Source of the DNA: Escherichia coli
GTDB lineage: Bacteria > Pseudomonadota > Gammaproteobacteria > Enterobacterales > Enterobacteriaceae
DNA: 64,000 nucleotides
Reading direction: 5' to 3' (one strand)
Assembly (NCBI RefSeq): GCF_016026235.1
Contig: NZ_CP065613.1
The translations under genes and the position numbers were made by a program. The notes below the pieces were generated by a model. It had not been told where the DNA came from, did not search any database, and worked only from the letters and a program-made list of their open reading frames with translations. Below, in pieces: positions 1 through 64,000 of this stretch. Each line of letters starts with the position of its first letter. Positions within the stretch are counted from its first letter, which is position 1.

Positions 1-2480
1 TCGACGGGCAAACGGCGATCCTCGAAGATTATTTCGCGGTGAAACCGGAAAACAAAGACCGCGTGAAGAAACAGGTAGAAGCCGGCAAGTTGATTATCGG
101 CCCCTGGTATACCCAGACCGATACCACGATTGTTTCTGCGGAATCCATCGTCCGTAATCTGATGTACGGAATGCGTGACTGCCTCGCGTTTGGCGAGCCG
201 ATGAAAATAGGTTATTTACCAGATTCCTTTGGCATGTCCGGGCAACTGCCGCATATCTACAATGGATTTGGCATTACCCGCACCATGTTCTGGCGCGGAT
301 GTTCGGAGCGCCACGGTACTGATAAAACCGAGTTTTTGTGGCAAAGCAGTGACGGTAGCGAAGTGACGGCGCAGGTGCTGCCGCTGGGCTACGCCATCGG
401 TAAGTACTTACCTGCCGACGAAAACGGATTACGTAAACGCCTCGACAGTTATTTTGACGTGCTGGAAAAAGCGTCTGTAACCAAAGAGATTTTGCTGCCG
501 AATGGTCATGACCAGATGCCATTGCAGCAAAATATCTTCGAAGTGATGGATAAGCTACGTGAGATCTACCCTCAACGTAAGTTTGTGATGAGCCGCTTTG
601 AAGAGGTATTTGAGAAGATCGAAGCGCAGCGTGAAAGTCTGGCCACCCTGAAAGGTGAATTTATCGATGGCAAATATATGCGCGTACATCGCACCATCGG
701 TTCCACGCGCATGGATATCAAAATTGCCCACGCACGTATTGAAAATAAGATTGTTAATCTGCTGGAACCGCTGGCAACGCTGGCCTGGACGTTGGGTTTT
801 GAATACCACCACGGCTTGCTGGAGAAAATGTGGAAAGAGATCTTAAAAAATCATGCCCACGACAGTATCGGTTGTTGTTGCAGTGACAAAGTTCATCGCG
901 AAATTGTCGCCCGCTTCGAACTGGCTGAAGACATGGCGGATAATCTGCTGCGTTTCTACATGCGCAAAATTGCCGATAACATGCCACAGAGTGATGCCGA
1001 CAAACTCGTGCTGTTTAACCTGATGCCCTGGCCGCGGGAAGAAGTTATTAACACCACTGTGCGGCTGCGCGCCAGCCAGTTTAATCTACGAGACGATCGC
1101 GGTCAGCCTGTACCGTATTTTATTCGCCATGCCCGTGAGATCGATCCAGGCCTAATCGATCGGCAAATAGTTCATTACGGTAATTACGATCCCTTTATGG
1201 AGTTTGATATACAGATCAACCAGATTGTCCCTTCTATGGGCTATCGCACGCTTTATATCGAAGCGAATCAGCCTGGCAACGTGATTGCGGCAAAAAGTGA
1301 CGCTGAAGGGATACTGGAAAATGCTTTCTGGCAAATTGCGCTCAATGAGGATGGTTCTCTGCAACTGGTAGATAAAGACAGCGGTGTGCGCTATGACCGG
1401 GTATTGCAAATTGAAGAAAGCTCTGATGATGGTGATGAATATGACTATTCACCCGCAAAAGAAGAGTGGGTAATTACCGCAGCGAACGCGAAACCGCAAT
1501 GCGATATTATTCATGAAGCCTGGCAGAGCAGGGCTGTTATCCGCTATGACATGGCAGTGCCGCTCAATTTGTCAGAACGCAGCGCCCGGCAATCCACTGG
1601 CAGAGTAGGGGTGGTGTTGATTGTCACTCTTAGTCATAACAGCAGGCGTATTGATGTGGATATCAACCTTGATAACCAGGCTGACGATCATCGCCTTCGT
1701 GTCCTGGTCCCTACACCTTTTAACACCGACAGTGTTCTGGCAGATACGCAGTTTGGTTCGCTAACGCGCCCCGTGAACGACAGTGCAATAAACAACTGGC
1801 AGCAAGAAGGCTGGAAAGAAGCGCCGGTTCCGGTATGGAATATGCTCAACTATGTTGCCTTACAGGAAGGGCGTAACGGCATGGCTGTCTTTAGCGAAGG
1901 GTTACGTGAATTTGAAGTCATCGGTGAAGAGAAGAAAACCTTTGCCATTACGTTGCTGCGTGGCGTGGGCTTACTGGGCAAAGAAGATCTGCTTTTAAGG
2001 CCTGGGAGGCCTTCGGGAATTAAAATGCCAGTCCCGGACTCACAACTACGTGGTCTGCTTTTTTGTCGCCTAAGTTTATTGAGTTATACCGGTACGCCAA
2101 CCGCCGCTGGTGTAGCTCAGCAGGCGCGAGCATGGCTGACTCCAGTACAGTGTTACAACAAAATCCCATGGGATGCGATGAAGCTCAACAAAGCCGGATT
2201 CAACGTGCCGGAAAGTTATAGTTTGTTGAAAATGCCCCCAGTGGGATGCCTGATAAGCGCACTTAAGAAAGCTGAAGACCGACAAGAAGTGATTTTACGG
2301 CTGTTTAATCCGGCTGAATCAGCAACCTGTGATGCGACTGTTGCTTTCAGTCGCGAGGTGATTTCTTGCTCAGAAACGATGATGGATGAACACATTACCA
2401 CCGAGGAAAATCAAGGTTCAAATCTATCGGGGCCTTTTTTACCCGGCCAGTCACGGACGTTCAGTTACCGGCTTGCCTGA
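1..2480 (+). CDS. mngB: alpha-mannosidase (GH38), 5'-truncated at window edge; reading frame open from position 3
   Basis: 813-aa ORF with GH38 alpha-mannosidase-like sequence; no in-frame stop upstream to window start; lies directly upstream of cydAB as in E. coli. Confidence 0.8.
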
Positions 2481-2978
2481 ATAGCAATCAAACCGAAGCC
2501 ACATATGCGCGGCCAGATTGTTGACAAAGGGCGCTTTGTTCATGCCGGATACGGCATGAACGCTTTATTCGGTCTACAAAAGCAGGCAAATTCAATATAT
2601 TGCAGAGATGATGTAGACACTGGCAAGCGTAGTGCATCAGGTAATTTTGCGTTTATCTTCACTCTCAAGCCACGTATATGTGGCTTTATTTTTAACAAAA
2701 TAATAACCCTGGGTGAGTTAATTATAATATAATTATAAGTTAATTAAATGTTAATATTGGCGGGGTGGATTTATGCCTTTATTAGTAATCCTGAAACTCT
2801 GCGTCGTATTAGCCAGTGACCAAAAAAAGAATTAAGGTCAACCGTGCTGTTTTTGCTTCGTCTCTTTTTATCTTTAATTGCCAACCGAAACTAATTTCAG
2901 CCTTATAACTCACACATTTTAAACATAAATGTCACTAAAGTTACCTTATTGAAACATGATTAACATAATTTGTAGGAA

Positions 2979-2992
2979 TTGATATTTATCAA
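2979..2992. promoter_or_regulatory. FNR-type palindrome TTGAT-N4-ATCAA in the cydA upstream region
   Basis: ttgatatttatcaa about 330 bp upstream of cydA; cydAB is known to be FNR/ArcA controlled; AT-rich 840-bp leader. Confidence 0.45.
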
Positions 2993-3326
2993 TGTATAAG
3001 TCTTGGAAATGGGCATCAAAAAGAGATAAATTGTTCTCGATCAAATTAGCTGAAAGGCGGTAATTTAGCTATAAATTGATCACCGTCGAAAAATGCAAAT
3101 TTGCTTCAACAAAAACCTGTTTATTGTAAGGATTTTGCGGCGTAATATATACGTGGGATCAATTTGAGTTTTTATTAACATGTTTGCAACCTTTCTTTAC
3201 GCCGTTTTTGTGTGCATTCACATGGTATGATGAAAGTGTTCAAACAAATTTCTATTGGGGCATGCGTGTGACCCTTTCTAACGGGGTTCACTCTCGGAGT
3301 CTTCATGCGATGAGCAAGGAGTCATG

Positions 3327-4895
3327 ATGTTAGATATAGTCGAACTGTCGCGCTTACAGTTTGCCTTGACCGCGATGTACCACTTCCTTTTTGTGCCACT
3401 GACGCTCGGTATGGCGTTCCTGCTGGCCATTATGGAAACGGTCTACGTCCTCTCCGGCAAACAGATTTATAAAGATATGACCAAGTTCTGGGGCAAGTTG
3501 TTTGGTATCAACTTCGCTCTGGGTGTGGCTACCGGTCTGACCATGGAGTTCCAGTTCGGGACTAACTGGTCTTACTATTCCCACTATGTAGGGGATATCT
3601 TCGGTGCGCCGCTGGCAATCGAAGGTCTGATGGCCTTCTTCCTCGAATCCACCTTTGTAGGTCTGTTCTTCTTCGGTTGGGATCGTCTGGGTAAAGTTCA
3701 GCATATGTGTGTCACCTGGCTGGTGGCGCTCGGTTCAAACCTGTCCGCACTGTGGATTCTGGTTGCGAACGGCTGGATGCAAAACCCAATCGCGTCCGAT
3801 TTCAACTTTGAAACTATGCGTATGGAGATGGTGAGCTTCTCCGAGCTGGTGCTTAACCCGGTTGCTCAGGTGAAATTCGTTCACACTGTAGCGTCTGGTT
3901 ATGTGACTGGCGCGATGTTCATCCTCGGTATCAGCGCATGGTATATGCTGAAAGGTCGTGACTTCGCCTTCGCTAAACGCTCCTTTGCTATCGCTGCCAG
4001 CTTCGGTATGGCTGCTGTTCTGTCTGTTATTGTTCTGGGTGATGAATCCGGCTACGAAATGGGCGACGTGCAGAAAACCAAACTGGCTGCTATTGAAGCC
4101 GAGTGGGAAACGCAACCTGCGCCTGCTGCCTTTACTCTGTTCGGCATTCCTGATCAGGAAGAGGAGACGAACAAATTTGCGATTCAGATCCCTTACGCAC
4201 TGGGCATCATTGCAACGCGTTCCGTGGATACCCCGGTTATCGGCCTGAAAGAGCTGATGGTGCAGCATGAAGAACGCATTCGTAACGGGATGAAGGCGTA
4301 CTCTCTGCTCGAACAACTGCGTTCTGGTTCTACCGACCAGGCGGTTCGTGACCAGTTCAATAGCATGAAGAAAGACCTCGGTTACGGTCTGCTGCTGAAA
4401 CGCTATACGCCAAACGTGGCTGATGCGACTGAAGCGCAGATTCAACAGGCAACCAAAGACTCCATCCCGCGTGTAGCGCCGCTGTACTTTGCGTTCCGTA
4501 TCATGGTGGCGTGTGGCTTCCTGCTTCTGGCAATCATCGCGCTCTCTTTCTGGAGTGTCATCCGCAACCGCATTGGCGAGAAAAAATGGCTTCTGCGCGC
4601 CGCGCTGTACGGTATTCCGCTGCCGTGGATTGCTGTAGAAGCGGGCTGGTTCGTGGCTGAATATGGCCGCCAACCGTGGGCTATCGGTGAAGTGCTGCCG
4701 ACAGCTGTGGCGAACTCGTCACTGACCGCAGGCGATCTCATCTTCTCAATGGTGCTGATTTGCGGCCTGTATACTCTGTTCCTGGTGGCAGAATTGTTCT
4801 TAATGTTCAAGTTTGCACGCCTCGGCCCAAGCAGCCTGAAAACCGGTCGCTATCACTTTGAGCAGTCTTCCACGACTACTCAGCCGGCACGCTAA
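3327..4895 (+). CDS. cydA: cytochrome bd-I ubiquinol oxidase subunit I
   Basis: 522-aa translation [29 protein letters not shown]... recognised as CydA; ORF-track start 3324 is one codon upstream of the likely start. Confidence 0.97.
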
Positions 4896-4910
4896 GACAG
4901 GAGTCGTCAA

Positions 4911-6050
4911 ATGATCGATTATGAAGTATTGCGTTTTATCTGGTGGCTGCTGGTTGGCGTTCTGCTGATTGGTTTTGCAGTCACTGACGGTTTCGACATG
5001 GGGGTGGGCATGCTCACCCGTTTCCTCGGTCGTAACGACACCGAGCGTCGAATTATGATTAACTCCATTGCACCACACTGGGACGGTAACCAGGTTTGGC
5101 TGATCACCGCGGGCGGCGCACTCTTTGCTGCCTGGCCGATGGTCTATGCCGCTGCGTTCTCCGGCTTCTATGTGGCGATGATCCTCGTGCTGGCGTCTTT
5201 GTTCTTCCGTCCGGTCGGTTTTGACTACCGCTCCAAGATTGAAGAAACCCGCTGGCGTAACATGTGGGACTGGGGCATCTTCATTGGTAGCTTCGTTCCG
5301 CCGCTGGTAATTGGTGTAGCGTTCGGTAACCTGTTGCAGGGCGTACCGTTCAACGTTGATGAATATCTGCGTCTGTACTACACCGGTAACTTCTTCCAGT
5401 TGCTCAACCCGTTCGGCCTGCTGGCAGGCGTGGTGAGCGTAGGGATGATCATTACTCAGGGCGCAACCTATCTGCAAATGCGTACCGTGGGCGAACTGCA
5501 CCTGCGTACCCGTGCAACGGCTCAGGTGGCTGCGCTGGTGACACTGGTCTGTTTCGCACTGGCTGGCGTATGGGTGATGTACGGTATCGATGGTTATGTC
5601 GTGAAATCGACAATGGACCATTACGCAGCCTCTAACCCACTGAATAAAGAAGTGGTTCGTGAAGCTGGCGCATGGCTGGTTAACTTCAACAACACGCCAA
5701 TTCTGTGGGCTATTCCGGCACTGGGTGTGGTTCTGCCGCTGCTGACCATCCTGACTGCACGTATGGATAAAGCCGCGTGGGCGTTTGTGTTCTCCTCCCT
5801 GACGCTGGCCTGCATCATCCTGACAGCCGGTATCGCAATGTTCCCGTTTGTGATGCCGTCCAGCACCATGATGAACGCAAGTCTGACAATGTGGGATGCA
5901 ACTTCCAGCCAGCTGACGCTTAACGTCATGACCTGGGTTGCGGTGGTTCTGGTACCGATCATTCTGCTCTACACCGCCTGGTGTTACTGGAAAATGTTCG
6001 GTCGTATCACCAAAGAAGATATTGAACGTAACACCCACTCTCTGTACTAA
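4911..6050 (+). CDS. cydB: cytochrome bd-I ubiquinol oxidase subunit II
   Basis: 379-aa translation MIDYEVLRFIWWLLVGVLLIGFAVTDGFDMGVGML... recognised as CydB. Confidence 0.97.
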   Translation: MIDYEVLRFIWWLLVGVLLIGFAVTDGFDMGVGMLTRFLGRNDTERRIMINSIAPHWDGNQVWLITAGGALFAAWPMVYAAAFSGFYVAMILVLASLFFRPVGFDYRSKIEETRWRNMWDWGIFIGSFVPPLVIGVAFGNLLQGVPFNVDEYLRLYYTGNFFQLLNPFGLLAGVVSVGMIITQGATYLQMRTVGELHLRTRATAQVAALVTLVCFALAGVWVMYGIDGYVVKSTMDHYAASNPLNKEVVREAGAWLVNFNNTPILWAIPALGVVLPLLTILTARMDKAAWAFVFSSLTLACIILTAGIAMFPFVMPSSTMMNASLTMWDATSSQLTLNVMTWVAVVLVPIILLYTAWCYWKMFGRITKEDIERNTHSLY

Positions 6051-6064
6051 GTAAGGAGCTAAAA

Positions 6065-6178
6065 ATGTGGTATTTCGCATGGATTCTGGGAACGCTTCTT
6101 GCCTGTTCGTTTGGGGTAATCACCGCGCTGGCGCTTGAACACGTCGAATCAGGCAAAGCCGGTCAAGAAGACATCTGA
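6065..6178 (+). CDS. cydX: cytochrome bd-I small subunit CydX (37 aa), below ORF-track size cutoff
   Basis: ATG 6 nt after AAGGAG; translation MWYFAWILGTLLACSFGVITALALEHVESGKAGQEDI; single TM helix; position right after cydB. Confidence 0.85.
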   Translation: MWYFAWILGTLLACSFGVITALALEHVESGKAGQEDI

Positions 6179-6471
6179 TGAGTAAGATTATCGCGACCTT
6201 GTATGCGGTAATGGACAAGCGCCCCCTGCGGGCGCTTTCCTTCGTGATGGCGCTTCTGTTAGCAGGATGTATGTTTTGGGACCCATCTCGTTTTGCCGCG
6301 AAGACCAGTGAACTGGAAATCTGGCATGGTTTATTGCTGATGTGGGCCGTCTGTGCTGGTGTGATTCACGGCGTGGGCTTTCGTCCGCAGAAGGTTCTTT
6401 GGCAAGGGATTTTTTGCCCATTGCTTGCCGATATTGTTCTCATTGTCGGGCTGATTTTCTTCTTCTTTTAA
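6178..6471 (+). CDS. ybgE: small inner-membrane protein YbgE (cyd operon)
   Basis: 97-aa hydrophobic ORF overlapping the cydX stop; conserved synteny cydABX-ybgE. Confidence 0.85.
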   Translation: MSKIIATLYAVMDKRPLRALSFVMALLLAGCMFWDPSRFAAKTSELEIWHGLLLMWAVCAGVIHGVGFRPQKVLWQGIFCPLLADIVLIVGLIFFFF

Positions 6472-6492
6472 ATCAGAATTCTCTTTAAAAAA

Positions 6493-6524
6493 TTATGGGC
6501 CGCTCCAGGCCCATAAATTTTTAC
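6493..6524 (+). terminator. rho-independent terminator after the cyd operon
   Basis: hairpin atgggcc-gctcca-ggcccat followed by aaatttttac. Confidence 0.5.
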
Positions 6525-6620
6525 GCTCCCTTAACTTGCCCTCATTCCCAAACCTCAATCGCGCGCGTATAGTAGCAGCGTTTAAAAGCTCTAACTTTTG
6601 TTGCATTACCGGGATGTAAA

Positions 6621-7714
<1,094 letters not shown>

Positions 7715-7717
7715 GCC

Positions 7718-8146
7718 ATGGCCAGAGCGCGTGGACGAGGTCGTCGCGATCTCAAGTCCGAAATCAACATTGTACCGTTGCTGGACGTACTGCTGGTGCT
7801 GTTGCTGATCTTTATGGCGACAGCGCCCATCATCACCCAGAGCGTGGAGGTCGATCTGCCAGACGCTACTGAATCACAGGCGGTGAGCAGTAACGATAAT
7901 CCGCCAGTGATTGTTGAAGTGTCTGGTATTGGTCAGTACACCGTGGTGGTTGAGAAAGATCGCCTGGAGCGTTTACCACCAGAGCAGGTGGTGGCGGAAG
8001 TGTCCAGCCGTTTCAAGGCCAACCCGAAAACGGTCTTTCTGATCGGTGGCGCAAAAGATGTGCCTTACGATGAAATAATTAAAGCACTGAACTTGTTACA
8101 TAGTGCGGGTGTGAAATCGGTTGGTTTAATGACGCAGCCTATCTAA
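7718..8146 (+). CDS. tolR: Tol-Pal system protein TolR
   Basis: 142 aa; ExbD/TolR family; immediately after tolQ. Confidence 0.95.
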   Translation: MARARGRGRRDLKSEINIVPLLDVLLVLLLIFMATAPIITQSVEVDLPDATESQAVSSNDNPPVIVEVSGIGQYTVVVEKDRLERLPPEQVVAEVSSRFKANPKTVFLIGGAKDVPYDEIIKALNLLHSAGVKSVGLMTQPI

Positions 8147-8210
8147 ACATCTGCGTTTCCCTTGCTTGAAAGAGAGCGGGTAACAGGCGAACAGTTTTTG
8201 GAAACCGAGA

Positions 8211-9476
8211 GTGTCAAAGGCAACCGAACAAAACGACAAGCTCAAGCGGGCGATAATTATTTCAGCAGTGCTGCATGTCATCTTATTTGCGGCGCTGATC
8301 TGGAGTTCGTTCGATGAGAATATAGAAGCTTCAGCCGGAGGCGGCGGTGGTTCGTCCATCGACGCTGTTATGGTTGATTCAGGTGCGGTAGTTGAGCAGT
8401 ACAAACGCATGCAAAGCCAGGAATCAAGTGCGAAGCGTTCTGATGAACAGCGCAAGATGAAGGAACAGCAGGCTGCTGAAGAACTGCGTGAGAAACAAGC
8501 GGCTGAACAGGAACGCCTGAAGCAACTTGAGAAAGAGCGGTTAGCTGCTCAGGAACAGAAAAAGCAGGCTGAAGAAGCCGCAAAACAGGCCGAGTTAAAG
8601 CAGAAGCAAGCGGAAGAGGCGGCAGCGAAAGCGGCGGCAGATGCTAAAGCGAAGGCCGAAGCGGATGCTAAAGCTGCGGAAGATGCAGCGAAGAAAGCGG
8701 CTGCAGATGCGAAGAAAAAAGCAGAAGCAGAAGCCGCCAAAGCCGCAGCCGAAGCGCAGAAAAAAGCCGAGGCAGCCGCTGCGGCGCTGAAGAAGAAAGC
8801 GGAAGCGGCAGAAGCAGCTGCAGCTGAAGCAAGAAAGAAAGCGGCAACTGAAGCTGCTGAAAAAGCCAAGGCAGAAGCTGAGAAGAAAGCGGCTGCTGAA
8901 AAGGCTGCAGCTGATAAGAAAGCGGCAGCAGAGAAAGCTGCAGCCGACAAAAAAGCAGCAGAAAAAGCGGCTGCTGAAAAGGCAGCAGCTGATAAGAAAG
9001 CAGCGGCAGAAAAAGCCGCCGCAGACAAAAAAGCGGCAGCGGCAAAAGCTGCAGCTGAAAAAGCCGCTGCAGCAAAAGCGGCCGCAGAGGCAGATGATAT
9101 TTTCGGTGAGCTAAGCTCTGGTAAGAATGCACCGAAAACGGGGGGAGGGGCGAAAGGGAACAATGCTTCGCCTGCCGGGAGTGGTAATACTAAAAACAAT
9201 GGCGCATCAGGGGCCGATATCAATAACTATGCCGGGCAGATTAAATCTGCTATCGAAAGTAAGTTCTATGACGCATCGTCCTATGCAGGCAAAACCTGTA
9301 CGCTGCGCATAAAACTGGCACCCGATGGTATGTTACTGGATATCAAACCTGAAGGTGGCGATCCCGCACTTTGTCAGGCTGCGTTGGCAGCAGCTAAACT
9401 TGCGAAGATCCCGAAACCACCAAGCCAGGCAGTATATGAAGTGTTCAAAAACGCGCCATTGGACTTCAAACCGTAA
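8211..9476 (+). CDS. tolA: Tol-Pal system protein TolA (GTG start)
   Basis: 421 aa; N-terminal TM segment, long Ala/Lys/Glu-rich helical domain (AAEKAAADKKAA repeats), C-terminal globular domain. Confidence 0.95.
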   Translation: MSKATEQNDKLKRAIIISAVLHVILFAALIWSSFDENIEASAGGGGGSSIDAVMVDSGAVVEQYKRMQSQESSAKRSDEQRKMKEQQAAEELREKQAAEQERLKQLEKERLAAQEQKKQAEEAAKQAELKQKQAEEAAAKAAADAKAKAEADAKAAEDAAKKAAADAKKKAEAEAAKAAAEAQKKAEAAAAALKKKAEAAEAAAAEARKKAATEAAEKAKAEAEKKAAAEKAAADKKAAAEKAAADKKAAEKAAAEKAAADKKAAAEKAAADKKAAAAKAAAEKAAAAKAAAEADDIFGELSSGKNAPKTGGGAKGNNASPAGSGNTKNNGASGADINNYAGQIKSAIESKFYDASSYAGKTCTLRIKLAPDGMLLDIKPEGGDPALCQAALAAAKLAKIPKPPSQAVYEVFKNAPLDFKP

Positions 9477-9608
9477 TCGCGATGTTGACTGTTCGGACGG
9501 TCAACATCAGGCACCGGTTGCCACGGGGTTCTGGTAGTTTTGTGTATTTTAGTTTGTTAACATTCTGCTAAATTATCGTGGGCCATCGGTCCAGATAAGG
9601 GAGATATG

Positions 9609-10901
9609 ATGAAGCAGGCATTACGAGTAGCATTTGGTTTTCTCATACTGTGGGCATCAGTTCTGCATGCTGAAGTCCGCATTGTGATCGACAGCGGTGT
9701 AGATTCCGGTCGTCCTATTGGTGTTGTTCCTTTCCAGTGGGCGGGGCCTGGTGCGGCACCTGAAGATATTGGCGGCATCGTTGCTGCTGACTTGCGTAAC
9801 AGCGGTAAATTTAATCCGTTAGATCGCGCTCGTCTGCCACAGCAGCCGGGTAGTGCGCAGGAAGTACAACCAGCTGCATGGTCCGCACTGGGCATTGACG
9901 CTGTAGTTGTCGGTCAGGTCACTCCGAATCCGGATGGTTCTTACAATGTTGCTTATCAACTTGTTGACACTGGCGGCGCACCGGGTACTGTACTTGCTCA
10001 GAACTCGTACAAAGTGAACAAGCAGTGGCTGCGTTATGCTGGTCATACCGCCAGTGATGAAGTGTTTGAAAAACTGACCGGCATTAAAGGTGCGTTCCGT
10101 ACCCGTATTGCCTACGTTGTTCAGACCAACGGCGGTCAGTTCCCGTATGAACTGCGCGTATCTGACTATGACGGTTACAACCAGTTTGTCGTTCACCGTT
10201 CACCGCAGCCGCTGATGTCTCCGGCGTGGTCACCAGACGGTTCTAAACTGGCTTATGTGACCTTCGAAAGCGGTCGTTCCGCGCTGGTTATTCAGACGCT
10301 GGCAAATGGCGCTGTACGTCAGGTGGCTTCATTCCCGCGTCACAACGGTGCACCTGCATTCTCGCCAGACGGCAGCAAACTGGCATTCGCCTTGTCGAAA
10401 ACCGGTAGTCTGAACCTGTACGTAATGGATTTGGCTTCTGGTCAGATCCGCCAGGTGACTGATGGTCGCAGTAACAATACCGAACCGACCTGGTTCCCGG
10501 ATAGCCAGAACCTGGCATTTACTTCTGACCAGGCCGGTCGTCCGCAGGTTTATAAAGTGAATATCAACGGCGGTGCGCCACAACGTATTACCTGGGAAGG
10601 TTCGCAGAACCAGGATGCGGATGTCAGCAGCGACGGTAAATTTATGGTAATGGTCAGCTCCAATGGTGGGCAGCAGCACATTGCCAAACAAGATCTGGCA
10701 ACGGGAGGCGTACAAGTTCTGTCGTCCACGTTCCTGGATGAAACGCCAAGTCTGGCACCTAACGGCACTATGGTAATCTACAGCTCTTCTCAGGGGATGG
10801 GATCCGTGCTGAATTTGGTTTCTACAGATGGGCGTTTCAAAGCGCGTCTTCCGGCAACTGATGGACAGGTCAAATTCCCTGCCTGGTCGCCGTATCTGTG
10901 A
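9609..10901 (+). CDS. tolB: Tol-Pal periplasmic beta-propeller protein TolB
   Basis: [21 protein letters not shown] signal peptide, 430 aa; ORF-track start is one codon upstream. Confidence 0.95.
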
Positions 10902-10911
10902 TAATAATTAA

Positions 10912-11457
<546 letters not shown>

Positions 11458-11466
11458 GAGAATTGC

Positions 11467-12258
11467 ATGAGCAGTAACTTCAGACATCAACTATTGAGTC
11501 TGTCGTTACTGGTTGGTATAGCGGCCCCCTGGGCCGCTTTTGCTCAGGCACCAATCAGTAGTGTCGGCTCAGGCTCGGTCGAAGACCGCGTCACTCAACT
11601 TGAGCGTATTTCTAATGCTCACAGCCAGCTTTTAACCCAACTCCAGCAACAACTTTCTGATAATCAATCCGATATTGATTCCCTGCGTGGTCAGATTCAG
11701 GAAAATCAGTATCAACTGAATCAGGTCGTGGAGCGGCAAAAGCAGATCCTGTTGCAGATCGACAGCCTCAGCAGCGGTGGTGCAGCGGCGCAATCAACCA
11801 GCAGCGATCAAAGCGGTGCGGCGGCATCAACGACGCCGACAGCTGATGCTGGTACTGCGAATGCTGGCGCGCCGGTGAAAAGCGGTGATGCAAACACGGA
11901 TTACAATGCAGCTATTGCGCTGGTGCAGGATAAATCCCGCCAGGATGACGCAATGGTGGCATTTCAGAATTTCATCAAAAATTACCCTGATTCAACTTAC
12001 CTGCCAAACGCCAATTATTGGCTGGGTCAGTTAAACTACAACAAGGGTAAAAAAGATGATGCGGCGTACTATTTTGCTTCGGTAGTGAAAAACTATCCGA
12101 AGTCACCAAAGGCTGCTGATGCGATGTTTAAAGTCGGCGTCATCATGCAGGACAAAGGTGACACCGCAAAAGCGAAAGCCGTATACCAGCAGGTTATCAG
12201 TAAATACCCTGGTACTGATGGCGCTAAACAGGCACAAAAACGTCTGAACGCGATGTAA
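11467..12258 (+). CDS. cpoB: cell division coordinator CpoB (YbgF), TPR protein
   Basis: 263 aa with signal peptide, coiled-coil region and TPR-like C-terminus; last gene of the tol-pal cluster. Confidence 0.9.
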   Translation: MSSNFRHQLLSLSLLVGIAAPWAAFAQAPISSVGSGSVEDRVTQLERISNAHSQLLTQLQQQLSDNQSDIDSLRGQIQENQYQLNQVVERQKQILLQIDSLSSGGAAAQSTSSDQSGAAASTTPTADAGTANAGAPVKSGDANTDYNAAIALVQDKSRQDDAMVAFQNFIKNYPDSTYLPNANYWLGQLNYNKGKKDDAAYYFASVVKNYPKSPKAADAMFKVGVIMQDKGDTAKAKAVYQQVISKYPGTDGAKQAQKRLNAM

Positions 12259-12266
12259 TGCATAAC

Positions 12267-12300
12267 ACACGACCAGAAGTCGCATTATTTCTGGTCGTGT
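12267..12300 (+). other. stem-loop downstream of cpoB (possible terminator/attenuator, no clear U-tract)
   Basis: cacgaccagaa-gtcgcatta-ttctggtcgtg inverted repeat. Confidence 0.35.
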
Positions 12301-12422
12301 CGTGCGAATCATAAGCAGTTGAGTGATCTGCATCGAAATTTTTGTTGCGCTCAAGTCTGAAATCAGTAATATATGCCGCCGTTGCCACGGGATATCAAAC
12401 AAACCGAAAGCAACGAAAAAGT

Positions 12423-12498
12423 GGGTCGTTAGCTCAGTTGGTAGAGCAGTTGACTTTTAATCAATTGGTCGCAGGTTCGAATCCTGCACGACCCACCA
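12423..12498 (+). tRNA. lysT: tRNA-Lys (anticodon UUU)
   Basis: GGGTCGTTAGCTCAGTTGGTAGAGCAGTTGACTTTTAATCAATTGGTCGCAGGTTCGAATCCTGCACGACCCACCA; cloverleaf and CCA end. Confidence 0.97.
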
Positions 12499-12525
12499 AT
12501 CGCTAAGGTGGAAGCGGTAGTAAAA

Positions 12526-12598
12526 CGTGAAGGATAACGTTGCATCAGCAACGGCCCGAAGGGCGAGACGAAGTCGAGTCATCCTGCACGACCCACCA
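12526..12598 (+). repeat. spacer repeat copy 1 ending in a duplicated tRNA-Lys 3'-end fragment (..gtcatcctgcacgacccacca)
   Basis: about 72 nt, near-identical to copies at 12815-12885 and 13119-13189; last ~19 nt match the T-arm/acceptor 3' end of tRNA-Lys. Confidence 0.8.
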
Positions 12599-12633
12599 CT
12601 AACATAGTTAGTTGTAGTATCCAGCGTAGTATT

Positions 12634-12709
12634 GGGTGATTAGCTCAGCTGGGAGAGCACCTCCCTTACAAGGAGGGGGTCGGCGGTTCGATCCCGTCAT
12701 CACCCACCA
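12634..12709 (+). tRNA. valT: tRNA-Val (anticodon UAC)
   Basis: GGGTGATTAGCTCAGCTGGGAGAGCACCTCCCTTACAAGGAGGGGGTCGGCGGTTCGATCCCGTCATCACCCACCA. Confidence 0.97.
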
Positions 12710-12711
12710 CC

Positions 12712-12787
12712 GGGTCGTTAGCTCAGTTGGTAGAGCAGTTGACTTTTAATCAATTGGTCGCAGGTTCGAATCCTGCACGACCCACCA
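12712..12787 (+). tRNA. lysW: tRNA-Lys (anticodon UUU)
   Basis: identical to lysT copy. Confidence 0.97.
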
Positions 12788-12814
12788 GTTTTAGCATCGA
12801 AGACAGATGTTAAG

Positions 12815-12885
12815 CGTGTAGGATAACGTTGCGTCAGCAACGGCCCGTAGGGCGAGCGAAGCGAGTCATCCTGCACGACCCACCA
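12815..12885 (+). repeat. spacer repeat copy 2 with tRNA-Lys 3'-end fragment
   Basis: cgtgtaggataacgttgcgtcagcaacggcccgtagggcgagcgaagcgagtcatcctgcacgacccacca. Confidence 0.8.
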
Positions 12886-12936
12886 CTAATTACGGTGGGT
12901 TCGGTGGAAGTAGTTTGTAGTATCCAGCGCAGTATC

Positions 12937-13012
12937 GGGTGATTAGCTCAGCTGGGAGAGCACCTCCCTTACAAGGAGGGGGTCGGCGGTTCGATCCCGT
13001 CATCACCCACCA
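12937..13012 (+). tRNA. valZ: tRNA-Val (anticodon UAC)
   Basis: identical to valT copy. Confidence 0.97.
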
Positions 13013-13015
13013 CTC

Positions 13016-13091
13016 GGGTCGTTAGCTCAGTTGGTAGAGCAGTTGACTTTTAATCAATTGGTCGCAGGTTCGAATCCTGCACGACCCACCA
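13016..13091 (+). tRNA. lysY: tRNA-Lys (anticodon UUU)
   Basis: identical to lysT copy. Confidence 0.97.
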
Positions 13092-13118
13092 ATTTTAACA
13101 TCAAACTCAGATGTTAAG

Positions 13119-13189
13119 CGTGAAGGATAACGTTGCGCCAGCAACGGCCCGAAGGGCGAGCGAAGCGAGTCATCCTGCACGACCCACCA
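13119..13189 (+). repeat. spacer repeat copy 3 with tRNA-Lys 3'-end fragment
   Basis: cgtgaaggataacgttgcgccagcaacggcccgaagggcgagcgaagcgagtcatcctgcacgacccacca. Confidence 0.8.
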
Positions 13190-13237
13190 ATCTTAAAGAT
13201 TGGCCCCGAGTAAAAATCTTTCAGGTAACACCCGTAT

Positions 13238-13313
13238 GGGTCGTTAGCTCAGTTGGTAGAGCAGTTGACTTTTAATCAATTGGTCGCAGGTTCGAATCCT
13301 GCACGACCCACCA
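13238..13313 (+). tRNA. lysZ: tRNA-Lys (anticodon UUU)
   Basis: identical to lysT copy. Confidence 0.97.
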
Positions 13314-13346
13314 TCCTGAATGATTAAAGCAGCATAATCCCGCAAG

Positions 13347-13422
13347 GGGTCGTTAGCTCAGTTGGTAGAGCAGTTGACTTTTAATCAATTGGTCGCAGGT
13401 TCGAATCCTGCACGACCCACCA
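13347..13422 (+). tRNA. lysQ: tRNA-Lys (anticodon UUU)
   Basis: identical to lysT copy. Confidence 0.97.
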
Positions 13423-13426
13423 ATGT

Positions 13427-13455
13427 AAAAAAGCGCCCTAAAGGCGCTTTTTTGC
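13427..13455 (+). terminator. rho-independent terminator of the lysT tRNA operon
   Basis: aaaaagcgccctaaaggcgcttttttg: GC stem plus T-run right after lysQ. Confidence 0.85.
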
Positions 13456-13609
13456 TATTCAGGCATCTCTCAATTTCAATTCTTGACCCTGATGACATAC
13501 TCCGCGCTTGCTGCGTAAACAACTTTACGTCGGAGGAATAAGACGCAAAGTGTGGCATTCGGCATCTCATACGTAATTCGAGTGACTTTTCCCCACCATT
13601 CGACTATCT

Positions 13610-13627
13610 TGTTTAGCATATAAAACA
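13610..13627. promoter_or_regulatory. NadR-type operator (NAD box) upstream of nadA
   Basis: palindrome tgtttagcatataaaaca (TGTTTA..TAAACA type) about 75 bp upstream of nadA. Confidence 0.6.
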
Positions 13628-13699
13628 AATCACGCCGATAACAGCGAATATCACGCTAATGTCGGTTTTAACGTTAAGCCTGTAAAACGAGATGGTAAG

Positions 13700-14743
13700 A
13701 TGAGCGTGATGTTTGATCCAGACACGGCGATTTATCCTTTCCCCCCGAAGCCGACGCCGTTAAGCATTGATGAAAAAGCGTATTACCGCGAGAAGATAAA
13801 ACGTCTGCTAAAAGAACGTAATGCGGTGATGGTTGCCCACTACTATACCGATCCCGAAATTCAACAACTGGCAGAAGAAACCGGTGGCTGTATTTCTGAT
13901 TCTTTGGAAATGGCGCGCTTCGGTGCAAAGCATCCCGCCTCTACGTTGTTAGTCGCTGGGGTGAGATTTATGGGAGAAACCGCCAAAATTCTCAGTCCGG
14001 AAAAAACAATTCTGATGCCGACACTTCAGGCTGAATGTTCACTGGATCTCGGCTGCCCTGTTGAAGAATTTAACGCATTTTGCGATGCCCATCCCGATCA
14101 TACTGTCGTCGTCTACGCCAACACTTCTGCTGCGGTAAAAGCGCGGGCAGATTGGGTGGTAACTTCAAGCATTGCCGTCGAACTTATTGATCATCTGGAT
14201 AGTTTGGGTGAAAAAATCATCTGGGCACCCGACAAACATCTGGGGCGTTACGTGCAAAAACAGACGGGCGCAGACATTTTATGCTGGCAGGGTGCCTGCA
14301 TTGTGCATGATGAATTTAAGACTCAGGCGTTAACCCGCTTGCAAGAAGAATACCCGGATGCTGCCATACTGGTGCATCCAGAATCACCACAAGCTATTGT
14401 CGATATGGCGGATGCGGTCGGTTCCACCAGTCAACTGATCGCTGCTGCGAAAACATTGCCACATCAGAGGCTTATTGTGGCAACCGATCGGGGTATTTTC
14501 TACAAAATGCAGCAGGCGGTGCCAGATAAAGAGTTACTGGAAGCACCAACCGCGGGTGAGGGCGCAACCTGCCGCAGCTGCGCGCATTGTCCGTGGATGG
14601 CCATGAATGGCCTTCAGGCTATCGCAGAGGCATTAGAACAGGAAGGAAGTAATCACGAGGTTCATGTCGATGAGAGGCTGCGAGAGAGGGCGCTGGTGCC
14701 GCTCAATCGTATGCTGGATTTTGCGGCTACACTACGTGGATAA
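13700..14743 (+). CDS. nadA: quinolinate synthase NadA
   Basis: 347 aa; [22 protein letters not shown]...; conserved Cys ligands; synteny nadA-pnuC. Confidence 0.95.
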
Positions 14744-14780
14744 CGAATAATAAGGCGTAACGTTACGCTTTGGGGGAAAG

Positions 14781-15500
14781 ATGGATTTTTTTAGTGTGCA
14801 GAATATCCTGGTACATATACCAATAGGGGCGGGCGGTTATGATCTCTCATGGATCGAAGCGGTAGGCACGATCGCCGGGTTGCTGTGTATTGGCCTTGCC
14901 AGTCTGGAGAAGATCAGCAACTACTTCTTTGGCCTGATCAACGTCACCTTGTTTGGCATTATTTTCTTTCAGATTCAGCTGTATGCCAGCCTGCTATTAC
15001 AGGTGTTTTTCTTTGCCGCGAATATTTACGGTTGGTATGCGTGGTCGCGACAAACCAGTCAGAACGAGGCGGAGTTGAAAATTCGCTGGTTGCCATTGCC
15101 GAAGGCGCTAAGCTGGTTGGCGGTTTGCGTTGTTTCGATTGGTCTGATGACGGTATTTATCAATCCGGTGTTTGCATTTTTGACCCGCGTGGCAGTCATC
15201 ATCATGCAAGCATTAGGATTACAGGTTGTAATGCCTGAACTGCAACCGGACGCTTTCCCGTTCTGGGATTCATGCATGATGGTGTTATCTATCGTGGCAA
15301 TGATTCTGATGACGCGTAAGTATGTGGAAAACTGGCTGTTGTGGGTGATTATTAACGTGATTAGCGTCGTTATTTTTGCACTTCAGGGCGTTTACGCCAT
15401 GTCTCTGGAGTACATCATCCTGACCTTTATTGCGCTCAACGGCAGCCGGATGTGGATCAACAGCGCACGTGAAAGAGGCTCACGCGCGCTGTCCCATTAA
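14781..15500 (+). CDS. pnuC: nicotinamide riboside transporter PnuC
   Basis: 239-aa polytopic membrane protein; 3' end overlaps convergent zitB by 4 nt. Confidence 0.93.
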
Positions 15501-16438
15501 TGGTGATGATGTGAATGGCCAGACACCCCTTCATTCAGGTGGCAGTCTGGCCCATGACAAGGTTGATATTCCATCTGAATGGTGGCGTGCTCAATCTGAT
15601 AGTGATCCATCAGGTAGTGTTGGATCTGATCCAACAAGGCATCGTGATCGTGTGGCGGGATCACCTGCACATGCAACGTCATCACCGGCTTCTCGCCTAC
15701 CATCCATACATGCACATGGTGCACATTGCGGACTTCCGGGATTTCCCGGCACATACGACGCTTCAGTTCAGCGATATCCAGCGATACCGGTGCACCCTCA
15801 AGTAATTCATTCACGCTATCTTTCAACAGTCGCCACGCGCTACGCAGAACCAGAAGCGACACCAGTATCGAGAGAATGGGGTCAGCAGGTGTCCAGCCGG
15901 TCCAGATAATAATCAACGCGGCAATAATAGCCCCAACCGAACCCAGCAGGTCCCCGAGCACATGCAGTGCCGCTGCGCGCACGTTGAGGTTTTTCTCTTC
16001 GCTGCCGTGATGAAGTAACCAGAAAGAAAGTATATTTGCCAGCAACCCAGCCACGGCAATTGCCATCATCATGCCGCCCTCGACCGGACGCGGCGTGCGG
16101 AAGCGTTCAATCGCCTCCCAGACAATCAAAATGGTAATTACCACGAGGGCGATGGCATTCACAAACGCCGCGAGCGTGGTCAGTCTTAGCCAACCGAAAG
16201 TGTGGCGAATGGTGGGAGGACGACGTGAAAATTGCACGGCGAGTAGGGCGAAAAGCAGGGCGGCAGTATCGGTCAACATATGACCCGCATCGGCCAGCAA
16301 AGCCAGAGAACCAGAAAGAAAACCACCAATGACTTCTACCAGCATAAACCCGGCAGTCACGCCGAAAGCATACAACAAGCGACGAGCATTATTATCTTCT
16401 GGCAGGTGTGAGGACGTGTGTGAGTGTGAGTGCGCCAT
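15497..16438 (-). CDS. zitB: zinc efflux transporter ZitB (cation diffusion facilitator)
   Basis: 313 aa; [11 protein letters not shown]... His-rich termini, CDF TM core. Confidence 0.93.
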
Positions 16439-16497
16439 GACGAGTCATCCCTTAATTATTCTCACTTAACTTTATGACATCTTACTGCTTTTAGAAG

Positions 16498-16530
16498 GGA
16501 AAAATTAAAAGGGAGAGACTCCGCTCTCCC
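16498..16530 (-). terminator. rho-independent terminator downstream of ybgS
   Basis: gggagag-actccg-ctctccc hairpin; on the minus strand it is followed by a T-rich tract. Confidence 0.5.
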
Positions 16531-16551
16531 ATTATTGGCTATTTTGCAGGG

Positions 16552-16932
16552 TTACTGCGTAGTACCGTCGGTTTTGGTATCGACATCATTATTGATGCCA
16601 TCACCGGTTTGTACCTTTTTATTGATATCCGGGCAGCGACCATCTTTGCACATGGTGTTCTTGTGCTCTTCATATTTGGTCATGCCATCATTGTTCATTG
16701 AAGAACCATCCGGATGCAGCATAGTGCCGCCAGAACCGGTATTTACCCCGTTATTGTCGACGTTATTTGGCGCGACATTTTCACGGGCGTCAGGGGCTAC
16801 CTGGCCCGCATCAGCTGCGGCGTTTGCCTGGCCGTTATTGGTTTGCGCTCCGCTATCGGCAGCCAGTGCGGCACCGCTGGCAAGGCTTAGAGTGGCAGTC
16901 AGAAATAGTGTGGCCAGTTTTGTCATTTTCAT
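16552..16932 (-). CDS. ybgS: secreted low-complexity protein YbgS
   Basis: 126 aa, signal peptide [24 protein letters not shown] then Asn/Gly/Asp-rich region. Confidence 0.85.
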
Positions 16933-17159
16933 AGGATGCTCCTGTTATGGTCGTTATGTCGGATAACCTCTTCCAACAGTGCATTTGCAGGTGAATATAA
17001 GGCATTGGTTTAAGATTTCAGCCAGGCAAAGAAATCCAGCAGAGAATCTTGAAATAATTAACAAACAAAGGAGTTACAGTTAGAAATTGTAGGAGAGATC
17101 TCGTTTTTCGCGACAATCTGGCGTTTTTCTTGCTAATTCCAGGATTAATCCGTTCATAG

Positions 17160-17177
17160 TGTAAAACCCCGTTTACA
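17160..17177. promoter_or_regulatory. TyrR box upstream of aroG
   Basis: tgtaaaaccccgtttaca = TGTAAA-N6-TTTACA, about 70 bp upstream of the aroG start. Confidence 0.65.
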
Positions 17178-17247
17178 CATTCTGACGGAAGATATAGATT
17201 GGAGGTATTGCATTCACTAAGATAAGTATGGCAACACTGGAACAGAC

Positions 17248-18300
17248 ATGAATTATCAGAACGACGATTTACGCATCAAAGAAATCAAAGAGTTACTTCC
17301 TCCTGTCGCATTGCTGGAAAAATTCCCCGCTACTGAAAATGCCGCGAATACGGTTGCCCATGCCCGAAAAGCGATCCATAAGATCCTGAAAGGTAATGAT
17401 GATCGCCTGTTGGTGGTGATTGGCCCGTGCTCAATTCATGATCCTGTCGCGGCTAAAGAGTATGCCACTCGCTTGCTGGCGCTGCGTGAAGAGCTGAAAG
17501 ATGAGCTGGAAATCGTAATGCGCGTCTATTTTGAAAAGCCGCGCACCACGGTGGGCTGGAAAGGGCTGATTAACGATCCGCATATGGACAATAGCTTCCA
17601 GATCAACGACGGTTTGCGTATTGCCCGTAAATTGCTGCTCGATATTAACGACAGCGGTCTGCCAGCTGCGGGTGAATTCCTCGATATGATCACTCCTCAG
17701 TATCTCGCTGACCTGATGAGCTGGGGCGCAATTGGTGCACGTACCACGGAATCGCAGGTGCACCGCGAACTGGCGTCTGGTCTTTCTTGTCCGGTAGGTT
17801 TTAAAAATGGCACAGACGGTACGATTAAAGTGGCTATCGATGCCATTAATGCCGCCGGTGCGCCGCACTGCTTCCTGTCCGTAACTAAATGGGGGCATTC
17901 GGCGATTGTGAATACCAGCGGTAACGGCGATTGCCATATCATTCTGCGCGGCGGTAAAGAGCCTAACTACAGCGCGAAGCACGTTGCTGAAGTGAAAGAA
18001 GGGCTGAACAAAGCAGGTCTGCCAGCTCAGGTGATGATCGATTTCAGCCATGCTAATTCGTCCAAACAATTCAAAAAGCAGATGGATGTTTGTGCTGACG
18101 TTTGCCAGCAGATTGCCGGTGGCGAAAAGGGCATTATCGGTGTGATGGTGGAAAGTCATCTGGTTGAAGGCCATCAGAGCCTGGAGAGCGGGGAGCCGCT
18201 GGCCTATGGTAAGAGCATCACCGATGCCTGCATTGGCTGGGAAGATACCGATGCTCTGTTACGTCAACTGGCGAACGCAGTGAAAGCGCGTCGCGGGTAA
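17248..18300 (+). CDS. aroG: DAHP synthase, Phe-sensitive
   Basis: 350 aa; MNYQNDDLRIKEIKELLPPVALLEKFPATENAANTVAHARKAIHKILKGNDDRLLVVIGPCSIHDP... Confidence 0.96.
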   Translation: MNYQNDDLRIKEIKELLPPVALLEKFPATENAANTVAHARKAIHKILKGNDDRLLVVIGPCSIHDPVAAKEYATRLLALREELKDELEIVMRVYFEKPRTTVGWKGLINDPHMDNSFQINDGLRIARKLLLDINDSGLPAAGEFLDMITPQYLADLMSWGAIGARTTESQVHRELASGLSCPVGFKNGTDGTIKVAIDAINAAGAPHCFLSVTKWGHSAIVNTSGNGDCHIILRGGKEPNYSAKHVAEVKEGLNKAGLPAQVMIDFSHANSSKQFKKQMDVCADVCQQIAGGEKGIIGVMVESHLVEGHQSLESGEPLAYGKSITDACIGWEDTDALLRQLANAVKARRG

Positions 18301-18340
18301 GGTTTCATTGTTGGATGCGCCGCATGGATGGCGCATCCGA

Positions 18341-18380
18341 TGAATAACCGTAGGTCTGATAATATGCGAGCGTCGCATCA
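18341..18380. repeat. REP (repetitive extragenic palindrome)-like element
   Basis: cgtaggtctgataa...gcgtcgcatcaggc motif typical of REP units, between aroG and gpmA. Confidence 0.5.
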
Positions 18381-18409
18381 GGCAGTGCTTCGTGGTTAGC
18401 GACGAAAAA

Positions 18410-18450
18410 CAAAAAAGCCGACTCATTTGCAGTCGGCTTTCTCATTTTTA
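18410..18450. terminator. bidirectional rho-independent terminator between convergent aroG and gpmA
   Basis: aaaaaagccgact-catttgc-agtcggcttt flanked by A-run on one side and T-rich tract on the other. Confidence 0.7.
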
Positions 18451-18462
18451 AGCGAATAACGT

Positions 18463-19215
18463 TTACTTCGCTTTACCCTGATTAGCAACCGCCGCTGCTT
18501 TCGCCGCGATCTCGTCAGCATTACCCAGATAATAACGTTTCAGCGGTTTGAAGTTCTCGTCGAACTCATATACCAGCGGCACGCCAGTCGGGATATTCAG
18601 CTCAAGAATCTCTTCTTCGCTCATGTTATCGAGATATTTCACCAGCGCACGTAACGAGTTACCGTGTGCAGCGATGATTACGCGCTCACCGCTCTTCATA
18701 CGCGGCAGAATGGTTTCATTCCAGTAAGGGATCACGCGGTCAATAGTCAGCGCCAGGCTTTCAGTCAGCGGCAGCTCTTTCTCGCTTAGTTTCGCGTAAC
18801 GCGGATCGTGACCCGGATAACGCTCATCATCTTTGGTCAGTTCCGGCGGAGTCACTGCAAAACCACGACGCCACTGTTTCACCTGCTCGTCGCCATACTT
18901 TTCAGCAGTTTCCGCTTTGTTCAGACCCTGCAACGCACCGTAGTGACGTTCGTTCAGTTTCCAGGATTTCTCAACGGGCAGCCATGCCTGATCCAGTTCG
19001 TCCAGCACATTCCACAGGGTATGGATAGCACGTTTCAGCACAGAGGTGTAAGCAAAGTCAAAGCTGTAACCTTCCTCTTTCAGCAGCTTACCTGCTGCTT
19101 TTGCTTCGCTTACGCCTTTCTCAGACAGATCCACGTCGTACCAACCGGTGAAACGGTTTTCTTTGTTCCACTGACTTTCGCCATGACGAACCAGAACCAG
19201 CTTAGTTACAGCCAT
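18463..19215 (-). CDS. gpmA: 2,3-bisphosphoglycerate-dependent phosphoglycerate mutase
   Basis: [31 protein letters not shown]... (RHGE motif); ORF-track start is 5 codons upstream. Confidence 0.95.
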
Positions 19216-19392
19216 ATACTTACTCCTCAAATCATCTTTTAATGATAATAATTCTCATTATATTGCCGTGACGAAGCAACAGCAATGCTTACGCATAACC
19301 ATAGCGAAAATAGTGTCGCAGTGTAAGGTTGTTGTGAATATTGAGTTGCAAATATGTCGGTGTTTGCTGGTGATTTGAACAATACAAGGGGA

Positions 19393-19414
19393 AAGCCCTC
19401 ATCGCGAGGGCTTA
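19393..19414 (-). terminator. hairpin downstream of galM (probable gal operon terminator)
   Basis: aagccctc-atcgc-gagggctt inverted repeat just past the galM stop. Confidence 0.45.
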
Positions 19415-19417
19415 AAC

Positions 19418-20458
19418 TTACTCAGCAATAAACTGATATTCCGTCAGGCTGGAATACTCTTCACCAGGATGCAGGAAGCAGTCCGGTTGCGGCCATTCAG
19501 GGTGGTTCGGGCTGTCCGGCAGAAACTCGCTTTCCAGAGCCAGCCCTTGCCAGTCGGCGTAAGGTTCGGTTCCCCGCGACGGTGTGCCGCCGAGGAAGTT
19601 GCCGGAGTAGAATTGCAGAGCCGGAGCGGTGGTGTAGACCTTCAACTGCAATTTTTCATCTGCTGACCAGAGATGTGCCGCCACTTTTTTGCCATCGCCT
19701 TTGGCCTGTAACAAGAACGCGTGATCGTAACCTTTCACTTTGCGCTGATCGTCGTCGGCAAGAAACTCACTGGCGATGATTTTGGCGCTGCGGAAATCAA
19801 AAGACGTTCCGGCGACAGATTTCAGGCCGTCGTGCGGAATGCCGCCTTCATCAACCGGCAGATATTCGTCCGCCAGAATCTGCAACTTGTGATTGCGCAC
19901 GTCAGACTGCTCGCCGTCAAGATTGAAATAGACGTGATTAGTCATATTCACCGGGCAAGGTTTATCAACTGTGGCGCGATAAGTAATGGAGATACGGTTA
20001 TCGTCGGTCAGACGATATTGCACCGTCGCGCCGAGATTACCCGGGAAGCCCTGATCGCCATCATCTGAACTCAGGGCAAACAGCACCTGACGATCGTTCT
20101 GGTTCACAATCTGCCAGCGACGTTTGTCGAACCCTTCCGGGCCGCCGTGCAATTGGTTGACGCCCTGACTTGGCAACAGCGTCACGGTTTCACCGTCAAA
20201 GGTATAACGGCTATTGGCGATGCGGTTAGCATAACGACCAATAGAGGCCCCCAGAAACGCGGCCTGATCCTGATAGCATTCCGGGCTGGCACAGCCGAGC
20301 AGCGCCTCGCGGACGCTGCCATCGGAAAGCGGAATACGGGCTGAAAGTAAAGTCGCACCCCAGTCCATCAGCGTGACTACCATCCCTGCGTTGTTACGCA
20401 AAGTTAACAGTCGGTACGGCTGACCATCGGGTGCCAGTGCGGGAGTTTCGTTCAGCAC
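19418..20458 (-). CDS. galM: galactose mutarotase (aldose 1-epimerase)
   Basis: 346 aa; [43 protein letters not shown]... Confidence 0.95.
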
Positions 20459-21600
20459 TGTCCTGCTCCTTGTGATGGTTTACAAACGTAAAAAGTCTCT
20501 TTAATACCTGTTTTTGCTTCATATTGTTCAGCGACAGCTTGCTGTACGGCAGGCACCAGCTCTTCCGGGATCAGCGCGACGATACAGCCGCCAAATCCGC
20601 CGCCGGTCATGCGTACGCCACCTTTGTCGCCAATCACAGCTTTGACGATTTCAACCAGAGTGTCAATTTGCGGCACGGTGATTTCGAAATCATCGCGCAT
20701 AGAGGCATGAGACTCCGCCATCAACTCGCCCATACGTTTCAGGTCGCCTTGCTCCAGCGCGCTGGCAGCTTCAACGGTACGGGCGTTTTCAGTCAGGATA
20801 TGACGCACGCGTTTCGCCACGATTGGGTCCAGCTCATGTGCAACAGCGTTGAACTCTTCAATGGTGACATCGCGCAGAGCTGGCTGCTGGAAGAAACGCG
20901 CACCGGTTTCGCACTGTTCACGACGGGTGTTGTATTCGCTGCCAACCAGGGTACGTTTGAAGTTACTGTTGATGATGACGACAGCCACACCTTTCGGCAT
21001 GGAAACTGCTTTGGTCCCCAGTGAGCGACAGTCAATCAGCAAGGCGTGATCTTTTTTGCCGAGCGCGGAAATAAGCTGATCCATGATCCCGCAGTTACAG
21101 CCAACAAACTGGTTTTCTGCTTCCTGACCGTTAAGCGCGATTTGTGCGCCGTCCAGCGGCAGATGATAAAGCTGCTGCAATACGGTTCCGACCGCCACTT
21201 CCAGTGAGGCGGAAGAACTTAACCCGGCACCCTGCGGCACGTTGCCGCTGATCACCATGTCCACGCCGCCGAAGCTGTTGTTACGCAGTTGCAGATGTTT
21301 CACCACGCCACGAACGTAGTTAGCCCATTGATAGTTTTCATGCGCGACAATGGGCGCATCAAGGGAAAACTCGTCAAGCTGATTTTCATAATCGGCTGCC
21401 ATTACGCGAACTTTACGGTCATCGCGTGGTGCACAGCTGATCACGGTTTGATAATCAATCGCGCAGGGCAGAACGAAACCGTCGTTGTAGTCGGTGTGTT
21501 CACCAATCAAATTCACGCGGCCAGGCGCCTGAATGGTGTGAGTGGCAGGGTAGCCAAATGCGTTGGCAAACAGAGATTGCGTTTTTTCTTTCAGACTCAT
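20452..21600 (-). CDS. galK: galactokinase
   Basis: 382 aa; GHMP kinase motifs ([23 protein letters not shown]); looks full length. Confidence 0.96.
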
Positions 21601-21603
21601 TTC

Positions 21604-22650
21604 TTACACTCCGGATTCGCGAAAATGGATATCGCTGACTGCGCGCAAACGCTCTGCTGCCTGTTCTGCCGTCAGATCACGCTGGGTTTCTGCCAGCATT
21701 TCATAACCGACCATAAATTTACGTACGGTGGCGGAGCGCAACAGAGGCGGATAAAAGTGCGCGTGCAGCTGCCAGTGTTGATTCTCTTCGCCATTAAATG
21801 GCGCGCCGTGCCAGCCCATAGAGTAGGGGAAGGAGCACTGGAAGAGGTTGTCATAACGACTGGTCAGCTTTTTCAACGCCAGCGCCAGATCGCTGCGCTG
21901 GGCGTCGGTCAAATCGGTGATCCGTAAAACGTGGGCTTTGGGCAGCAGTAGCGTTTCGAACGGCCAGGCAGCCCAGTAAGGCACTACGGCTAACCAGTGT
22001 TCGGTTTCAACAACGGTACGGCTACCGTCTGCCAGCTCGCGCTGAACATAATCCACCAGCATTGGTGATTTCTGCTCGGCAAAATATTCTTTTTGCAGGC
22101 GGTCTTCGCGCTCAGCTTCGTTAGGCAGGAAGCTATTTGCCCAAACCTGTCCGTGCGGATGCGGGTTAGAGCAGCCCATCGCCGCGCCTTTATTTTCAAA
22201 GACCTGCACCCATGGGTACGTTTTCCCCAGTTCTGCGGTTTGCTCCTGCCAGGTTTTGACGATTTCCGTCAATGCCGCAACACTGAGCTCTGGCAGCGTT
22301 TTACTGTGATCCGGTGAAAAGCAGATCACCCGGCTGGTACCGCGCGCGCTCTGGCAACGCATCAAAGGATCGTTGCTTTCTGGCGCATCTGGCGTGTCAG
22401 ACATCAAGGCCGCAAAGTCATTAGTGAAAACGTAAGTCCCGGTGTAATCGGGGTTTTTATCGCCTGTCACCCGCACATTACCTGCGCAGAGGAAGCAATC
22501 TGGATCGTGCGCAGGTAACACCTGTTTGGCTGGCGTTTCCTGCGCCCCCTGCCAGGGGCGCTTAGCGCGGTGCGGTGAAACCAGAATCCATTGCCCGGTG
22601 AGCGGGTTGTAGCGGCGATGTGGATGATCAACGGGATTAAATTGCGTCAT
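21604..22650 (-). CDS. galT: galactose-1-phosphate uridylyltransferase domain; here in the same ORF as galE because the galE stop codon is absent
   Basis: C-terminal 348 aa of the 704-aa ORF starting [35 protein letters not shown]...; HPH motif present. Confidence 0.9.
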
Positions 22651-22659
22651 GGTCGTTCC

Positions 22660-23676
22660 TTTATCGGGATATCCCTGTGGATGGCGTGACTGCCAGTGCC
22701 AGGTGTCCTGCGCCATTTCATCGAGTGTGCGCGTTACGCGCCAGTTCAGTTCACGGTCGGCTTTGCTGGCGTCCGCCCAGTAGGCCGGAAGGTCGCCCTC
22801 GCGACGCGGTGCAAAATGATAGTTAACCGGTTTGCCGCAGGCTTTGCTGAAGGCATTAACCACGTCCAGCACGCTGCTGCCTACGCCAGCACCGAGGTTG
22901 TAGATGTGTACGCCTGGCTTGTTCGCCAGTTTTTCCATCGCCACGACGTGACCGTCCGCCAGATCCATTACGTGGATGTAATCGCGTACGCCAGTACCGT
23001 CTTCGGTCGGATAATCGTTACCAAAAATCGCCAGCGAGTCGCGACGGCCTACAGCAACCTGGGCGATGTATGGCATCAGGTTATTCGGAATGCCTTGCGG
23101 ATCTTCGCCCATATCGCCCGACGGATGCGCGCCAACCGGGTTGAAGTAGCGCAGCAGGGCAATGCTCCAGTCCGGCTGGGCTTTTTGCAGATCGGTGAGG
23201 ATCTGTTCCACCATCAGCTTGCTTTTGCCGTAAGGGCTTTGCGGTGTGCCGGTCGGGAAGCTTTCAACGTATGGAATTTTGGGCTGATCGCCATAAACGG
23301 TGGCGGAGGAGCTAAAAATAAAGTTTTTGACGTTAGCGGCGCGCATGGCGCTAATCAGGCGCAGAGTACCGTTGACATTGTTGTCGTAATATTCCAGCGG
23401 TTTTTGTACCGATTCGCCAACGGCTTTCAGCCCGGCGAAGTGGATCACGGTGTCGATAGCGTGATCGTGCAGGATCTCGGTCATCAACGCTTCGTTACGG
23501 ATATCGCCTTCAACAAACGTTGGATGTTTGCCGCCTAAACGCTCGATAACAGGCAGTACGCTGCGCTTACTGTTACAGAGGTTATCAAGAATGATGACAT
23601 CATGACCGTTTTGCAGTAATTGCACACAGGTATGACTTCCAATGTAACCGCTACCACCGGTGACCAGAACTCTCAT
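22660..23676 (-). CDS. galE: UDP-glucose 4-epimerase; its terminal codon reads AAA (Lys) instead of a stop, giving an in-frame GalE-KGTT-GalT read-through ORF
   Basis: [21 protein letters not shown]... to ...[13 protein letters not shown] (338 aa), then KGTT and the GalT Met in the same frame; ORF-track ORF 21604..23718 spans both. Confidence 0.9.
23642..23657. promoter_or_regulatory. gal internal operator OI (GalR/GalS site) inside galE
   Basis: atgtaaccgctaccac (coding strand GTGGTAGCGGTTACAT) about 20-35 nt into galE. Confidence 0.7.
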
Positions 23677-23750
23677 AATTCGCTCCATTAGGCTTATGGT
23701 ATGAAATAACCATAGCATAACAAAGATGCGAAAAGTGTGACATGGAATAA
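23677..23750 (-). promoter_or_regulatory. gal P1/P2 promoter region with CRP site
   Basis: coding strand reads ...AATTTATTCCATGTCACACTTTTCGCATCTTTGTTATGCTATGGTTATTTCATACCATAAGCCTAATGGAGCGAATTATG, the classic gal regulatory sequence. Confidence 0.75.
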
Positions 23751-23754
23751 ATTA

Positions 23755-23770
23755 GTGGAATCGTTTACAC
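23755..23770. promoter_or_regulatory. gal external operator OE (GalR/GalS site)
   Basis: gtggaatcgtttacac (coding strand GTGTAAACGATTCCAC) upstream of gal promoters. Confidence 0.75.
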
Positions 23771-23937
23771 AAGAGTTTAGCCATTTTTTATGTGCGATTA
23801 AGTGATTATAAAACAGAGGCTTTATGAATGATTGCGCTTTTTATCTGAAAAAAAGACGCGGTTTCATGTCTGCATGCGTCGAACCGTTGGCCGGATAGGG
23901 CGCTTAGGCCGCCTCCGGCAAGGTCAGCACTACCGAC

Positions 23938-25410
23938 TCAATATATTTTTGTCAGCACATAGCGATAGAGTCCACCGTCCGGCACGAACTCAAGACGATG
24001 GGTAATACAGGCAGGCGCATCTTCAGCGTGGTGCGAAACAAACAACAATTGCGTTTCACCTTCGCTAATCAGCACATCAACAAAACGGCGGATAAGCTGG
24101 CGATTCAGCGGATCAAGCCCCTGTAGTGGTTCATCGAGAATAAGCAACGTCGGATGTTTCACCAGTGCGCGGACAATCAGCGCCAGACGCTGCTGTCCCC
24201 AGGAAAGACTATGGAACGGAGCGTCAGCCGTGCGTTTATCAATGCCGAGAATATCCAGCCACTGCTGCACCAGTTTTTGCTGGCGATCCGAAACGGCCTG
24301 ATAAATGCCAATCGAATCAAAATAGCCAGAAAGAATCACATTACGCACAGTAGTACTGACCCGGTAATCCAGATGCAAACTACTGCTGACGTAACCGATA
24401 TGCTTTTTGATATCCCAGATGGTTTCGCCGCTGCCACGACGTCGTCCGAAAAGCGTCAAATCGTTGCTGTAACCTTGCGGATGATCGCCAGTAATCAGGC
24501 TTAATAACGTCGATTTTCCCGCGCCATTTGGCCCGATAATTTGCCAGTGTTCACCTGGATTCACCTGCCAGCTAAGGTTATTAAGAATGGGGCGATCGTT
24601 ATAAGAAACCACGCCATTATTCAGCACAATGCGCGGTTCGTTGGCGGGTAAGGCGTGACGTGCTGAAGGTTCATCCGGCTCCGGCAGTTGCACACCTTCA
24701 AGCTGTTCACTATGCGCCAGTTGCGCGACGAGTGCTTGTTGGAGCAGCTCCTCTTTAGCGCCAGTTTCCGCTAACGTGCAATCCGCCAGCACGCCAGCAA
24801 ACTGGACAAATTCCGGGATCTCATCGAAGCGATTGAGCACCAGTACCAGAGTAATACCGGACTGATGTAACGAGGCGAGTCGCTCAGCCAGCTGCTGACG
24901 TGAGGCAACATCCAGGCCATCGAACGGCTCATCAAGAATCAACAAGTCAGGCTCCGACATCAGCGCCTGACACAGCAGGGTTTTTCGCGTCTCGCCAGTG
25001 GAAAGGTATTTAAAGCGTCGGTCGAGGAGGGCGGTAATACCGAACTGCTGTGCCAGTTGCATGCAGCGCGGTGCATCCTTTACTTCATCCTGAATAATCT
25101 CAGCCGTAGAGCGTCCGGTGTCATCTTCGCCAGGGCCGAGCATATCGGTGTTATTCCGCTGCCATTCGTCGCTGACGAGCTTTTGCAATTGCTCGAAGGA
25201 GAGACGAGTGATGTGGGAAAACTGGCTTTGCCGTTCACCTTTCAAAAGCGGAAGTTCCCCCGCCAGCGCGCGGGCCAGCGCCGATTTCCCGCTTCCATTC
25301 GAACCGACAAACGCCCAACTATCCCCCGCGTTTAACGTTAGCTGAGGCAATTGCAGCGTTTTTGTGTCGCCAAGACGAAACGTGCCTTGCAAGATTTGCA
25401 ATGATGACAT
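23938..25410 (-). CDS. modF: ABC-type ATPase ModF (tandem ATP-binding domains)
   Basis: MSSLQILQGTFRLGDTKTLQLPQ...; two Walker A motifs (GSNGSGKS, GPNGAGKS); ORF-track start is 4 codons upstream. Confidence 0.92.
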   Translation of the reverse strand: MSSLQILQGTFRLGDTKTLQLPQLTLNAGDSWAFVGSNGSGKSALARALAGELPLLKGERQSQFSHITRLSFEQLQKLVSDEWQRNNTDMLGPGEDDTGRSTAEIIQDEVKDAPRCMQLAQQFGITALLDRRFKYLSTGETRKTLLCQALMSEPDLLILDEPFDGLDVASRQQLAERLASLHQSGITLVLVLNRFDEIPEFVQFAGVLADCTLAETGAKEELLQQALVAQLAHSEQLEGVQLPEPDEPSARHALPANEPRIVLNNGVVSYNDRPILNNLSWQVNPGEHWQIIGPNGAGKSTLLSLITGDHPQGYSNDLTLFGRRRGSGETIWDIKKHIGYVSSSLHLDYRVSTTVRNVILSGYFDSIGIYQAVSDRQQKLVQQWLDILGIDKRTADAPFHSLSWGQQRLALIVRALVKHPTLLILDEPLQGLDPLNRQLIRRFVDVLISEGETQLLFVSHHAEDAPACITHRLEFVPDGGLYRYVLTKIY

Positions 25411-25477
25411 TTTATATCCCATTTTGTGCAGCGATTACTGACAGGGATACGTGTTTCATAACAAATTGTCAACACGC

Positions 25478-26266
25478 TTAGCACAGCGTGGCGATAATCA
25501 CGCTGTCGGCATTAAAGTAGGCCGTGACATTCTGTCCTTGCTGAAGAGAAGTCGCTTCATTTACCGGCACTGTGGCGCACAGTGTTTGCCCGTCCGGTAG
25601 TGCCATTAATACTTCGCACTGCTCTGCGCCGCGCTCAATATGGCTAATAATACCCGGTAATTGGTTGTCAGCGTTTTGCGCGACCGCTTCGTCCTGAGTA
25701 ATGCCTACCCACGGCGCTTTTAGCAATATCAACACTTCTTTGCCTTCATCCAGCCCCAGACGCGCGCCGCTTTGTGCGGTAATTGCGACTTTCAGGCGTG
25801 TTTTTCCATCAGCCAGTAAGACATCAACATGCTGTTGAACGTCATCATGATCGCGGGCGGTGATGGTACCGAACCACTGGTTACGGGCGCTGGTTTGCAG
25901 TGAAAAACGTGAGATCGCGGCCAGCAGGCTGTTCAGCGGCAGGGCGTCATCGTAACTTAACACATCAAAGGCTTTTTGCTGGATTTGCGCCAGTAAGTCA
26001 TAGAGCTGAATCAGTCGCTGACCATAGCGGGTCAGTACTGCGCCGCCGCCACCTTTACCGCCTGTTGCGCGCTCGACCAGAATATGCTCACTTAACTGAT
26101 TCATCTCGTTAATGGCATCCCAGGCGCTTTTATAGCTGATACCGGCATCTTTCGCTCCCTGGCTAATGGAACCGGAAAGCGCAATGTGTTTTAGTAGCGA
26201 AATGCGGCGCGGGTCGGCGAATAATTTTTGTTGGAGCTTAAGGGTGAGAAGGATTTCGGCCTGCAT
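25478..26266 (-). CDS. modE: molybdate-responsive transcriptional regulator ModE
   Basis: 262 aa; N-terminal HTH and C-terminal Mop domains; divergent from modABC. Confidence 0.94.
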   Translation of the reverse strand: MQAEILLTLKLQQKLFADPRRISLLKHIALSGSISQGAKDAGISYKSAWDAINEMNQLSEHILVERATGGKGGGGAVLTRYGQRLIQLYDLLAQIQQKAFDVLSYDDALPLNSLLAAISRFSLQTSARNQWFGTITARDHDDVQQHVDVLLADGKTRLKVAITAQSGARLGLDEGKEVLILLKAPWVGITQDEAVAQNADNQLPGIISHIERGAEQCEVLMALPDGQTLCATVPVNEATSLQQGQNVTAYFNADSVIIATLC

Positions 26267-26376
26267 AACAATGTCCTGGCAAAAGTCTTATTGTGACGGA
26301 AAACGAACGCCACGCAAAGCTGACCGCACAAAAGGGGAGTGCTTTTCTGTGCTTAGCGGTTAGAATAGTCTCATGA

Positions 26377-26544
<168 letters not shown>

Positions 26545-26667
26545 TTCCCTGAATGCCCGCTTAGTCGGGCATTTTCTTTTTCTCAACTTCCTGCTTTTCC
26601 TGCCGATATTTTTTCTTATCTACCTCACAAAGGTTAGCAATAACTGCTGGGAAAATTCCGAGTTAGT

Positions 26668-26691
26668 CGTTATATTGTCGCCTACATAACG
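26668..26691. promoter_or_regulatory. ModE operator at the modABC promoter
   Basis: cgttatattgtcgcctacataacg, inverted repeat CGTTAT..ATAACG immediately upstream of modA. Confidence 0.75.
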
Positions 26692-26710
26692 TTACATTAA
26701 GGGGTTACCA

Positions 26711-27484
26711 ATGGCTCGTAAATGGTTGAACTTGTTTGCCGGGGCGGCACTCTCTTTCGCTGTTGCTGGCAATGCACTGGCAGATGAAGGGAAAATCACG
26801 GTGTTCGCCGCCGCATCACTGACTAACGCAATGCAGGACATTGCTACGCAGTATAAAAAAGAGAAAGGCGTGGATGTGGTTTCTTCTTTCGCTTCGTCAT
26901 CTACTCTCGCCCGTCAGATTGAAGCGGGTGCGCCTGCGGATCTGTTTATTTCTGCCGATCAGAAATGGATGGATTATGCGGTTGATAAAAAAGCGATCGA
27001 TACAGCTACGCGTCAGACACTGCTCGGCAATAGCCTGGTCGTTGTAGCACCGAAAGCCAGCGAGCAGAAAGATTTCATCATCGACAGCAAAACTAACTGG
27101 ACTTCGCTGCTGAATGGCGGTCGCCTCGCGGTTGGCGATCCGGAACATGTCCCTGCTGGCATTTATGCAAAAGAAGCACTGCAAAAACTGGGCGCATGGG
27201 ATACGCTCTCCCCGAAACTGGCTCCGGCGGAAGATGTTCGTGGCGCGCTGGCGTTGGTCGAACGCAATGAAGCGCCGTTGGGCATTGTTTACGGTTCTGA
27301 CGCAGTTGCCAGCAAAGGGGTAAAAGTGGTTGCCACCTTCCCGGAAGATTCACATAAAAAAGTGGAATATCCGGTTGCTGTTGTGGAAGGGCATAACAAT
27401 GCGACAGTGAAAGCATTTTATGATTATCTGAAGGGACCGCAGGCAGCGGAAATCTTTAAACGTTACGGATTTACAACCAAGTAA
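26711..27484 (+). CDS. modA: molybdate ABC transporter periplasmic binding protein
   Basis: 257 aa with signal peptide MARKWLNLFAGAALSFAVAGNALA. Confidence 0.95.
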   Translation: MARKWLNLFAGAALSFAVAGNALADEGKITVFAAASLTNAMQDIATQYKKEKGVDVVSSFASSSTLARQIEAGAPADLFISADQKWMDYAVDKKAIDTATRQTLLGNSLVVVAPKASEQKDFIIDSKTNWTSLLNGGRLAVGDPEHVPAGIYAKEALQKLGAWDTLSPKLAPAEDVRGALALVERNEAPLGIVYGSDAVASKGVKVVATFPEDSHKKVEYPVAVVEGHNNATVKAFYDYLKGPQAAEIFKRYGFTTK

Positions 27485-28173
27485 TGATACTGACCGATCC
27501 AGAATGGCAGGCAGTTTTATTAAGCCTGAAAGTTTCTTCCCTGGCTGTGCTGTTTAGCCTGCCGTTTGGGATCTTTTTTGCCTGGTTACTGGTGCGTTGC
27601 ACGTTTCCGGGCAAAGCTCTGCTCGACAGCGTACTGCATCTACCGCTGGTGTTACCGCCCGTGGTCGTAGGTTACTTATTATTAGTTTCGATGGGACGGC
27701 GCGGATTTATCGGTGAACGTCTGTATGACTGGTTTGGCATTACCTTCGCCTTTAGCTGGCGCGGCGCGGTTCTCGCTGCCGCCGTCATGTCGTTTCCGCT
27801 GATGGTGCGGGCAATTCGTCTGGCGCTGGAAGGGGTTGATGTCAAACTGGAACAGGCCGCAAGAACACTGGGGGCCGGGCGCTGGCGCGTTTTCTTTACT
27901 ATCACGTTACCGCTGACCTTACCGGGAATTATTGTTGGTACGGTACTGGCTTTTGCTCGTTCTCTCGGTGAATTTGGCGCAACCATCACCTTTGTGTCGA
28001 ACATTCCTGGTGAAACGCGAACCATTCCTTCTGCCATGTATACCCTGATTCAGACCCCCAGCGGGGAAAGTGGCGCAGCGAGACTGTGCATTATTTCTAT
28101 TGCGCTGGCGATGATCTCCCTGTTGATTTCAGAATGGCTGGCCAGAATCAGCCGTGAACGGGCGGGGCGCTAA
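27484..28173 (+). CDS. modB: molybdate ABC transporter permease
   Basis: 229 aa polytopic membrane protein; stop/start overlap with modA. Confidence 0.95.
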
Positions 28174-28175
28174 TC

Positions 28176-29234
28176 ATGCTGGAACTGAATTTTTCCCAGA
28201 CGTTGGGCAACCATTGCCTGACTATTAATGAAACGCTGCCCGCCAATGGCATCACTGCTATCTTTGGCGTCTCCGGTGCCGGAAAAACTTCGCTGATTAA
28301 CGCCATCAGTGGACTGACGCGCCCGCAAAAAGGGAGGATTGTCCTCAATGGTCGGGTACTAAATGATGCCGAAAAAGGTATCTGCCTGACGCCAGAAAAG
28401 CGTCGCGTTGGCTATGTTTTTCAGGATGCGCGGCTGTTTCCGCATTACAAAGTGCGTGGCAATCTGCGCTACGGCATGGCGAAAAGCATGGTCGATCAGT
28501 TCGATAAGCTGGTGGCGCTTTTAGGCATTGAACCGTTGCTTGACCGTTTACCAGGCAGCCTGTCCGGAGGCGAAAAACAGCGCGTAGCGATTGGACGGGC
28601 TTTGCTGACGGCACCAGAATTGCTGTTGCTGGATGAACCGCTGGCGTCACTGGATATTCCGCGTAAACGCGAACTGTTGCCTTATCTGCAACGTCTGACG
28701 CGGGAAATCAACATCCCGATGTTGTATGTCAGCCATTCGCTGGATGAGATCCTCCATCTGGCAGACAGAGTGATGGTACTGGAAAACGGTCAGGTGAAAG
28801 CCTTTGGCGCGCTGGAAGAAGTCTGGGGTAGTAGCGTGATGAATCCGTGGCTGCCGAAAGAGCAACAAAGTAGCATTCTGAAAGTGACGGTACTTGAGCA
28901 TCATCCGCATTACGCGATGACTGCGCTGGCGCTGGGCGATCAGCATTTGTGGGTCAATAAGCTGGACGAACCGCTGCAAGCTGCGCTACGTATCCGCATT
29001 CAGGCTTCCGATGTTTCTCTGGTTTTACAACCGCCGCAGCAAACCAGCATTCGTAACGTATTGCGGGCAAAAGTTGTTAATAGTTATGACGACAACGGCC
29101 AGGTGGAAGTGGAGCTGGAAGTCGGCGGTAAAACGCTGTGGGCGCGTATCAGCCCGTGGGCCAGGGATGAACTGGCGATCAAACCTGGCCTGTGGCTGTA
29201 CGCGCAAATTAAAAGTGTGTCGATAACCGCCTGA
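28176..29234 (+). CDS. modC: molybdate ABC transporter ATPase
   Basis: 352 aa; Walker [10 protein letters not shown], signature LSGGEKQR, C-terminal Mop domain. Confidence 0.95.
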
Positions 29235-30053
29235 TTAAATCAGGTGGCTATAAATGAACTGGGCAATGCTGTCGGTGGTGTTATCACCAATCACAATATT
29301 GGCGCGCGCTTTTACCGCGTCATCGGCGTTGCCCATCGCCACGCCTGTACCAGCGGCTTCCAGCATACTGATATCATTAAAGTTATCGCCGAATGCCACG
29401 ACGTTTTCCATCGACCAACCTTGCGCCTCAACCCATTTCGTCAAACGTTTACCTTTGCTGTTGCCGCCGCGTGCAATATCAACCTGATCGTGCCAGGACC
29501 ATTCACACTCCAGTCCCAGTTCATGTTCGACATGCTTACCAAAATGCTGCAATTGCGGCAGGTCATCGTGCGTCAGGGCGAACTTCCATACGGCGTTAAC
29601 TTGTTGCGCCGTTTCAGCCAGAGAAGCGACTTGTGTGAAAGTCGGACGCTGTTCCGGCGGCAGGGTTTGCGCCCAGTTAGATGTGCGAATGACATGCCCG
29701 GTCGGGTGCTCATAGACCATTGCATCATCGACATACATCAGACCGTGAATGTGGTGTTCATTCAGCATCTCAATGAGTTGCAGGGCTTTAATAACGGGCA
29801 TTGGGTCCGCTTCCAGCACGGTTTTTGCATGATAATCATACAAATAGGTGCCATTACAGCAAATAGCAGGTGTATCCAGCGCCAGCGCCTGATAAAAAGG
29901 ATGAATAGCGACGTGATGGCGACCTGTGACGATGATTAATTGATAGCCTGCTTCGCGAGCGCGGGCCAGGGCTTCTATCGATGATGGAAGCAAGGTCTTT
30001 TTCGGGGTCAATAAGGTGCCGTCTAAGTCGAGAGCAATCACGCGTGTGGTCAT
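29235..30053 (-). CDS. ybhA: HAD-family sugar phosphatase YbhA (Cof-type)
   Basis: MTTRVIALDLDGTLL... DxD HAD motif; 272 aa; ORF-track N-terminal extension is not real. Confidence 0.9.
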   Translation of the reverse strand: MTTRVIALDLDGTLLTPKKTLLPSSIEALARAREAGYQLIIVTGRHHVAIHPFYQALALDTPAICCNGTYLYDYHAKTVLEADPMPVIKALQLIEMLNEHHIHGLMYVDDAMVYEHPTGHVIRTSNWAQTLPPEQRPTFTQVASLAETAQQVNAVWKFALTHDDLPQLQHFGKHVEHELGLECEWSWHDQVDIARGGNSKGKRLTKWVEAQGWSMENVVAFGDNFNDISMLEAAGTGVAMGNADDAVKARANIVIGDNTTDSIAQFIYSHLI

Positions 30054-30288
30054 GGCGTATTCCAGATTAAGGTTAAGAATTTTCGTCTGCGCGAATGGTA
30101 CACCGATACCACTATCGGACAAAATTCTGCGTTTTAATTCAGCATTCACCGCCAAAAGCGACTAATTTTAGCTGTTACAGTCAGTTGCTAAATGCAAAGG
30201 AGCATTCATGAAGCAAATGCCTCTTAGGAATTAATCCTTTATAATCAATTAATTACAAGTGGCGTTTCGAAATCATTCGAAATTAATT

Positions 30289-31335
30289 CTAAATGTCTTT
30301 CCATTCCCTCCCTCGTCCGTCACGGTATTTATCCGTCATGCTGGATGAACGATGTCCAAGGAGCGCCTGAGTGAAATCACTGCCTTTTTCTGCTGAGTGC
30401 AGGCGACCGGATAAACTTCGGATTTCATGAAATGGCGGTGGGTCACCTTCCCATTTCAATCCGGATGTGTCTCGGGCAATCCTGAACTGTGCTGCGATTG
30501 TCCTGGCTGTCTTCCCTCCGAGTAACTTTTCGTTTTTACCGTTTATTTTTTTCAAGTTATCCAGTACATCGGCAAGTGTTAAATTCAATCTGGAAATCGT
30601 GGTGGGGAGAGAAATGCGAATTTTTGCCCCTGTTTTTTGTTGTTCCACGTATAGCCTGCCATCTCTTATATCCTCCCATCTCATAGCCGCCAGATCTCCT
30701 TCGCGCTGTCCTGTTACCAGTGCAAGATCCATGCAAAGGCCGAACCATTCGTTCTGGACGTCTGCTATTTTCCTGATTAACAGATACTCGTCAATTAACA
30801 GTCGACTGCGCTTCACTTCAGTTCTGAATGGCTTGGTTGCAGAAGCTGGATCTTCTTCGGCAAGACCAGAAGCTATAGCTGTTTTAAAAATGTCTGATAA
30901 AAGCGCCCTGTACTGGTTAGCAATAGCAAATTTACTCCCAGCTGCTCTGATTTCAAGAAAGCTGTACACCTCCCTTATGCCTATATTTTTAACCGGAACA
31001 CCACCAAAGTATTCACTTATGATTTTCAACCTCTGGTTGTGTCTTTTCATGGTGTTTGTGCTTAATTGTCTACGCTCTATTTCATTTCTGAAATTTAATA
31101 TCAGCTCGCAGAATAATGTTACGCTATTACCTTTTATTCTATCCAGTAAGCTTATATGTTGCGTGGATAATAATTCCATATTTGCCGCAATAGCCTCATT
31201 AACTGCAATTCTTTTGTCTCTTCCGATTCCAAACTCCCTTCCTGAACGTGGGTCACGATAACTATAATATCCACCTCGATTGTAAAGATTGGGTGGTAGA
31301 TCACGTGTGTTTGAGTTTCTTCTTCGTCCGGTCAT
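30289..31335 (-). CDS. int: lambda-type tyrosine integrase
   Basis: MTGRRRNSNTRDLPPNLYNRGGYYSYRDPRSGREFGIGRDKRIAV... closely parallels lambda Int; C-terminal HxxR...Y catalytic region (LLGHRSSSMTDKYRD). Confidence 0.93.
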   Translation of the reverse strand: MTGRRRNSNTRDLPPNLYNRGGYYSYRDPRSGREFGIGRDKRIAVNEAIAANMELLSTQHISLLDRIKGNSVTLFCELILNFRNEIERRQLSTNTMKRHNQRLKIISEYFGGVPVKNIGIREVYSFLEIRAAGSKFAIANQYRALLSDIFKTAIASGLAEEDPASATKPFRTEVKRSRLLIDEYLLIRKIADVQNEWFGLCMDLALVTGQREGDLAAMRWEDIRDGRLYVEQQKTGAKIRISLPTTISRLNLTLADVLDNLKKINGKNEKLLGGKTARTIAAQFRIARDTSGLKWEGDPPPFHEIRSLSGRLHSAEKGSDFTQALLGHRSSSMTDKYRDGRGREWKDI

Positions 31336-31525
31336 TTCTGATTCTCTGCAAAAGCCCGCCAGTCGTTTGAGGTGTAATTTTTTTTGCTGACTCATGAAAT
31401 AAATATTCACGCCCATCCTTTATCGGTGGTGGAAAAATCTTACATTCTCGCACCCAGCGGCGAACCGTTTCTGGGCTTCGTGGACGTAACTGACGGGCGT
31501 TCCATTCTTTGAGTGTCAAATACAT
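31301..31525 (-). CDS. xis: excisionase
   Basis: MYLTLKEWNARQLRPRSPETVRRWVRECKIFPPPIKDGREYLFHESA... near-identical architecture to lambda Xis; overlaps int start. Confidence 0.92.
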   Translation of the reverse strand: MYLTLKEWNARQLRPRSPETVRRWVRECKIFPPPIKDGREYLFHESAKKITPQTTGGLLQRIRNDRTKKKLKHT

Positions 31526-31629
31526 GTCATATTCCTGTAATATGACCGCCAGTAAATATACAGAATACTGGCGGGCGTGGTTGATTTTTAATAATCAGCT
31601 ATGAAGTTCTAATTTTGATATAATGCAAC

Positions 31630-31824
31630 TCACGAGGACAGAAGTTTCTCGCAATTAAAATTTATCAGTTTTACTTTCTGCTCTCTGGAAACGCCTGCTT
31701 CTTTTTTCCCTGAGAGCATTTTTTCGCATTCTGATTTCGTTAGTTTAGATTTTGAATATCTTGTCCAGCTGGTAGGAGAACCACCTTCCTTTTCAATAGT
31801 GGCTGTAATTTTATACATGAACAC
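31630..31824 (-). CDS. hypothetical phage protein (64 aa)
   Basis: ORF in the leftward early operon between the ATPase gene and xis. Confidence 0.4.
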   Translation of the reverse strand: MFMYKITATIEKEGGSPTSWTRYSKSKLTKSECEKMLSGKKEAGVSREQKVKLINFNCEKLLSS

Positions 31825-31868
31825 CTACATTAATATTTTCAAAAACCGTGTTCAAAATGCACTTGGTT

Positions 31869-32966
31869 TTACACCGGAATATTCTCATCGTATCCTGCTT
31901 GTTGCGTTTCGTTTTGTGTTTGTGGATCCGGGAATGCATATTCAACGCCTTCCAGTTCAATCCATAGTGCATTACGACCAGCTTTGATTGTCGGCCAGTC
32001 CATACCTTTGATTCTTTCCCATGAGCGGGAGGTGAATGTTTTTTCCAGCAAATCAGCTTTTGCGCGTTTGGCGTCGTTACTGGTGCCCCCATGGTGCTTG
32101 TTGAGCAACTCGATAATTTCATCAAGTGCGATTTCTTTTGCACGCTTTTCTTTTAGCCATGTCGGTGTACCGTCGTTGGCAAATAATTCACTGTTATCCC
32201 GTGAGGTATCGATGCCGAGGTGTTCACCTCCCAGGTTAAGAAACTCGATATGAGGAAGAAAGTTTTTAAATGTTGGGTTTGAAAATACCTGTCCATCAAT
32301 ACGGGTGGAGCGATCTTTTAGTATTCTGGCGGTGCGCCACACCTGACCGGTTTCTATGTTCATTTGCTTCTCCATCTGGATCAGGATGGAGGGTTCATAA
32401 CCGGTTTCTGTTTCTGCTTTCATTTTTATACCGGTTTTTGCCAACTGGCGTTTGCCATCATCACCTTCGAAAAAGTCATACTCATATCCTGCACGCCCGC
32501 ACATAATAATGTGCGCCTGACTGTTAACAAATCGATCGGTAAAGCGTCGCCACTCCTGTTTGAGCCACGCCCAGTCTGAAAATTCCAGTCCTCGTTTACG
32601 GTTTCGGCGTCTGGCATACTCGTCGCATAATCCGGTCCAGAAGTGACTGATGGAGTCGATGATCATTACGGAACCGCTGCTTTCCGCTTCATTAATGGCT
32701 TCAAGCAGATCAACAAACGAGCGGGTTTTTGCCGTAAATAATTCGATATTTTCCGCATCAAAGCGGGGTTTAACCCAGTCAGAGCCTGTTTCTGTGTCCA
32801 GAAACATTACCGGGCGGTTACCAGCTTCAATTCCCCGTTGCCGCATAAGCATTACCAGACCAATAGCCAGTTCGCTTGCTGTGTAGGTTTTGCCGTCGCC
32901 AGCAAACCCCATAATTCCTGCTTTTAGATAGGCCTGTGTGTTTATTGCTCGTTGAAAAAGCGCCAT
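31869..32966 (-). CDS. AAA_24-type (Sak4/RecA-like) phage ATPase
   Basis: Walker A GFAGDGKTYTA and Walker B VMIIDSISHFW motifs; 365 aa; sits where recT/bet lies in Rac/lambda. Confidence 0.55.
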   Translation of the reverse strand: MALFQRAINTQAYLKAGIMGFAGDGKTYTASELAIGLVMLMRQRGIEAGNRPVMFLDTETGSDWVKPRFDAENIELFTAKTRSFVDLLEAINEAESSGSVMIIDSISHFWTGLCDEYARRRNRKRGLEFSDWAWLKQEWRRFTDRFVNSQAHIIMCGRAGYEYDFFEGDDGKRQLAKTGIKMKAETETGYEPSILIQMEKQMNIETGQVWRTARILKDRSTRIDGQVFSNPTFKNFLPHIEFLNLGGEHLGIDTSRDNSELFANDGTPTWLKEKRAKEIALDEIIELLNKHHGGTSNDAKRAKADLLEKTFTSRSWERIKGMDWPTIKAGRNALWIELEGVEYAFPDPQTQNETQQAGYDENIPV

Positions 32967-32971
32967 AGATT

Positions 32972-33271
32972 TTAGTCCTCCAAATCAATATCAACCTGGT
33001 GGTGGGCAATGGTTTCAGCCATGTACCGGATGTGTTCTGCCATGCGCTCCTGAAACTCAACATCATCATCAAATGCGTGGCTGATTGCCTGTTTATTGGC
33101 ACCGTGGCGTTGCAAATGGTCGATGCAGAGCGATTCAAACAGGTGCTGAGGCAGACCTTTTTCCAGGTCGTCCGCCAGTTCCGTTTCTTTTTCTTCACGA
33201 ACGATCTGCTGGTAGTGGCGAGCCCATGCCATTTCTTCAATACGATCAAAAATCGGGTAAGCGCTCATCAC
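32972..33271 (-). CDS. hypothetical acidic phage protein (99 aa)
   Basis: ORF between the RecE-like gene and the ATPase gene, same strand, tightly packed. Confidence 0.4.
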
Positions 33272-35204
33272 TGGTCACTCCAAAATTTTCAAGCTTGTTG
33301 GCAATCATCATTGCGATGTCAGGGATTGCAGGCGCATAGGCTATGCACGCAGGATTCGCACATAAACCGTAAACCGCCGCAATCAACACCTGTTTTTTCC
33401 AGTTGAGTTCATCTTCGCCAGTTTCATTATTGCTATCATTATGCTGATCGCTGCCAGCGTTCTCCGGTAACAAATCATCAGCTTTTTCCGTTTTCTTCGG
33501 CTCTTCTTCCTGTGCTTCATCTGGTTTTTTTTCGTCAAAAGTTTCCTGATAAGTTGCGTCTCCCATCACCGCGCCACAGTCAGGGCAGTTATCCTCGCCA
33601 GTCTGATTGCAGGGTGTTCCCTCCTCCGGTTCGCTGTTCTGGTGCTGTTTATCTTCAGTCTGTCGCACTTCATTTTCCGTTTTTTTGACTTCATTTGAGG
33701 AGATATGATGACCGGGAATCCATTTCGGATCATTCGGGTCGCTAATCCCTTCAACAAATTCTCCGCGAGAGGCAGCCAGTAATTTGTCTGCATCGACAGG
33801 ATTTTTGGGCGGAATGTTTTTCCGGGCTTCATGGAGTTCTGCCCGCAGTTCCTGATATTTCGCATCAACAGCATTTACCTGTGACTGAGCATCCAGCGGC
33901 TGCGTGTCCTGATGATGTTCAGTTGCATCCGGTTCCACTGTTTCAGCCGTTGCCTGTTCATCTGCCATTGCGCAAGATGGTTGCGGTTTTTCTTCATCAT
34001 CCTGTTTTCCTTCTTCTGTTACTCGCTGCGGCATCGGGGCAGAGGAGCGACCGCAGGCAATATCCACGATTTCCGGATCAGGGTTGGCATGATCGGTTTC
34101 AGTCAGTACTTTGTTCAGATATTCAGTGACGTGTGCGGGGATGACCTCGATCCCAATTGGTGCTTCTTTCACGGACGCAACCACGATGGCGCGGGAATAA
34201 TCCAGCCCGCCAGGCATGGTGATGAATTTGTCGCGGAAAACAGAAAAGGGTGGTTTATTTTCAGCGATAATTTCCTCAATGCGTTTAGCGTGTGCCGGAT
34301 GAAGGTTATAGATGTCCACGTCCATTGAACGGGCCAGTACGCCAGTGGCTACATCGCGCGTCAGTGACGTCAGATCGTGGACGAAACCTTCGCCGCGATC
34401 GGTGAGGTTCCCGCCGCCAGCATTAGCACCGGAAGTCGTGCGAGTGATGCGTGAAACACGATTCCCTTTTCGCCATTCTTTTGTCAGAAGACCGCGATCA
34501 ATGTGTTCGGTATCCAGCCAGGCTGAAATGAAATTCTTAAATTCATAGGGCTGATGTTTTTTCGTGATAGAGAAAACTGCCTTAATTGCATCAGTCAGGC
34601 GGAGCAGGGCGGCATTATCCAGAGTTGTCGGTTCTGCCATGCCGCGTATGGCCAACAGCAGATTCTGGACATAGCTGTTTTCCTGATCCATCTCAAGAGC
34701 AGTAATGTGTTTGCGTTGTTCACGGGTGGCATGATGCAGGTATTTCCGATCCCCGGCAGCATACGTAAAAATGTGCAGAAGACGCTGTGTGAACCGCAAA
34801 GTGGCTACAGAGACTTCGCAATCCTGGCAATCCTCGTGGGCGTCTGCCTGCGCGTTTTCTTCCTGGCCTCCCGCCAGTTCTTTGGTTTCTTGAGCATTAT
34901 CCTGGTGGTGAACGTCGTCTGGCGCTGCTCCCGGTTTTAGTTCCCATGTCATGGAGTCTTTGCTGAGTTGATAGCGTTCACTCCAGGTAAAATCGATCTC
35001 ACCTTCAGGGGGAAGGTCATTAACGACAGGAAAATTTGTGGCAACAGCTTTAAAATAGTTGCTCAGTTTTTTACCTGACTTAACGAGCAGATAGTCCAGA
35101 GTGGTGCTGGTCGATTCAAAATCGTCGCTTGCCCACAGGACGACGTCAGGTTCACCGGATGATTTTTTCGCTTTCCGTAACAGGAAGAGTGGTTTTGTGC
35201 TCAT
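33246..35204 (-). CDS. RecE (exonuclease VIII) N-terminal-region homolog; C-terminal nuclease domain apparently absent
   Basis: N-terminus [31 protein letters not shown]... and internal block [35 protein letters not shown]...[64 protein letters not shown] match my recollection of Rac RecE; 652 aa vs about 866 aa for RecE. Confidence 0.55.
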
Positions 35205-35332
35205 TGTTTTTTAACCTCAACTCAGATTAAAATTACTGCGAGTGATGAATAAATGTCCCAGGTTCTTCACTCAGGCCTGCACACTGTGCAGGCTTTCTTT
35301 TTTTCAGATTTCACCTTTTAATTTCATTGCAA

Positions 35333-35578
35333 TCAGAGTTGCCAGAAATTCGGCTTTTTTTCTGCGGGCAGATTATTTCCGATGTAAACCAGGCACATTT
35401 TTGTGGCACCTTCAACAAGAGTTTTAAAGTTTCCTGATAGACCGTCGATATCAACCACAGTGAATGGGGTTTCTTTATTTTCTGTTTTAATTACGTAGCC
35501 AATATGCTTTCCTTCCAGGTAAACCTCGTGAACAATGTTATCAGTAGTTGCAACAGTGGCTTCATAATTGGTGTTCAT
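35333..35578 (-). CDS. hypothetical phage protein (81 aa)
   Basis: ORF with GGAG RBS before MNTNYEATVATT... Confidence 0.4.
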   Translation of the reverse strand: MNTNYEATVATTDNIVHEVYLEGKHIGYVIKTENKETPFTVVDIDGLSGNFKTLVEGATKMCLVYIGNNLPAEKKPNFWQL

Positions 35579-35652
35579 GTTTTTCTCCTTAATTAAGGTT
35601 GAGCGAATCCCTGCCATTGCTGGCATAAATTCAGTTTCGAATAGTCAGTTAA

Positions 35653-35934
35653 TTAAAGTTCGTGTGCCATCTGGTCTTTTTCGGCGCAGATTTCACTACA
35701 ATATTTGCGTTTCTTTTTCCTCATCATGGTTCCGTGCATGTAAATAAGTTCAGCAGTGTAAGCCTTATCAGGGCTTACTTGTCTGTCACACAGGCCATAA
35801 GCACAGGGAATTAAATCGGGATCACCTTTCTGCTGGAGGGTTTTTTTGATTATCCATAACAATTTTTTGATTCCGGTGTGTGTTATGGTCTGCTGAGGTG
35901 CAGAGGTAAAACAATAATCAAGCATAGGGTTCAT
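35653..35934 (-). CDS. hypothetical zinc-ribbon protein (93 aa)
   Basis: two Cys pairs (CAYGLC ... CSEIC). Confidence 0.4.
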   Translation of the reverse strand: MNPMLDYCFTSAPQQTITHTGIKKLLWIIKKTLQQKGDPDLIPCAYGLCDRQVSPDKAYTAELIYMHGTMMRKKKRKYCSEICAEKDQMAHEL

Positions 35935-35950
35935 ATCCGTAGCTCCATTT

Positions 35951-36505
35951 TTATTTTAAAGAAAGTAATTGTTCCACAGTCATATTTTTAATTGCGCCCC
36001 GGTTAACAAGAGTCCATCCCTGTTTTTCCAGATAAAACCGGAAAGTCTCCAGGGTACAGACCAGTGCGCCATCAGGAACGGTTTCGGTGAATTCGACATT
36101 GCCGAATTTGTCGAAGTGAACAACCAGAGTGCGACCATCACCCGGAATCATCTTGTCAGCAGGTGGGGTGTTATTCTGGCGCAGTTCGGCCTCCATGCGG
36201 TCGAACTCAGCAATGTAGGCTTCCTTGAATGCGGCGGCTTTTTTGCCAGTGAAGCCCATCATCAGGAAAACGAAGCCGTTTTTGGTGATTTGGTACATTG
36301 GGCGTTTTTCGCCTTTGGCGTCGGTATAGGTGACGGGCTTAAAATTAAGCCGGTTAAACTCCGGCGAGCATTCGAGAGTTTCGATCTTCTGAATAACGTT
36401 TTTGTGCATTTTCCGGAAGAACTTCGCAACCGCAACAGACGTAGTGACAGCGCGACCATTTTCGATGGTTACGTCAGGGTGAGAAAGGGTAAGGATAGTA
36501 GCCAT
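35951..36505 (-). CDS. Rha-family phage regulatory protein
   Basis: MATILTLSHPDVTIENGRAVTTSVAVAKFFRKMHKNVIQKIETL... matches Rha domain pattern; GAGG RBS before this Met; ORF is open further upstream to 36799. Confidence 0.5.
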   Translation of the reverse strand: MATILTLSHPDVTIENGRAVTTSVAVAKFFRKMHKNVIQKIETLECSPEFNRLNFKPVTYTDAKGEKRPMYQITKNGFVFLMMGFTGKKAAAFKEAYIAEFDRMEAELRQNNTPPADKMIPGDGRTLVVHFDKFGNVEFTETVPDGALVCTLETFRFYLEKQGWTLVNRGAIKNMTVEQLLSLK

Positions 36506-36821
36506 GATGGCAGCCTCGATAGTCAGTTTAAATAACTCACCACCAGAGGTAGCAATCTCATGGGTGGTGAGACGCACAGGGTTGCTACAACCGGTGACTA
36601 CCGAAACCGGCCAGCCTTGCGGCTGCCCTGCACGCCCCACCATAATCTGAATGTGGCTGTGCTTGACGCATAAAAAAACCGCCTGAGCGCGGTTATGCGC
36701 AGTAGTCATCGTCGGGGTAGCAATCCCGGCCCCCGTTTTATGAGGTGCAGGTGCACTATAATTCCACCCGTTCTGGTTTTCAATAGCTACATTCAACATT
36801 TTCTCTCACCTTTCATCACCG

Positions 36822-36976
36822 AAGTGAATTTTGTGATGCGGTGCCTGGTGCCTCCAGGTGACGTTAACCAGTTAACAATTACAGTCGGCTTTCCCACCCA
36901 AACCAATAAGGACTAACATGACTTTTAACTGTGCCGCGTGCGCTTAGCCGCATTCACCGCATCACAAAATTCACTT
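36822..36976. repeat. 22-bp perfect inverted repeat pair separated by about 111 bp
   Basis: aagtgaattttgtgatgcggtg at 36822-36843 and its exact reverse complement caccgcatcacaaaattcactt at 36955-36976; the intervening DNA holds smaller palindromes (cctggtgcctccagg, gttaaccagttaac). Confidence 0.8.
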
Positions 36977-37206
36977 TAAAAAGGGCGGACATCAGCCAGC
37001 AATTAAACCGATGCCGCCAACTGGTACTTCACACAGCAATGTCGTTATTTACAACCGGAAGCGCACTCCCACCATTTAAATTTCACAGACAAGACCGACT
37101 CTTTATGGATACCGGAAATGCGCCTTCGTGTTGTGCCCGGTTTTATTTCACCACCTCCGGGCTTTGGTGGTATCTTTACTGAAGTTCTCACACAACCAGT
37201 AAGGAA

Positions 37207-37503
37207 ATGAATATGCCAACGTATCTCGCCAGAGTAGAACTATATAATGCTGAGCCAGAGGATTACGAAGGGCTTCATAAATATATGCTCTCACTAGGAT
37301 TCAGGAGAACGATCCCCCATGGAGATGGTTCGTATAATCAACTCCCGGACGGAACTTATGTTTCCGAAAAGGGCGGTGATATTTATCAAATTCGCAGCCA
37401 GATATCTGACTATGCAGACCGACTATCCGGGTATCGCGCGTCTGTTTTTGTTTGCGAATTCAGTCAATGCGCATGGTATTTATACCCCGCCAAGACCCGG
37501 TGA
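37207..37503 (+). CDS. hypothetical small soluble protein on opposite strand (cargo gene at the sieB/rex-equivalent position)
   Basis: 98 aa, MNMPTYLARVELYNAEPEDYEGLHKYMLSLGF...; AGGAAA RBS; antisense to the flanking leftward genes; its 3' end slightly overlaps a convergent gene. Confidence 0.5.
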   Translation: MNMPTYLARVELYNAEPEDYEGLHKYMLSLGFRRTIPHGDGSYNQLPDGTYVSEKGGDIYQIRSQISDYADRLSGYRASVFVCEFSQCAWYLYPAKTR

Positions 37504-37692
37504 ATATCCTGCACGGCCTTCTGCTTTGTAGAAGGCTTCTTCGCTATCATAATCGCCAGATTCCAGCGCTTCTTTAGCCAGCCAGATGCGTGCCCCAGTG
37601 CCTGCATTTGGCTCCAGTTGCTGGAGGCGTTTTGCATCTTCTGGGAGTAGAGCGATAACGTGTTTTAATTCTGTCTCGTTCATTTTACTCAC
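37480..37692 (-). CDS. small phage protein, YdaG-like
   Basis: 70-aa ORF adjacent to the ydaF-like gene as in Rac. Confidence 0.4.
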   Translation of the reverse strand: MSKMNETELKHVIALLPEDAKRLQQLEPNAGTGARIWLAKEALESGDYDSEEAFYKAEGRAGYSPGLGGV

Positions 37693-37840
37693 CTGAATGT
37701 CTTCCCAACCAACGACGTGCGCCAGCTTCGGTTTTAAACGTTTTGCTTTTGGTATACGTCATGGCGGTGAATGTGCCGTCCTGGTTGGGGAACACGCCGT
37801 ACACCAGAGATTCGTTGTTGCCAAGATCGATAGTATTCAT
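37685..37840 (-). CDS. small phage protein, YdaF-like
   Basis: MNTIDLGNNESLVYGVFPNQDGTFTAMTYTKSKTFKTE... matches my recollection of Rac YdaF (51 aa). Confidence 0.5.
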   Translation of the reverse strand: MNTIDLGNNESLVYGVFPNQDGTFTAMTYTKSKTFKTEAGARRWLGRHSGE

Positions 37841-37894
37841 GTTGACCCCATTTCCCCTTAACGCCGGGGTAGCGGAACTGTTTGCTGAGAACAC

Positions 37895-38042
37895 CGTGCG
37901 GTGTCTTGATGAATGAAATTTAGAATAACCTAAGATGGGCGGCCAAGATTTTTATGTAGAAAAACCTAAGTTTTTTGATGTAAAAAACACAAGTGTTTGA
38001 AAGTTTGTGCTTTTTATTACAGGGTGTGGAGAAAAAAGGGGA
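37895..38042. promoter_or_regulatory. putative leftward early promoter/operator region (OL-like) downstream of the repressor gene
   Basis: direct repeats tagaataacctaag and tagaaaaacctaag sharing the CCTAAG half-site seen at OR. Confidence 0.4.
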
Positions 38043-38450
38043 TTATTTGTTTGCGCTTCTTTTGCGAGCTTTGAGTAGTTCTTCAAAAAGTTTGTTGAAA
38101 TTTTCAACTCGAGCACGCATCTCTGACAACAGGGCCTTTTGCTCTGACTCAGGCAGTGCGTCGAACAGTTGAAGTAACTCTTTTTGATCTTCTGTCAGAA
38201 TGGCTGGCTGATTATCCGGGATCGGTTCGCCTGGTTGTTTATCTTCATCCCCAAAAAGAAGCCAAGTCGGTGAGCACTGAAGCGCTTGGCTCAGTGCGAA
38301 TAATCTTTTCCCCGCCGGCTGTGTTTCATCTCTTTCCCATTGAGAAATTGTTACGTGAGCCACTTTGACCAGCTTACCTAATGCGGCCTGAGACAGTTTT
38401 AATTTTTTACGCCTATGTAAGAGGCGAGCACCGAAGGTTTCGTTTTTCAT
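38043..38450 (-). CDS. prophage repressor (HTH-XRE; cI/RacR-like)
   Basis: N-terminal HTH LSQAALGKLVKVAHVTISQWERDE; divergent from the cro-like gene. Confidence 0.75.
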   Translation of the reverse strand: MKNETFGARLLHRRKKLKLSQAALGKLVKVAHVTISQWERDETQPAGKRLFALSQALQCSPTWLLFGDEDKQPGEPIPDNQPAILTEDQKELLQLFDALPESEQKALLSEMRARVENFNKLFEELLKARKRSANK

Positions 38451-38526
38451 ATTAGGGAATTCTAATTTTTCTTGACTTAGGTTTCTCTACGATCTAGTTT
38501 CCTTAGGAAAATCTAAGGAGCTCGAT
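38451..38526. promoter_or_regulatory. divergent promoter/operator region (OR-like) between repressor and cro-like gene
   Basis: TTGACT -35-like hexamer and inverted repeat CCTTAG-gaaaat-CTAAGG. Confidence 0.5.
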
Positions 38527-38754
38527 ATGTTGAAAATTGATGCTATAGCGTTTTTTGGCAGCAAAACAAAGCTTGCCAATGCCGCAGGAGTTAGGCTGGC
38601 AAGCATTGCTGCATGGGGGGAACTGGTTCCTGAAGGTCGCGCGATGCGCCTGCAAGAGGCATCTGGCGGGGAACTTCAGTACGACCCCAAAGTTTATGAC
38701 GAATATCGTAAGGCAAAACGACCTGGGAAGGTGATTCATGAAAATCAGGCATGA
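38527..38754 (+). CDS. Cro/YdaS-like small DNA-binding protein
   Basis: 75 aa, MLKIDAIAFFGSKTKLANAAGVRLASIAAWGE...; first rightward gene. Confidence 0.6.
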   Translation: MLKIDAIAFFGSKTKLANAAGVRLASIAAWGELVPEGRAMRLQEASGGELQYDPKVYDEYRKAKRPGKVIHENQA

Positions 38755-39160
38755 GCACATCGAATCAGTGCTGTTAGCCCTGGCAGCCGAAAAAGGGCAG
38801 GCGTGGGTCGCTAACGCAATTACTGAAGAATATCTGCGGCAGGGGGGCGGCGAATTGTCTCTGGTACCAGGCAAGGACTGGAACAATCAGCAGAATATCT
38901 ATCACCGTTGGTTGAAAGGTGAAACGAAAGCGCAAAGGGAAAAAATTCAGAAACTGATCCCTGTGGTTCTGGCAATTCTTCCGCGTGAGCTGCGTCACCG
39001 ACTCTGTATCTTCGATACCCTGGAACGCCGTGCATTACTGGCGGCGCAGGAAGCGTTGAGTACGGCAATTGATGCGCATGATGATGCTGTCCAGGCCGTT
39101 TACCGGAAAGCACATTTCAGCGGTGGTGGGTCGCCCGGCGATTCTGTCGTAGTGCATTGA
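38738..39160 (+). CDS. YdaT-like protein (CII-position)
   Basis: 140 aa, MKIRHEHIESVLLALAAEKGQAWVANAITEEYLRQGGGELSLVPGKDWNNQQNIYHRWLKGETKAQREKIQKLIP... resembles Rac YdaT. Confidence 0.6.
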   Translation: MKIRHEHIESVLLALAAEKGQAWVANAITEEYLRQGGGELSLVPGKDWNNQQNIYHRWLKGETKAQREKIQKLIPVVLAILPRELRHRLCIFDTLERRALLAAQEALSTAIDAHDDAVQAVYRKAHFSGGGSPGDSVVVH

Positions 39161-39237
39161 TTGAAATTAATCGTGCCGGATTGTTTTGTTCGGTATCAGT
39201 TAAATGTAACGCTGCGAGCGTTACAAGGTGAAAACAA

Positions 39238-40026
39238 ATGGCTTCAAACTGGATAAAGCTCGAGGTTATTACGCCGGATAAGCCGGAAATATTCAGGCTT
39301 GCTGAGATTCTGAATATTGATCCAGATGCCGCATTAGGGAAGGTTATTCGCTTCTGGGCATGGGCGGATCAACAAATGATAGACGGTAATGCAGATTGTA
39401 ACGCTCGCGGCGTTACAAAAAGTGCAATAGATCGCATCACTTTTATGTCTGGTTTTGCTGATGCGTTAATTCAGGTTGGATGGCTGGTCGAAAATGACGG
39501 TGGGCTTTCTCTACCTAACTTTGAACGTCATAACGGAAAAAGCTCTAAAAAACGGGCGGTTACAAACGAGCGAGTAACAAAAATACGCGAACTGAAACGA
39601 AAAGGTAACGCTGCCAGCGTTACACAAACGGATCAAAAAGCGTTACCAGAGGAAGAGGAAGAGGAAGATCTAAATACTGATCTCCCCCTAAATCCCCCTC
39701 GCCAAAAACGAGCGTCTAAAAAATTCGAGCCGGAGGCTATTGAGCTGCCCGATTGGTTGCCGGAAACACTCTGGCATGAGTGGGTCCGGTTCAGACAGGC
39801 ATTGCGAAAACCGATTCGAACGGAGCAGGGCGCTAACGGGGCGATACGGGAACTGGAAAAATTCCGTCAGCAGGGTTTTACACCTGAGCAGGTGATTCGA
39901 CACAGCATCGCCAATGAATACCAGGGCCTGTTCGCGCCGAAAGGTGTTCGGCCTGAGACGTTGCTCCGACAGGTTAACACCGTCTCGTTGCCGGACAGTG
40001 CGATCCCGCCAGGCTTCAGGGGGTAA
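39238..40026 (+). CDS. replication initiation/replisome organizer protein (YdaU/O-like)
   Basis: 262 aa with acidic linker; followed by DnaC-like gene. Confidence 0.55.
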   Translation: MASNWIKLEVITPDKPEIFRLAEILNIDPDAALGKVIRFWAWADQQMIDGNADCNARGVTKSAIDRITFMSGFADALIQVGWLVENDGGLSLPNFERHNGKSSKKRAVTNERVTKIRELKRKGNAASVTQTDQKALPEEEEEEDLNTDLPLNPPRQKRASKKFEPEAIELPDWLPETLWHEWVRFRQALRKPIRTEQGANGAIRELEKFRQQGFTPEQVIRHSIANEYQGLFAPKGVRPETLLRQVNTVSLPDSAIPPGFRG

Positions 40027-40032
40027 CGGACC

Positions 40033-40779
40033 ATGAAAAATATTGCGACAGGCGGCGTTCTGGAACGCATCCGCCGACTGACCCCGCCACATGTAACCGC
40101 CCCATTCAGAACGGTAGCGGAGTGGCGCGAGTGGCAACTTGCTGAAGGCCAGAAACGTAGCGAGGAGATCAACCGCCTGAATCGCCAGTTGCGGGTGGAA
40201 AAAATTCTGAATCGCTCAGGCATCCAGCCGTTGCACCGTAAATGCTCGTTTGCGAATTACCAGGTGCAGAACGACGGCCAGCGATACGCGTTAAGCCAGG
40301 CGAAATCCATCGCCGATGAACTGATGACCGGGTGTACAAATTTTGCGTTCAGCGGAAAACCTGGTACCGGGAAGAATCACTTAGCGGCAGCTATCGGGAA
40401 TCGCCTGCTGAAAGACGGTCAGACAGTGATTGTGGTTACCGTGGCTGATGTTATGAGCGCCCTGCACGCCAGCTATGACGACGGGCAGTCAGGCGAAAAA
40501 TTTTTGCGGGAGCTGTGCGAAGTGGATCTGCTGGTTCTTGATGAAATTGGCATTCAGCGCGAGACGAAAAACGAGCAGGTGGTGCTGCACCAGATTGTTG
40601 ATCGCCGGACAGCGTCGATGCGCAGCGTGGGGATGCTGACAAACCTGAACTATGAGGTGATGAAAACATTGCTCGGCGAGCGGGTGATGGATCGCATGGT
40701 CATGAACGGCGGGCGCTGGGTGAATTTTAACTGGGAGAGCTGGCGTCCGAATGTTAGCCATTCGAGGGTTGTTAAGTAG
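40033..40779 (+). CDS. DnaC-like helicase loader ATPase (YdaV-like)
   Basis: Walker A GKPGTGKNHLAAAIG, Walker B LLVLDEIG. Confidence 0.75.
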   Translation: MKNIATGGVLERIRRLTPPHVTAPFRTVAEWREWQLAEGQKRSEEINRLNRQLRVEKILNRSGIQPLHRKCSFANYQVQNDGQRYALSQAKSIADELMTGCTNFAFSGKPGTGKNHLAAAIGNRLLKDGQTVIVVTVADVMSALHASYDDGQSGEKFLRELCEVDLLVLDEIGIQRETKNEQVVLHQIVDRRTASMRSVGMLTNLNYEVMKTLLGERVMDRMVMNGGRWVNFNWESWRPNVSHSRVVK

Positions 40780-40793
40780 TTTCAGGAGGATTT

Positions 40794-41216
40794 ATGGCGA
40801 AACCTTTTACTCCCGAACAGCGGGAAGAACTGAAGACGCGAATTGTGGAACTCGTGCATCAGGACGGTCGGGTCACGATTCGGCAGTTGTCAGATGAAAC
40901 AGGTATCAGTCGTGCGTCTGTCGGTCGCTTATGCATGGAACTGGTCGCAAGTGGTGATGTATATAATTCTGGCTACGGCTTATTCCCGTCTGAACAGGCT
41001 CGCAAGGACTGGCAAAGCGCCCGCAAAAAACTCTCGAGAGTAAAGGTGAGGAAACCGGTTGTTGTTGATCCGGACCTTATCTGGTCATTACCTGACGGAG
41101 AAATACGCCGCTACGACAGGCGCCTGAATATAATCTGTCGCGAGTGCCGGAAGAGCGAAGCTATGCAGCGTGTACTGGCTTTCTATCAGGGTAATTTTCA
41201 GGAGGCGATACTGTGA
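40794..41216 (+). CDS. hypothetical phage protein (140 aa)
   Basis: ORF with winged-helix-like N-terminus (IRQLSDETGISRASVGRL). Confidence 0.4.
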   Translation: MAKPFTPEQREELKTRIVELVHQDGRVTIRQLSDETGISRASVGRLCMELVASGDVYNSGYGLFPSEQARKDWQSARKKLSRVKVRKPVVVDPDLIWSLPDGEIRRYDRRLNIICRECRKSEAMQRVLAFYQGNFQEAIL

Positions 41217-41273
41217 ATGAAATTAGCTATCAGGCTTCAATTACCGCTGGCATTCGCATCAAAGGAGAGGAGC

Positions 41274-41630
41274 ATGGAAATAAAACCAGAAGATGAGTTA
41301 AGCAATATCGTTTTATTTCCGATAAAAGAGGATGACCCTCGTAATCAGGTTAATTTTCTTTATGAGCCATCGGAAAGACCATATTGCCATCACGCCTCTG
41401 TACGGGTTGACGAAAAAGAGCGTCAGGTCCGCTGTAAAATCTGCGGTGCGGTTGTGGAGCCGTTTGACTGGATGCTCTCTGTGGCAAAAAGAGAAACCAG
41501 ACTGGCAGATGATGTAAGGCTATTGCGCCAGGAGGAACAGGAAAGGCGGAGAAATATAGAAAAGCTGATACAGATTGAGCGTAACGCGAAAGCGCGGATA
41601 CGCAGGGCGACAAAATCCAGAACTGAATAA
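41274..41630 (+). CDS. hypothetical zinc-ribbon phage protein
   Basis: GGAGAGGAG RBS before MEIKPEDEL; CHH...CKICG motif. Confidence 0.45.
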   Translation: MEIKPEDELSNIVLFPIKEDDPRNQVNFLYEPSERPYCHHASVRVDEKERQVRCKICGAVVEPFDWMLSVAKRETRLADDVRLLRQEEQERRRNIEKLIQIERNAKARIRRATKSRTE

Positions 41631-41777
41631 TTAAATTTAGCACTGTTAAAAATTTAATCCTTAACCGGAGGGATTTCTGCACCCTCAAATCATCAGGAGA
41701 CCGCCCGAAAGGGCGGGGAGCAGTCACACATCTGTTTCCGATAGCCCCGTTCTAATGCTACACTCTTTGATATTTTT

Positions 41778-42464
41778 ATGACCCCAATAAACATATTTAT
41801 GACAGTTGCTGATTTCAAACGGCCCAAATTGGAGCTCCCAAACGGGGCAAACAAACTACTACTGCACTCTTGCTGTGCTCCATGTTCCGGTGAGGTGATG
41901 GAGGCGCTTCAGGCCTCGGGAATCGACTACACCATCTTTTTCTACAACCCGAACATTCATCCTCAGAAAGAGTATTTAATTCGTAAGGATGAGAATATTC
42001 GCTTTGCTGAACAACACGGCGTGCCGTTTATTGATGCTGATTACGACACAGACAACTGGTTTGAACGAGCCAAAGGAATGGAATGGGAGCCCGAACGAGG
42101 GATCCGTTGCACCATGTGTTTTGACATGCGTTTTGAGCGGACAGCGCTGTACGCCGCTGAAAATGGTTTCAGTGTGATCAGCAGTTCACTGGGCATTTCA
42201 CGCTGGAAAAATATGCAGCAGGTTAACGACTGTGGGCGGCGAGCCGTCGCGCATTATCCGGGCATGGTGTACTGGGATTATAACTGGCGCAAGCAGGGCG
42301 GCTCGTCCCGTATGATTGAAATCAGCAAGCGCGAAAAATTCTATCAGCAGGAATATTGTGGCTGTGTGTATTCTCTGCGCGATACCAATCTACACCGCAA
42401 ATCTCAGGGACGCCCTCTTATCAAAATTGGTCAACTCCACTACGGTAAAGAAGAGAAGGAGTGA
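41778..42464 (+). CDS. queH: QueH-like (DUF208) epoxyqueuosine reductase family protein
   Basis: motifs [40 protein letters not shown] as I recall for QueH; 228 aa; located in the nin-like region. Confidence 0.6.
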
Positions 42465-42691
42465 TTTTATGGGGCACCTTTCTGATTGATTTCATATTGG
42501 CGAGGTAAGTAGAATGACTGCGGGTGCTTGAGGCTATCTGCTTCAGGCATGAACACCAAAAGGCAGATAGAGAAAAGCCCCAGTTAACATTACGCGTCCG
42601 GCAAGACGCTTAACATTAATCTGAGGCCAATTTCATGCTTTGCACATGTAGGTTAGCCTCTTACATGCCGAAAGGCAAGGAGAAGCAGGCT

Positions 42692-42847
42692 ATGAAGCAG
42701 CAAAAGGCGATGTTAATCGCCCTGATCGTCATCTGTTTAACCGTCATAGTGACGGCACTGGTAACGAGGAAAGACCTCTGTGAGGTACGAATCCGAACCG
42801 GCCAGACGGAGGTCGCTGTCTTCGTAGACTACGAATCCAGGAAGTAA
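42692..42847 (+). CDS. hok: Hok/Gef-family type I toxin (51 aa)
   Basis: MKQQKAMLIALIVICLTVIVTALVTRKDLCEVRIRTGQTEVAVFVDYESRK; in-frame upstream extension from 42635 resembles a mok-like leader ORF. Confidence 0.85.
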   Translation: MKQQKAMLIALIVICLTVIVTALVTRKDLCEVRIRTGQTEVAVFVDYESRK

Positions 42848-42919
42848 GAGTGACCGGGCGGGGAGCTGATCCCATCCCCGCCCACCTCTGATGTGTCAGG
42901 CATCCTCAACGCACCCGCA

Positions 42920-42975
42920 CTTAACCCGCCCATCGCTGTGATCTCTCAGCGTTTCGGCGGGTTTTTTGTTGTTTA
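42920..42975 (+). terminator. GC-rich hairpin plus T-tract downstream of hok
   Basis: cccgcc...ggcgggttttttgttg; long loop, so boundaries are approximate. Confidence 0.45.
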
Positions 42976-43096
42976 TTTCCGGTGAATTTGATTCGCGCAC
43001 CTTCGCAGATAGAATCGACTCACTTAAGTAGCGCGCAGGGAGAAGAGGGATGGACCCCGAACAGGGGAGAGCTATTTATCTGGAAGGATTCTGAAG

Positions 43097-43384
43097 ATGA
43101 AAATCGAAGAATTGCGTGAAATTTTTAGTGAAAATGGCCTCTATGCTGTGCGCGTTGAGAATGGAGCGATTGTCAGCCATTGCCGCATTAGATGTTTGCA
43201 ATCTCAACAAAGGAAGAGCGGTGCTGTGTTATTTTATTTTTGTAATGGACTTCTGACGGACGGTTTTATTTTGCGTGAGGACGAATTTGTCACATCATTA
43301 CGGGTTTTGAAAGAGATTGGTTTTAAGGCTGGTTTTCTGCTTTTGCTGAAGAATAAACTCATCTACAATCTTGAGCAGGATTGA
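43097..43384 (+). CDS. hypothetical phage protein (95 aa)
   Basis: ORF with RBS, nin-like region. Confidence 0.35.
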   Translation: MKIEELREIFSENGLYAVRVENGAIVSHCRIRCLQSQQRKSGAVLFYFCNGLLTDGFILREDEFVTSLRVLKEIGFKAGFLLLLKNKLIYNLEQD

Positions 43385-43422
43385 ACTCCTGCTGTGTAAC
43401 ACCGTGCCACCGGAGAAAGCCG

Positions 43423-44022
43423 ATGGCACATATACAACTGGTCAAACAAACCTCTTCCGGATTACTTCTCCCGGCGACGCCGGAGAGTTGCGATTTTCTG
43501 CATCAAATCAAAATAGGTGAGTGGATACACGCAGACTTTAAGCGTGTGCGTAACTACGCATTCCACAAGCGTTTTTTCAAACTCCTGCAACTGGGTTTCG
43601 ATTACTGGACTCCGGTCGGTGGGGCGATCACGCCTCGCGAACGAAAACTGGTGTCCGGTTTCGTTGATTACCTGTGTGAATCAGTAGGCCGGGAACATAC
43701 GCCAGCTCTGAGCGAAGCCGCAGAGCAATATCTGAATACAGTTGCGACACGCAGAACCCGTGATACGGCATTGCTAAAGTCGTTTGAGGCTTTCCGCGAG
43801 TGGGTAGCCATTCAGGCCGGATTTTACACCGAGCATTTTTATCCGGACGGTAGCCGTGGGTGTCGGGCGAAATCTATCGCGTTTGCGAATATGGACGAAA
43901 CCGAGTTTCAGCAGGTTTATAAATCTGTACTGAATGTGCTGTGGAACTGGATTCTGTTCCGTAAATTTTCCTCTCCGGAACAAGTCGAAAATGTGGCCGC
44001 GCAGCTGCTGGAGTTTGCGTAA
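43423..44022 (+). CDS. hypothetical nin-region protein (199 aa)
   Basis: GGAGAAAG RBS before MAHIQLVKQT. Confidence 0.45.
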   Translation: MAHIQLVKQTSSGLLLPATPESCDFLHQIKIGEWIHADFKRVRNYAFHKRFFKLLQLGFDYWTPVGGAITPRERKLVSGFVDYLCESVGREHTPALSEAAEQYLNTVATRRTRDTALLKSFEAFREWVAIQAGFYTEHFYPDGSRGCRAKSIAFANMDETEFQQVYKSVLNVLWNWILFRKFSSPEQVENVAAQLLEFA

Positions 44023-44312
44023 TGGTGGATTTACTTAAAGCGGCGCGGGGGCAGATGTGCACCGTCAGAATTCCTGGCTACTGCAATCACGATCCGGAAA
44101 CGTCTGTGCTGGCGCATTACCGACTGGCGGGAACGTGCGGAACAGCGATAAAGCCACACGATATGCAGGCAGCGATTGCCTGTAGCTCGTGCCACGATTT
44201 AATCGACGGGCGGGTAAAAACCAGCGATTACACCAAAGAAGAATTACGCCTGATGCATGCAGAAGGTGTTTTTCGCACACAAGAAATCTGGAGAAAGGAG
44301 GGATATTTATGA
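44022..44312 (+). CDS. YbcO-like (DUF1364) putative nuclease
   Basis: MVDLLKAARGQMCTVRIPGYCNHDPETSVLAHYRLAGTCGTAIKPHDMQAAIACSSCHDLIDGR resembles DLP12 YbcO. Confidence 0.6.
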   Translation: MVDLLKAARGQMCTVRIPGYCNHDPETSVLAHYRLAGTCGTAIKPHDMQAAIACSSCHDLIDGRVKTSDYTKEELRLMHAEGVFRTQEIWRKEGYL

Positions 44313-44863
44313 TTTACCCAACGAATACAGGAAAAAGCGGAGAACACCTTCGTCTCACCACGCTGGAAAGTGTCTGGATTCAGGGAAAACTACGTATGTG
44401 GGGGCGCTGGTCGTATATTGGTGGCGGTAAGACGGGGAATATGTTTAACCTGATGTTGACCTCTAAAAAGCTGACAAAAACGGCAATTAACGAGGCGCTC
44501 CGGAGGATGAAAAAAGCAGGTCTGAACAAGTCTGAACTTGAGGCTTTTTTGCGGGATATGATTAACGGTAAGCAAAAGAGCTGGCTGGCGCATTGTACTG
44601 ATGCAGAGGCGTTATGTATTGATCGGGTCATAAGTGAGGTGCTGGCAGAGCATCCAGGATTGATTAGCGTCCTTCGGCAACGGTATGAGGGGCGGGGGAT
44701 GACCAAACGCAAAATGGCTGAACTGCTGAATGATGCACACCCGAAATGGAGTTTAAGAACCTGTGAAAGACGCATTGAGCATTGGCTAAAGGTGGCAGAA
44801 TTTATTTTGTACAAACCAATGGTTATGGCTTTTGGTATAGAGAAAAAAGTTATTGCTTTTTGA
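44309..44863 (+). CDS. late-gene antiterminator Q-like protein
   Basis: AGGAGG RBS before MIYPTNTGKSGEHL; located immediately upstream of a terminator, tRNAs and lysis genes. Confidence 0.5.
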   Translation: MIYPTNTGKSGEHLRLTTLESVWIQGKLRMWGRWSYIGGGKTGNMFNLMLTSKKLTKTAINEALRRMKKAGLNKSELEAFLRDMINGKQKSWLAHCTDAEALCIDRVISEVLAEHPGLISVLRQRYEGRGMTKRKMAELLNDAHPKWSLRTCERRIEHWLKVAEFILYKPMVMAFGIEKKVIAF

Positions 44864-44937
44864 CGTAAAAACTGCTTCAATTCTTGTACGCTTCGCAAAG
44901 CTGTACCGCGAGGCGAATAGCAGACATGGACATTTGA

Positions 44938-44967
44938 AAGAGCCCGCTTTATGCGGGTTTTTTTATA
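44938..44967 (+). terminator. rho-independent terminator downstream of Q (tR'-like)
   Basis: agcccgc-ttta-tgcgggt followed by 7 T. Confidence 0.7.
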
Positions 44968-45052
44968 CCTGAAAAACGGCACAGGACGTTAAACGTGCTG
45001 GTGGTCAGATGAGTTTGCAGATGTGATGACATATGGTTATTATTCTGCCTCC

Positions 45053-45129
45053 GGCCCTTTAGCTCAGTTGGTCAGAGCGAGCGACTCATAATCGCCAGGT
45101 CGCTGGTTCAAGTCCAGCAAGGGCCACCA
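45053..45129 (+). tRNA. tRNA-Ile2 (anticodon CAU, lysidine-type; close relative of E. coli ileX)
   Basis: GGCCCTTTAGCTCAGTTGGTCAGAGCGAGCGACTCATAATCGCCAGGTCGCTGGTTCAAGTCCAGCAAGGGCCACCA; cannot fully exclude Met by sequence alone. Confidence 0.8.
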
Positions 45130-45130
45130 A

Positions 45131-45207
45131 CCACCACTAGCTCATCCGGATAGAGCATCAACCTTCTAAGTTGACGGTGCGAGGTTCGAGTCCTCGGTGG
45201 TGGGCCA
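45131..45207 (+). tRNA. tRNA-Arg (anticodon UCU)
   Basis: CCACCACTAGCTCATCCGGATAGAGCATCAACCTTCTAAGTTGACGGTGCGAGGTTCGAGTCCTCGGTGGTGGGCCA; cloverleaf folds, C1-G72 pair. Confidence 0.75.
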
Positions 45208-45209
45208 GC

Positions 45210-45285
<76 letters not shown>

Positions 45286-45288
45286 TAT

Positions 45289-45363
<75 letters not shown>

Positions 45364-45810
45364 GCGAGATTTGAGACGAAGGTTGTTATTTGCACTGACA
45401 CAATATTGTGTGGGAATGTCTGACTCCTTACCATCTCCTGTTCTGTGATGTTGTTTTGTTGCAGTTCCAGTGCTCTTTTTTCAGCACCAGAATGGTGCAT
45501 TGTCGGTCAGGTTACGTAGTGAACCTCTGGCAGGGGACTGATAATGCATCATTCTGGTGTTGTAAATATCTCTTCGGACAACTTACAAAATATTCTAAGC
45601 AAACCCCGGGAACACACTCTTAACTGCCTTGGCTGGCGGTTTTTTGTACAGTGCTCGGTATGTGTGAGCTGGAAATCAGATTTTGCATGGACTGGAATCA
45701 TGCTGTTATTTAGGGGCGAAGAACTGGCTTTTTCTTCCGCCTTCTCACCAGTAATGATTAGAAAAATAATGAAATGCCCCCTCCGGGGAGGAGGACCGTA
45801 GAAAAAAGGA

Positions 45811-45867
45811 CCCGCCAGCAAAAACATTGGGGATGAACAGCTTTCGCTACTCAGATTGCTGGCGGGT
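45811..45867. other. 11-bp perfect inverted repeat with about 35-nt loop in noncoding DNA
   Basis: cccgccagcaa ... ttgctggcggg. Confidence 0.6.
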
Positions 45868-45974
45868 AAAGTTCCTCATGAATTAAGAATGCTACGCGAT
45901 CTTTTTTAATGGAAATGAAAATTATTGTCAATTAGACGTGCGTGTTTTTTCATACAATATTGGTAAAGGTGATT

Positions 45975-46008
45975 CAGGCCATCAGAGTTTTGCTGATGGC
46001 CTTTTTTC
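45975..46008 (+). terminator. rho-independent terminator just upstream of the holin gene
   Basis: ggccatcag-agttttg-ctgatggcc followed by tttttt. Confidence 0.7.
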
Positions 46009-46042
46009 TTTCCGATAGCACAGGTCTGTCGGGGGGCGGGAT

Positions 46043-46258
46043 ATGTATCAGATGGAAAAAATATCAACAGGCATTGCCTACGGCACCTCCGCCGGCAGTG
46101 CCGGCTACTGGTTTTTGCAGTGGTTGGATCAGGTCAGTCCATCACAGTGGGCTGCGATTGGTGTGCTGGGAAGTCTGCTTCTGGGGCTTCTGACTTATCT
46201 GACGAATCTGTATTTCAAAATAAGAGAAGATAAGCGTAAGGCTGCGAGAGGTGAATAA
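46043..46258 (+). CDS. S: phage-21-type pinholin S with dual start
   Basis: [71 protein letters not shown]; Met1 and Met4 give antiholin/holin starts; two TM segments. Confidence 0.85.
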
Positions 46259-46755
46259 TGTCGCCATCATTACGCAAGGCTGTTGCAGTTGCTATTGGTG
46301 GCGGGGCTGTTGCTATAGCATCTGTGTTAATCACTGGCCCAGGTGGTAACGATGGTCTGGAAGGTGTCAGCTACATACCATACAAAGATATCATTGGTGT
46401 ATGGACTGTATGTCACGGACACACCGGAAAAGACATCATGCCTGGTAAAACGTATACCGAAGCAGAATGCAAAGCTCTCCTGAATAAAGACCTTGCCACT
46501 GTCGCCAGACAAATTAACCCGTACATCAAAGTCGATATACCGGAAACAACGCGCGGCGCTCTTTACTCGTTCGTTTACAACGTGGGCGCTGGCAATTTCA
46601 GAACATCGACGCTTCTTCGCAAAATAAACCAGGGCGATATCAAAGGCGCATGTGACCAGCTACGTCGCTGGACATATGCTGGCGGTAAGCAATGGAAAGG
46701 GCTGATGACCCGTCGTGAGATTGAGCGTGAAGTCTGTTTGTGGGGGCAGCAATGA
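46258..46755 (+). CDS. R: SAR endolysin (lysozyme with N-terminal signal-arrest-release segment)
   Basis: weakly hydrophobic Gly/Ala-rich N-terminal segment [20 protein letters not shown] then lysozyme-like domain; ATG overlaps holin stop. Confidence 0.8.
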
Positions 46756-47222
46756 GCAGAGTCACCGCGATTATCTCCGCTCTGGTTATCTGCATCATCG
46801 TCTGCCTGTCATGGGCTGTTAATCATTACCGTGATAACGCCATTACCTACAAAGAGCAGCGCGACAAAAACGCAAGAGAACTGAAGCTGGCGAACGCAAC
46901 CATTACTGACATGCAGCAGCGCCAGCGTGCTGCTGATGCACTCGATGCTAAATACACGAAGGAGTTAGCCAATGCGAAAGCTGAAAATGATGCTCTTCGG
47001 CGCAAGCTTGATAATGGTGGTTGGGTGCTCGTCAAAGGAAAATGCCCTGTGCCATCCTCAGCCGAAACCTCCAGCGCCTCCGGCATGGGCAATGATGCCA
47101 CCGTCGAACTCTCTCCAGTTGCTGGACGAAACGTTCTCGGTATCCGGGACGGAATCATCAGCGACCAGACAGCATTGAGAATGCTTCAGGAGTACATCAG
47201 GATCCAATGCCTTGGGGGGTAG
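46752..47222 (+). CDS. Rz: i-spanin Rz
   Basis: [24 protein letters not shown]-terminal TM, coiled-coil periplasmic domain; follows endolysin. Confidence 0.8.
46972..47178 (+). CDS. Rz1: o-spanin Rz1, embedded in +1 frame within Rz
   Basis: [21 protein letters not shown] lipobox, proline-rich mature part ([18 protein letters not shown]). Confidence 0.8.
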
Positions 47223-47310
47223 CGGTAATTTTACTCATTATCCTTCAAATCAGATTCTGTTGTCAGAGGAATGGGGGAAGCTGGATTCGCAAGAGCTTTT
47301 TATGGGCAGT

Positions 47311-47823
47311 TTAGCTAAAAAAAGGCAACACGAAGCTAAAACTACCAACATAAAGTGCTGACCAGCTAGCAGCTGAAATCAGACTCACTGTATACACTTT
47401 CACTGGATGAAGTTGCAACATTCCTGCCACCAAAGGAGCAATATAACGCAGCACGGCGATAAAGCGCGAAGTGAAAAGTATTGACACAGAGTTATTTTGC
47501 AACTGAAGGCGAACCCGTTCTATTGTATTGGAACGGCTCGATATTATACATGCAAGTTGAGGGATATGCCCAATTATTATACCAAGATGGTAATTAACGA
47601 TAGTACCGCACCATGCGCCACTCATGACCGTGATTCCAGCTTCCCATGGTGAAAGAGTCGTCTTGCTGACTGTAATTACAGTGGCCATCATAATTGATGC
47701 TGGTGGCAATATCGCCGAAATGAGTAAAGTGGATTTTGTGAACGCTATTATAAAAAGAAGCCCCCATAGGCGATATGGATGAAGTACAAAATAGTTCATC
47801 AAAGCATTTATCCACTCCATCAA
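47311..47823 (-). CDS. YqaA/DedA-like inner-membrane protein (cargo gene between lysis and terminase)
   Basis: 170-aa polytopic protein; segment LISAILPPASIMMATVITVSKTTLSPWEAGITVMSGAWCGTIVNYHLG resembles the YqaA TLLPGNSEVVLVAM...GNSLGG region; opposite strand to flanking late genes. Confidence 0.45.
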   Translation of the reverse strand: MMEWINALMNYFVLHPYRLWGLLFIIAFTKSTLLISAILPPASIMMATVITVSKTTLSPWEAGITVMSGAWCGTIVNYHLGIIIGHIPQLACIISSRSNTIERVRLQLQNNSVSILFTSRFIAVLRYIAPLVAGMLQLHPVKVYTVSLISAASWSALYVGSFSFVLPFFS

Positions 47824-48017
47824 TGTCTTTCCTTCTGTGAATTTTTCTTTGCTATTTAACCGTGATACGACTTAATTTAGGCTTAAACACCTTACATTTA
47901 CAAGGTACTCCTGTGGGGGGCCCTGCCACGGAGCGTCGCAGGAGTGAGTGATGAGGAAGAATTAAAGCAACCTATTGTGACAGGCAGCGATAACAGTAAA
48001 TCACAGGAAGCATAATC

Positions 48018-48782
48018 ATGGCAAAACCGGACTGGGAGGCCATCGAATCGGCATACCGGGCCGGAGTCCTTAGCCTCCGTGATATAGGCGAGAAATACGG
48101 CGTTACAGAAGGGGCTATCAGGAAGAGGGCCAAAAAGCTTGGTTGGGCACGCAGTGGCGGTACGCAGGTTTGCAAAAATGGTACGCAAAAAAGGAAAGTG
48201 CGTACCAGCAGAAAGCCTGCCATTACTGGCCTTACACAAAAAAGTACGCAACTAAAAACAGAATCTACACCGGATACGAAACCGATACGCGGAATGCGTA
48301 CCGATCCCCCGACTAACCCATTCCAACCCGGTAACCAGCAGGCATTAAAACACGGTGGTTATGCCCGTCGCCTTCTGCTCAAAGATGAGGTGATAGAGGA
48401 CGCTAAAGCGTTGACGCTCGAGGACGAATTATTTCGCCTTCGTGCTAACAACCTTGTCGCTGCAGAGAATATTGGCCGGTGGTTGGTGTCGCTGGAAGAT
48501 GCTAATGGGGACCAGGAAAGGAAGATGCTGATTGAAAATATCAGCGCCGCCGAGAAAGCAATGATGCGCAATACAGTTCGTATTGAGTCCATCGTTGGCA
48601 CGCTTGCGACGGTAGGAAAAATATTTGCTGATACAGCCTACCGCAAGGCCGCCACTGATAAGGTGTCTCTGGAGGCTGATCGTCTTCGCCGTGATGCAGG
48701 TATTGATGATGGCAATGGAGAGCGTGACCTCAATGACTTCTACTCTGACATCCAAACCGACGCTGAATCCGGCTTTACGTAG
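48018..48782 (+). CDS. terminase small subunit
   Basis: N-terminal HTH-like region (VLSLRDIGEKYGVTEGAIRKRAKKLGW), basic linker; directly precedes large terminase. Confidence 0.55.
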   Translation: MAKPDWEAIESAYRAGVLSLRDIGEKYGVTEGAIRKRAKKLGWARSGGTQVCKNGTQKRKVRTSRKPAITGLTQKSTQLKTESTPDTKPIRGMRTDPPTNPFQPGNQQALKHGGYARRLLLKDEVIEDAKALTLEDELFRLRANNLVAAENIGRWLVSLEDANGDQERKMLIENISAAEKAMMRNTVRIESIVGTLATVGKIFADTAYRKAATDKVSLEADRLRRDAGIDDGNGERDLNDFYSDIQTDAESGFT

Positions 48783-50136
48783 TTTCTGGACTATGCGGGC
48801 ACGTAACAAAGTGCTTTATGGTGGTCGGTCATCGTCAAAATCATGGGATGCCGCTGGCATTGCCATATTTCTGTCGAATAAATACACCCTGCGTTTTTGT
48901 TGTGCCCGTCAGATCCAGAATAAAATCGAAGAGTCGGTGTATACCCTGCTCAAAATTCAGATAGACAGGTTTGGTCTGCGGCACCGTTTCCGTATTCTGA
49001 ACAACAAAATCATAAACCGGGTTACTGGCTCGGAATTTGTTTTTTATGGATTATGGCGCAACATCGAAGAAATTAAGTCACTGGAGGGGATCGATGTGTT
49101 GTGGCTGGAAGAAGCCCACGCACTGACGGAATACCAGTGGAAAATTCTGGAGCCAACGATCCGTAAAGAGGGTTCGGAATGCTGGTTCATATTCAACCCC
49201 GGACTTGTTACTGATTTCGTCTGGCGCAACTTCGTTGTTGATCCGCCCGAAGGCACTCTCATCCGCAAAATTAACTATGACGAAAATCCGTTTCTGTCTG
49301 ACACCATGCTTAAGGTTATCGACGCGGCGCGACGCCGTGATCCGGATGGTTTTAAACATGTGTATGAGGGCGTTCCGGAGTCTGATGATGATGCGGCAAT
49401 CATCAAACTGTCTTGGATAGAAGCCGCAGTGGATGCGCACAAAACGTTAAATTTCGAACCCAGTGGAAGAAAGCGTATTGGCTTTGACGTGGCTGACAGT
49501 GGTACAGATAAGTGCGCTAACGTTTACCGTCACGGATCCGTTGTTTTCTGGGCCGACGAATGGAAGGCCAAAGAAGATGAATTACTGAAGAGCTGCCAGC
49601 GTACTTATCAGGCGGCGCTGGAGCGTGAAGCAGATATTGTTTACGACTCTATCGGTGTTGGTGCGTCTGCCGGTGCTAAATTCTCTGAAATTAACGCTGA
49701 CCGGAAGAGCGAGAACGCATACGCGCGACGTGTGAATTACCAGAGGTTTAACGCCGGTGCTGGTGTGCATGAGCCAGATGACGAGTACAACGGCATCCCC
49801 AACAAAGACTTTTTCGCAAATCTTAAGGCTCAGGCATGGTGGCTGGTGGCTGACCGTTTCAGAAATACGTTTAACGCCATTAACAACGGAGAACAGTATC
49901 CTGTGGATGAGCTGATCAGCATAGATTCTCGTTGTCCGTTGCTTGAAAAGCTGAAACTGGAACTGACAACACCTCATCGTGATTTCGACCGTAACGGACG
50001 TGTGATGGTCGAAAGTAAAAAAGCCCTCGCAAAACGCGAGATACCGTCACCAAACGTTGCTGATGCATTCATTATGGCCTTCGCGCCAATCGATACATCG
50101 CTGGATATCTGGGAACAGCTGGGGAGACAGGCCTGA
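48733..50136 (+). CDS. terminase large subunit (start uncertain; alternative ATG at about 48793)
   Basis: Walker A-like YGGRSSSKSWDAAG near N-terminus, Walker B VLWLEEAH, nuclease-like C-terminal region. Confidence 0.6.
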   Translation: MTSTLTSKPTLNPALRSFWTMRARNKVLYGGRSSSKSWDAAGIAIFLSNKYTLRFCCARQIQNKIEESVYTLLKIQIDRFGLRHRFRILNNKIINRVTGSEFVFYGLWRNIEEIKSLEGIDVLWLEEAHALTEYQWKILEPTIRKEGSECWFIFNPGLVTDFVWRNFVVDPPEGTLIRKINYDENPFLSDTMLKVIDAARRRDPDGFKHVYEGVPESDDDAAIIKLSWIEAAVDAHKTLNFEPSGRKRIGFDVADSGTDKCANVYRHGSVVFWADEWKAKEDELLKSCQRTYQAALEREADIVYDSIGVGASAGAKFSEINADRKSENAYARRVNYQRFNAGAGVHEPDDEYNGIPNKDFFANLKAQAWWLVADRFRNTFNAINNGEQYPVDELISIDSRCPLLEKLKLELTTPHRDFDRNGRVMVESKKALAKREIPSPNVADAFIMAFAPIDTSLDIWEQLGRQA

Positions 50137-51602
50137 TGGCACGAAACAAACAAGCCCTGCGGCGAACTGTGCAGGCCACAGCTGATGGTTATGAGAATTT
50201 TATTGCCCGCGTAGGGATGCAGACACCTAACCAGCACTCAGCATCCACCTACCGGGCTAATTTCACCAGTCGTAACCGCATGCTGGTGGAATGGTCCTAT
50301 CGTTCATCCTGGATCATCGGCGAAGCAGTCGATGCTATCCCGGATGATATGACCCGCAAAGGCATTCGCATCACTTCGGAAATTGATGCAAAAGATCGTG
50401 GCATTCTCGAATCACAACTGGATGAGTTGCAAATCTGGGATGCGCTGAATGACGTGCTGAAATGGTCGCGCCTCTACGGCGGCGCGGTGGGTTTCATCAT
50501 GATTGAGGGGCAGGCACCAATGACCCCGCTGCGACCCGAAACCATCGGTAAGGGCAAGTTTAAGGGGATTCTCCCGCTCGACCGCTGGATGGTCGACCCG
50601 GCACTGACCCGCCGCATTAAAGATATGGGGCCGGACCTGGGTAAACCTGAGTTTTACGATGTGGTGACCACAGCAACGGGAATTCCTGCCTGGCGCATTC
50701 ATCACAGTCGCCTGATTCGCTTTGATGGCGTCACGTTGCCATTTCAGCAGAAGATGACCGAGAACGAATGGGGAATGTCGGTTGTAGAGCGTATCTGGGA
50801 TCGTCTTACCGCGTTCGACAGCGCTACTGTCGGCGCGGCGCAGCTGGTCTACAAGGCGCATTTGCGTACCTACAGCGTGGAGAAGCTACGCGAGCTTATC
50901 GCACTTGGTGGTCCTGCGTATGAAGCGTTGCTGAAGAATATCGACCTGATTCGACAGTTCCAGAGTAATGAAGGCATGACGCTCATGGACTCGCGGGATA
51001 AGTTTGAAACCCATCAGTACAGCTTCAGTGGTCTGGATGACATCCTTTCGCAGTTTGCAGAACAGATTAGTGGCGCTGTTGGTATCCCACTGGTGCGGTT
51101 GTTCGGACAGTCCCCGAAAGGATTTTCTACCGGTGATGCAGACCTTGCCAACTATTACGATCGCATCAGTTCGTTGCAGGAGAGGCGTTTACGTCTTCCG
51201 GTGCGGCGGATACTGGACATCATGCATCGTTCGGAACTTGGCAAGCCGCTGCCGGACGATTTCACGTTTGAGTTTAACCCGCTCTGGCAAATGTCTGATG
51301 TCGATCGCTCAACGGTGGCGTTAAACACCACCAACGCAATCAGTACGGCGCTGGGTGATGGTCTGATGACACTGAAAGCCGCTATGACTGATTTGCGAGA
51401 AAATTCTGACGTAACCGGCATCGGGGCATCCATTACCGACGAGGACATCGAGAATGCCGAAGATGAAGCGCCGCCCGGCATCGGCGAACCTGATGACGAA
51501 CCGCAGGAGCCGTCAGGCGGAAATCCGGTATCGAACCAGCCTACGCAGGATAGCGAGGGCGGTCGGAGACATCGTAAATGGTCGCTACGATGGTTCAAAT
51601 GA
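50136..51602 (+). CDS. portal protein
   Basis: 488-aa protein directly after terminase with acidic C-terminus; synteny. Confidence 0.5.
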   Translation: MARNKQALRRTVQATADGYENFIARVGMQTPNQHSASTYRANFTSRNRMLVEWSYRSSWIIGEAVDAIPDDMTRKGIRITSEIDAKDRGILESQLDELQIWDALNDVLKWSRLYGGAVGFIMIEGQAPMTPLRPETIGKGKFKGILPLDRWMVDPALTRRIKDMGPDLGKPEFYDVVTTATGIPAWRIHHSRLIRFDGVTLPFQQKMTENEWGMSVVERIWDRLTAFDSATVGAAQLVYKAHLRTYSVEKLRELIALGGPAYEALLKNIDLIRQFQSNEGMTLMDSRDKFETHQYSFSGLDDILSQFAEQISGAVGIPLVRLFGQSPKGFSTGDADLANYYDRISSLQERRLRLPVRRILDIMHRSELGKPLPDDFTFEFNPLWQMSDVDRSTVALNTTNAISTALGDGLMTLKAAMTDLRENSDVTGIGASITDEDIENAEDEAPPGIGEPDDEPQEPSGGNPVSNQPTQDSEGGRRHRKWSLRWFK

Positions 51603-52236
51603 CAGTATCACGGAAATTATTGCGGCGCTGGAGCGTTACAGTGAAATCATCACCCCCTGGGCGACAAAGGTCGCGGAAAACTTTACTGCGGACCTAACCC
51701 GGCAGAACGAGAAAGTTTGGCGGCAACACAGCAAGAACATCAGTCGCGAGCTCCGCAATCTTGTGGAAAGCGCTCCTGTGGGCCAGGTGATGCAATCCAT
51801 CATCGCCGAACAGGTCAAGTACATCAAATCTCTGCCTCTCGAGGCCGCAGACAGGGTGTACGACATCCAGAACAAAGCGATAGAGGCTGTTGTCACCGGT
51901 GGTCGGGCGGAGCAGTTTGCTAAAGAGATTGCATCTACCGGCGATGTTGCTAAGTCTAGGGCCGATCTGATTGCCCGAACGGAACTGGGAAGAGCAACGG
52001 GCGCGCTGGATATGGCCCGAGCGATAGCTATTGGCTCGGATGGTTATATTTGGCGTACAGCCGATGATGGCGATGTCCGAGATTCCCACGATCACATGAA
52101 AGGTAAATTCGTCCGCTGGGATTCACCTCCAACTTTGGACGGCATGACCGGCCACGCGGGCGAGCTGCCAAACTGCCGCTGCTATAAAGAGATCGTGTTT
52201 GTTCGCGTTCCATTCGCAATGAAAAGGGCAGCATAA
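51454..52236 (+). CDS. head morphogenesis protein (SPP1 gp7 / Mu F-like)
   Basis: C-terminal motif YIWRTADDGDVRDSHDHMKGKF...NCRCY typical of this family; overlaps portal 3' end in another frame. Confidence 0.55.
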   Translation: MPKMKRRPASANLMTNRRSRQAEIRYRTSLRRIARAVGDIVNGRYDGSNDSITEIIAALERYSEIITPWATKVAENFTADLTRQNEKVWRQHSKNISRELRNLVESAPVGQVMQSIIAEQVKYIKSLPLEAADRVYDIQNKAIEAVVTGGRAEQFAKEIASTGDVAKSRADLIARTELGRATGALDMARAIAIGSDGYIWRTADDGDVRDSHDHMKGKFVRWDSPPTLDGMTGHAGELPNCRCYKEIVFVRVPFAMKRAA

Positions 52237-52239
52237 CCC

Positions 52240-53460
52240 ATGAAATACTTTTTTGAGACCAGGCTCGGGGAAACCCGATACCGCCTGGCTGACGGCTCGT
52301 TGCTGTGCAAAGACGTGCCGATAGGACGAACAGGTAAGCAGCTCTATGGTGCTGATGACCTGCCAAAACTGAAACCCGATAAGTTCGGTGAAATAGTCGT
52401 CACGCGTTCTCCTGAGCAGGTATTCCATCCGGCCACGCTTGCCTCATTCGAAGGGATGAGCATCACGATCCTGCATCCTGAAGATGAAAACGGGAATGTG
52501 CGGCTGGTAAATCCCGAGAACTGGAAAGAGCTTGCTGTCGGGCACCTCCAGAATGTCCGGCGCGGGACGGGTGAGCAGTCTGATTTGATGCTGGCTGACC
52601 TTATCGTCAAAGACGAAAGCGCCATTCAGCTTATCGAAGATGGCCTGCGCGAAGTGTCGTGCGGCTATGACGCGGAGTACGAGCAGACCGAGCCAGGTAA
52701 AGCCGAGCAGGTCGATATTACCGGAAACCATGTGGCTCTTGTCCCTAAAGGCAGAGCCGGAAATCGTTGTGCAATTGGAGACAGAGACACAATGGCAAAT
52801 CAAAAGAAAAACTGGTGGAACCGCATGCGTGCGGCCATCAAGACAGGAGATGCCGACACCATGAACGAACTGGTGGAGTCGGCTCCCGCATCGGTTACAG
52901 GAGATGAGGGGGATTTGCCGCAGGGCGTTAATCTCAACATCAACCTGTCCCCGCAGCAACCACTACCGGACAAAGCACCAGAGATGGGCGGAGATCCAAC
53001 CGGCGACAGTGATGATGACCTCAAAACATTACTGAAAGCCCTGCTGGCTAAGCTGGAAAGAAATGCCACGGGCGATAACGATAATAAGCCTGACGATAAT
53101 CCGACCGGTGACGGCGAGGACGATGAAGAGGAAACCACGATTACTGGTGACTCAGCCTGGCGTGCCGAAGTTATCGTTCCGGGTATCGATCTGAGCCGTA
53201 AGATGAAACCGACCGCGTTCAAACGCGAGGTTCTGGCTTCTGCTGACAAAACGCTGGTTCGCCAGATAGTCGGTGATGCGGATATCCGCAAATTACCGAA
53301 ACAATCGGTCGACATGGCGTTTAATGCCGTGTCTGAGGTTGCCAAAGGGCGAAACACCCGCGCCACCACCGGCGATGCACAGCGCCTAAACATGGGCATG
53401 ACCAGTATCGCTTCCCTGAACAAACAAAACGCTGAATTCTGGGCAAGCCGTAAAGGGTAA
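52240..53460 (+). CDS. putative scaffold/prohead-processing protein
   Basis: 406 aa with acidic low-complexity middle; position between morphogenesis and capsid genes. Confidence 0.3.
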   Translation: MKYFFETRLGETRYRLADGSLLCKDVPIGRTGKQLYGADDLPKLKPDKFGEIVVTRSPEQVFHPATLASFEGMSITILHPEDENGNVRLVNPENWKELAVGHLQNVRRGTGEQSDLMLADLIVKDESAIQLIEDGLREVSCGYDAEYEQTEPGKAEQVDITGNHVALVPKGRAGNRCAIGDRDTMANQKKNWWNRMRAAIKTGDADTMNELVESAPASVTGDEGDLPQGVNLNINLSPQQPLPDKAPEMGGDPTGDSDDDLKTLLKALLAKLERNATGDNDNKPDDNPTGDGEDDEEETTITGDSAWRAEVIVPGIDLSRKMKPTAFKREVLASADKTLVRQIVGDADIRKLPKQSVDMAFNAVSEVAKGRNTRATTGDAQRLNMGMTSIASLNKQNAEFWASRKG

Positions 53461-53463
53461 AAA

Positions 53464-53970
53464 ATGAATAATGTATTTCTGTACCGGATGCCTGTTGGCA
53501 TTGCCGGGGCTGTCTCTCGCCCGCAGGACTTAACCGTCGAACCGGTGGTCCTTAAATCCGATAACGCCTTCGCTGCCTATGGCCTGGCTGGTAAATACGA
53601 TGATGACGGTTTTTTCGTGCCGCTGGCAGATGGTGATACCGCAGACAAGGTGAAGGGGATCTACGTGCGCCCTTATCCGACCACGTCGCAGCCGGACATG
53701 GTTCGCCAGGTGGGAACAGGCAAGAACTTCCCGGGCGACGCCATGAAGCGTGGCTACGTGACCGTTAATCTCGGTTCTGATTTTGATGCCAGCACTATCA
53801 AAAAAGGCGATCCGGTATACGTTGTCGTCTCCACTGATGAATCCATCAAAGTGCCGCTGGGTGGATTCATGTCCACGTCAGTCAGTGGCAAAAACGTGGT
53901 GCTGACCAACGCTGAATTCACAGGTGCCGGTGATGCTGACGGCAATGCAGAAATTTCCTGGAAGATTTAA
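53464..53970 (+). CDS. head structural/decoration-like protein
   Basis: 168 aa, directly precedes the putative major capsid gene. Confidence 0.3.
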   Translation: MNNVFLYRMPVGIAGAVSRPQDLTVEPVVLKSDNAFAAYGLAGKYDDDGFFVPLADGDTADKVKGIYVRPYPTTSQPDMVRQVGTGKNFPGDAMKRGYVTVNLGSDFDASTIKKGDPVYVVVSTDESIKVPLGGFMSTSVSGKNVVLTNAEFTGAGDADGNAEISWKI

Positions 53971-53981
53971 GGAACAGACGA

Positions 53982-54923
53982 ATGATTACTTTTGATCAGG
54001 CAACCGTTGACAGCTCTGGTGCCTTTCTCATCGGGGAGCTGGAGCGACTCGACCAGACGCTGAACCTGCCACTGGTGGGGTACACCTGGAGCCGCGATAT
54101 TCAACTGCGTGAAGACGTCTCCATCGCAGATGACATTTCCAGCTGGACGAATACCAGCTTCGCCGCTGCGGGTACTGGCGCAAATCCGAATGGAAAAAAC
54201 TGGGTAGGCAAAGACTCAACCGCTATTGCTGGCGTGAACGTGGATATCGGCAAATCCGGTAACCCGCTGAACCTGTGGGGGATGGAACTTGGCTGGACGG
54301 TCATAGAATTGCAGGCTGCTCAGCAGGTCGGCCGCCCGATTGATACGCAGAAGTATGACGGTATGCAACTGAAATGGCAGATGGATAACGATGAACAGGT
54401 ATATGTTGGCGATTCCGCATTAAACCTGAAAGGCCTTGTTACCCTGGACGGCGTGCCTGTCAACAACGCTGCCAAAACGTGGGCAACCTCAACACCGGAC
54501 GAAATCCGCGCAAGCATTAACCAGGTGCTGTCTGATGCGTGGGCCGCTTCTGGTTACTCTGTGGTTCCGCGTGATTTGCTGATCCCGCCTGAGCAGTTTG
54601 CTCTGTTGTCCAGCATCATCGTTTCATCTGCAGGTAACCAGTCCCTGTTGACGTACCTTCAGACCAACACCATCAGCTATCACCAGAACGGTGTTCCGCT
54701 GAATATCCGCGCGGTTAAATGGCTGAAAGGCCGTGGTGTGGGGAATAAGGATCGCATGGTTGCGTACACCAACGATAAAAAATACGTCCGCTACCCGCTG
54801 GTTCCGCTTCAGAGCGTGCCGGTGCAGTATCGCGGTCTGTATCAGATCGTCACTTACTACGGCAAGCTGGGTGCAGTCGAGCCAGTGTACAAAGAAACCA
54901 TTTCGTACGTTGATGGCATTTAA
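53982..54923 (+). CDS. putative major capsid protein
   Basis: 313 aa, size and position typical; no search run. Confidence 0.45.
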   Translation: MITFDQATVDSSGAFLIGELERLDQTLNLPLVGYTWSRDIQLREDVSIADDISSWTNTSFAAAGTGANPNGKNWVGKDSTAIAGVNVDIGKSGNPLNLWGMELGWTVIELQAAQQVGRPIDTQKYDGMQLKWQMDNDEQVYVGDSALNLKGLVTLDGVPVNNAAKTWATSTPDEIRASINQVLSDAWAASGYSVVPRDLLIPPEQFALLSSIIVSSAGNQSLLTYLQTNTISYHQNGVPLNIRAVKWLKGRGVGNKDRMVAYTNDKKYVRYPLVPLQSVPVQYRGLYQIVTYYGKLGAVEPVYKETISYVDGI

Positions 54924-54964
54924 CAGCCATATGGCCCCCTGGCGGGGCCATTAAGGATGACCCG

Positions 54965-55186
54965 ATGGCAAAAAATAATGCAGTAATACACGTACATACC
55001 CCGTTTGTGCTCACGCTTCCCGACGGTTCGCGGCGCGAGTTTGTTAAAGGCCGTCATGCAGTGGAGGAAGACGTTGCCACGCACTGGTTCACTCGTGCGC
55101 ACGCGGAAGTATCCGTTGGCAAAGCCACAGACGCGCGTAACGAGGTAAAAAATGCCAAAGAATCAAAGTCTGCCAGCGGTAAGTGA
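54965..55186 (+). CDS. hypothetical head protein (73 aa)
   Basis: ORF in structural operon. Confidence 0.3.
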
Positions 55187-55559
55187 TTTTCGCCGCGACT
55201 TCCCGCAGTTTGCTGACCCTGCCAAATATCCCGAAGCGCAAATCCAGTTTCGTCTGAATCTGGCCGATGAACTGCTGAGCGAAAACGTCACCGAAAAAAA
55301 GTTGTTTCCGTACTTTGCCGGATTGTTCGTTGCGCACTACATGACGCTCTGGGCGGCAGACAGCCGGGCGATGCTGGCTGGTGGTCCGGGCGGTTCAACC
55401 AATGGTGTTCAGTCCTCAAAGTCCGTGGATAAGGTAAGCGTCAGTTATGACACCAGCGCGACGCTGAATCCTGATGCAGGTTTCTGGAATAACACCCGAT
55501 ATGGCGCTGAATTTTATCAGTTGATCACGATGTTCGGTGCAGGCGGTCGCCAGCTATGA
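55152..55559 (+). CDS. hypothetical head-tail joining protein
   Basis: 135 aa, overlapping stop/start arrangement. Confidence 0.3.
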
Positions 55560-56044
55560 GTTTCAAAAGCGGTGTAACAACGAGGGTGGATAACGCTCAG
55601 GCCATTCTGGATGCGCTCAGGTCGTTAACCAAAAAAGATGTGCTGGTCGGCATCCCTTCGGAAGACAGCGAGCGGGATGATGTTCCGTTTGGTAATGCGG
55701 GCATCGGTTACCTCAACGAATACGGCTCACCGGCGCAAAACATCCCGCCACGACCTCACCTGGTCCCCGGCGTTAAATCGGTAGAAGAACAGACAGTGCC
55801 GCAGCTCAAAGCAGCGGCGCAGGCTGCGCTTGATGGTAATGCGGCGGGTGCGGAAAGAGCGCTCAACCGTGCCGGAACGCTGGCCGCTAATGGCGTCAGG
55901 CGTTACATGACCATTACCGGCTTTACGCCGCTTGCTGACAGTACTGTTGAAGCCCGGGCTCGTCGGGGCGCAAGGGGGCAACACTGGAACTTGCCCGGCG
56001 TGCTGCTGGCGAATCTCCGGGAACCGAACTGGCGAAACCATTAA
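55556..56044 (+). CDS. hypothetical head-tail joining protein
   Basis: 162 aa, translationally coupled. Confidence 0.3.
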
Positions 56045-56095
56045 TTGACACCGGGCAATATCGCAGAGCGATTACCCATGTTGTGAGGGATAAAG

Positions 56096-56485
56096 ATGCC
56101 GACTCTTGATGTAACAGATGTGCTTTTTGACCCCGATTTTTGCGACTTCAATTTGTGGGTAACACGCCGTGTGCAAACGGTGGATGAGGATGGGATCGGC
56201 AGCGACAGCGAAGTTAAAAAGCAGTTTGCCGGAGTCGTTACTGTTGATCGCTCTCTGGAAAACCGTCGTATGCAGGCCGGGCAGGTAATCAGTGGTGCAA
56301 TTCTGATTGTGACGACTGAGCGACTGACGCAGGGACAGACTGGCCGTGATGCCGATATCGTGACGTATCAGGGCCGTGATTATCGTGTGACTTTCGTCGA
56401 CCCGTATACAGCGTATGGTGCCGGATTCGTTCAGGCGCATTGTGAGTTGCTGCCGTTTGATGGGGGAATTCCGGTTGAGCAATAA
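56096..56485 (+). CDS. hypothetical structural protein
   Basis: 129 aa with RBS. Confidence 0.3.
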   Translation: MPTLDVTDVLFDPDFCDFNLWVTRRVQTVDEDGIGSDSEVKKQFAGVVTVDRSLENRRMQAGQVISGAILIVTTERLTQGQTGRDADIVTYQGRDYRVTFVDPYTAYGAGFVQAHCELLPFDGGIPVEQ

Positions 56486-57023
56486 CACCAGCACAGAGCG
56501 CGGATGGCTGATACCAACCAGTGGCGATCCGGATTATGACGAAGCGCTCGACAGGCTGTTAAGCCAGTGGATGCGTAACGTTTCCGGTCTGTCTGCCGGG
56601 ATGGTTCGTCCGCGCTGGCAGAAAGAGCAGCCGCCACTGCTACCGGCTGAAACGAGCTGGTGTGCGTTTGGGGTTATCGGATGGTCAGGTGATGACAGTC
56701 CGGCATTCACCAGACAGACCGATGATGGCTCTCAGCTCTGGCGGCATGAAACGATTGAGTGTATGGCTTCGTTTTATGGTCCGGCGGGGATGGTGTATGC
56801 GTCCCGGTTTCGTGACGGTATATCTGTGCCGCAGAACAATGCAGCACTGAATGCGCTGGGGCTGTCTCTTGGCGATTACACAGGTCTGACTCCCTTCCCT
56901 GAACTTATTAATCAGCAATGGGTCCGCCGCTACGATATGACGGTGCGTCTGCGCCGGAAGGTTGTGCGCGAGTACGGTATTAAATCGCTGGTGGAAGCAC
57001 CAGTCATCTTTTTCGGAGATTAA
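56460..57023 (+). CDS. hypothetical structural protein (start uncertain)
   Basis: ORF-track ORF 56415..57023; internal Met chosen to limit overlap. Confidence 0.3.
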   Translation: MGEFRLSNNTSTERGWLIPTSGDPDYDEALDRLLSQWMRNVSGLSAGMVRPRWQKEQPPLLPAETSWCAFGVIGWSGDDSPAFTRQTDDGSQLWRHETIECMASFYGPAGMVYASRFRDGISVPQNNAALNALGLSLGDYTGLTPFPELINQQWVRRYDMTVRLRRKVVREYGIKSLVEAPVIFFGD

Positions 57024-57026
57024 GCT

Positions 57027-58172
57027 ATGGCACAGGGCTTGCCTGTATCAAACGTTGTTAATGTTGATGTGATCATGTCGCCGCGTGCAGCATCAGGGCG
57101 AAATTTTGGTGCATTACTCATTCTCGGCCCGTCCACAATCATTCCGGTAAGTGAGCGCATTCGCCGTTATTCTGCTGCGGAAGATATTGGAAAAGATTTT
57201 GGCGTGGAATCACCAGAATATAAGGCTGCGCAGGTGTTTTTCTCACAATCACCGAAACCTCAGGAGGTTTTTGTTGGTCGTTGGGTGAAAACGAAGGGAG
57301 ACAGCGAACAGGCCACGCCTGAGACGCTGGAGCAGGCTGTGAATGCCATGCTTGATTATACTTCATGGTATGGGCTGGGGATTGCAGACGATGCAGATAT
57401 TCCGGATGCAGACTGGCTGAAAGTGGCTGCGGCGATCGAATCCTCTTCTGTAAGCCGTATTCTGGCGATTACGACAAGCGATGAGAAATGCCTGCAGACT
57501 GCATCCAGCGATGATTTGGCATCAAAACTGAAAACCGCCGGATATTCACGCAGTTTTATTCAGTATTCATCGGGTAATAAATACGCTGCGTTATCTGCAT
57601 TTGGCCGGGCATTCACGGTTAATTTCAATGGCAGTAATACCGCGATTACGCTCAAGTTTAAGCAGGAGCCGGGTGTCGGGTATGAAACACTGACAGTCAG
57701 CCAGGCATCGGCACTTGATGCAAAAAACTGCAATGTATTCGTGTACTACCAGAATGATACGGCTATCCTCCAGCAGGGAGTGATGGCTAACGGCGATTTC
57801 TTTGATGAACGCCACGGCCTGGACTGGTTACAGAATTATGTGCAGACCAACCTCTATAACCTGCTTTATACCAGCACCACGAAAGTACCCCAGAGTGAAG
57901 CCGGTATTACCCGACTGTTATCAAGTGTTGAAAAATCACTGGATCAGGCCGTTCAGAATGGACTGATTGCTCCGGGCGTATGGAACGGTGGCGACCTTGG
58001 TCAGTTGTCATCAGGTGACACGCTGCCCAAAGGTTATTACGTATACGCCCAGCCGCTGGATGAACAGGCACAATCAGAACGTGAAGCCCGTAAGGCTCCG
58101 GTGATTCAGGCTGCAATAAAACTTGCAGGCGCGGTTCATTACGCTGACGTACAGATTAACGTTGTTCGCTAA
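57027..58172 (+). CDS. putative tail sheath protein
   Basis: 381 aa, followed by a tube-sized protein, chaperone-sized protein and tape measure. Confidence 0.4.
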
Positions 58173-58182
58173 GGGGAAGTGA

Positions 58183-58623
58183 ATGTCTACCTATTCTTTT
58201 ATGGATGTCACTGCGACGCTGACCGGGCCGACCGGTTCGATTGACCTCGGGTACGGTTCGGCAAGTTCTGAAGAGGGGATTGTGGTTGCGATGGGCGGTC
58301 CTAAAAACACCATGACCATCGGTGCTGATGGCGAAGTGATGCACAGTCTCCATGCAGATAAAAGCGGGACGATTACCGTTAACCTTCTGAAGACATCACC
58401 GACAAATAAAAAATTGTCGCTGGCGTATAACGCACAGAGCCAGTCTTCTGCCACATGGGGGAATAACGTTATTGTGATCCGAAACAAGGTCAGCGGCGAC
58501 ATCATCACGGCACGCAGTGTTGCGTTCCAGAAACAACCGGATAACGCCAACGCTAAAACCGGTAATACGATGCCGTGGGTGCTTGACTGCGGCAAGATTG
58601 ACCAGGTTCTCGGGGAGTTTTAA
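58183..58623 (+). CDS. putative tail tube protein
   Basis: 146 aa directly after sheath candidate. Confidence 0.4.
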   Translation: MSTYSFMDVTATLTGPTGSIDLGYGSASSEEGIVVAMGGPKNTMTIGADGEVMHSLHADKSGTITVNLLKTSPTNKKLSLAYNAQSQSSATWGNNVIVIRNKVSGDIITARSVAFQKQPDNANAKTGNTMPWVLDCGKIDQVLGEF

Positions 58624-58626
58624 TAC

Positions 58627-59079
58627 ATGGAATTCGAAATCAAAGGCGTGAAATATCGCGCGGCAAAACTCAGCGTTTTTGACCAGCTGAAAGTGACCCG
58701 CAAACTTCTGCCGGTGCTGGCAGGAATGATGTCAGATTTCGGGAGCATTCGCTCCCGTTTGCCTGCTGACGGCAAAATAGACACCGTGAAATTCGAGCAG
58801 TTAAAACCGGTGTTTGAAACCATGCTCCCGCGTATCGCTGAGGAACTGTCTTCCCTGACCGAAGATGACACCAGTGCAATTATTCATCCCTGTCTTGCGG
58901 TGGTGTCGCGGCGTCATATGGACGGATGGGTGCCGGTATTTACCCAGGGCGAACTGATGTTTGATGATATTGACCTGCTGGTCATGCTGCAGCTGGTGGC
59001 GCGGGTGGTCGCCGATTCGCTAGGAAATTTTTTGCAAGGACACCCTACCAAAGAGACGCCCATCCCGCCAGCGGAATAA
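58627..59079 (+). CDS. putative tail assembly chaperone
   Basis: 150 aa, position before tape measure. Confidence 0.3.
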   Translation: MEFEIKGVKYRAAKLSVFDQLKVTRKLLPVLAGMMSDFGSIRSRLPADGKIDTVKFEQLKPVFETMLPRIAEELSSLTEDDTSAIIHPCLAVVSRRHMDGWVPVFTQGELMFDDIDLLVMLQLVARVVADSLGNFLQGHPTKETPIPPAE

Positions 59080-59256
59080 CCTTCAATAGCCTGCCGGGTG
59101 GTGAAGATTTTATTCTTCGTCCGGCGCTTGCCTTCCATATTGACCAGAAAGATCTTAACAGTGGTGCGGTAGATCTCTGTCGCATCGCGCTTCTTAATGA
59201 CTACCTTGATATGTGCGAGGACAACGATGTCCGGGTAGAAAAATGGAGAGAGGATA

Positions 59257-61209
59257 ATGAACGCCGAGACTATTAAAGATTTCCTCGTCTCGCTTGGCTT
59301 CAGTGTGGATGATGCAGGAGCGAAAAAGTTCGGTTCTGTCCTCGCCGGTACAACTGCAAATGTCATCAAAATGGGGCTGGCTGTTGAAGGAGCTGCGCTG
59401 TCCGTGGTGGCCTTCACGGCTAAGATCGCCTCCGGTCTGGATAATCTTTACTGGGCGTCACAGCGCACCGGCGCGACAGTCCAGGGAATTCAGTCTATTG
59501 GCTATGCGGTTTCGCAGGTTGGCGGCAGCGTGGACGCTGCGCGATCTTCTCTGGAAAGCCTCTCCCGGTTTATTCGTAACAATCCCGGTGCAGAAGGCTT
59601 TCTGAATCGCCTGGGCGTACAGACCCGTGATGCCAGCGGTAACATGCGTGACATGGCCGCTATTTTTACTGGTGTAGGCCAGAAGCTCAGCGGTATGCCG
59701 TATTACCGGGCTAACCAGTATGCGCAGATGCTGGGCATTGACGAAAATACCCTTATGGCTATGCGTCGCGGAGTGGGGCAGTTCAGCGCTCAGTATTCAG
59801 AAATGGTGAAAGCGATCGGATTTAATGCCGATCAGGCTGCCTTATCGTCAAACCGGTTTATGACCTCGCTGAAATCGCTCGGTGAAATGGCCGGGATGGC
59901 GCGGGACAAAATCGGATCGAATCTTGCGGACGGACTGGCGGGGCAGATTGATAACCTGCGCAAAAAGATAATTGAAAATTTTCCCAAAATTGAAGTCACC
60001 ATCACAAAGGTCATAAAGGGGATCCTCTGGCTGGGTGAGATAGTCGGGCGGGGTGCATTCCGGATAGTCGATGGTGTCGGAGATATCATCGAGTGGTGGG
60101 GGAAACTGGATGCCGAAACGAAAACCCTGATAGAGGTTATCGGCGGTCTGGTTGTCGCCATGCGGATACTTAACTCTACTTTCTGGATGTCACCTATAGG
60201 GCTGATTACCGGTCTGATCGTGGCTCTCGGTCTCTTGTGGGAAGACTACAAAACATGGAAAGAAGGCGGTAACAGTCTTATCGACTGGGAAAAATGGCAA
60301 CCAGCAATAGATAAAGCGAAGGATGCGATCACCTGGCTTCGTGATCACCTTCTGGAACTAAAAGATGGTGTTGGCGGCTGGCAAAATGCACTGGAAATCC
60401 TCGGTACATTCATCGCGGGTGTCTGGGTATCCAAGGTTCTGGGGGCTTTCGGGAAAATATCAGGTTTGCTGGTCCCGCCGTGGTTAAAAGGCTGGATGGC
60501 TTATGCTGCGTATTTGTACTCTGATCGCGAAAATATTGGTGCCAGTGCGAAGTCATCCTGGGATTACACGAAACAAAATATTGGAGGTTCATTGCGCTGG
60601 CTTGGCATTGATACCGATTTTGGTCGTAATCCTCATACCGTAAAAGGCGCAAATATTCAGTCAGATATTCCAGGTGCTGAGCCGGAACAACATGCGCAGT
60701 CTACGAAGCGTACTTTAGCCGATCGGAATAACAATCCAGGGAATATTCGCCCGGTGAGCGGTAAAGGGTTCCGGTTTTTCGAATCAGCTCTTGAGGGCTG
60801 GGAGGCGATGAAAAACCAGCTCATGCGTTACTTTACTGGGAAAACAACCGGACGGGCATTACAGACTATTCAGGATATTGTCAGTACCTGGGCCCCGGCA
60901 GGTGATAACAACGATCCGAAAAAGTATGCACAGGATGTTGCGAAATGGATGGGAGTATCACCGAATGCAATATTGAATCTTACAGATCCCCGGACTATGG
61001 GAGCATTGATGCAGTCGATGGCGCGCAAAGAAGGTTATTCAAACTGGAACAGCCCGCTGGCGTATCAGGCCGCCGCTGGCAACCTTAACCAGCAGACTGT
61101 TATAAATGTTCATGGAGTTAACAACCCTCAGGAGGCGGCTAATCTGATCGCTGACAAGCAGGGGGCTGTAAATGCCAGGGCGGTACAGCAATTGAAAGGA
61201 CCTGCGTAA
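59257..61209 (+). CDS. putative tail tape measure protein
   Basis: 650 aa, helical N-terminal half with central hydrophobic segments (LIEVIGGLVVAMRILNSTFWMSPIGLITGLIVALGLL). Confidence 0.45.
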   Translation: MNAETIKDFLVSLGFSVDDAGAKKFGSVLAGTTANVIKMGLAVEGAALSVVAFTAKIASGLDNLYWASQRTGATVQGIQSIGYAVSQVGGSVDAARSSLESLSRFIRNNPGAEGFLNRLGVQTRDASGNMRDMAAIFTGVGQKLSGMPYYRANQYAQMLGIDENTLMAMRRGVGQFSAQYSEMVKAIGFNADQAALSSNRFMTSLKSLGEMAGMARDKIGSNLADGLAGQIDNLRKKIIENFPKIEVTITKVIKGILWLGEIVGRGAFRIVDGVGDIIEWWGKLDAETKTLIEVIGGLVVAMRILNSTFWMSPIGLITGLIVALGLLWEDYKTWKEGGNSLIDWEKWQPAIDKAKDAITWLRDHLLELKDGVGGWQNALEILGTFIAGVWVSKVLGAFGKISGLLVPPWLKGWMAYAAYLYSDRENIGASAKSSWDYTKQNIGGSLRWLGIDTDFGRNPHTVKGANIQSDIPGAEPEQHAQSTKRTLADRNNNPGNIRPVSGKGFRFFESALEGWEAMKNQLMRYFTGKTTGRALQTIQDIVSTWAPAGDNNDPKKYAQDVAKWMGVSPNAILNLTDPRTMGALMQSMARKEGYSNWNSPLAYQAAAGNLNQQTVINVHGVNNPQEAANLIADKQGAVNARAVQQLKGPA

Positions 61210-61859
61210 TGGACTTTTTATCTGTTTTACTGCAGCAGCGAACCCGCTCAATAGGAATCATTATTCCTGATGTGGTTATTACCGAAAAGCACACTGACGC
61301 CTTGGAAATTACGGAACATCCGGTTGAACAGCCCACGAATGCTGGTGCCAGTGGTGAGGGCGCTGGTTACATATCAGAACACGCATTCAGGCGCCCTTCT
61401 GAGGTTGTGATGGAAACCGGTTTTTCCGGAGGCGGATCGCTGCTTGATTTTGCCAGTAACCTGACTGCTACCAGTTTACTGGGGCTGAGCCCGAAAGAAC
61501 TGTATCAGGAACTGCTTAACTTGCAGCGGAATCGTATTCCTTTCGATGTGACAACCGGCAAGCGTATTTACAACAATATGTTGATAAAAACGCTGGAGGT
61601 CACGACCGATAAGAGTAGTGAAAATGTGCTTCTGGCGACACTTACCCTCAGGGAAGTAATTATTACCTCCACGCAGTCAGTCAGGGTTGCCCCGAAAAAC
61701 AATATGACCGAGGGAGTCGGAACGTCTGCTGTGCAGAATACAGGCACCAAAACAACGGTGCCGCCGAATAATTCCATTCTGAAATCGCTGCCACAGATGG
61801 CGCAAGAAGGTATCTCCACTGTTGATGGGTATTTGAGCAATTTATTTCTGGGAAGGTGA
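61209..61859 (+). CDS. putative tail/baseplate protein
   Basis: 216 aa, stop/start overlap with tape measure. Confidence 0.3.
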   Translation: MDFLSVLLQQRTRSIGIIIPDVVITEKHTDALEITEHPVEQPTNAGASGEGAGYISEHAFRRPSEVVMETGFSGGGSLLDFASNLTATSLLGLSPKELYQELLNLQRNRIPFDVTTGKRIYNNMLIKTLEVTTDKSSENVLLATLTLREVIITSTQSVRVAPKNNMTEGVGTSAVQNTGTKTTVPPNNSILKSLPQMAQEGISTVDGYLSNLFLGR

Positions 61860-61862
61860 TTC

Positions 61863-62165
61863 ATGAAAGCCGTAGAAATCCCACTGGTTGCTGACAATCA
61901 GACTTTTGCCACCACAATTAACGGTTCGGTTTATCACCTGTCTGTCATCTGGCGAGGCGAGTGCTGGGTTCTGGATCTTGCTGACAGCAATGGCTCCGCC
62001 ATTATATCAGGTATACCGATGATTACGGGGGCTGACCTGCTGGCACAGTATCGATATATGGATCTGGGTTTTTCTCTGGTGGTGCTCTGCGACGTGGCAG
62101 GGCAGGAGAATCCGACGCAATTCGATCTTGGAACGCTCTCACACCTCTATGTTTTCACGGAGTAA
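61863..62165 (+). CDS. hypothetical tail protein
   Basis: 100 aa. Confidence 0.3.
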   Translation: MKAVEIPLVADNQTFATTINGSVYHLSVIWRGECWVLDLADSNGSAIISGIPMITGADLLAQYRYMDLGFSLVVLCDVAGQENPTQFDLGTLSHLYVFTE

Positions 62166-62167
62166 CA

Positions 62168-63208
62168 ATGTCGAAAAACTGGATGCGTCACTTTGAATTA
62201 TTGCTTGTTGATGATAAGGGCGACGGGATAAAAATTTCTGAGCTTAAAGTCACTTTCAATATTCAGAAAATGCCTGCGACCATATTTAATGGATTTGTTG
62301 GAAATTTTAAGGTTTATAACCTGTCTCCTACCACTCAGAACCGGATTATGCAGAAGGAGTTTTCGCGTATACAGGTTATTGCCGGATACAAGGGGCAACC
62401 GGATGCAGCAGGTAATTATCCTGATGAAAACGTTGGTATGATATTCAATGGAGATATCCGTTTTACTGTCACTGGTAAAGATAATGCCACAGACAGTTGG
62501 ATCATGTTGCAGTGTATTGACAGCTGGGAAGGCCACCTGAACGCAAGTGTGAAAACCACAGTGGCTGCTGGCTGGAAGTACAGCGATCTTTTCAGTCTGG
62601 GTATGAAATCATTCGAACCATATGGCATCGAATCCGGTGCAGTTCCTGACATGCCTGAAACGGTATTTCCCCGAGGTCGCGTTGTTTATCAAAACACATC
62701 AAGGTTGATGAATCATATCGCAGGGCAGTGTAAAGCTAACTGGTGGTATGAAAATAATCTGGTAAATATTGTTCCTGAAGATAAATATATTGGTGTTGCT
62801 ACGGTGTTGAATGCTAACACCGGGCTTATCAGTATGCCACAGCAGACGATGGGAGCTGGCGTAAATGTCAGATGTCTGATTAATCCAAATATTAAGCTCG
62901 GTGGGCTTATTCGTCTGGATCAGGCATCTGTATACCGTGCCTCTTTGAGTAATGACCAGGTAGCGAAATCGCCAGCACGACTGGATGAGTCTGAAAGCGA
63001 CGGTAATCTCTACGTTAACGGTCTGCCAGGCATGTCACAGCCTGCCAGCATTAATACTGACGGTGATTACATTGTGGGCAGCATTGATTATACTGGCGAC
63101 ACCCGAGGGCAGGCGTGGTATATGGACCTGCTTTGCCTGGCTAAAGGGAGTAAAAGTTTACTCACTCCTGATACGATAGCGAAAATAAGTGGGGTACCAA
63201 ATGCTTAA
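62168..63208 (+). CDS. putative baseplate protein
   Basis: 346 aa. Confidence 0.3.
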   Translation: MSKNWMRHFELLLVDDKGDGIKISELKVTFNIQKMPATIFNGFVGNFKVYNLSPTTQNRIMQKEFSRIQVIAGYKGQPDAAGNYPDENVGMIFNGDIRFTVTGKDNATDSWIMLQCIDSWEGHLNASVKTTVAAGWKYSDLFSLGMKSFEPYGIESGAVPDMPETVFPRGRVVYQNTSRLMNHIAGQCKANWWYENNLVNIVPEDKYIGVATVLNANTGLISMPQQTMGAGVNVRCLINPNIKLGGLIRLDQASVYRASLSNDQVAKSPARLDESESDGNLYVNGLPGMSQPASINTDGDYIVGSIDYTGDTRGQAWYMDLLCLAKGSKSLLTPDTIAKISGVPNA

Positions 63209-63443
63209 ATGGATCTTATTACTGGTATATTTTGTGACTTTGTCTTCTGTGGCTGCGGTAACATGCACCACTTCAAATACAGGAACAACTTACTGTACTG
63301 GTACAGACAGTAGTGGTTCTACAGTTAAAACAGAATCTTATACAACCAATACAGGTACTACGTATACCACAGGAACGATTAATGGGAGTGCAGTACATCG
63401 TGAATGCCAGGCGACCAATACTGGCACAACGTACTGTAATTAA
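63189..63443 (+). CDS. small secreted Thr/Gly-rich repeat protein
   Basis: signal peptide MLKWILLLVYFVTLSSVAAV then three TNTGTTY(C/T) repeats with spaced Cys. Confidence 0.4.
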   Translation: MGYQMLKWILLLVYFVTLSSVAAVTCTTSNTGTTYCTGTDSSGSTVKTESYTTNTGTTYTTGTINGSAVHRECQATNTGTTYCN

Positions 63444-63478
63444 TTTTTTTAAGAAATCAGCTATAAGAGACATTTGTA

Positions 63479-63820
63479 ATGAAGAAAATATTCCTTCTCG
63501 CAGTGTTGACTCCAACAATTTGTGTAGGTGGAACGCTGAATGATTTTTTTGGACTGCACACCTCACTGGCTGATAACTACATCATCAAGAGAGAGATCAC
63601 AAATAGGGCTGTTTCTAATGCGGCTATGGACGCTGTATCTAATGGTCGTGAGGCGGATTTTGGTGATGAGTTAATGAAAGAACATGGTGATAGTTATGGT
63701 GAAATAGCTCTGCGTCAACTCGCTTTCGAGTGCGGTTATTCTTTTTCCGATAGTGGCCAATCTCTTACGATTCTAAAAAAAGAAGAATGTAGATTGGTGC
63801 TATCTGAAAATAAGAAATGA
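63479..63820 (+). CDS. small secreted hypothetical protein
   Basis: signal peptide MKKIFLLAVLTPTICVGG; own RBS; AT-rich, lower GC than neighbours. Confidence 0.4.
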   Translation: MKKIFLLAVLTPTICVGGTLNDFFGLHTSLADNYIIKREITNRAVSNAAMDAVSNGREADFGDELMKEHGDSYGEIALRQLAFECGYSFSDSGQSLTILKKEECRLVLSENKK

Positions 63821-63882
63821 GTTCGCTAAATTAACTTTTCACGGTAATTGCTTCTATCACCATGGAAAGAAAACTAGCTACA

Positions 63883-63912
63883 TAAAACCCGCCTTCGAGT
63901 GGGTTTTTTGCT
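63883..63912 (+). terminator. rho-independent terminator
   Basis: aaacccgcc-ttcgag-tgggtttttt. Confidence 0.6.
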
Positions 63913-63928
63913 TTCTGGAGGCATATGA

Positions 63929-64000
63929 ATGCCAGTTTCTTTAAGCGCTCAACTTGGTAGCAAAGAACAGGCCGATGTAAGACTTGCTGGCTCTGTCATG
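63929..64000 (+). CDS. 5' end of a further prophage gene (truncated by window end)
   Basis: GGAGG RBS then ATG; MPVSLSAQLGSKEQADVRLAGSVM... continues past window. Confidence 0.35.
   Translation, partial: MPVSLSAQLGSKEQADVRLAGSVM

Follow-up and report, generated by a model that had tools for sequence, protein, structure and literature searches.

The region described here lies within a stretch of 64,000 nucleotides of the Escherichia coli contig NZ_CP065613.1 (assembly GCF_016026235.1), referred to below as the window. It carries a lambdoid, Rac-like prophage, apparently complete, which is inserted between ybhA and pgl. Three close-packed open reading frames of 652, 99, and 365 aa, listed in an earlier sequence-only reading, were verified on the minus strand. 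The stop codon of the first, RecE-like frame lies 23-26 nt within the second gene, gam, which is separated from the third, encoding an ATPase, by 5 nt. The features of the locus are as follows.

35333-36799, minus strand: genes for a phrog_4778 protein, a YdaE-family protein, and a Rha-family regulator, upstream in the same leftward operon (PHROG and RefSeq names)
33246-35204, minus strand: RecE-N::tail, a 652-aa RecE N-terminal protein without the nuclease domain (Pfam PF06630, NCBIfam PRK09709, BLASTP)
34005-34499, minus strand: RecE-N core, residues 236-400, the best-conserved stretch, nearly invariant across alleles (alignment)
33411-34004, minus strand: acidic linker, residues 401-598, predicted to be disordered, fast-evolving (charge, pLDDT, dN/dS)
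33249-33410, minus strand: hydrophobic C-terminal tail of ~52 aa in place of the RecE nuclease, with the junction right after ...DETGE
32972-33271, minus strand: gam, homologous to GamS, the short form of lambda Gam, and by homology encoding a RecBCD inhibitor (phrog_259, PDB matches, RefSeq name)
31869-32966, minus strand: the 365-aa ATPase
32277-32966, minus strand: RecA/Rad51-type core of the ATPase (residues 1-230), carrying GFAGDGKT as Walker A and MIIDS, within VMIIDSIS, as Walker B
31932-32276, minus strand: C-terminal domain of the ATPase (residues 231-345), largely helical and conserved (predicted structure, homologue alignment)
31872-31931, minus strand: flexible, acidic tail of the ATPase (residues 346-365), whose end, YDENIPV, resembles the SSB C-terminal tip
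31630-31824, minus strand: DUF1187 small protein, the next gene of the operon (phrog_5753, RefSeq name)
31301-31525, minus strand: excisionase, at the prophage left end
30289-31416, minus strand: tyrosine integrase, at the prophage left end (xis and int together span 30289-31525)
43381-44022, plus strand: nin-region gene for the recombination mediator NinB/Orf

The genes for Gam and the ATPase are placed between the immunity region and xis-int, and the O-like and DnaC-like replication genes of the prophage lie away from the module. NinB/Orf is the sole further recombination gene recognised among the prophage ORFs tested, in which no SSB, Exo, Bet, or RecT was found. A promoter and terminator scan of the operon detected no strong internal terminators and otherwise yielded nothing useful.

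The resemblance of the 652-aa protein to the N-terminal region of RecE, and its lack of the nuclease domain, had both been proposed from the letters of the sequence, and both are confirmed by alignment. Pfam Exonuc_VIII (PF06630) covers residues 2-182 (E 2.9e-66), positions 1-596 of 877 in the NCBIfam RecE equivalog PRK09709 are matched by residues 1-597, and BLASTP aligns the same residues to residues 1-610 of a full RecE with 85% identity. The PD-(D/E)xK exonuclease domain of RecE occupies about residues 564/606-866 and is represented by PF12684 in full-length relatives; a Pfam search of the 652-aa protein found no nuclease domain, and BLASTP gave no alignment to the nuclease part of RecE. 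The similarity stops directly after ...DETGE, where the nuclease domain, and the fragment of it that has been crystallised, begins. Rac also shares the upstream genes and the downstream DUF1187-xis-int block with the window; it differs in having the nuclease and RecT. The N-terminal domain of RecE has no known function, yet it enhances linear-linear recombination (PMC11611040).

The three parts of the protein evolve differently. The core at residues 236-400 is under strong purifying selection (dN/dS 0.08-0.11) and is predicted to be helical with a pLDDT of about 70-87, the only exception in an otherwise poor structure model. The linker has pLDDT below 50 and dN/dS of 0.43 or saturated; its residues 501-598 carry a net charge of -20, and it contains a degenerate zinc-ribbon-like motif, C532...C540-x2-C543. 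The tail, of which ~45 residues form a conserved hydrophobic motif, reaches a Kyte-Doolittle maximum of 1.72, and its dN/dS (0.12-0.14) is as low as that of the conserved core, in contrast to the drifting linker.

RefSeq/PGAP labels the RecE-N gene a pseudogene, "incomplete; missing C-terminus", and indeed the 652-aa frame could be a dead remnant, left open by chance when recombination between a Rac-type and a lambda-type prophage split recE, so that only gam and the ATPase gene matter. The score against PRK09709 (872 bits), which is below the RecE cut-off of 1269 bits, agrees with such a history, as do the absence in the window allele of one Cys pair of the CxxC-x8-CxxC motif found in other RecE-N alleles, and the absence of a family match for the tail: a Pfam search with the tail found nothing, PHROG matches were only to RecE-containing families (E 0.005-0.04), and a protein search returned short annotated fragments only. 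A tblastn search of phage genomes with the tail also found nothing, for which low-complexity masking is probably to blame. However, the tail is in frame in intact ORFs of three or more diverged alleles, including that of the Stx phage 75/02, which is 54% identical overall. The inducible Stx phages 75/02 and POCJ13, as well as some E. coli prophages, encode the same tail form upstream of Gam, followed by Bet and Exo. The tail form was seen in approximately nine viral contigs, of which one (L159) has a frameshift and another (L160) is missing about 200 residues at the N-terminus. The RecE N-region is joined to alternative C-terminal modules, namely a PD-(D/E)xK nuclease, a DnaQ-like exonuclease, or the hydrophobic tail. 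Because the tail is intact in diverged alleles and in inducible Stx phages, and its dN/dS is low, we regard RecE-N::tail as a real gene and the dead-remnant history as distinctly unlikely. From comparison of these sequences, the nuclease-less RecE appears to be a recurrent, selected architecture and a maintained gene, not a pseudogene or a one-off truncation, and the RefSeq pseudogene call for such genes is probably wrong. The tally of RecE loci has an unreliable RecT column: at most full-length RecE loci, the RecT reference sequence failed to detect the downstream gene.

A 2025 survey of lambdoid Rec modules (PMC12315714) describes nuclease-less RecE relatives, called "RecE-2", in early-left operons of lambdoid phages, with an unknown role. 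The RecE-2 proteins are described there as distant from Rac RecE, in contrast to the window protein with its high identity up to the junction.

The 99-aa protein had been noted simply as acidic; the reading frame stands, and its identity, missed at that time, is that of a lambda Gam homologue. It matches phrog_259 with E 5.5e-54, and residues 2-98 match PDB 2UUZ (E 1.6e-50) and 5MBV (E 2.5e-50). The product has 98-99 aa; the ATG at 33268, giving 98 aa, is the likelier start and is the one annotated by RefSeq for the identical gene. Homology to lambda spans the GamS reading frame, start and stop codon included. Upstream of gamS, the lambda DNA shows no relation; the tail is absent from lambda, and its place is taken there by kil and by the N-terminal extension that distinguishes GamL, the long form of Gam. 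By analogy with its homologues, this Gam presumably inhibits RecBCD.

With the middle gene being Gam, the earlier description of the locus as a hybrid recombination or anti-host-nuclease module is apt. The second half of that description could be taken further, with RecE-N::tail, through its acidic disorder and a possibly membrane-binding tail, acting together with Gam mainly in evasion of host nucleases and defence, and recombination being secondary. Gam always follows the tail form in the viral contigs, the two reading frames overlap, the 652-aa protein is very acidic (pI 4.8, besides the charge of the linker), and the tail is hydrophobic. On the other hand, this N-region normally occurs in fusions with exonucleases that serve recombination, no structural sign of a DNA mimic was obtained, the linkage of tail and Gam may reflect one ancestral junction, and a PADLOC search with six genes gave no match, to anti-defence families or otherwise. 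We consider a mainly evasive role very unlikely.

The third protein contains both motifs reported for it, GFAGDGKT and IIDSIS, and no match to a replication helicase was seen. It matches Pfam AAA_24 (E 1e-13), and its nearest structural neighbours are RAD51 paralogues, RecA, DMC1, and Sak4, with 19% identity in the structural alignment to the Sak4 of a staphylococcal phage. Its best PHROG is 1366, of unknown function, with the Sak4-like PHROG 124 reaching only E 1e-8; no NCBIfam family was found. The core is followed by a domain with predicted helices at 233-242, 269-291, 297-311, 316-320, and 324-339 and the conserved motifs SW..I and EIxLDEI. Homologues align to about residue 340, and no Pfam family was found for this domain in a search with 45 members. 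The remaining tail (pLDDT 55-60, net charge -5) ends in a tip of the form [YFE][DE]E[DNVA][IM]P[QV], present in 40 out of 40 intact Gam-linked homologues; the tip of host SSB is F-D-D-D-I-P-F. A fusion of Sak4 with SSB was considered and rejected at the sequence level, the C-terminal domain having no similarity to the SSB of phage HK620.

The HK620 Sak4 (HkaL), which is accompanied by the SSB HkaK and Abc2, shares with the window ATPase the RecA-core fold, the Walker A and B motifs, and an AAA_24-type family, and likewise lies in an early-left Rec module beside an anti-RecBCD gene. However, it has 226 aa, against 365 aa and an additional conserved C-terminal domain in the window protein, and the BLASTP similarity between the two is insignificant (E 0.11). 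Sak4 was defined by its reduced size of about 220-245 aa, the core only, with no additional domain (Lopes 2010, PMC2896510). It is an ATP-dependent annealase dependent on the SSB tail, and good activity needs the cognate SSB (PMC5928155). The SSB tip is what Sak4 binds, whereas the window ATPase bears an SSB-like tip itself, and no SSB gene adjoins it. The name "Sak4-like", given in the sequence-only reading, holds for the fold and the Pfam family and fails for two defining features of Sak4 proper, the core-only size and, by BLASTP, similarity to HK620 Sak4. The protein belongs to a long branch of the AAA_24/Sak4 group, has a RecA/Rad51/Sak4-type fold, and is not a replicative helicase. About 500 clusters at 50% identity match it at E below 1e-30.

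The genomic context of this ATPase is conserved in other phages. A Gam homologue, diverged to 38-47% identity, ends 0-6 nt before the ATPase gene in 42 of 80 viral contigs, a canonical SSB gene directly follows it in seven, all from distant relatives, and Bet, Exo, RecT, or the RecE nuclease were found in none of the 80. A close parallel is the Cronobacter phage phiES15, with the early-left order Kil-Gam-ATPase-...-xis-int and, as in the window prophage, no Bet, Exo, or SSB. Its 366-aa ATPase ends FDEDIPQ and is 85% identical to that of the window (pN 0.10, pS saturated). The phage was UV-induced, so that the Gam-ATPase pair works in a live phage, and it is counted as having a Rec module in the 2025 survey (PMC12315714). 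Unlike the window prophage, phiES15 lacks a RecE-N gene and has Kil ahead of Gam, and the identity between its Gam and the lambda-type Gam of the window reaches only about 39%.

The ATPase might instead be a phage P-loop protein with a different task, for example a replication accessory, an NTPase resembling helicase loaders, or an ATPase for counter-defence (DarB-like or other). Its AAA_24 relatives in other phages carry mixed annotations (helicase, DarB-like antirestriction protein, ATP-binding protein, recombinase), and its own PHROG is functionally blank. At the same time, its closest folds are those of recombinases and Sak4, its gene lies between immunity and int, just after Gam or just before SSB and never in a replication module, with the replication genes of the window prophage elsewhere, and PADLOC gave no hit. 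We find a non-recombinase ATPase unlikely. The earlier reading placed the ATPase where recT would normally be; it is better seen as a replacement of bet-exo downstream of gam. Sister prophages have RecE-N-tail and Gam followed by Bet and Exo. Bet is a Rad52-type annealase and Exo a 5'-3' exonuclease; in their stead the window has one RecA-fold ATPase.

Taken together, these data make it reasonably probable that the locus is an early-left (pL-type) recombination module, a mosaic of three known types of parts: Gam, an ATPase recombinase or annealase, and a RecE-N accessory protein. The activities that we infer for the module are the following. Judging from the solved structures of Gam and of RecBCD-Gam, Gam would bind host RecBCD at the site where DNA enters it, and shield linear phage DNA. 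The ATPase, as the strand-annealing or recombinase protein of the module in the Bet-Exo slot, would bind single-stranded DNA with ATP and pair complementary strands. This DNA would be supplied by host nucleases and coated by host SSB, since the module encodes neither an exonuclease nor an SSB. RecE-N::tail most likely retains the accessory role of the N-terminal region of full RecE and may act as an adaptor for different downstream recombinases. The 2025 survey defines a P22-type class of Rec modules by an anti-RecBCD and an annealing protein, with no nuclease and no SSB (PMC12315714); the window module has this composition, with contiguous early-left genes for Gam (anti-RecBCD by homology) and a RecA-fold, annealing-type ATPase.

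A further-reaching proposal, which we regard as doubtful, is that the long AAA_24 ATPase is a self-sufficient recombinase, acting with no phage SSB or exonuclease. Its C-terminal domain would provide a secondary DNA binding that core-only Sak4 lacks, and the tip [FY]-D-E-x-I-P-x would mimic the SSB tail, either for the host SSB interactome (RecJ, ExoI, RecQ, PriA) or for control of its own DNA binding. The ATPase and Gam would then form a minimal two-protein "Red", with RecE-N as an autonomous adaptor platform for interchangeable C-terminal modules.

The module is rare in E. coli, being present in nine of 5426 complete genomes, and its carriers are Shigella/EIEC-type genomes, in which prophage decay is common. 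This rarity, the insignificant ATPase match to HK620 Sak4, the PHROG results for the ATPase, the lack of a prophage SSB among the ORFs tested, the lost Cys pair, and the RefSeq pseudogene call are points against the recombination-module reading.

Overall, Gam, the ATPase, and RecE-N form a genuine, if uncommon, rearrangement of phage recombination parts that were already known. Direct cloning makes wide use of full-length RecE, whose N-terminal region has for decades lacked an assigned function. If our reading is true, the Sak4/RecA-like proteins of phages would include a large long branch, uncharacterised so far and paired with Gam or SSB, and the long-branch ATPase with Gam might yield a compact two-gene recombineering tool. 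RecE-N would be a free-standing selected protein upstream of three different recombination set-ups, and because it is free-standing here, its function could be tested with no interference from the nuclease.

The recombination module of this prophage is assembled from known kinds of parts: a RecE N-terminal region in which a short hydrophobic tail replaces the nuclease domain (RecE-N::tail), a Gam protein, and an ATPase. The three genes belong to a leftward operon, laid out in the window as follows.

Layout of the window and of the leftward operon
1-30155: E. coli/Shigella chromosome (modC, ybhA)
From 30289 on: lambdoid prophage, flanked by ybhA and pgl as the genes on either side of its insertion
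35951-36799, minus strand: Rha-family regulator
Next, minus strand, before the 652-aa ORF: YdaE-family protein, then a 97-aa protein
33246-35204, minus strand: 652-aa ORF (RecE-N::tail)
32972-33271, minus strand: 99-aa ORF (Gam)
31869-32966, minus strand: 365-aa ORF (ATPase)
After the ATPase, minus strand, end of the operon: DUF1187 protein, excisionase, integrase

The ORFs of the module overlap or lie 5 nt apart, and a scan of the region found no convincing terminator inside it. Outside the module the prophage looks complete, with a repressor, Cro-like and CII-like genes, O-like and DnaC-like replication genes, NinB/Orf, HNH, Q, lysis and terminase genes. In the early regions no gene of a nuclease type was noticed apart from that for the HNH endonuclease (phrog_131; 44022-44312), which sits between NinB/Orf and Q, the antiterminator. 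The integration site (30156-30290) separates ybhA and pgl, neighbours in most E. coli; among complete E. coli genomes, FDAARGOS_943 alone has the same integrase there.

The absence of a nuclease domain from the 652-aa protein, proposed in the sequence-only reading, is borne out by four lines of evidence. Pfam detects only the Exonuc_VIII N-terminal family (residues 2-182). Against the NCBIfam RecE equivalog, residues 1-597 align with model positions 1-596 of 877, and the score of 872 bits lies below the cut-off of 1269. In BLASTP, identity to an 891-aa RecE is 85% over 1-597/1-610, and nothing aligns to the nuclease part. Finally, DNA alignment places the break in RecE homology directly after ...DETGE, where full RecE enters the nuclease fragment with VADTVIVEDIEPGIYYG and the window ORF instead runs on with 55 other residues, extending into the next gene.

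The tail is a third C-terminal alternative on the RecE N-terminal region, besides the RecE nuclease (proteins of 883-1055 aa) and a DnaQ-like 3'-5' exonuclease (a 788-aa protein on contig L111, 4001-6367; PF16473, E 1.5e-66). The viral contigs classified comprise about 64 nuclease fusions, one DnaQ-like form and about nine tail forms, one of the last frameshifted and one without the N-terminal ~200 residues. Gam follows the tail form in every tail locus, as Gam-Bet-Exo in six, Gam-ATPase in two and Gam alone in one. The tail is not present in lambda, where homology begins at the GamS start codon, and no convincing family match was found for it. It is hydrophobic (window 33249-33410; Kyte-Doolittle 1.72 over 19 residues) and predicted to form two helices, possibly a membrane or partner-binding hairpin.

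RefSeq labels genes identical to the 652-aa ORF as pseudogenes 'missing C-terminus', and the gene might accordingly be read as a remnant. This reading is less well supported, being disfavoured by the intact alleles, the Stx-phage versions, the low dN/dS of the tail and the alternative C-termini. Three alleles (652, 646 and 671 aa), strongly different in their N-terminal thirds, all have an intact ORF and share the tail. A 682-aa version, encoded by Stx phages 75/02 and POCJ13, both inducible, is only 54% identical overall, yet its tail is almost unchanged. Nei-Gojobori dN/dS is 0.12-0.14 for the tail, on par with the conserved core (residues 236-400; 0.08-0.11), and 0.43 or saturated for the acidic linker. 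These selection data suggest that the pseudogene label, assigned by PGAP, is a mis-annotation. The PGAP feature for the intact ORFs in three RefSeq E. coli genomes (L001, L002, L003) ends ~150 nt short of the real stop codon. Other RecE-N alleles (e.g. CTACGQSGGDNCPDCG) carry a zinc-ribbon-like CxxC-x8-CxxC; in the alleles of the window and of L001 there is just C-x7-CxxC (residues 532-543, window 33575-33611), in a segment differing by compensating indels.

The 99-aa protein is Gam (phrog_259, E 5.5e-54); it matches the short (GamS) form and aligns at full length with the lambda Gam structures 2UUZ and 5MBV (E ~2e-50), the latter a RecBCD-Gam complex. A Gam homologue ends 0-6 nt upstream of the ATPase in 42 of 80 viral contigs, and the adjacency persists at identities to the window's Gam as low as 38-47%. 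In four further contigs (L020-L022, L082) a 108-aa ORF (…NAYLTYDHIEDRRWVEQQLTDEKEKW…), loosely resembling Gam in its N-terminal part, takes this place and may encode a very divergent Gam-like inhibitor. A canonical SSB gene lies directly 3' of the ATPase in seven distant relatives; no Bet, Exo, RecT or RecE nuclease turned up within 5 kb of the ATPase in any of the 80 contigs. Cronobacter phage phiES15, induced by UV, has the order Kil-Gam-ATPase-...-xis-int, and its ATPase is 85% identical to ours (pN 0.10, synonymous sites saturated).

The ATPase matches Pfam AAA_24 (E 1e-13, residues 14-187). Its top PHROG is 1366, of unknown function (E 1e-79); the Sak4-like PHROG 124 matches weakly (1e-8), and pairwise BLASTP gives no significant similarity to HK620 Sak4 (226 aa; E 0.11). 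Sak4 is defined as a mini-RecA of ~245 residues without space for a second domain (PMC2896510). In contrast to this core-only protein, the 365-aa ATPase carries a flexible acidic tail and, at residues 231-345, a conserved helical domain that is modelled with confidence and has neither a Pfam family nor similarity to HK620 SSB. The family is large (4432 cluster representatives at E <= 0.001, 500 at <= 1e-30); members are usually 350-380 aa long and matched through residue ~340, and Pseudomonas and Burkholderiales prophage proteins reach 60-75% identity. The protein is 100% identical to one from Shigella boydii. The gene is rare, occurring in 9 of 5426 complete E. coli genomes, yet it occupies 21 places in these nine (at most four in any one), the copies sharing at least 99.9% identity and some being interrupted by IS1, which suggests recent copying among resident prophages of EIEC/Shigella-type strains.

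All 40 intact Gam-linked homologues, a closely related set, end in [YFE]-[DE]-E-[DNVA]-[IM]-P-[QV], as in YDENIPV in the window (last seven codons, 31872-31892) and FDEDIPQ in phiES15. These tips are close to DDDIPF, the E. coli SSB tip (PMC5928155), which recruits SSB partners, although their final residue is not the aromatic one that partners use. HK620 Sak4 depends on the final six residues of its own SSB for loading onto SSB-coated DNA (PMC5928155), and the phage SSB adjoining one distant ATPase relative ends in MDDDIPF. A recombinase that itself bears an SSB-like tip where the phage has no SSB gene is a suggestive lead rather than a result. Of 257 family members, 52 terminate in -AA, against about 2 expected from composition, and 10 in -PF, so there seem to be a few selected classes of tip; the -AA one is reminiscent of the ssrA-type tags for degradation by ClpXP.

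We propose that, once the prophage is induced, Gam would block RecBCD, and the ATPase would bind ssDNA with ATP and anneal or pair homologous DNA for circularisation, recombination-dependent replication and exchange with other prophages. The substrate would come from host nucleases and host SSB, and NinB/Orf of the nin region may assist on SSB-coated DNA. RecE-N::tail would be an accessory or adaptor, working alongside Bet-Exo or the ATPase, or in cis to a nuclease. Two alternatives, that the module serves chiefly defence evasion and that the ATPase has a role other than recombination, are less well supported. Overall, the module noticed in the sequence-only reading is confirmed, and its interpretation is supported with refinements. 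Two points are most worth following: the long family of Sak4-like ATPases, with its SSB-like tip, and the RecE N-terminal region as a free-standing protein.

Follow-up and report, generated by a model that had tools for sequence, protein, structure and literature searches.

Long intramolecular duplexes within polycistronic transcripts are cut on both strands by RNase III, which separates the RNAs on either side and resets the stability or translation of the downstream message; the lambda N leader and sib, the T7 early mRNA spacers, the rnc and pnp leaders and the rRNA precursor stems are such sites. In E. coli K-12, a further site, known since 1990, lies beside the small RNA DicF of the Qin prophage, where the 72-nt DicF species is made by RNase III (Faubladier et al., 1990, cited by PMC5069750 and PMC9438474). 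A 2023 study in J Bacteriol described an RNase III site upstream of dicF (190-nt species) and did not mention the stem downstream of it, and neither that study nor PMC5069750 or PMC9438474 describes the stem-plus-core structure and the family relationship reported below. A second relevant group is the prophage-borne RNA family STnc100 (Rfam RF02076), which is confined to Enterobacterales and of which a canonical copy was confirmed by northern blot in EHEC; the PasD sRNAs (PasD1/PasD2) were reported to be STnc100-related and Hfq-dependent. Canonical STnc100 RNAs are stand-alone units of late regions (e.g., after stx2B) with their own terminators (model positions ~155-206) and no downstream ORF. 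The locus studied here lies in a 64,000-nt stretch of E. coli DNA (the window), in which an earlier note had drawn attention to a perfect 22-bp inverted repeat with arms 111 nt apart. This repeat is real but largely explained, being the counterpart of the RNase III site beside K-12 DicF as later papers cite that site, and the element that it closes appears, from its sequence and predicted fold, to be a remote relative of STnc100.

A repeat search of the window returned the two 22-nt arms with 100% complementarity and a spacer of 111 nt, as the note had it, and the sequence agrees, AAGTGAATTTTGTGATGCGGTG at 36822-36843 being the exact reverse complement of 36955-36976. At up to three mismatches the 22-mer matched the two arms only in the 64 kb, and 0 of 100 dinucleotide-preserving shuffles matched. 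Analytically, ~2e7 position pairs within 300 nt multiplied by 4^-22 give a chance expectation of ~1e-6 for a perfect 22-mer pair, which agrees with the earlier remark that such a pair is improbable by chance. Fold prediction, which had been proposed as a check, gave a stable structure on the minus strand (MFE -63.1 kcal/mol, z = -4.7 vs shuffles) in which the element forms an independent folding domain inside a 441-nt context. The closing stem P1, with 22 of 22 Watson-Crick pairs, was retained in the MFE and centroid structures both in isolation and in the 441-nt context, and it has the length of an RNase III substrate (a duplex of about two helical turns, roughly at least 20 bp). Two smaller palindromes had been noted between the arms and both are present; cctggtgcctccagg is the hairpin P5, but gttaaccagttaac (36863-36876) does not stand as a hairpin of its own, the loop of which would be 2 nt, and is instead the loop plus the 3′ strand of helix P4. 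The parts of the element and its neighbours are given in Table 1.

Table 1. Coordinates in the window of the structured element, its parts and the neighbouring features.
Feature	Position	Strand	Remarks
Whole structured RNA element	36822..36976	-	closing stem P1 plus 111-nt core; early-left operon, leftward transcription
P1 5′ arm	36955..36976	-	RNA AAGUGAAUUUUGUGAUGCGGUG; predicted RNase III cut ~36965-36963
P1 3′ arm	36822..36843	-	RNA CACCGCAUCACAAAAUUCACUU; predicted cut between ~36832 and 36831
Hairpin P2	36935..36952	-	U GCGGC UAAGC GC A CGCG
Short helix P3	36887..36935	-	36933-36935 with 36887-36889; encloses variable insert 36890-36932
Hairpin P4	36860..36886	-	36878-36886 with 36860-36868; loop UGUUAACUG
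Hairpin P5	36844..36858	-	cctggtgcctccagg; CCUGG AGGCA CCAGG; invariant loop; stacks directly on P1
KilS/DicF-type small RNA	36978..37072	-	terminator hairpin ~36984-37019, U-tract 36978-36982; immediately 5′ of element
Translation start region	36797..36812	-	SD-like GGUGAGAG 36803-36810; ATG 36797-36799, 22 nt past stem
DicF-like Rfam match	36983-37033	-	28.6 bits (cut-off 48)
STnc100-like Rfam match over repeat	36830-36971	-	34.1 bits (cut-off 47), E = 1e-4
IsrK Rfam match	36672-36748	-	57.6 bits (cut-off 50)
C4 Rfam match	36560-36647	-	75.7 bits (cut-off 45)
cI-like repressor	38043-38450	-	right of element

The element was assigned to the leftward early operon because the cI-like repressor lies further to the right. 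The small RNA immediately 5′ of it aligns over the full 98 nt of K-12 kilS (b4833), and KilS was verified by northern blot in PMC8175672. The terminator of this small RNA ends at 36978 and the 5′ arm begins at 36976, i.e., the element starts one base past the terminator. On the other side, between 36822 and the IsrK terminator (36677-36694), no terminator-like site was found, and an SD and ATG follow instead. The earlier description of roughly 700 bp without a convincing gene was right; on its minus strand this stretch is packed with the KilS/DicF-like small RNA, the element, IsrK and C4. Short, unconserved ORFs alone overlap the element. The accompanying description of the repeat as lying upstream of the Rha-family gene, with antirepressor control as its possible role, is misleading, since the element goes together with the KilS/DicF-type sRNA on its 5′ side and elsewhere precedes dicB, kilR or terB/tciA. 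A near-consensus promoter (TTGAAA, 17 nt, TATAGT; 36755-36783, minus strand) lies downstream of the ATG at 36799 and fits the start of IsrK; the IsrK-C4-Rha cassette thus has its own promoter, and a mosaic junction at 36748-36821 joins it to the element. Given that Stx2a phages match 36500-36747 only, which is the IsrK-C4 block (94% identity), and that homology to Rac-type phages begins exactly at 36822, the Rha cassette is a swapped-in downstream module to which the element is not tied. With IsrK, C4 and a Rha/Ant-type gene downstream, it resembles the immI region of P1 and P7 (C4 - icd - ant) and IsrK-orf45-anrP of Gifsy-1, and this immI-like cassette is a neighbour of the element with its own promoter and in a different homology block.

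The cassette at 36504-36783 (minus strand) is a complete immI-like antirepressor control region, comprising the promoter, IsrK, C4, a 12-codon ORF and a Rha/Ant start at ~36504. No stop codon interrupts a 282-aa ORF (35951-36799, minus strand) across the promoter, IsrK and C4, and its frame continues into that of the Rha domain, the start of which is residue 108 of this long ORF. In strain CFSAN029787, the PGAP annotation has a version of 280 aa, phrog_995 gives an end-to-end match, and a diverged Citrobacter braakii copy (L177) retains the long frame. The N-terminal ~100 residues may be translated (giving two Ant isoforms, as in P1) or may be a gene-calling artefact.

Of 5426 complete E. coli genomes, 4641 carry the element by BLAST (median two copies, maximum nine), and it was also located on P1-like plasmids and in many lambdoid phages, P7 and D6. 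A search of other prophage genomes, as the earlier note had suggested, thus found syntenic orthologues in Rac, Qin, Tritos, 75/02 Stx and phiSTEC1589: the K-12 Rac orthologue occupies the kilS-kilR spacer and the K-12 Qin orthologue the dicF-dicB spacer, the phage Tritos copy lies between DicF and dicB, and the copies of Shigella phage 75/02 Stx and phiSTEC1589 lie just before kil. In P7 and D6, the element follows tRNA genes and stands just before terB/tciA. By sequence and position, the window element is orthologous to the Rac kilS-kilR and Qin dicF-dicB spacers. All 71 copies with a long stem (20-22 pairs) lie directly after an intrinsic terminator, vs none of 25 short-stem copies and none of 41 canonical STnc100 copies; P1-like phage relatives and canonical STnc100 have a closing stem of 8-10 pairs only. 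A start codon lies ~7-30 nt downstream in 88 of the 89 subfamily copies with enough flanking sequence, and the genes downstream of subfamily copies encode DicB (44), KilR (8), TerB/TciA (8), the long Rha ORF (8) and small membrane proteins. Element copies of the E. coli type in three GTDB metagenome-assembled genomes (L158, L187 and L207), labelled Nanosynbacter, Collinsella and Lachnospiraceae, most likely come from E. coli prophage DNA that contaminates the bins.

Viral contigs and a single genome of each species were scanned with a pattern, and 139 distinct copies proved true; the scan yielded 80 hits from many Enterobacterales genera, besides ~34 chance hits without the helices. The retrieval pattern fixed GGUGAAU and CACCNGGAGGCAC, so that pairing at these positions is partly ascertainment and the other columns alone are unbiased. 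In an RNAalifold analysis of 33 sequences from all subfamilies, P1, P2 and P5 comprised 19 pairs, of which 8 change on both sides; 99.8% of cells were paired and the covariation score was 0.465, compared with 0.176 +/- 0.014 for shuffles (0 of 500 reached 0.465) and at most 0.164 for slid partners. In P2, three of the six pairs show G-C to C-G swaps between subfamilies (GCGGC/GCGC vs CCCCC/GGGG), with 100% of cells paired. In P5, the loop and 5′ strand were fixed by the search pattern and the sole unbiased pair is N/N′; this middle pair is U-A in 12 and G-C in 21 sequences (99.4% of cells paired). One pair of P3 (RNAalifold, 51 lambdoid and P1-type copies) is A-U in 38 and C-G in 6 sequences. 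P4 and a short helix around the variable insert were found within the lambdoid and P1-like copies, and P4 has nine pairs in the Rac type and nine in the Qin type, the two types differing by two double compensatory changes. Covariation thus supports P1, P2, P4 and P5 as predicted helices. At the six innermost P1 positions, the 139 distinct copies showed 45 G.U and 0 A.C pairs, and the Qin copy maintains its stem via U.G and G.U pairs. Since the G.U pairs occur on the operon strand only, the element is an RNA structure and not a DNA site, and its functional strand is the minus strand, that of the leftward early operon.

The perfection of the repeat is peculiar to the window. Among 33 distinct long-stem variants, the window copy alone has a perfect 22 of 22 stem, the usual form having either 21 pairs including G.U or 10 + 11 pairs around one bulged A. 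The window element is a recombinant whose 5′ half is of the Rac type and whose 3′ half is of the Qin type, and the perfection of the 22-mer is therefore an accident of this copy. The window P4 combines a Rac-type 5′ strand with a Qin-type 3′ strand, which gives internal U.C and G.A mismatches that weaken the helix. One recombination event made both the perfect 22-mer and the two P4 mismatches (36860-36886).

Compared with the window, the Qin dicBF site 3′ of DicF has orthologous sequence at the same place, directly behind the sRNA terminator and ahead of the next cistron, and the same 21-22-bp stem. It differs in that its upstream sRNA is DicF where the window has a KilS-like RNA, and in that dicB stands where the window has the IsrK-C4-Rha cassette; the window stem is perfect and its P4 is impaired by recombination. 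RNA ends are mapped within both arms of the Qin stem, that of the 5′ arm resting on the DicF size as later papers give it. Counted from the dicF start at 1,649,382, the last nucleotide of the 72-nt RNA is nt 13 of the 22-nt Qin 5′ arm, a position with an error of +/-1-2 nt, the 72-nt size being taken from two later papers; the cut in the window is likewise extrapolated to +/-1-2 nt. In the 3′ arm, Term-seq of wild-type MG1655 reported a 3′ end at 1,649,584, 25 nt before dicB, in two growth conditions and with ~750-1035 reads (PMC7815308 supplements). This end corresponds to nt 12 of the Qin 3′ arm, as confirmed by the printed flanking sequence, and it was classed neither as Rho-dependent (score 0.95, ‘No’) nor as an intrinsic terminator (score 1.2, threshold 3.0); the classic ends in the rnc and pnp leaders appear in the same table (PMC7815308). 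As the pairing partner of nt 13 in the 5′ arm is nt 10 in the 3′ arm, the mapped Qin ends are opposed with a 2-3 nt 3′ stagger, taking the 72-nt size as cited. On that size, this arrangement is the signature of RNase III, and the end in the 3′ arm is a putative RNase III product. The two pairs between the cuts, G12-C11 and U13-A10 at positions extrapolated from Qin, include a G-C pair, and the stem thus agrees with the in vivo rule that the two pairs between RNase III cuts are well paired and include G-C (PMC6212723). The supplements of PMC7815308 report no Term-seq end inside the Rac copy of the element. In the main texts of PMC6212723 and PMC5371410, kilR is absent and dicB is absent outside citations, and a literature search for Term-seq combined with DicF found nothing.

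Strong Term-seq 3′ ends also lie upstream of the two sRNAs in K-12 (NC_000913), at 1,649,368-1,649,369 (plus strand), 13-14 nt upstream of the DicF 5′ end, and at 1,418,562 (minus strand), ~60 nt upstream of KilS. These were presumably left on the upstream side when cleavage generated the 5′ ends of the sRNAs.

Together, these data make it probable that the inverted repeat closes a ~155-nt structured RNA of the leftward early operon that is processed by RNase III. Of the possibilities raised in the note, a structured noncoding RNA with a long stem is the one that covariation, strand-specific G.U pairs and the RNA ends of the K-12 orthologue bear out. Transcription that stops at the KilS/DicF-type terminator would give that sRNA, and readthrough of the terminator would give the element, whose ends could pair into the 22-bp duplex. 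Host RNase III would then cut both arms of the duplex near the middle, at ~36964 and ~36832. The cut in the 5′ arm would provide an alternative, longer 3′ end for the upstream sRNA, both cuts together would release a folded STnc100-related core of ~130-132 nt, and the cut in the 3′ arm would give the downstream message a new 5′ end, ~32 nt ahead of the ATG (36799). The likely outcome would be that the sRNA is uncoupled from the downstream gene, which elsewhere is toxic, and that the stability or translation of the message is reset. Structure, strand and orthology hold for the window copy and the RNA ends are mapped in K-12 Qin, while cleavage in the window phage and its consequences for the downstream message would follow by transfer from this Qin orthologue. 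Like the rRNA precursors, the element has a stem that encloses a large, conserved, folded RNA and not a simple loop; we know of no sequence relationship between it and the RNase III sites of lambda, T7, rnc, pnp or rRNA. Such processing cannot be the function of the conserved core, because the ~9-bp stems of its relatives are too short for RNase III.

The core is where the resemblance to STnc100 lies. Against the STnc100 model (RF02076), the window element covers positions 21-154 of 206 at a score below the gathering cut-off of 47 (34.1 bits); orthologues score 28-43 bits on the operon strand, and canonical copies 140-165 bits. Element and family have in common the P1/P2/P5 architecture, the invariant GGUGAAU junction, the 3′ end CACC-NGG-AGGCA-CCN-GG-CACC and covariation across subfamilies, i.e., a closing stem, a 5′ hairpin and a 3′ AGGCA-loop hairpin with compensatory changes, parts of P1 and P5 being fixed by the search pattern. 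Like STnc100, the element is prophage-borne and confined to Enterobacterales. Unlike canonical STnc100, it has no terminator of its own, its closing stem is 22 bp vs about 8, its P2 sequence is GCGGC in place of CCCCC, and its place is in the early-left operon, with an sRNA on one side and an ORF on the other. [quoted passage not shown] For annotation, this suggests that the Rfam STnc100 model or its cut-off misses this subfamily; for function, the processed stem offers a model for converting readthrough past an sRNA terminator into separate RNAs.

Tentatively, the invariant core, comprising the GGUGAAU junction, the P2 loop and the AGGCA loop, might represent a large class of Enterobacterales phage RNAs of which the STnc100 model describes one branch, and might act as an excised stable RNA of ~130 nt or as a factor-binding gate on DicB, KilR, TciA/TerB and small membrane proteins. 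If so, its occurrence between tRNA genes and before OmpL/KdgM-like porin genes would suggest a module of general use in RNA processing or factor binding. Phage tRNA arrays contain, scattered between their tRNA genes, STnc100-like cores that lack terminators (L020 340-2066; L178 10515-11175, Citrobacter braakii), and one of these cores ends 9 nt before a tRNA. The T4 tRNA cluster carries stable RNAs of unknown function, of which these cores are reminiscent. In five loci from Klebsiella, Enterobacter and relatives (L197, L193, L184, L204 and L234), a core of the CCCCC type, closed by a GUGUGGUG/CACCACAC stem, stands ~100 nt ahead of a gene for a 233-aa outer-membrane protein that matches OmpL weakly (KdgM family; 36 bits, below cut-off). 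Canonical STnc100/PasD copies were reported beside sialate esterase genes, and there may be a link between STnc100-like cores and sugar-acid uptake genes. In the late region of locus L054 (3196-5024), three tRNAs, a TerB-like ORF, a small ORF and two tandem canonical STnc100 units, each with its own terminator, are followed by AsxR on the opposite strand; TerB/TciA neighbours recur beside the canonical and the P1-like subfamilies.

Doubtful, though it deserves weighing, is the idea that the core itself is the functional product, i.e., a stable trans-acting sRNA of the STnc100/PasD kind, possibly Hfq-binding, with the stem serving only to excise it and protect its ends. This is compatible with the RNase III explanation but places the function elsewhere. 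Every copy matches STnc100 below threshold on the operon strand and shares helices and invariant junction and loop bases with the canonical family, for which both the Hfq dependence of PasD and the northern blot in EHEC are on record, and an RNA ending in the 3′ arm accumulates in K-12 despite a repressed dicBp, as the Term-seq reads indicate. However, canonical copies terminate themselves, and no intrinsic terminator or U-tail of the kind expected of an Hfq-dependent PasD-like sRNA was found after the 3′ arm; the score is under the Rfam gathering cut-off, and the tight, conserved distance to the next start codon favours a role in cis.

That distance, seen in 88 of 89 subfamily copies, would suit a cis-acting leader in which a factor (protein, ribosome or small ligand) bound to the invariant bases of junction and loops governs how the next gene is translated or how stable its message is, RNase III being secondary, yet we regard this as unlikely. 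In its favour, the downstream genes are usually small and toxic or membrane-related (DicB, KilR, TerB/TciA and small transmembrane proteins), GGUGAAU and the AGGCA loop are invariant across Enterobacterales, and related cores stand ~100 nt upstream of the OmpL/KdgM-like porin genes in Klebsiella and Enterobacter. On the other hand, the downstream genes are mutually unrelated, canonical relatives lack any downstream ORF, P4 is broken in the window copy, and no conserved pairing was seen between the element and the downstream ribosome-binding sites.

The readings as DNA fare far worse than RNase III processing of a structured RNA. The note had offered a pair of operators for a dimeric regulator, and an inverted pair bound by the prophage repressor or the Rha protein would account for perfect half-sites 133 bp apart (centre to centre) with regulatory genes nearby; we consider it very improbable. 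There were no significant extra copies of the 22-mer or of its 12-nt core (15 matches of the latter in 64 kb vs 9.2 +/- 3.3 expected), and none of the core or half-site in the cI/cro immunity region (37900-38530). Relatives preserve pairing and not sequence, with A-U, U-A, G-C and C-G at the same stem positions, and a one-strand excess of G.U mismatches would be meaningless for duplex DNA. In addition, the same element occurs in phages with different immunity regions and in P1, P7 and D6. The further suggestion of a miniature inverted-repeat transposable element in an intergenic region, which would draw on the terminal inverted repeats, the ~155-bp length, up to nine copies per E. coli genome and homology breakpoints coinciding with the element end at 36822, can be given hardly any credence, as no target-site duplication was found at the flanks (..TCATCACCG / TAAAAAGGG.., which share no direct repeat), all 71 long-stem copies occupy one syntenic position after an sRNA terminator, the interior is more conserved than the outer arms, which are unrelated among relatives, and copy number tracks prophage number.

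Two further candidates were tried and rejected. A coding role, under which the repeat would lie inside a conserved gene such as an extension of the Rha ORF, was checked: the longest Rha ORF has its ATG at 36799 with the repeat upstream of it, and the core varies across copies from 100 to 124 nt by amounts not divisible by three, which shows the element to be non-coding. The other candidate was base pairing of the upstream sRNA, by its 5′ end, with invariant parts of the element. The seed at the DicF 5′ end, GGUGACGUU, is complementary without mismatch to AACGUCACC of the element over 9 nt (chance ~0.02; L005 1886-1894 with 2052-2060), and the KilS-like 5′ end GUGCGCUU is complementary to P2 AAGCGCAC over 8 nt (window 36919-36945 with 37059-37085); no covariation was found across loci, and 27 loci have the same site alongside a different sRNA.

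Elsewhere around the element, the opposite-strand ORF that had been called a cargo gene (37207-37503, plus strand) encodes a YmfI-family phage protein (54 bits, NCBIfam cut-off 140; phrog_8894) and occupies the place of sieB in Rac, and the ORF downstream of Rha (35653-35934, minus strand) is of the YdaE family, as after kilR in Rac. Other above-threshold Rfam matches in the window lie at 31634-31812, 42522-42697, 45053-45360 and 11358-13419, all on the plus strand; the RalA antitoxin sRNA scores 216 bits, and the others are a sok RNA (antitoxin), a cluster of four tRNAs within the late region of the prophage and, in the host part, the CpoB/ybgF thermometer, after which comes the tRNA array with RtT repeats.

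Follow-up and report, generated by a model that had tools for sequence, protein, structure and literature searches.

A probable Qin-like DicA/DicC immunity switch with putative TTAG-N6-CTAA operators in an Escherichia coli prophage

The window, i.e., the whole stretch of 64,000 nucleotides (64 kb) of Escherichia coli DNA that was analysed, contained a prophage that adjoined ybhA in the E. coli chromosome. A repressor gene of the DicA type (38043..38450, minus strand) and a cro-like gene (38527..38754, plus strand) were transcribed divergently; an earlier note on this DNA had described them as reading frames of 135 aa and 75 aa, and both were confirmed. The repressor was matched by the Pfam families HTH_3 and Phage_CI_repr and was 62% identical over its full length to DicA of the Qin prophage of E. 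coli K-12, which also has 135 aa. Residues 2–69 matched the structures of the N-terminal domain of P22 C2 (1ADR and 2R1J, E of about 1e-21), and the similarity to P22 C2 stopped at about residue 69. The Pfam matches of the repressor were to HTH families only, and a LexA-like cleavage domain (S24, Peptidase_S24) was absent from it. The cro-like protein, a DicC homologue, was assigned to P22_Cro (PF14549, E = 3e-13, 49.7 bits against a cut-off of 30.2) and was 75% identical to K-12 DicC.

Beyond the cro-like gene lay a YdaT-family gene (38738..39160, plus strand; Pfam YdaT_toxin; CII analogue), along with genes for a replication protein and a DnaC-like protein. An exact match to the YdaT-box, TGATT-catgaa-AATCA, covered the start codon of the YdaT-family gene (38732–38747); this box and its role have been described for Rac and CP-933P (PMC11879457). 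On the other side of the repressor gene, a ydfA-like gene of 51 aa (37685..37840, minus strand; DUF1391 in Pfam, E = 9e-28) was the first gene of the leftward operon. It occupied the equivalent position in K-12 Qin and in an E. coli record with 99.7% identity. The leftward operon contained the ydfA-like gene and Rha-family genes; dicF and dicB were absent from it, and Rfam gave no DicF match anywhere in the window. A Rem homologue was located at 43097..43336 on the plus strand (tblastn, 67.5% identity to K-12 Rem, E = 6e-29). An A/U-rich hairpin with a 12-bp stem and a U-run was situated between the stop codon of the repressor gene and the downstream sites described below (37981..38016, minus strand). 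Its RNA folded at -9.6 kcal/mol (z = -3.9), and it was kept in relatives of the window type. The hairpin looks like a terminator, presumably of the maintenance transcript.

The repeats that flank the repressor gene were described by a half-site search of the window, according to which five sites fitted (C)TTAG-N6-CTAA(G) with zero to two mismatches. Three of them were in the 76-bp divergent region (38451–66, 38476–91 and 38502–17), and two were downstream of the repressor gene (37919–34 and 37955–70). These repeats are regarded as putative operators, and by position and sequence the set is equivalent to the experimentally supported operators of K-12; the sites are therefore named after their K-12 and lambdoid counterparts. 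The Oc-like site, TCCTTAG-gaaaat-CTAAGGA (38500..38519), was a perfect palindrome with 7-bp arms and was equivalent to K-12 Oc by position and sequence. It contained the inverted repeat CCTTAG-gaaaat-CTAAGG that the earlier note had reported, present at 38501–38518. Its first base was the final base of the cro-like -10 element, the predicted +1 was covered by it, and its right arm overlapped the Shine-Dalgarno sequence AAGGAG of the cro-like gene. The Om-like site, CTTAG-gtttct-CTACG (CTTAGgtttctCTACG, 38476..38491), had one core mismatch and overlapped the -35 element TTGACT of the cro-like promoter. The Oa-like site, ATTAG-ggaatt-CTAAT (ATTAGggaattCTAAT, 38451..38466), abutted the ATG of the repressor gene and held a TAGAAT -10 element. 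The centres of the three sites (38458.5, 38483.5 and 38509.5) were spaced by 25 and 26 bp, or about 2.4 helical turns. The inventory in the earlier note was thus correct in every element that it listed and incomplete in the divergent region, where two of the three sites had been missed.

Downstream of the repressor gene, the two 14-mers that had been reported as direct repeats were found at 37921–37934 (tagaataacctaag) and 37957–37970 (tagaaaaacctaag), identical at 13 of 14 positions. A repeat search extended the pair to 17 nt with 88% identity and a spacing of 36 bp. Each of these repeats was itself an imperfect inverted repeat, TTAG-N6-CTAAG in the one and GTAG-N6-CTAAG in the other, so that the 4+6+4 palindromic plan of the site in the divergent region was repeated here. 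The suggestion that the two clusters differ in site geometry was therefore wrong. Read on the minus strand, the OL1-like site was CTTAG-gttatt-CTAAA (37919..37934), which lay between the leftward -35 and -10 elements and overlapped the -10. The OL2-like site was CTTAG-gttttt-CTACA (37955..37970), which was placed just upstream of the leftward -35, 36 bp from OL1 centre to centre. OL2 was 94% identical to the reverse complement of the Om-like site, and both had a core mismatch in one half-site. A third OL site was not found when up to two mismatches were allowed; only two were recognisable, as in the relatives.

A generic scan of 37600–38800 for sigma-70 promoters and terminators called none of the promoters of the switch and gave matches only inside the coding sequence of the repressor. 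Hence, the promoters were assigned by homology to dicCp and dicBp of K-12 and to PR and PL of P22. The cro-like (dicCp- or PR-like) promoter (38472..38500, plus strand) consisted of a -35 element TTGACT at 38472–38477, a 17-bp spacer and a -10 element TAGTTT at 38495–38500, and its +1 was predicted near 38507. The TTGACT hexamer had already been pointed out in the divergent region, and by homology to K-12 dicCp and to the annotated PR of P22 it can be read as the -35 of this promoter. K-12 dicCp is TTGACT-17-TATCTT, and its start was mapped by 5' RACE (PMC3441716). The window promoter agreed with the consensus at 8 of 12 positions, under the scan threshold. The leftward (dicBp- or PL-like) promoter (37917..37946, minus strand) had a -35 element TTGGCC (37946 to 37941), an 18-bp spacer and a -10 element TAAATT (37922 to 37917), and it aligned with K-12 dicBp (TTGACC-17-TAATCT) and P22 PL. 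Its -35 was TTGGCC in the window versus TTGACC in nearly all relatives, and the rightward and leftward promoters each had one hexamer with only three to four of six matches. The leftward +1 is predicted at the A at 37910, within CATCAAG, which matches the annotated start of P22 PL at the A of CATCAG. The HK022 put RNA was considered as a model of the conserved leader that follows the leftward promoter and was rejected, as no likeness in sequence or structure was apparent by eye. The leaders were folded as single sequences, as RNAalifold on the MAFFT alignment gave three pairs only, with the first hairpin misaligned. The TAGAAT element within the Oa-like site (minus strand, 38464 to 38459) is the putative -10 of the maintenance promoter of the repressor, collinear with OR3/PRM of P22. 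The repressor mRNA is probably near-leaderless because this element sits 8 nt before the ATG, and its +1 is predicted at about 38453 (minus strand).

Both non-coding stretches were AT-rich (approximately 34–35% G+C) and the motif was short, so a chance similarity among intergenic repeats was considered. Exact TTAG-N6-CTAA cores occurred three times in 64 kb versus 0.44 expected, and all three were in the non-coding stretches that flank the repressor gene and nowhere else in the window. The five sites were the sole close matches (zero to one mismatch) to (C)TTAG-N6-CTAA(G) within 64 kb. When up to two mismatches to CTTAG-N6-CTAAG were allowed, five of the eleven matches in the window fell within these 224 bp (binomial P of about 2e-10). 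Moreover, local composition-matched shuffles of both stretches yielded a mean of 0.08 matches compared with the five observed, and only one shuffle in 300 gave two or more. The sites were also conserved and covaried with the repressor over hundreds of loci. An origin of the repeats by chance was effectively refuted by the exact-core count, the shuffles, and the conservation and covariation.

The overlap between the right arm of CCTTAG-N6-CTAAGG and the Shine-Dalgarno sequence would also suit an RNA hairpin in the cro-like leader that masks the ribosome-binding site, in which case the repeat would serve translational control and not be a protein site. A transcript with both arms folded at -9.6 kcal/mol with z = -1.96. 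However, the predicted +1 near 38507 is inside the loop, so that the left arm would not be transcribed, and the remaining leader was not significantly structured (z = -0.64). Such a hairpin would require a transcript that begins upstream of 38500. In addition, the motif recurred at four other places outside the cro-like mRNA, and K-12 Oc acts as a DNA operator before a heterologous gene. The RNA hairpin is very improbable, and the palindrome is better read as a site for the repressor protein. No Rfam family matched in or near the operator region even at E up to 5.

The operator reading draws on experiments with the K-12 counterpart. K-12 Oc is TTGTTAGTCATAACTAACAA, i.e., TTGTTAG-TCATAA-CTAACAA, and DicA binds it in vivo (PMC3441716). 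Yun et al. showed that the 20-nt Oc gives DicA-dependent repression in vivo and overlaps the -10 of the dicC promoter, and a single A-to-C change within the CTAA of Oc abolishes binding and repression by DicA (PMC3441716). DicA at Oc also activates the transcription of dicA (PMC3441716). In the ChIP-seq analysis of DicC, a palindrome TT(A/C/T)G...C(G/A/T)AA was obtained, and one DicC site was inferred on each side of dicA (PMC11430063). According to Ragunathan et al., DicA represses dicBp, Rem is an antirepressor, and DicA and DicC form a bistable switch (PMC10448788). Read in the same orientation as the window, the intergenic region of K-12 had TTAG-ctaatg-CTAA beside dicA and TGTTAG-ttatga-CTAACA beside dicC, with a degenerate site in the middle. 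Downstream of dicA, K-12 had TTAG-ccatga-CTAA and a degenerate site 35 bp off, compared with 36 bp in the window. On these grounds, the window very probably carries the immunity switch of a DicA/DicC (Qin-like) lambdoid prophage, a P22-immC-like module whose repressor would act on TTAG-N6-CTAA palindromes. The proposal that the two clusters are OR-like and OL-like sites for one repressor was supported by the homology to Qin DicA/DicC and P22 immC, the binding data of K-12, and the conservation and covariation. For the window allele itself, we infer the binding, the promoter starts, what Om, Oa and OL2 do, and the specificity.

The same K-12 experiments bear on how many of the sites work. When tested singly in vivo, K-12 Om and Oa were not bound by DicA, which bound Oc (PMC3441716). 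Hence, the middle and repressor-proximal sites may be weak or may need cooperativity. It could also be that only the Oc-like palindrome, and perhaps OL1, is functional, with the Om-like, Oa-like and OL2 sites being relics of P22-type tripartite operators; the core mismatch in one half-site of both the Om-like and OL2 sites would fit such decay. Single-site assays in K-12, however, would miss cooperative binding. The Oa core was retained in all TTAG-type relatives despite differing centres, OL2 remained conserved while nearby bases varied, and OL2 was nearly identical to the Om-like site in reverse complement; these points speak against the relic reading. A switch with only some of the sites functional is thus unlikely, and it constitutes a serious residual uncertainty in the reading of all five sites as operators.

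The conservation of the sites was explored in a comparative set of 232 DicA-type loci, for which viral contigs and phage records were the sources. The region was common in E. coli; 2757 of 5426 complete genomes had a megablast match to it, with at least 80% of the region covered in 750, and up to five matching places were found per genome. In GenBank, the 'PPompW' prophages of Stx-producing strains have the same genes annotated as dicA and dicC. In the 71 loci whose repressors shared at least 95% identity with the window repressor, the OL region had 35 unique variants. In these variants the six bases between the leftward -35 and OL1 were hypervariable, and each column of OL1 and OL2 changed in two variants at most. 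The OR region was conserved throughout among close relatives; hence, conservation within the type does not single out its sites. The half-sites of the Oc-like operator were invariant across 13 distinct repressor variants of the window type. In every TTAG-type relative, the Oa core TTAG-N6-CTAA was kept beside the start codon of the repressor gene, and its central sequence differed. Across types, the half-sites were fixed and the central 6 bp varied, as in TCATAA, TCATGA, CCATAA, CCATGG and TTATGA of the K-12 type.

Palindromes at matching positions differed with the recognition helix of the repressor. HannyBb and mEp460 (recognition helix SGSSISLWE) had TTGAG-N4-CTCAA, the Cronobacter phage phiES15 (SSVSVFKWE) had CTAAC-N4-GTTAG, and P22 (SNVAISQWE) had TTAAG-N4-CTTAA. 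Furthermore, the base that flanks TTAG varied with residue 22 of the repressor, at the start of helix 2. Ala or Ser at this residue was found with C/C flanks in 14 distinct proteins including that of the window, Arg with G/G flanks in 23 proteins, and Lys with A/A flanks in 2. Two repressors that had the recognition helix of the window together with Arg22 had G flanks. The covariation classes represent few independent lineages, and the residue-22 rule is therefore put forward as a hypothesis. It is tentatively proposed, at somewhat under even chances, that the base pair outside the TTAG core (C, G or A) is read by residue 22 (Ala/Ser, Arg or Lys), which would give at least three heteroimmune specificities with the window as the 'C-flank' type. 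To our knowledge, the 'C-flank' specificity has been characterised by nobody. The covariation suggests that the window allele differs from K-12 DicA in immunity specificity. The idea, already raised in the earlier note, that the sites define the immunity specificity of the prophage is plausible and fits both this covariation and the helix-specific palindromes.

A working scheme for the switch can be put together from these comparisons. The repressor module would be P22-immC-like in origin with the LexA-like cleavage domain lost. The 135-aa repressor is presumed to be a dimer like P22 C2 and would recognise palindromes of 14–20 bp with the core TTAG-N6-CTAA. Occupation of Oc, possibly together with Om, would shut off the operon of the cro-like, ydaT-like and replication genes, and by analogy with K-12 DicA it may also stimulate the transcription of the repressor gene. 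When the repressor is abundant, it would also fill Oa and so repress its own gene. Binding to OL1 in the spacer and -10 and to OL2 upstream of the -35 would repress the early-left operon led by ydfA. The DicC-like Cro protein, acting on the same sites, would in turn shut off the repressor gene, and a bistable switch would be formed. Induction would proceed via an antirepressor, for which the Rem homologue is the candidate inducer, and not via RecA-stimulated cleavage. No LexA box of the form CTGT-N8-ACAG was present in the window; this gives no evidence for SOS control of the antirepressor. Given a repressor that lacks a cleavage domain, the Rem homologue and the lack of a LexA box in the window, induction by an antirepressor, as in Qin, is the most likely route.

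The operator plan of a DicA/DicC switch related to P22 immC has been known since the 1980s. The regulation described here is of an already known kind; the window presents a new allele and no new mechanism, and a switch of the DicA/DicC type is ordinary and widespread in E. coli. The covariation of the flank with residue 22 is the only element that is mildly new. The value of the analysis lies in annotation, namely of operators and promoters, and of the route by which induction probably occurs, for an allele that is carried by hundreds of E. coli genomes, prophages of Shiga-toxin strains among them. The residue-22 and flank rule is testable and could be used to predict homoimmunity or cross-regulation among DicA-type prophages. 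If the rule is true, the sharing of a core by sites with differing flanks could allow partial cross-repression, both among co-resident prophages and of host genes. Such cross-repression is conceivable, given the flank reading, because the region is common and occurs at up to five places per genome.

Qin of K-12 is among the closest known systems. As in Qin, the repressor and cro-like genes were divergent with three sites between them, and a 20-bp TTAG-N6-CTAA palindrome abutted the cro-like -10 element. Downstream of the repressor gene came another promoter, with two sites, and then ydfA (DUF1391). A Rem homologue and a repressor without a cleavage domain were further points in common. The window differed in the flanks of the core (CTTAG/CTAAG versus GTTAG/CTAAC in Qin), in the central 6 bp, which were A/T-rich and asymmetric rather than CCATGG-like, and in helix 2 of the repressor (SQAALGKLVK versus TQRSLAKALK). 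A further difference from Qin is that, in the window, the right arm of the Oc-like site and the cro-like Shine-Dalgarno sequence overlap. Qin has dicF and dicB downstream, whereas the window has neither. Three operator sequences per region have been given for Qin (PMC10448788), whereas the OL region of the window showed two.

P22 immC provided the second comparison. The HTH domain of P22 C2 was about 69% identical to the window repressor over residues 21–68, and the layouts were collinear; the middle operator (OR2 in P22) abutted a shared TTGACT -35 (AGTCAA), and the third (OR3 in P22) abutted the repressor ATG. The c2 mRNA of P22 is likewise near-leaderless, with the annotated PRM start 4 nt before the c2 ATG. 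At PL of P22, OL1 is flanked by TTGACC and TAAATT, and CATCA contains the start of the transcript, which agrees with the predicted start in the window; OL1 is placed in this way in the window and at K-12 dicBp as well. The half-sites of P22 are TTAAG with a 4-bp centre, which in a 14-bp frame is TTAA-N6-TTAA versus TTAG-N6-CTAA in the window. The C-terminal domain of P22 C2 is cleaved on RecA stimulation, whereas the C-terminus of the window repressor is short and unrelated. The annotation of P22 gives three OL sites, compared with the two found in the window. After PL, P22 is annotated with nutL and gene 24, whereas the window had an unrelated leader and ydfA.

The short non-cleavable repressors of the Gifsy type, which have been discussed for DicA (PMC10448788), were alike in logic only. 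The shared logic consisted of a short repressor without a self-cleavage domain, a homologue of the Rem-type antirepressor, and no LexA box in the window. Rac, which had been suggested as the comparator for the operators, was not an appropriate one, since RacR was unrelated to the window repressor (BLASTP E = 2.9); Qin DicA and P22 C2 are the right comparators. The likeness to Rac was in the neighbourhood, i.e., a YdaT-family gene with the YdaT-box over its start codon and, after it, replication genes like ydaU and ydaV, and RalA was present elsewhere in the window prophage. The cro-like protein of the window differed from Rac in that it scored as P22_Cro and was below the cut-off of the YdaS_toxin family.

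The leader of the leftward operon (37841-37910, minus strand), which extends over approximately 70 nt from the leftward (dicBp/PL-like) promoter to the first gene, was evaluated by the comparison of related loci. The leader was retained among heteroimmune DicA-type prophages independently of the gene that followed it. It contained two hairpins, along with the linker CUCAGCAAAACGUUCCGC, which was likewise conserved. Compensatory changes were observed in stem 1 (ACACC/GGTGT, AACCAC/GTGGTT and AATCAC/GTGATT) and also in stem 2 (CCCC/GGGG, GCCG/CGGC and GCC/GGC), and the loop of stem 2 was conserved as GGCG(U/A)UAA. The thermodynamic z-score of the leader was unremarkable (-0.39). The search of this region against Rfam gave zero matches, and no likeness was seen when HK022 putL and P22 nutL were compared with it. 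The region could represent a leader RNA that acts in cis and has not been characterised before. In the leftward promoter, the -35 element (37941-37946) was TTGGCC, whereas nearly all related loci carried TTGACC, and the G was found in only 1 of approximately 70 viral-contig relatives. This substitution may be a promoter-down change in the resident prophage.

The repressor-controlled leftward operon also included a 282-aa ORF of the 'Rha family' (35951-36799, minus strand), the N-terminal part of which was assigned to the Pfam domain Phage_ASH. On the strand of the ORF itself, it was overlapped by two Rfam hits, C4 antisense RNA with 75.7 bits and IsrK with 57.6 bits, which together occupied 36560-36647 and 36672-36748. 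What is annotated as the N-terminal 'Ash' portion of the protein may in fact be a region of RNA control, of the P1 c4/ant or Gifsy IsrK type, and a shorter gene, for Rha or an antirepressor, may in that case follow it. A terminator-like hairpin (37981-38016) was located on the minus strand between OL2, one of the two operator-like sites downstream of the repressor gene, and the stop codon of the repressor, with a 12-bp, A/U-rich stem, a U-run and a z-score of -3.9. It was not called in the consensus terminator scan because its G-C pairs were few.

On the other side of the repressor gene, three of the related DicA-type loci had the same repressor and a different cro-side gene. The sequence switch in these three relatives fell exactly within the palindrome of Oc, the operator before the cro-like gene, and the right half-site was gone; their variants of OR, the repressor/cro-like intergenic region, ended in ...CCTTAGATTTTCCTACCG or ...CCTACTG. 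Hence, the operator seems to be a joint at which mosaic recombination occurred.

The exact YdaT-box palindrome TGATT-N6-AATCA occurred at two places in the window, namely across the YdaT-like start codon (38732-38747) and, at a distance of approximately 40 bp, upstream of the gene for the sRNA RalA (31582-31597). A copy with one mismatch lay at the YdaT-like stop codon (39158-39173), and matches with no more than one mismatch were enriched in the window (9 observed versus 2.85 expected). A cluster of four tRNA genes was positioned on the plus strand in the prophage late region (45053-45360), on the downstream side of both the replication module and the hok/sok module, and a near-identical E. 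coli record had four tRNAs (Ile, Arg, Thr and Gly) annotated at the equivalent position. The hok/sok module (sok, 42522-42697) was closely followed by a Rem homologue (43097-43336, plus strand), with 67.5% identity to the Qin antirepressor of DicA. The same order, hok/sok and then Rem, is found in Qin, and a YdaT-box in this position, covering the start codon, has been described for Rac and CP-933P (PMC11879457).

Follow-up and report, generated by a model that had tools for sequence, protein, structure and literature searches.

We describe a gene for a QueH-type epoxyqueuosine reductase that is carried by a lambdoid prophage of Escherichia coli, and we propose, with a probability of roughly three in four, that it is a moron for the B12-independent completion of the tRNA modification queuosine (Q). 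The activity of the encoded enzyme is predicted, and the benefit of bypassing vitamin B12 is one that we infer. QueH is predicted to be an iron-sulfur, cobalamin-independent enzyme that would reduce epoxyqueuosine (oQ) to Q, its target being position 34 of the host tRNAs for Asn, Asp, His and Tyr. According to this proposal a lambdoid (Rac/Qin-like) phage lineage would have acquired queH from the chromosome of an enterobacterium in the form of a small cassette, in which the open reading frame (ORF) is preceded by its native leader with a probable extended -10 promoter, and would have placed it after the replication/Ren-like module. E. coli does not synthesize vitamin B12 de novo, and because QueG, the reductase of the host, needs this vitamin, a phage copy of QueH would free Q completion from the B12 supply. 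The lysogen may profit in the manner of a moron-type lysogenic conversion, phage translation may profit, or both; expression in the lysogen from the putative promoter of the cassette appears possible.

The host pathway of E. coli yields oQ-tRNA by means of Tgt and QueA (PMC9508795), and E. coli QueG is a cobalamin/[4Fe-4S] enzyme (PMC5175355, PMC4646009). As cited in PMC5175355 and PMC4646009, Frey et al. 1988 described that E. coli and Salmonella reduce oQ in a cobamide-dependent manner. A survey of 7-deazaguanine genes in viruses from 2019 contained no QueA, QueG or QueH homologues (PMC6884629), and a literature search for QueH, DUF208 or epoxyqueuosine reductase in phage, prophage or E. coli found no study of a prophage QueH. 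The original prediction had called a QueH on a prophage unexpected. Judged by the virus survey and the literature search it is; judged by the databases it is less so, the gene being already named in RefSeq and present in about 1000 complete E. coli genomes. The enzyme family is known and the gene is correctly named in RefSeq, while its phage context appears to be unstudied. The advance therefore concerns context and physiology and not a new mechanism.

The window, i.e. the whole stretch of 64,000 nucleotides that was analysed, contains a maximal reading frame of 228 aa at positions 41778..42464 on the plus strand. This ORF had been assigned to the QueH/DUF208 family on the basis of its motifs, and all five of them, including YCGCVYS, are found in the translation. 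The profile search proposed as a check matched Pfam QueH (PF02677) over its full length (E=2.3e-65, model positions 1-174 of 175 on residues 27-201), and phmmer matched QueH of Thermotoga maritima (PDB 7lc5) at E=5e-22. With these two values a chance match is excluded. An AlphaFold2 model, for which an alignment of 87 sequences served as input, reached a pLDDT of 94.5 and a pTM of 0.89. Its best Foldseek matches in the PDB are five entries of T. maritima QueH, with target-normalised TM-scores of 0.90-0.92 and an rmsd of 1.2-2.0 Å. The entries 7lc5, 7lc7 and 9deu gave TM-scores of 0.91-0.92, with 7lc5 at 0.92 (target-normalised) and 1.2 Å. The next folds, TtuA, TilS and other PP-loop-like enzymes, matched far more weakly, TtuA and similar proteins at E values of about 1e-4 or weaker. 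The window protein shares the fold of the crystallised enzyme, an adenine-nucleotide-alpha-hydrolase-like Rossmann core.

Conserved residues agree with this assignment. In the numbering of the 228-aa frame, C32/C33, C111/C114 and C194/C196 align with the six cysteines of T. maritima QueH (CC, CxxC and CxC). The codons of the CCAPC motif, comprising Cys32, Cys33 and Cys36, lie at 41871..41885 (+), and those of the predicted metal ligands Cys111/Cys114 and Cys194/Cys196 at 42108-42119 (+) and 42357-42365 (+), respectively. The six cysteines are kept in approximately 83-98% of the sampled relatives, with the lowest conservation at C194 (65/76) and C196 (64/71). We take them to bind a [4Fe-4S] cluster and an adjacent iron, the ligand roles being those reportedly assigned by Li et al. 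2021. The near-invariant residues of the family are all present, namely N57, N59, I60, P62, E65, Y66, R69, W94, E106, R110, C111, C114 and K144. In sum, the full-length domain, the fold, the six cysteines and the conserved N/E/Y/R/W/K residues are common to T. maritima QueH and the window protein, although their identity is only about 30%. Unlike the T. maritima enzyme, the window protein is phage-encoded and carries an N-terminal extension of about 20 residues and a basic C-terminal extension of about 25 residues, both of which are common to the gammaproteobacterial subfamily. A further difference, which counts somewhat against the proposed activity, concerns Cys36, which aligns with Asp13 of T. 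maritima QueH, the sole QueH crystallised so far; Asp13 is the site mutated (D13N) in PDB 9dco. Since Cys is the majority residue at this position (71 of 77 sampled relatives) and Asp the exception, Cys36 is typical of the family and not deviant. We conclude that the ORF encodes a full-length member of the QueH family, which confirms the assignment.

QueH domains with 54-60% identity were also seen near the C-terminus of five longer predicted proteins of 471-1398 aa, for which both domain fusion and faulty gene calling are conceivable.

The translation start is probably not the first ATG of the frame. ATG 41778 is changed to ATT in one divergent prophage copy (strain 200177), whereas ATG 41799 and its flanking sequence are kept in all phage copies as well as in homologues on the chromosomes of other genera. 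For this reason we prefer a start at 41799, which is also the start chosen by PGAP and which probably gives a protein of 221 aa rather than 228 aa; queH is accordingly placed at 41799..42464 (+). RefSeq names the prophage gene "epoxyqueuosine reductase QueH". For the exact 221-aa protein RefSeq has a MULTISPECIES entry, which bears the name of Shigella sonnei and occurs on at least 1000 contigs. No NCBIfam model matched the window protein, so the PGAP name must derive from another rule. Among the PHROGs it matched phrog_3217, described as "unknown function", the profile of which begins at residue 41 and leaves out the CCAPC motif.

The gene had been described as prophage cargo in a nin-like region, and both descriptions are accurate. 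It lies inside a lambdoid (Rac/Qin-like) prophage integrated beside ybhA/modC, and it is found in an isolated phage, HannyBb, and on IMG/VR viral contigs. Upstream, the order of genes is repressor/Cro, YdaT, an O-like protein, the DnaC-like YdaV, a Ren-like DUF977 protein and a hypothetical gene, followed by queH. Downstream follow sok/hokD, a hypothetical gene, a NinB-like DUF1367 gene, an HNH (DUF1364) gene, a Q-like antiterminator (DUF1133) and four tRNA genes, and beyond these holin, lysozyme, Rz, terminase and further late genes. The sok/hokD type I toxin-antitoxin locus is located directly downstream of queH at 42522-42847 (Rfam sok, 117 bits); the HokD ORF ends at 42847, and a GC hairpin resembling a terminator comes after it. 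In prophages other than that of the window, the slot 3' of queH is taken by a DUF1971 gene or, as in O157:H7 (Z1832), by an NgoMIV-type restriction-modification system. A perfect GC-rich hairpin without a T-run, CCGCCCgaaaGGGCGG, precedes the cassette at 41701-41716 in intergenic sequence; it occurs only in the upstream context of the window type (17 of 80 IMG/VR loci). Compared to its 99.8%-identical counterpart in FDAARGOS_943, the prophage of the window (30289-64000) seems better preserved: in FDAARGOS_943 the regions of the integrase, recE, the terminase and Q-tRNA are broken by IS1, IS2 and IS600, and unbroken ORFs of integrase size (375 aa) and terminase size (503 aa) are found in the window.

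The setting within a phage raises the question of the substrate. Phages are known to place 7-deazaguanines in their DNA (PMC6884629), and QueH touches the queuosine/7-deazaguanine pathway just as the DpdA/preQ0 DNA-modification modules of phages do. The DpdA/preQ0 modules act on DNA, however, whereas window QueH is predicted to act on host tRNA in the last Q-specific step. QueH might have been recruited to a 7-deazaguanine derivative of phage DNA or to some other target, be it an epoxide or a redox target, perhaps to serve defence or counter-defence, and the residue that replaces T. maritima Asp13 could be read in this sense. We regard such a recruitment as highly improbable. The PGAP annotation of the 99.8%-identical FDAARGOS_943 prophage contains no DpdA/Tgt-like transglycosylase, no FolE, QueC, QueD or QueE and no other queuosine or 7-deazaguanine gene, and a PHROGs scan of the neighbours of window queH revealed no DpdA or preQ0-synthesis genes. 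A role in DNA modification was rejected, the partner genes (DpdA, preQ0 synthesis) being absent from the prophage. Moreover, chromosomal QueH proteins from a wide range of bacteria share 78-90% identity with the window protein, which has the family-majority Cys at the Asp13 site, and PADLOC gave no match that would make it part of a defence system. Completion of Q on host tRNA is the most likely role of the phage QueH.

The original prediction combined queH and the phage tRNA genes into a package for the tuning of translation, supplying tRNAs together with their modification. The proximity is real: 2.6 kb downstream of queH, at 45053-45363, there are four tRNA genes, and their anticodons are CAU (Ile2/Met), UCU (Arg), UGU (Thr) and UCC (Gly). 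Substrates of queuosine modification are only tRNAs with a GUN anticodon (Asn, Asp, His, Tyr), and none was present in any of 28 related prophage loci, the tRNA sets of which vary. Among these 28 loci with sufficient flanking sequence, a phage tRNA cluster was located within 6 kb of queH in 16 and no cluster in 11. The ratio NAU/(NAU+NAC) is 0.55 in the prophage genes and 0.55 in the host genes of the window; a phage codon bias requiring Q was considered and gave no signal. The package has to be given up, as it includes no tRNA that is a substrate for Q, as the linkage is variable and as the codon bias is missing. The tRNA cluster lies where lambdoid phages usually have theirs, downstream of the gene for the Q-like antiterminator, and the phage tRNAs are a module independent of queH. 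The tRNA sets of related prophages differ in composition (Met-Lys-Thr-Gly, Met-Arg-Arg or Thr-Gly). The first tRNA was called tRNA-Met(CAU) by ARAGORN and tRNA-Ile by PGAP for the identical gene of FDAARGOS_943, the latter call implying an ileX-like tRNA with a lysidine-modified CAU. A host tRNA cluster of the lysT-valT type (Lys-Val-Lys-Val-Lys-Lys-Lys) at 12423-13422, upstream of gal/mod, belongs to the ordinary core genome.

The borders of the queH insertion are well defined. In comparative alignment a conserved leader at 41730..41798 (+) forms the upstream boundary of the cassette: homology to the window starts 60-70 nt upstream of ATG 41799 in 63 of 80 IMG/VR loci, and the same boundary is found in the O157, ST131 and HannyBb prophages despite different upstream genes. 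At the other end, DNA homology stops exactly at the queH stop codon in two prophage types. In the prophages of O157:H7, ST131, strain 200177 and HannyBb alike, queH follows the DUF977/replication module in one and the same slot, whereas the cargo downstream of queH and the late-regulatory modules vary among them. Hence queH shows what is expected of a moron cassette, namely discrete insertion with defined boundaries in a variable slot and absence from some related phages. The nin-region morons and auxiliary metabolic genes of lambdoid phages share this layout, being discrete cargo whose variable slot separates the replication module from that of the Q antiterminator.

The leader contains a candidate promoter. 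The sequence TGCTACACT at 41756..41764 (+), a putative extended -10 element (TGn + TAnnnT), is invariant in 80 of 80 IMG/VR copies and is paired with a weak -35 near 41735-41741 (+). At equal distance from the ATG the element recurs as TGCTACACT, TGCTAGAAT or TGCTAAAAT upstream of the queH genes of Escherichia albertii (in a prophage remnant) and of Citrobacter-like and Erwinia-like bacteria. Upstream of the chromosomal queH of Enterobacter, ATGCTAC is kept and the final T of the hexamer is absent. The candidate was found by comparative alignment, not by generic promoter scan; a generic scan around queH yielded no canonical sigma-70 promoter and no terminator beyond chance, and it did not call the TGCTACACT motif. 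No Shine-Dalgarno sequence precedes either ATG (41778, 41799). A search of Rfam at the gathering threshold over 38000-47000 returned only sok and tRNAs and no upstream riboswitch or other RNA element such as preQ1. By its sequence the leader fits a putative extended -10 promoter (TGnTAnnnT), and this suggests that the phage captured queH together with its native promoter.

In another reading QueH would serve the phage only, being transcribed solely with the early rightward (pR) operon after induction, completing Q on host tRNAs during lytic growth in favour of the synthesis of phage proteins, and remaining silent in the lysogen and of no consequence to the host. Indeed, queH shares its strand with the replication genes and follows them immediately, upstream of the Q antiterminator; no terminator intervenes before queH, and the gene is present in the free phage HannyBb. 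We nevertheless consider an exclusive service to the phage unlikely. The lytic cycle is short relative to tRNA turnover, and the phage genes show no NAU/NAC codon bias as compared to the host. Furthermore, the extended -10-like motif of the cassette is also found upstream of chromosomal queH in other genera, which suggests autonomous transcription, and E. albertii keeps queH in a decayed prophage remnant in many genomes, which argues for a benefit to the host.

As to its origin, prophage queH has close relatives on bacterial chromosomes. With a GC content of 48.6% it is similar to its phage surroundings (48.8%). Chromosomal queH genes in non-phage settings, with 78-90% identity, are found in Enterobacter, Citrobacter-like and Erwinia-like bacteria, Providencia, Photorhabdus, Pseudomonas and on an Acinetobacter-like contig. 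The chromosomal proteins of Enterobacter, Citrobacter koseri, Klebsiella, Erwinia, Providencia, Photorhabdus and the Acinetobacter-like contig have a length of 214-223 aa. Chromosomal QueH of Enterobacterales and other gammaproteobacteria has the same extensions as the window copy and a similar upstream extended -10-like motif. The difference lies in the neighbourhood: chromosomal copies reside in ordinary surroundings such as purL-glrK or near tmcA, whereas those of E. coli and Shigella reside in lambdoid prophages. In Enterobacter, queH is located between a LysR/acetyltransferase pair and csbD, in Erwinia-like bacteria between purL and glrK; a locus of the Citrobacter/Klebsiella type carries it as well, and in Providencia it adjoins tmcA. 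Providencia queH and tmcA are on opposite strands with a small DUF441 gene between them (loci L003-L005, 3265-6645); tmcA encodes the tRNA-Met cytidine acetyltransferase, another enzyme modifying the anticodon wobble position. Two records labelled 'Acinetobacter phage MD-2021a' (CAKLQH020000001.1, CAKLQF020000001.1; 328-378 kb, about 35% GC, with soxR, cynX, tadA and ycaQ) have the appearance of bacterial contigs filed under phage by mistake, and the annotation of their QueH reads 'putative prophage protein'.

In E. albertii, queH was seen within an apparent decayed prophage remnant together with a Phage_lysis fragment, an NleG effector and OmpT (loci L099/L100, 2397-6825). The E. albertii protein is present in more than 180 assemblies and is widespread in the species, which suggests that a phage-derived queH was fixed there.

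In E. coli, the gene is common and is nearly always chromosomal and single-copy. It was found in 994 of 5426 complete genomes (18%), and 984 of the 994 copies cover at least 80% of the query. Carriers include O157:H7, O25:H4 (ST131), APEC O1 and EAEC 042. The isolated temperate phage HannyBb has queH with 96.5% identity, annotated as hypothetical, and at least 162 IMG/VR viral contigs carry the gene; 79 of 80 IMG/VR copies encode an intact protein of 221 aa. The host enzyme was correctly identified at the outset as the unrelated, cobalamin-dependent QueG (PMC5175355). With 5425 of 5426 complete E. coli genomes harbouring queG, it is a core gene, and as a consequence QueH always coexists with QueG in E. 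coli and is an addition, not a replacement. QueG performs the reaction that is predicted for window QueH (oQ34-tRNA to Q34-tRNA) but differs from it in fold and cofactor.

The universal presence of queG, as opposed to queH in only 18% of genomes, would also be in line with a neutral hitch-hiker, i.e. a gene that is perhaps functional, redundant with QueG and devoid of selective value in E. coli. Selection speaks a different language and makes this quite improbable. Among prophage copies of queH the dN/dS ratio is 0.025-0.054, with dS up to 0.45, and the gene is under strong purifying selection while residing in phages. A decaying passenger gene is excluded by these values. At a ratio of some 0.03-0.05 over such distances, with about 99% of the queH copies intact and with a slot that is conserved across prophages of differing neighbour cargo, neutrality has little to commend it.

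Because all hosts come with a queG of their own and corrinoids are usually available in the gut, the selective benefit of a B12 bypass is uncertain. Little is known of phenotypes that would set oQ-tRNA apart from Q-tRNA. Redundancy between the two enzymes would have a direct precedent: Acinetobacter baylyi is reported to possess both QueG and QueH and to lose Q only when both are deleted, and duf208 genes reportedly complement an E. coli ΔqueG mutant (both attributed to Zallot et al. 2017).

If the enzyme is active, the view of a QueG-only, B12-dependent Q pathway in E. coli fails for about 18% of the sequenced strains, including major pathotypes. The tRNA queuosine status of carrier strains under B12 limitation would then depend on a prophage, and the reading of Q/oQ measurements, of queG mutant phenotypes and of predictions of corrinoid dependence would be affected. 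A tRNA-modification enzyme would join the auxiliary genes of phages, correcting the view of viruses as lacking Q-specific maturation genes. More tentatively, and with somewhat less than even confidence, we suggest that temperate lambdoid phages perform an 'epitranscriptomic lysogenic conversion', in which QueH expressed from its own promoter would provide B12-independent Q in about one fifth of E. coli and Shigella strains. If true, O157:H7, ST131, APEC O1, EAEC 042 and S. sonnei would be among the strains concerned, QueH would be the first demonstrated case of a virus-borne enzyme for Q-specific tRNA maturation, and under corrinoid scarcity carrier strains would hold Q where strains of the K-12 type hold epoxy-Q.

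Follow-up and report, generated by a model that had tools for sequence, protein, structure and literature searches.

The locus described here has its closest described relatives in hok/sok, a family of type I toxin-antitoxin (TA) modules. The family's reference system, hok/sok (parB), is carried by plasmid R1, where it serves post-segregational killing, and its mechanism, in which the closed full-length mRNA hides the translation-initiation regions, has been summarised (PMC9841398). On prophages, hokW-sokW of the Shiga-toxin (Stx2) phage 933W and of the Sakai prophage Sp5 (VT2-Sakai) is an experimentally functional type I TA system, where HokW is toxic and SokW counteracts it in a manner that is partly RNase III- and Hfq-dependent (PMC8621323). 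After mitomycin C treatment SokW vanishes in a RecA-dependent manner and HokW precedes the endolysin by about 1 h; without hokW-sokW, phage release falls by half (PMC8621323). The chromosomal hok loci of Escherichia coli K-12 have been reported inactive for post-segregational killing.

We examined a candidate member of this family in a 64-kb stretch of E. coli DNA (the window), where the locus spans positions 42486-42968. At the level of sequence it carries a Hok/Gef toxin gene, a mok leader ORF in the same frame, a Sok gene that has a promoter and a terminator to itself, and the tac/fbi lock that joins the two ends of the mRNA, all of them intact, and because of this complete set we conclude that the locus is very probably a structurally intact hok/sok-family type I TA module of the hokW-sokW subgroup with an R1-type mechanism. 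The features and their coordinates are collected in Table 1.

Table 1. Features assigned to the hok/sok locus, with positions in the window.
Feature	Position	Strand	Basis
hok (mok-hok) mRNA promoter, sigma-70-like: -35 TTGATT 42486-42491, 18-nt spacer, -10 TAGAAT 42510-42515	42486-42515	+	Promoter scan
Full-length hok mRNA, predicted ~447 nt: leader, mok, hok, 3′ UTR with fbi, terminator	42522-42968	+	Rfam, fold, relatives
tac (translational activator), GGGUGCUUGAGG	42522-42533	+	Folds; pairs with fbi in the full-length mRNA
Sok-like antisense RNA gene, 71 nt	42643 to 42573	-	Mapped from annotated sokW of 933W
mok-like leader ORF, 70 codons, in the hok frame, stop common to both	42635-42847	+	ORF listing
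Sok promoter: -35 TTGCCT (42678 to 42673), 17-nt spacer, -10 TAACCT (42655 to 42650)	42678-42650	-	sokW comparison
hok toxin gene, 51 aa	42692-42847	+	ORF listing, Pfam, PHROG, NCBIfam
CUACGAA, candidate TadA A-to-I site at A42831, Tyr47 codon UAC 42830-42832 (TACG context)	42829-42835	+	Local fold, conservation
fbi (fold-back inhibitory), CCUCAA-C-GCACCC	42904-42916	+	12 bp with tac, 1-nt bulge
Rho-independent hok mRNA terminator, stem AACCCGCC/GGCGGGUU, then U-tract	42923-42968	+	Folds, relatives

Among phage records the closest named locus is hokW-sokW, ~92% of whose nucleotides are identical over the span that begins at the -10 element and includes fbi. The toxin is identical to HokW at 50 of 51 residues, the exception being residue 50 in the C-terminal tail, which is Arg here and Glu in HokW. 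The mok ORF has the length and frame of mokW of 933W, the tac and fbi sequences are the same in both loci, and Sok shares with sokW its -35 and -10 hexamers and its terminator hairpin; seven substitutions separate the two antisense RNAs, all of them in the 16-nt Sok 5′ tail that overlaps the mok start region. The two loci part 3′ of fbi, where 933W has unrelated sequence and the locus here ends in a CCCGCC/GGCGGG terminator whose loop bears an insertion of 23 nt. They also differ in position, since hokW of 933W lies at the attR-proximal end and the present locus in the nin region.

The gene set and layout (hok, mok, sok) are those of R1, the same Rfam family covers both systems, and both have a tac/fbi 5′-3′ lock together with a predicted local 5′ tac hairpin. 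The R1 Hok protein (52 aa, against 51 aa here) is 44% identical to the present toxin, and outside short conserved boxes the nucleotide sequences are mostly unalignable. The R1 sequence used for the comparison has an exact match on IncF plasmids. The antisense RNAs differ in length, R1 Sok being ~64 nt and the Sok here 71 nt.

The hokD (relF) gene of the K-12 Qin prophage likewise sits on a lambdoid prophage, and hokD is the name that the PGAP pipeline gives to the gene found here. We take the toxin form ending in TAYEPEE, which is the commonest variant in the IMG/VR set, to be K-12 HokD; its first 44 residues match those of the present toxin, and the C-terminal seven are VDYESRK here against TAYEPEE in that presumed HokD form. 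K-12 hokD lies downstream of relBE and is reported to have lost the canonical TA components through rearrangement, whereas the present locus has a full regulatory leader and a Sok gene and no relBE nearby. The hokC/sokC (gef) locus has the same tac sequence, belongs to the same Rfam family and carries an in-frame mok (mokC, likewise 70 codons), and sokC, like sokB, has the architecture of the Sok here, a 5′ tail followed by a terminator hairpin. Two differences stand out: K-12 hokC has IS186 downstream in place of fbi, and the sokC hairpin is shorter, without the 14-22 nt GCGUC...GACGC extension.

A reading of the DNA from its letters alone (the sequence-only reading) had named a 51-aa ORF as a typical Hok/Gef membrane toxin and had placed a mok-like leader upstream of it in the same frame, and both assignments held. 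The ORF was found exactly as quoted, and its 51-aa product matches PHROG 251 ("MokW-like host killing", E=1.3e-32). In the Pfam search the 70-aa product that starts at mok matches PF01848 (HOK_GEF) over all 42 model positions (E=1.3e-22). Against the NCBIfam Hok subfamily, for which the curated cut-off is 73 bits, the 51-aa ORF reached a sub-threshold score of 55 bits. Inspection of the sequence showed a hydrophobic stretch from A6 to V24 and two directly encoded cysteines, Cys15 and Cys30, the latter within a KDLCE motif, and a Shine-Dalgarno sequence (SD), AAGGAG, precedes hok at 42677-42682. The leader ORF starts at the ATG at 42635 behind an SD of its own (GAGG, 42623-42626), both lying within the Sok-complementary stretch (42573-42643), and runs to the stop codon that it has in common with hok, the same geometry as in mokW and mokC. 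A search of the 64-kb window found no other hok copies.

The sense mRNA is predicted to start near 42522, which is position 1 of the Rfam model RF01794, and in relatives its promoter -10 reads TAGAAT, TAAAAT, TACAAT or TATAAT. In a whole-window Rfam scan the RF01794 ("sok") match covered 42522-42697 at full model length, with 117 bits against a gathering score of 59 and E=5.5e-26. The segment 42522-42970 folds at -191.5 kcal/mol, compared with -139.4 +/- 5.5 for shuffled sequences (z=-9.4), and the 12-bp helix between tac and fbi was found in both the minimum free energy (MFE) and the centroid structures. In the full-length MFE fold, GCC/CAG at 42577-42583 (the anti-SD, or ucb) is the partner of the mok SD region, 42898-42903 that of the mok AUG (42635-42640), and 42815-42838 that of the hok SD and AUG (42679-42701). 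All translation-initiation regions are thus sequestered in the predicted closed full-length mRNA, as in R1.

Other partners are available to tac: 42540-42550, which gives a 5′ hairpin, or AAGCCCC at 42575-42581 (the ucb, or anti-SD). When fbi and the 3′ end were removed, the MFE structure of the 5′ end became a local tac hairpin (42524-42534 with 42540-42550), which would correspond to the published metastable structure. The tac/ucb complementarity, GGG-U-GCUU with AAGCCCC, can be seen by inspection and is absent from the truncated-mRNA MFE, so that this local 5′ hairpin differs from the tac/ucb stem expected of the active form.

IMG/VR was scanned with the tac box as an exact pattern, which returned 120 loci yielding 98 distinct sequences of the subgroup, and the MFE structure of the window was projected on an alignment of 26 diverse members. 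Paired cells made up 89.7% in these 26 relatives against 34-42% in slid controls, a contrast that is partly built in, because one of the aligned sequences supplied the structure. This has less influence on how many compensatory pairs are counted: 25 pairs had changes on both sides compared with 11 +/- 2.4 in shuffles, and 0 of 500 shuffles reached 25. One pair of the 5′ hairpin, for example, is A-U in 17 relatives, G-C in eight and U-A in one.

The tac/fbi cells were paired in 99.7% of cases among the 26 relatives, a figure to be read with the search in mind, as the pattern itself dictated tac and a prior filter had selected sequences with fbi. Across relatives the bulged base of fbi varies (C or U) and the paired bases are invariant. 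Because the pattern and the filter constrained both strands of the helix, covariation was sought in paralogues. The hokB locus keeps the helix through compensatory changes (GGGUGCCUGAGA with UCUCA-U-GGCACCC), and R1 keeps it through changes on both strands (GGCGCUU with AAGCGCC).

We next considered the antisense RNA, which the sequence-only reading had expected on the minus strand at about 42600-42700. The strand was right and the interval does overlap both the gene and its promoter; the exact span was not right, homology to sokW placing the RNA and its promoter as given in Table 1, with Sok some 30-60 nt to the left of the expected interval. The Sok promoter is that of sokW except for one spacer base, with identical -35 and -10 hexamers. 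In the work of Takada et al. the sokW -10 was mutated to abolish sokW (PMC8621323), a mutation that we reconstructed from primers YO-421 and YO-422. The predicted architecture of Sok is a 15-nt single-stranded 5′ tail, GCAAAGCAUGAAAUU, followed by a long terminator stem-loop and a U-tail, and its fold has -31.9 kcal/mol (z=-4.7). Its sequence is complementary to both the SD and the AUG of mok.

A search with the Rfam hok/sok models had been proposed as a check on the locus, and it returned the strong RF01794 match described above, which lies on the hok-sense leader and not on the antisense RNA. The same sense-strand placement was found at K-12 hokC and hokB, at 933W and at the R1-type locus, and sokC and sokB of K-12 are annotated on the strand opposite to the match. 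We conclude that RF01794 should be read as the hok leader, not as the Sok strand. Rfam has no model in the Sok orientation, and no minus-strand Rfam matches were found across 42300-43150 at permissive thresholds. The strand of the RF01794 match was considered as a contradiction of an antisense Sok and rejected, as K-12 hokC and hokB show the same orientation.

Downstream of hok there are two GC-rich hairpins. The first (42856-42864/42875-42883) has no T-tract, and the second is a compound terminator (42923-42930/42956-42963) followed by T6 at 42962-42967, in agreement with the GC-rich hairpin and T-tract that had been noted there from the sequence. An insertion of 23 nt (42930-42952) makes the loop of this terminator larger; it folds as a CGCUG/CAGCG hairpin of its own and leaves the terminator stem and U-tract in place. 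Most relatives have a compact terminator, CCCGC-UUCG-GCGGG, and do not carry the insertion, which the window has in common with strain FDAARGOS_943 and one IMG/VR locus (L056). Asking whether it was a repeat or a mobile element, we found no second copy in the window. The insertion might alter termination or 3′ processing. A simple promoter and terminator scan of 42300-43150 reported no terminator; since that scan permits loops of up to 8 nt and the loop here is longer, it missed the hok terminator, and the absence it suggested was rejected once folding had revealed the compound structure.

The surroundings of the locus are those of a lambdoid prophage that adjoins ybhA in the gal-bio region. 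All genes between 39238 and 44863 are on the + strand, and from left to right they encode an O-like replication initiator, then DnaC-like (helicase loader) and Ren-like proteins, an ORF of no assigned function and QueH, followed by hok/sok, a PHROG 340 ORF, NinB-like and HNH-like proteins and a Q-like antiterminator, after which come four clustered tRNA genes and the lysis cassette. The earlier description of a solitary hok in a nin-like region beside a QueH-like gene was therefore accurate in each part: the locus lies between the O-like and DnaC-like replication genes on one side and the NinB-like and Q-like genes on the other; QueH (PF02677, E=2.3e-65) is directly upstream; and relBE was found neither among the neighbouring ORFs nor in the PGAP table of a near-identical prophage in a sister strain. 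The adjacency of QueH and hok occurs in at least one other E. coli prophage examined, that of strain K56-43-un. NCBIfam gave no matches for QueH or the neighbouring ORFs.

Because each cis element that it needs is present and conserved, we assign the R1 mechanism to this locus, and we have high confidence that it would apply. The constitutive promoter would yield a stable mRNA in which tac at the 5′ end pairs with fbi at the 3′ end, and in this closed form the SDs and AUGs of both mok and hok would be held in helices, allowing neither translation nor Sok binding. Slow 3′ trimming would then take off the terminator and fbi and let the 5′ end refold, which would open the mok translation-initiation region, with hok translated by coupling to mok. 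As long as it is supplied, the unstable Sok would pair over both the SD and the AUG of mok, which would keep mok from being translated and lead to RNase III cleavage. When the supply of Sok ends, Hok would enter the inner membrane and depolarise the cell, resulting in arrest or death. The analysis shows the sequence elements and their homology, the folds they are predicted to form, and the conservation and covariation of that structure; from there we infer transcription, 3′ processing, toxicity, antitoxin action and a physiological role for the locus.

As to what that role is, the most likely one for this prophage-borne copy, on the analogy of hokW-sokW, is that Sok would be lost on SOS induction and that Hok would then hasten lysis and phage release. 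The role of hokW need not transfer to the present locus, given that hokW is at the attR end and not in the nin region. Prophage addiction is an alternative role, and it is possible, though in our judgement doubtful, that the main function is addiction or phage exclusion (abortive infection) instead of an aid to lysis, with Sok depleted, and Hok thereby released, by prophage loss or when a superinfecting phage shuts off host transcription. The locus sits in the moron-rich nin region beside a Ren-like exclusion gene, as would suit such a function, and R1 hok/sok is said to exclude T4, a result reportedly obtained by Pecota and Wood in 1996. TA systems have a documented part in the maintenance of mobile elements and in phage defence, and for Hok itself a role in defence has been reported (preprint); however, hok genes are not enriched near defence systems (preprint), and none of the PADLOC models matches Hok or its neighbours. 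The sole direct data for the subgroup, those on hokW-sokW, reveal that the module influences when lysis occurs and how much phage is released, which favours the lysis role. The alternative concerns role only, and its molecular mechanism is the same as that of the explanation we prefer.

It is improbable that hok/sok here is a relic in decay that no longer functions, being transcriptionally or translationally silent or lacking toxicity, the condition reported for the majority of chromosomal hok loci in K-12. Precedents for decay are at hand: hokA, hokC and hokE of K-12 are reported to be inactivated by IS elements and hokD by rearrangement, and fbi has been lost to IS186 in K-12 hokC and to IS421 in the hok locus of one examined plasmid. 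The sister strain's prophage bears IS600, IS1 and IS2 insertions and pseudogenes, and selection on the locus may be relaxed given the IS-riddled state of that prophage; the 23-nt insertion in the terminator loop could be read in the same way. Against decay, the two promoters, tac and fbi, the ATG of mok, the hok ORF and the stem of the terminator are all intact, this stem and the U-tract survive the insertion, only residue 50 separates the toxin from the experimentally toxic HokW, and the window has no IS element in or adjoining hok/sok.

That the ORF and hairpins are chance features, or that the region is merely the 3′ UTR of QueH, can be dismissed despite the shortness of the ORF (51 aa) and the empty simple terminator scan, since the Pfam and Rfam matches (E=1.3e-22 and E=5.5e-26), the fold (z=-9.4) and thousands of homologous loci with conserved structure in varied genomic contexts are far beyond chance and rule out such an origin.

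An intact hok/sok-family module of the hokW-sokW subgroup thus remains our reading, and such a locus is not unusual among E. coli genomes. Similar loci were found in 4712 of 5426 complete genomes, at a median of two and a maximum of nine places per genome. One complete E. coli genome, that of FDAARGOS_943, carries the 511-bp stretch 42470-42980 at 100% identity, and the gene is already known, the identical ORF being named hokD by PGAP in the RefSeq record of that strain. Its importance beyond correct annotation is slight, as the type I TA family is a textbook one and the nearest relative, hokW-sokW, has been characterised experimentally. Of use here are the coordinates of mok, Sok, both promoters, tac and fbi and the terminator, which the sister-strain RefSeq record does not list, together with the warning that RF01794 reports the hok-sense leader rather than the Sok strand.

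A further feature of the coding region is a candidate site for RNA editing. In hokC, hokD and hokE, TadA is reported to edit the corresponding Tyr codon to Cys (PMC5630033, PMC12214031). In a fold of the +/-25-nt surroundings the Tyr47 UAC lies within a 7-nt loop, and the motif [C/U]UACGAA is kept in 84 of 85 scorable loci. Editing of A42831, if it takes place, would change residue 47 from Tyr to Cys.

Within the leader, the 98 prophage loci vary most in a 22-nt patch (42627-42648) that forms both the 5′ recognition tail of Sok and the start of mok. We found approximately 25 alleles of this patch, none of them dominant; the commonest occurs in 14 of the 98 loci, compared with 55-72 for the flanking 25-mers. 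The alleles are reassorted against the flanking haplotypes, and the mok ATG is present in 19 of the 25. The allele in the window is rare (3 of 98), and its tail differs from that of SokW at seven of 16 positions. Furthermore, the locus is in the sense orientation within the early rightward operon, where transcription that reads through on induction might collide at the promoter of Sok, or might titrate Sok.

Based on these observations, we tentatively suggest, as a joint proposal that we regard as speculative, that the 22-nt patch is a swappable specificity cassette giving orthogonal Sok specificities and that induced read-through couples Hok release to prophage induction. If this is true, collision or titration by read-through would tie the release of Hok directly to induction of the prophage. 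Several hok/sok prophages, with up to nine loci in a genome, could likewise coexist, and the Sok of one would not rescue the loss or induction of another. The way in which prophage copies have diversified into alleles at the Sok recognition tail is in this respect a small lead.

We found that the variability of prophage hok/sok loci is concentrated in one short patch, window 42627-42648 (approximately columns 106-130 of alignment A3), which encodes the 5′ recognition tail of Sok together with the mok start. This patch is hypervariable, whereas the remainder of these loci is nearly identical, and among 98 distinct related loci it occurs as about 25 alleles with none dominant. When the Sok-tail alleles were compared with the flanking haplotypes the two were found to be reassorted: locus L020 has the same Sok tail as the window but a different 3′ end, and the IMG/VR locus L056 has the same 3′ end as the window but a different Sok tail. 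At IMG/VR locus L037 (2651-3105), the same tac, leader and fbi elements surround a coding sequence that also belongs to the Hok family but is clearly distinct, suggesting a mosaic locus, and a further locus, L099 (4246-4863), carries two tac boxes spaced 163 nt apart.

The loop of the hok terminator holds a 23-nt insertion, CCATCGCTGTGATCTCTCAGCGT (window 42930-42952), at a site where most relatives have the terminator sequence CCCGC-TTCG-GCGGG. The insertion is itself predicted to form a CGCUG/CAGCG hairpin, and a second copy of it was not found within the window. It is common to the window, the sister strain E. coli FDAARGOS_943 and L056, and approximately 93-96% of related loci do not have it.

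Although its Rfam name is "sok antitoxin", the model RF01794 hits the strand that encodes hok, as seen at window 42522-42697, L003 (602-754) and L004 (767-918). At K-12 hokC and hokB, the annotations of sokC and sokB are on the other strand from its match. The strand of an RF01794 match should not be read as the Sok strand.

The heptamer containing the hok Tyr47 codon (see table) is identical in sequence to the anticodon loop of tRNA-Arg2. It is a candidate site for A-to-I editing by TadA, and editing would recode Tyr47 to Cys. Such recoding of the equivalent Tyr has been reported in hokC, hokD and hokE (PMC5630033, PMC12214031).

Features of the hok neighborhood and other RNA elements of the prophage
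Feature	Window position	Strand	Remarks
Tyr47 codon UAC of hok, within CUACGAA	42829-42835		7-nt loop in local fold
QueH-type epoxyqueuosine reductase gene	41778-42464	+	prophage-borne; PF02677, E=2.3e-65
Promoter-like site TTGATT-16-TAGAAT	42988-43015	+	directly after hok terminator
RalA	31634-31812	+	full-length Rfam match, 216 bits
64-aa ORF	31630-31824	-	opposite strand to RalA match
C4 antisense RNA	36560-36647	-	Rfam, 75.7 bits
isrK	36672-36748	-	Rfam, 57.6 bits
Four prophage tRNA genes	45053-45363	+	Met/Ile-type (CAT), Arg (TCT), Thr (TGT), Gly (TCC)

Upstream, hok adjoins the QueH gene, the product of which matches PHROG 3217 ("unknown function"); the chromosomal E. coli enzyme is QueG. 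The QueH-hok pair is also present in E. coli K56-43-un. On the other side, the promoter-like site shares both hexamers with the hok promoter and is located upstream of a 95-aa PHROG 340 ORF (43097-43384).

Across window 30402-52867, identity with the prophage of FDAARGOS_943 (NZ_CP065615.1) is 99.7-100%. None of that prophage's IS insertions (IS600 and IS1, each in two copies, and IS2) is present in the window, and a segment of approximately 3.4 kb that the window carries (31299-34669) has been replaced or interrupted there. Judged by these differences, the source of the window is a relative that carries fewer IS elements.

The prophage tRNA cluster is placed between a Q-like antiterminator and the lysis genes, and its CAT tRNA is annotated as "Ile" by PGAP in FDAARGOS_943. 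The C4 and isrK matches adjoin each other inside the 5′ part of an ORF (35951-36799, minus strand) that PGAP annotates in the same sister strain as a Rha-family regulator, an arrangement resembling an antirepressor control region of the P1/P7 or Gifsy type. In the RalR/RalA type I toxin-antitoxin system of Rac-like prophages, RalA is the sRNA that acts as antitoxin. Given the RalA match and the 64-aa ORF that faces it, a second type I toxin-antitoxin system may be present in this prophage.
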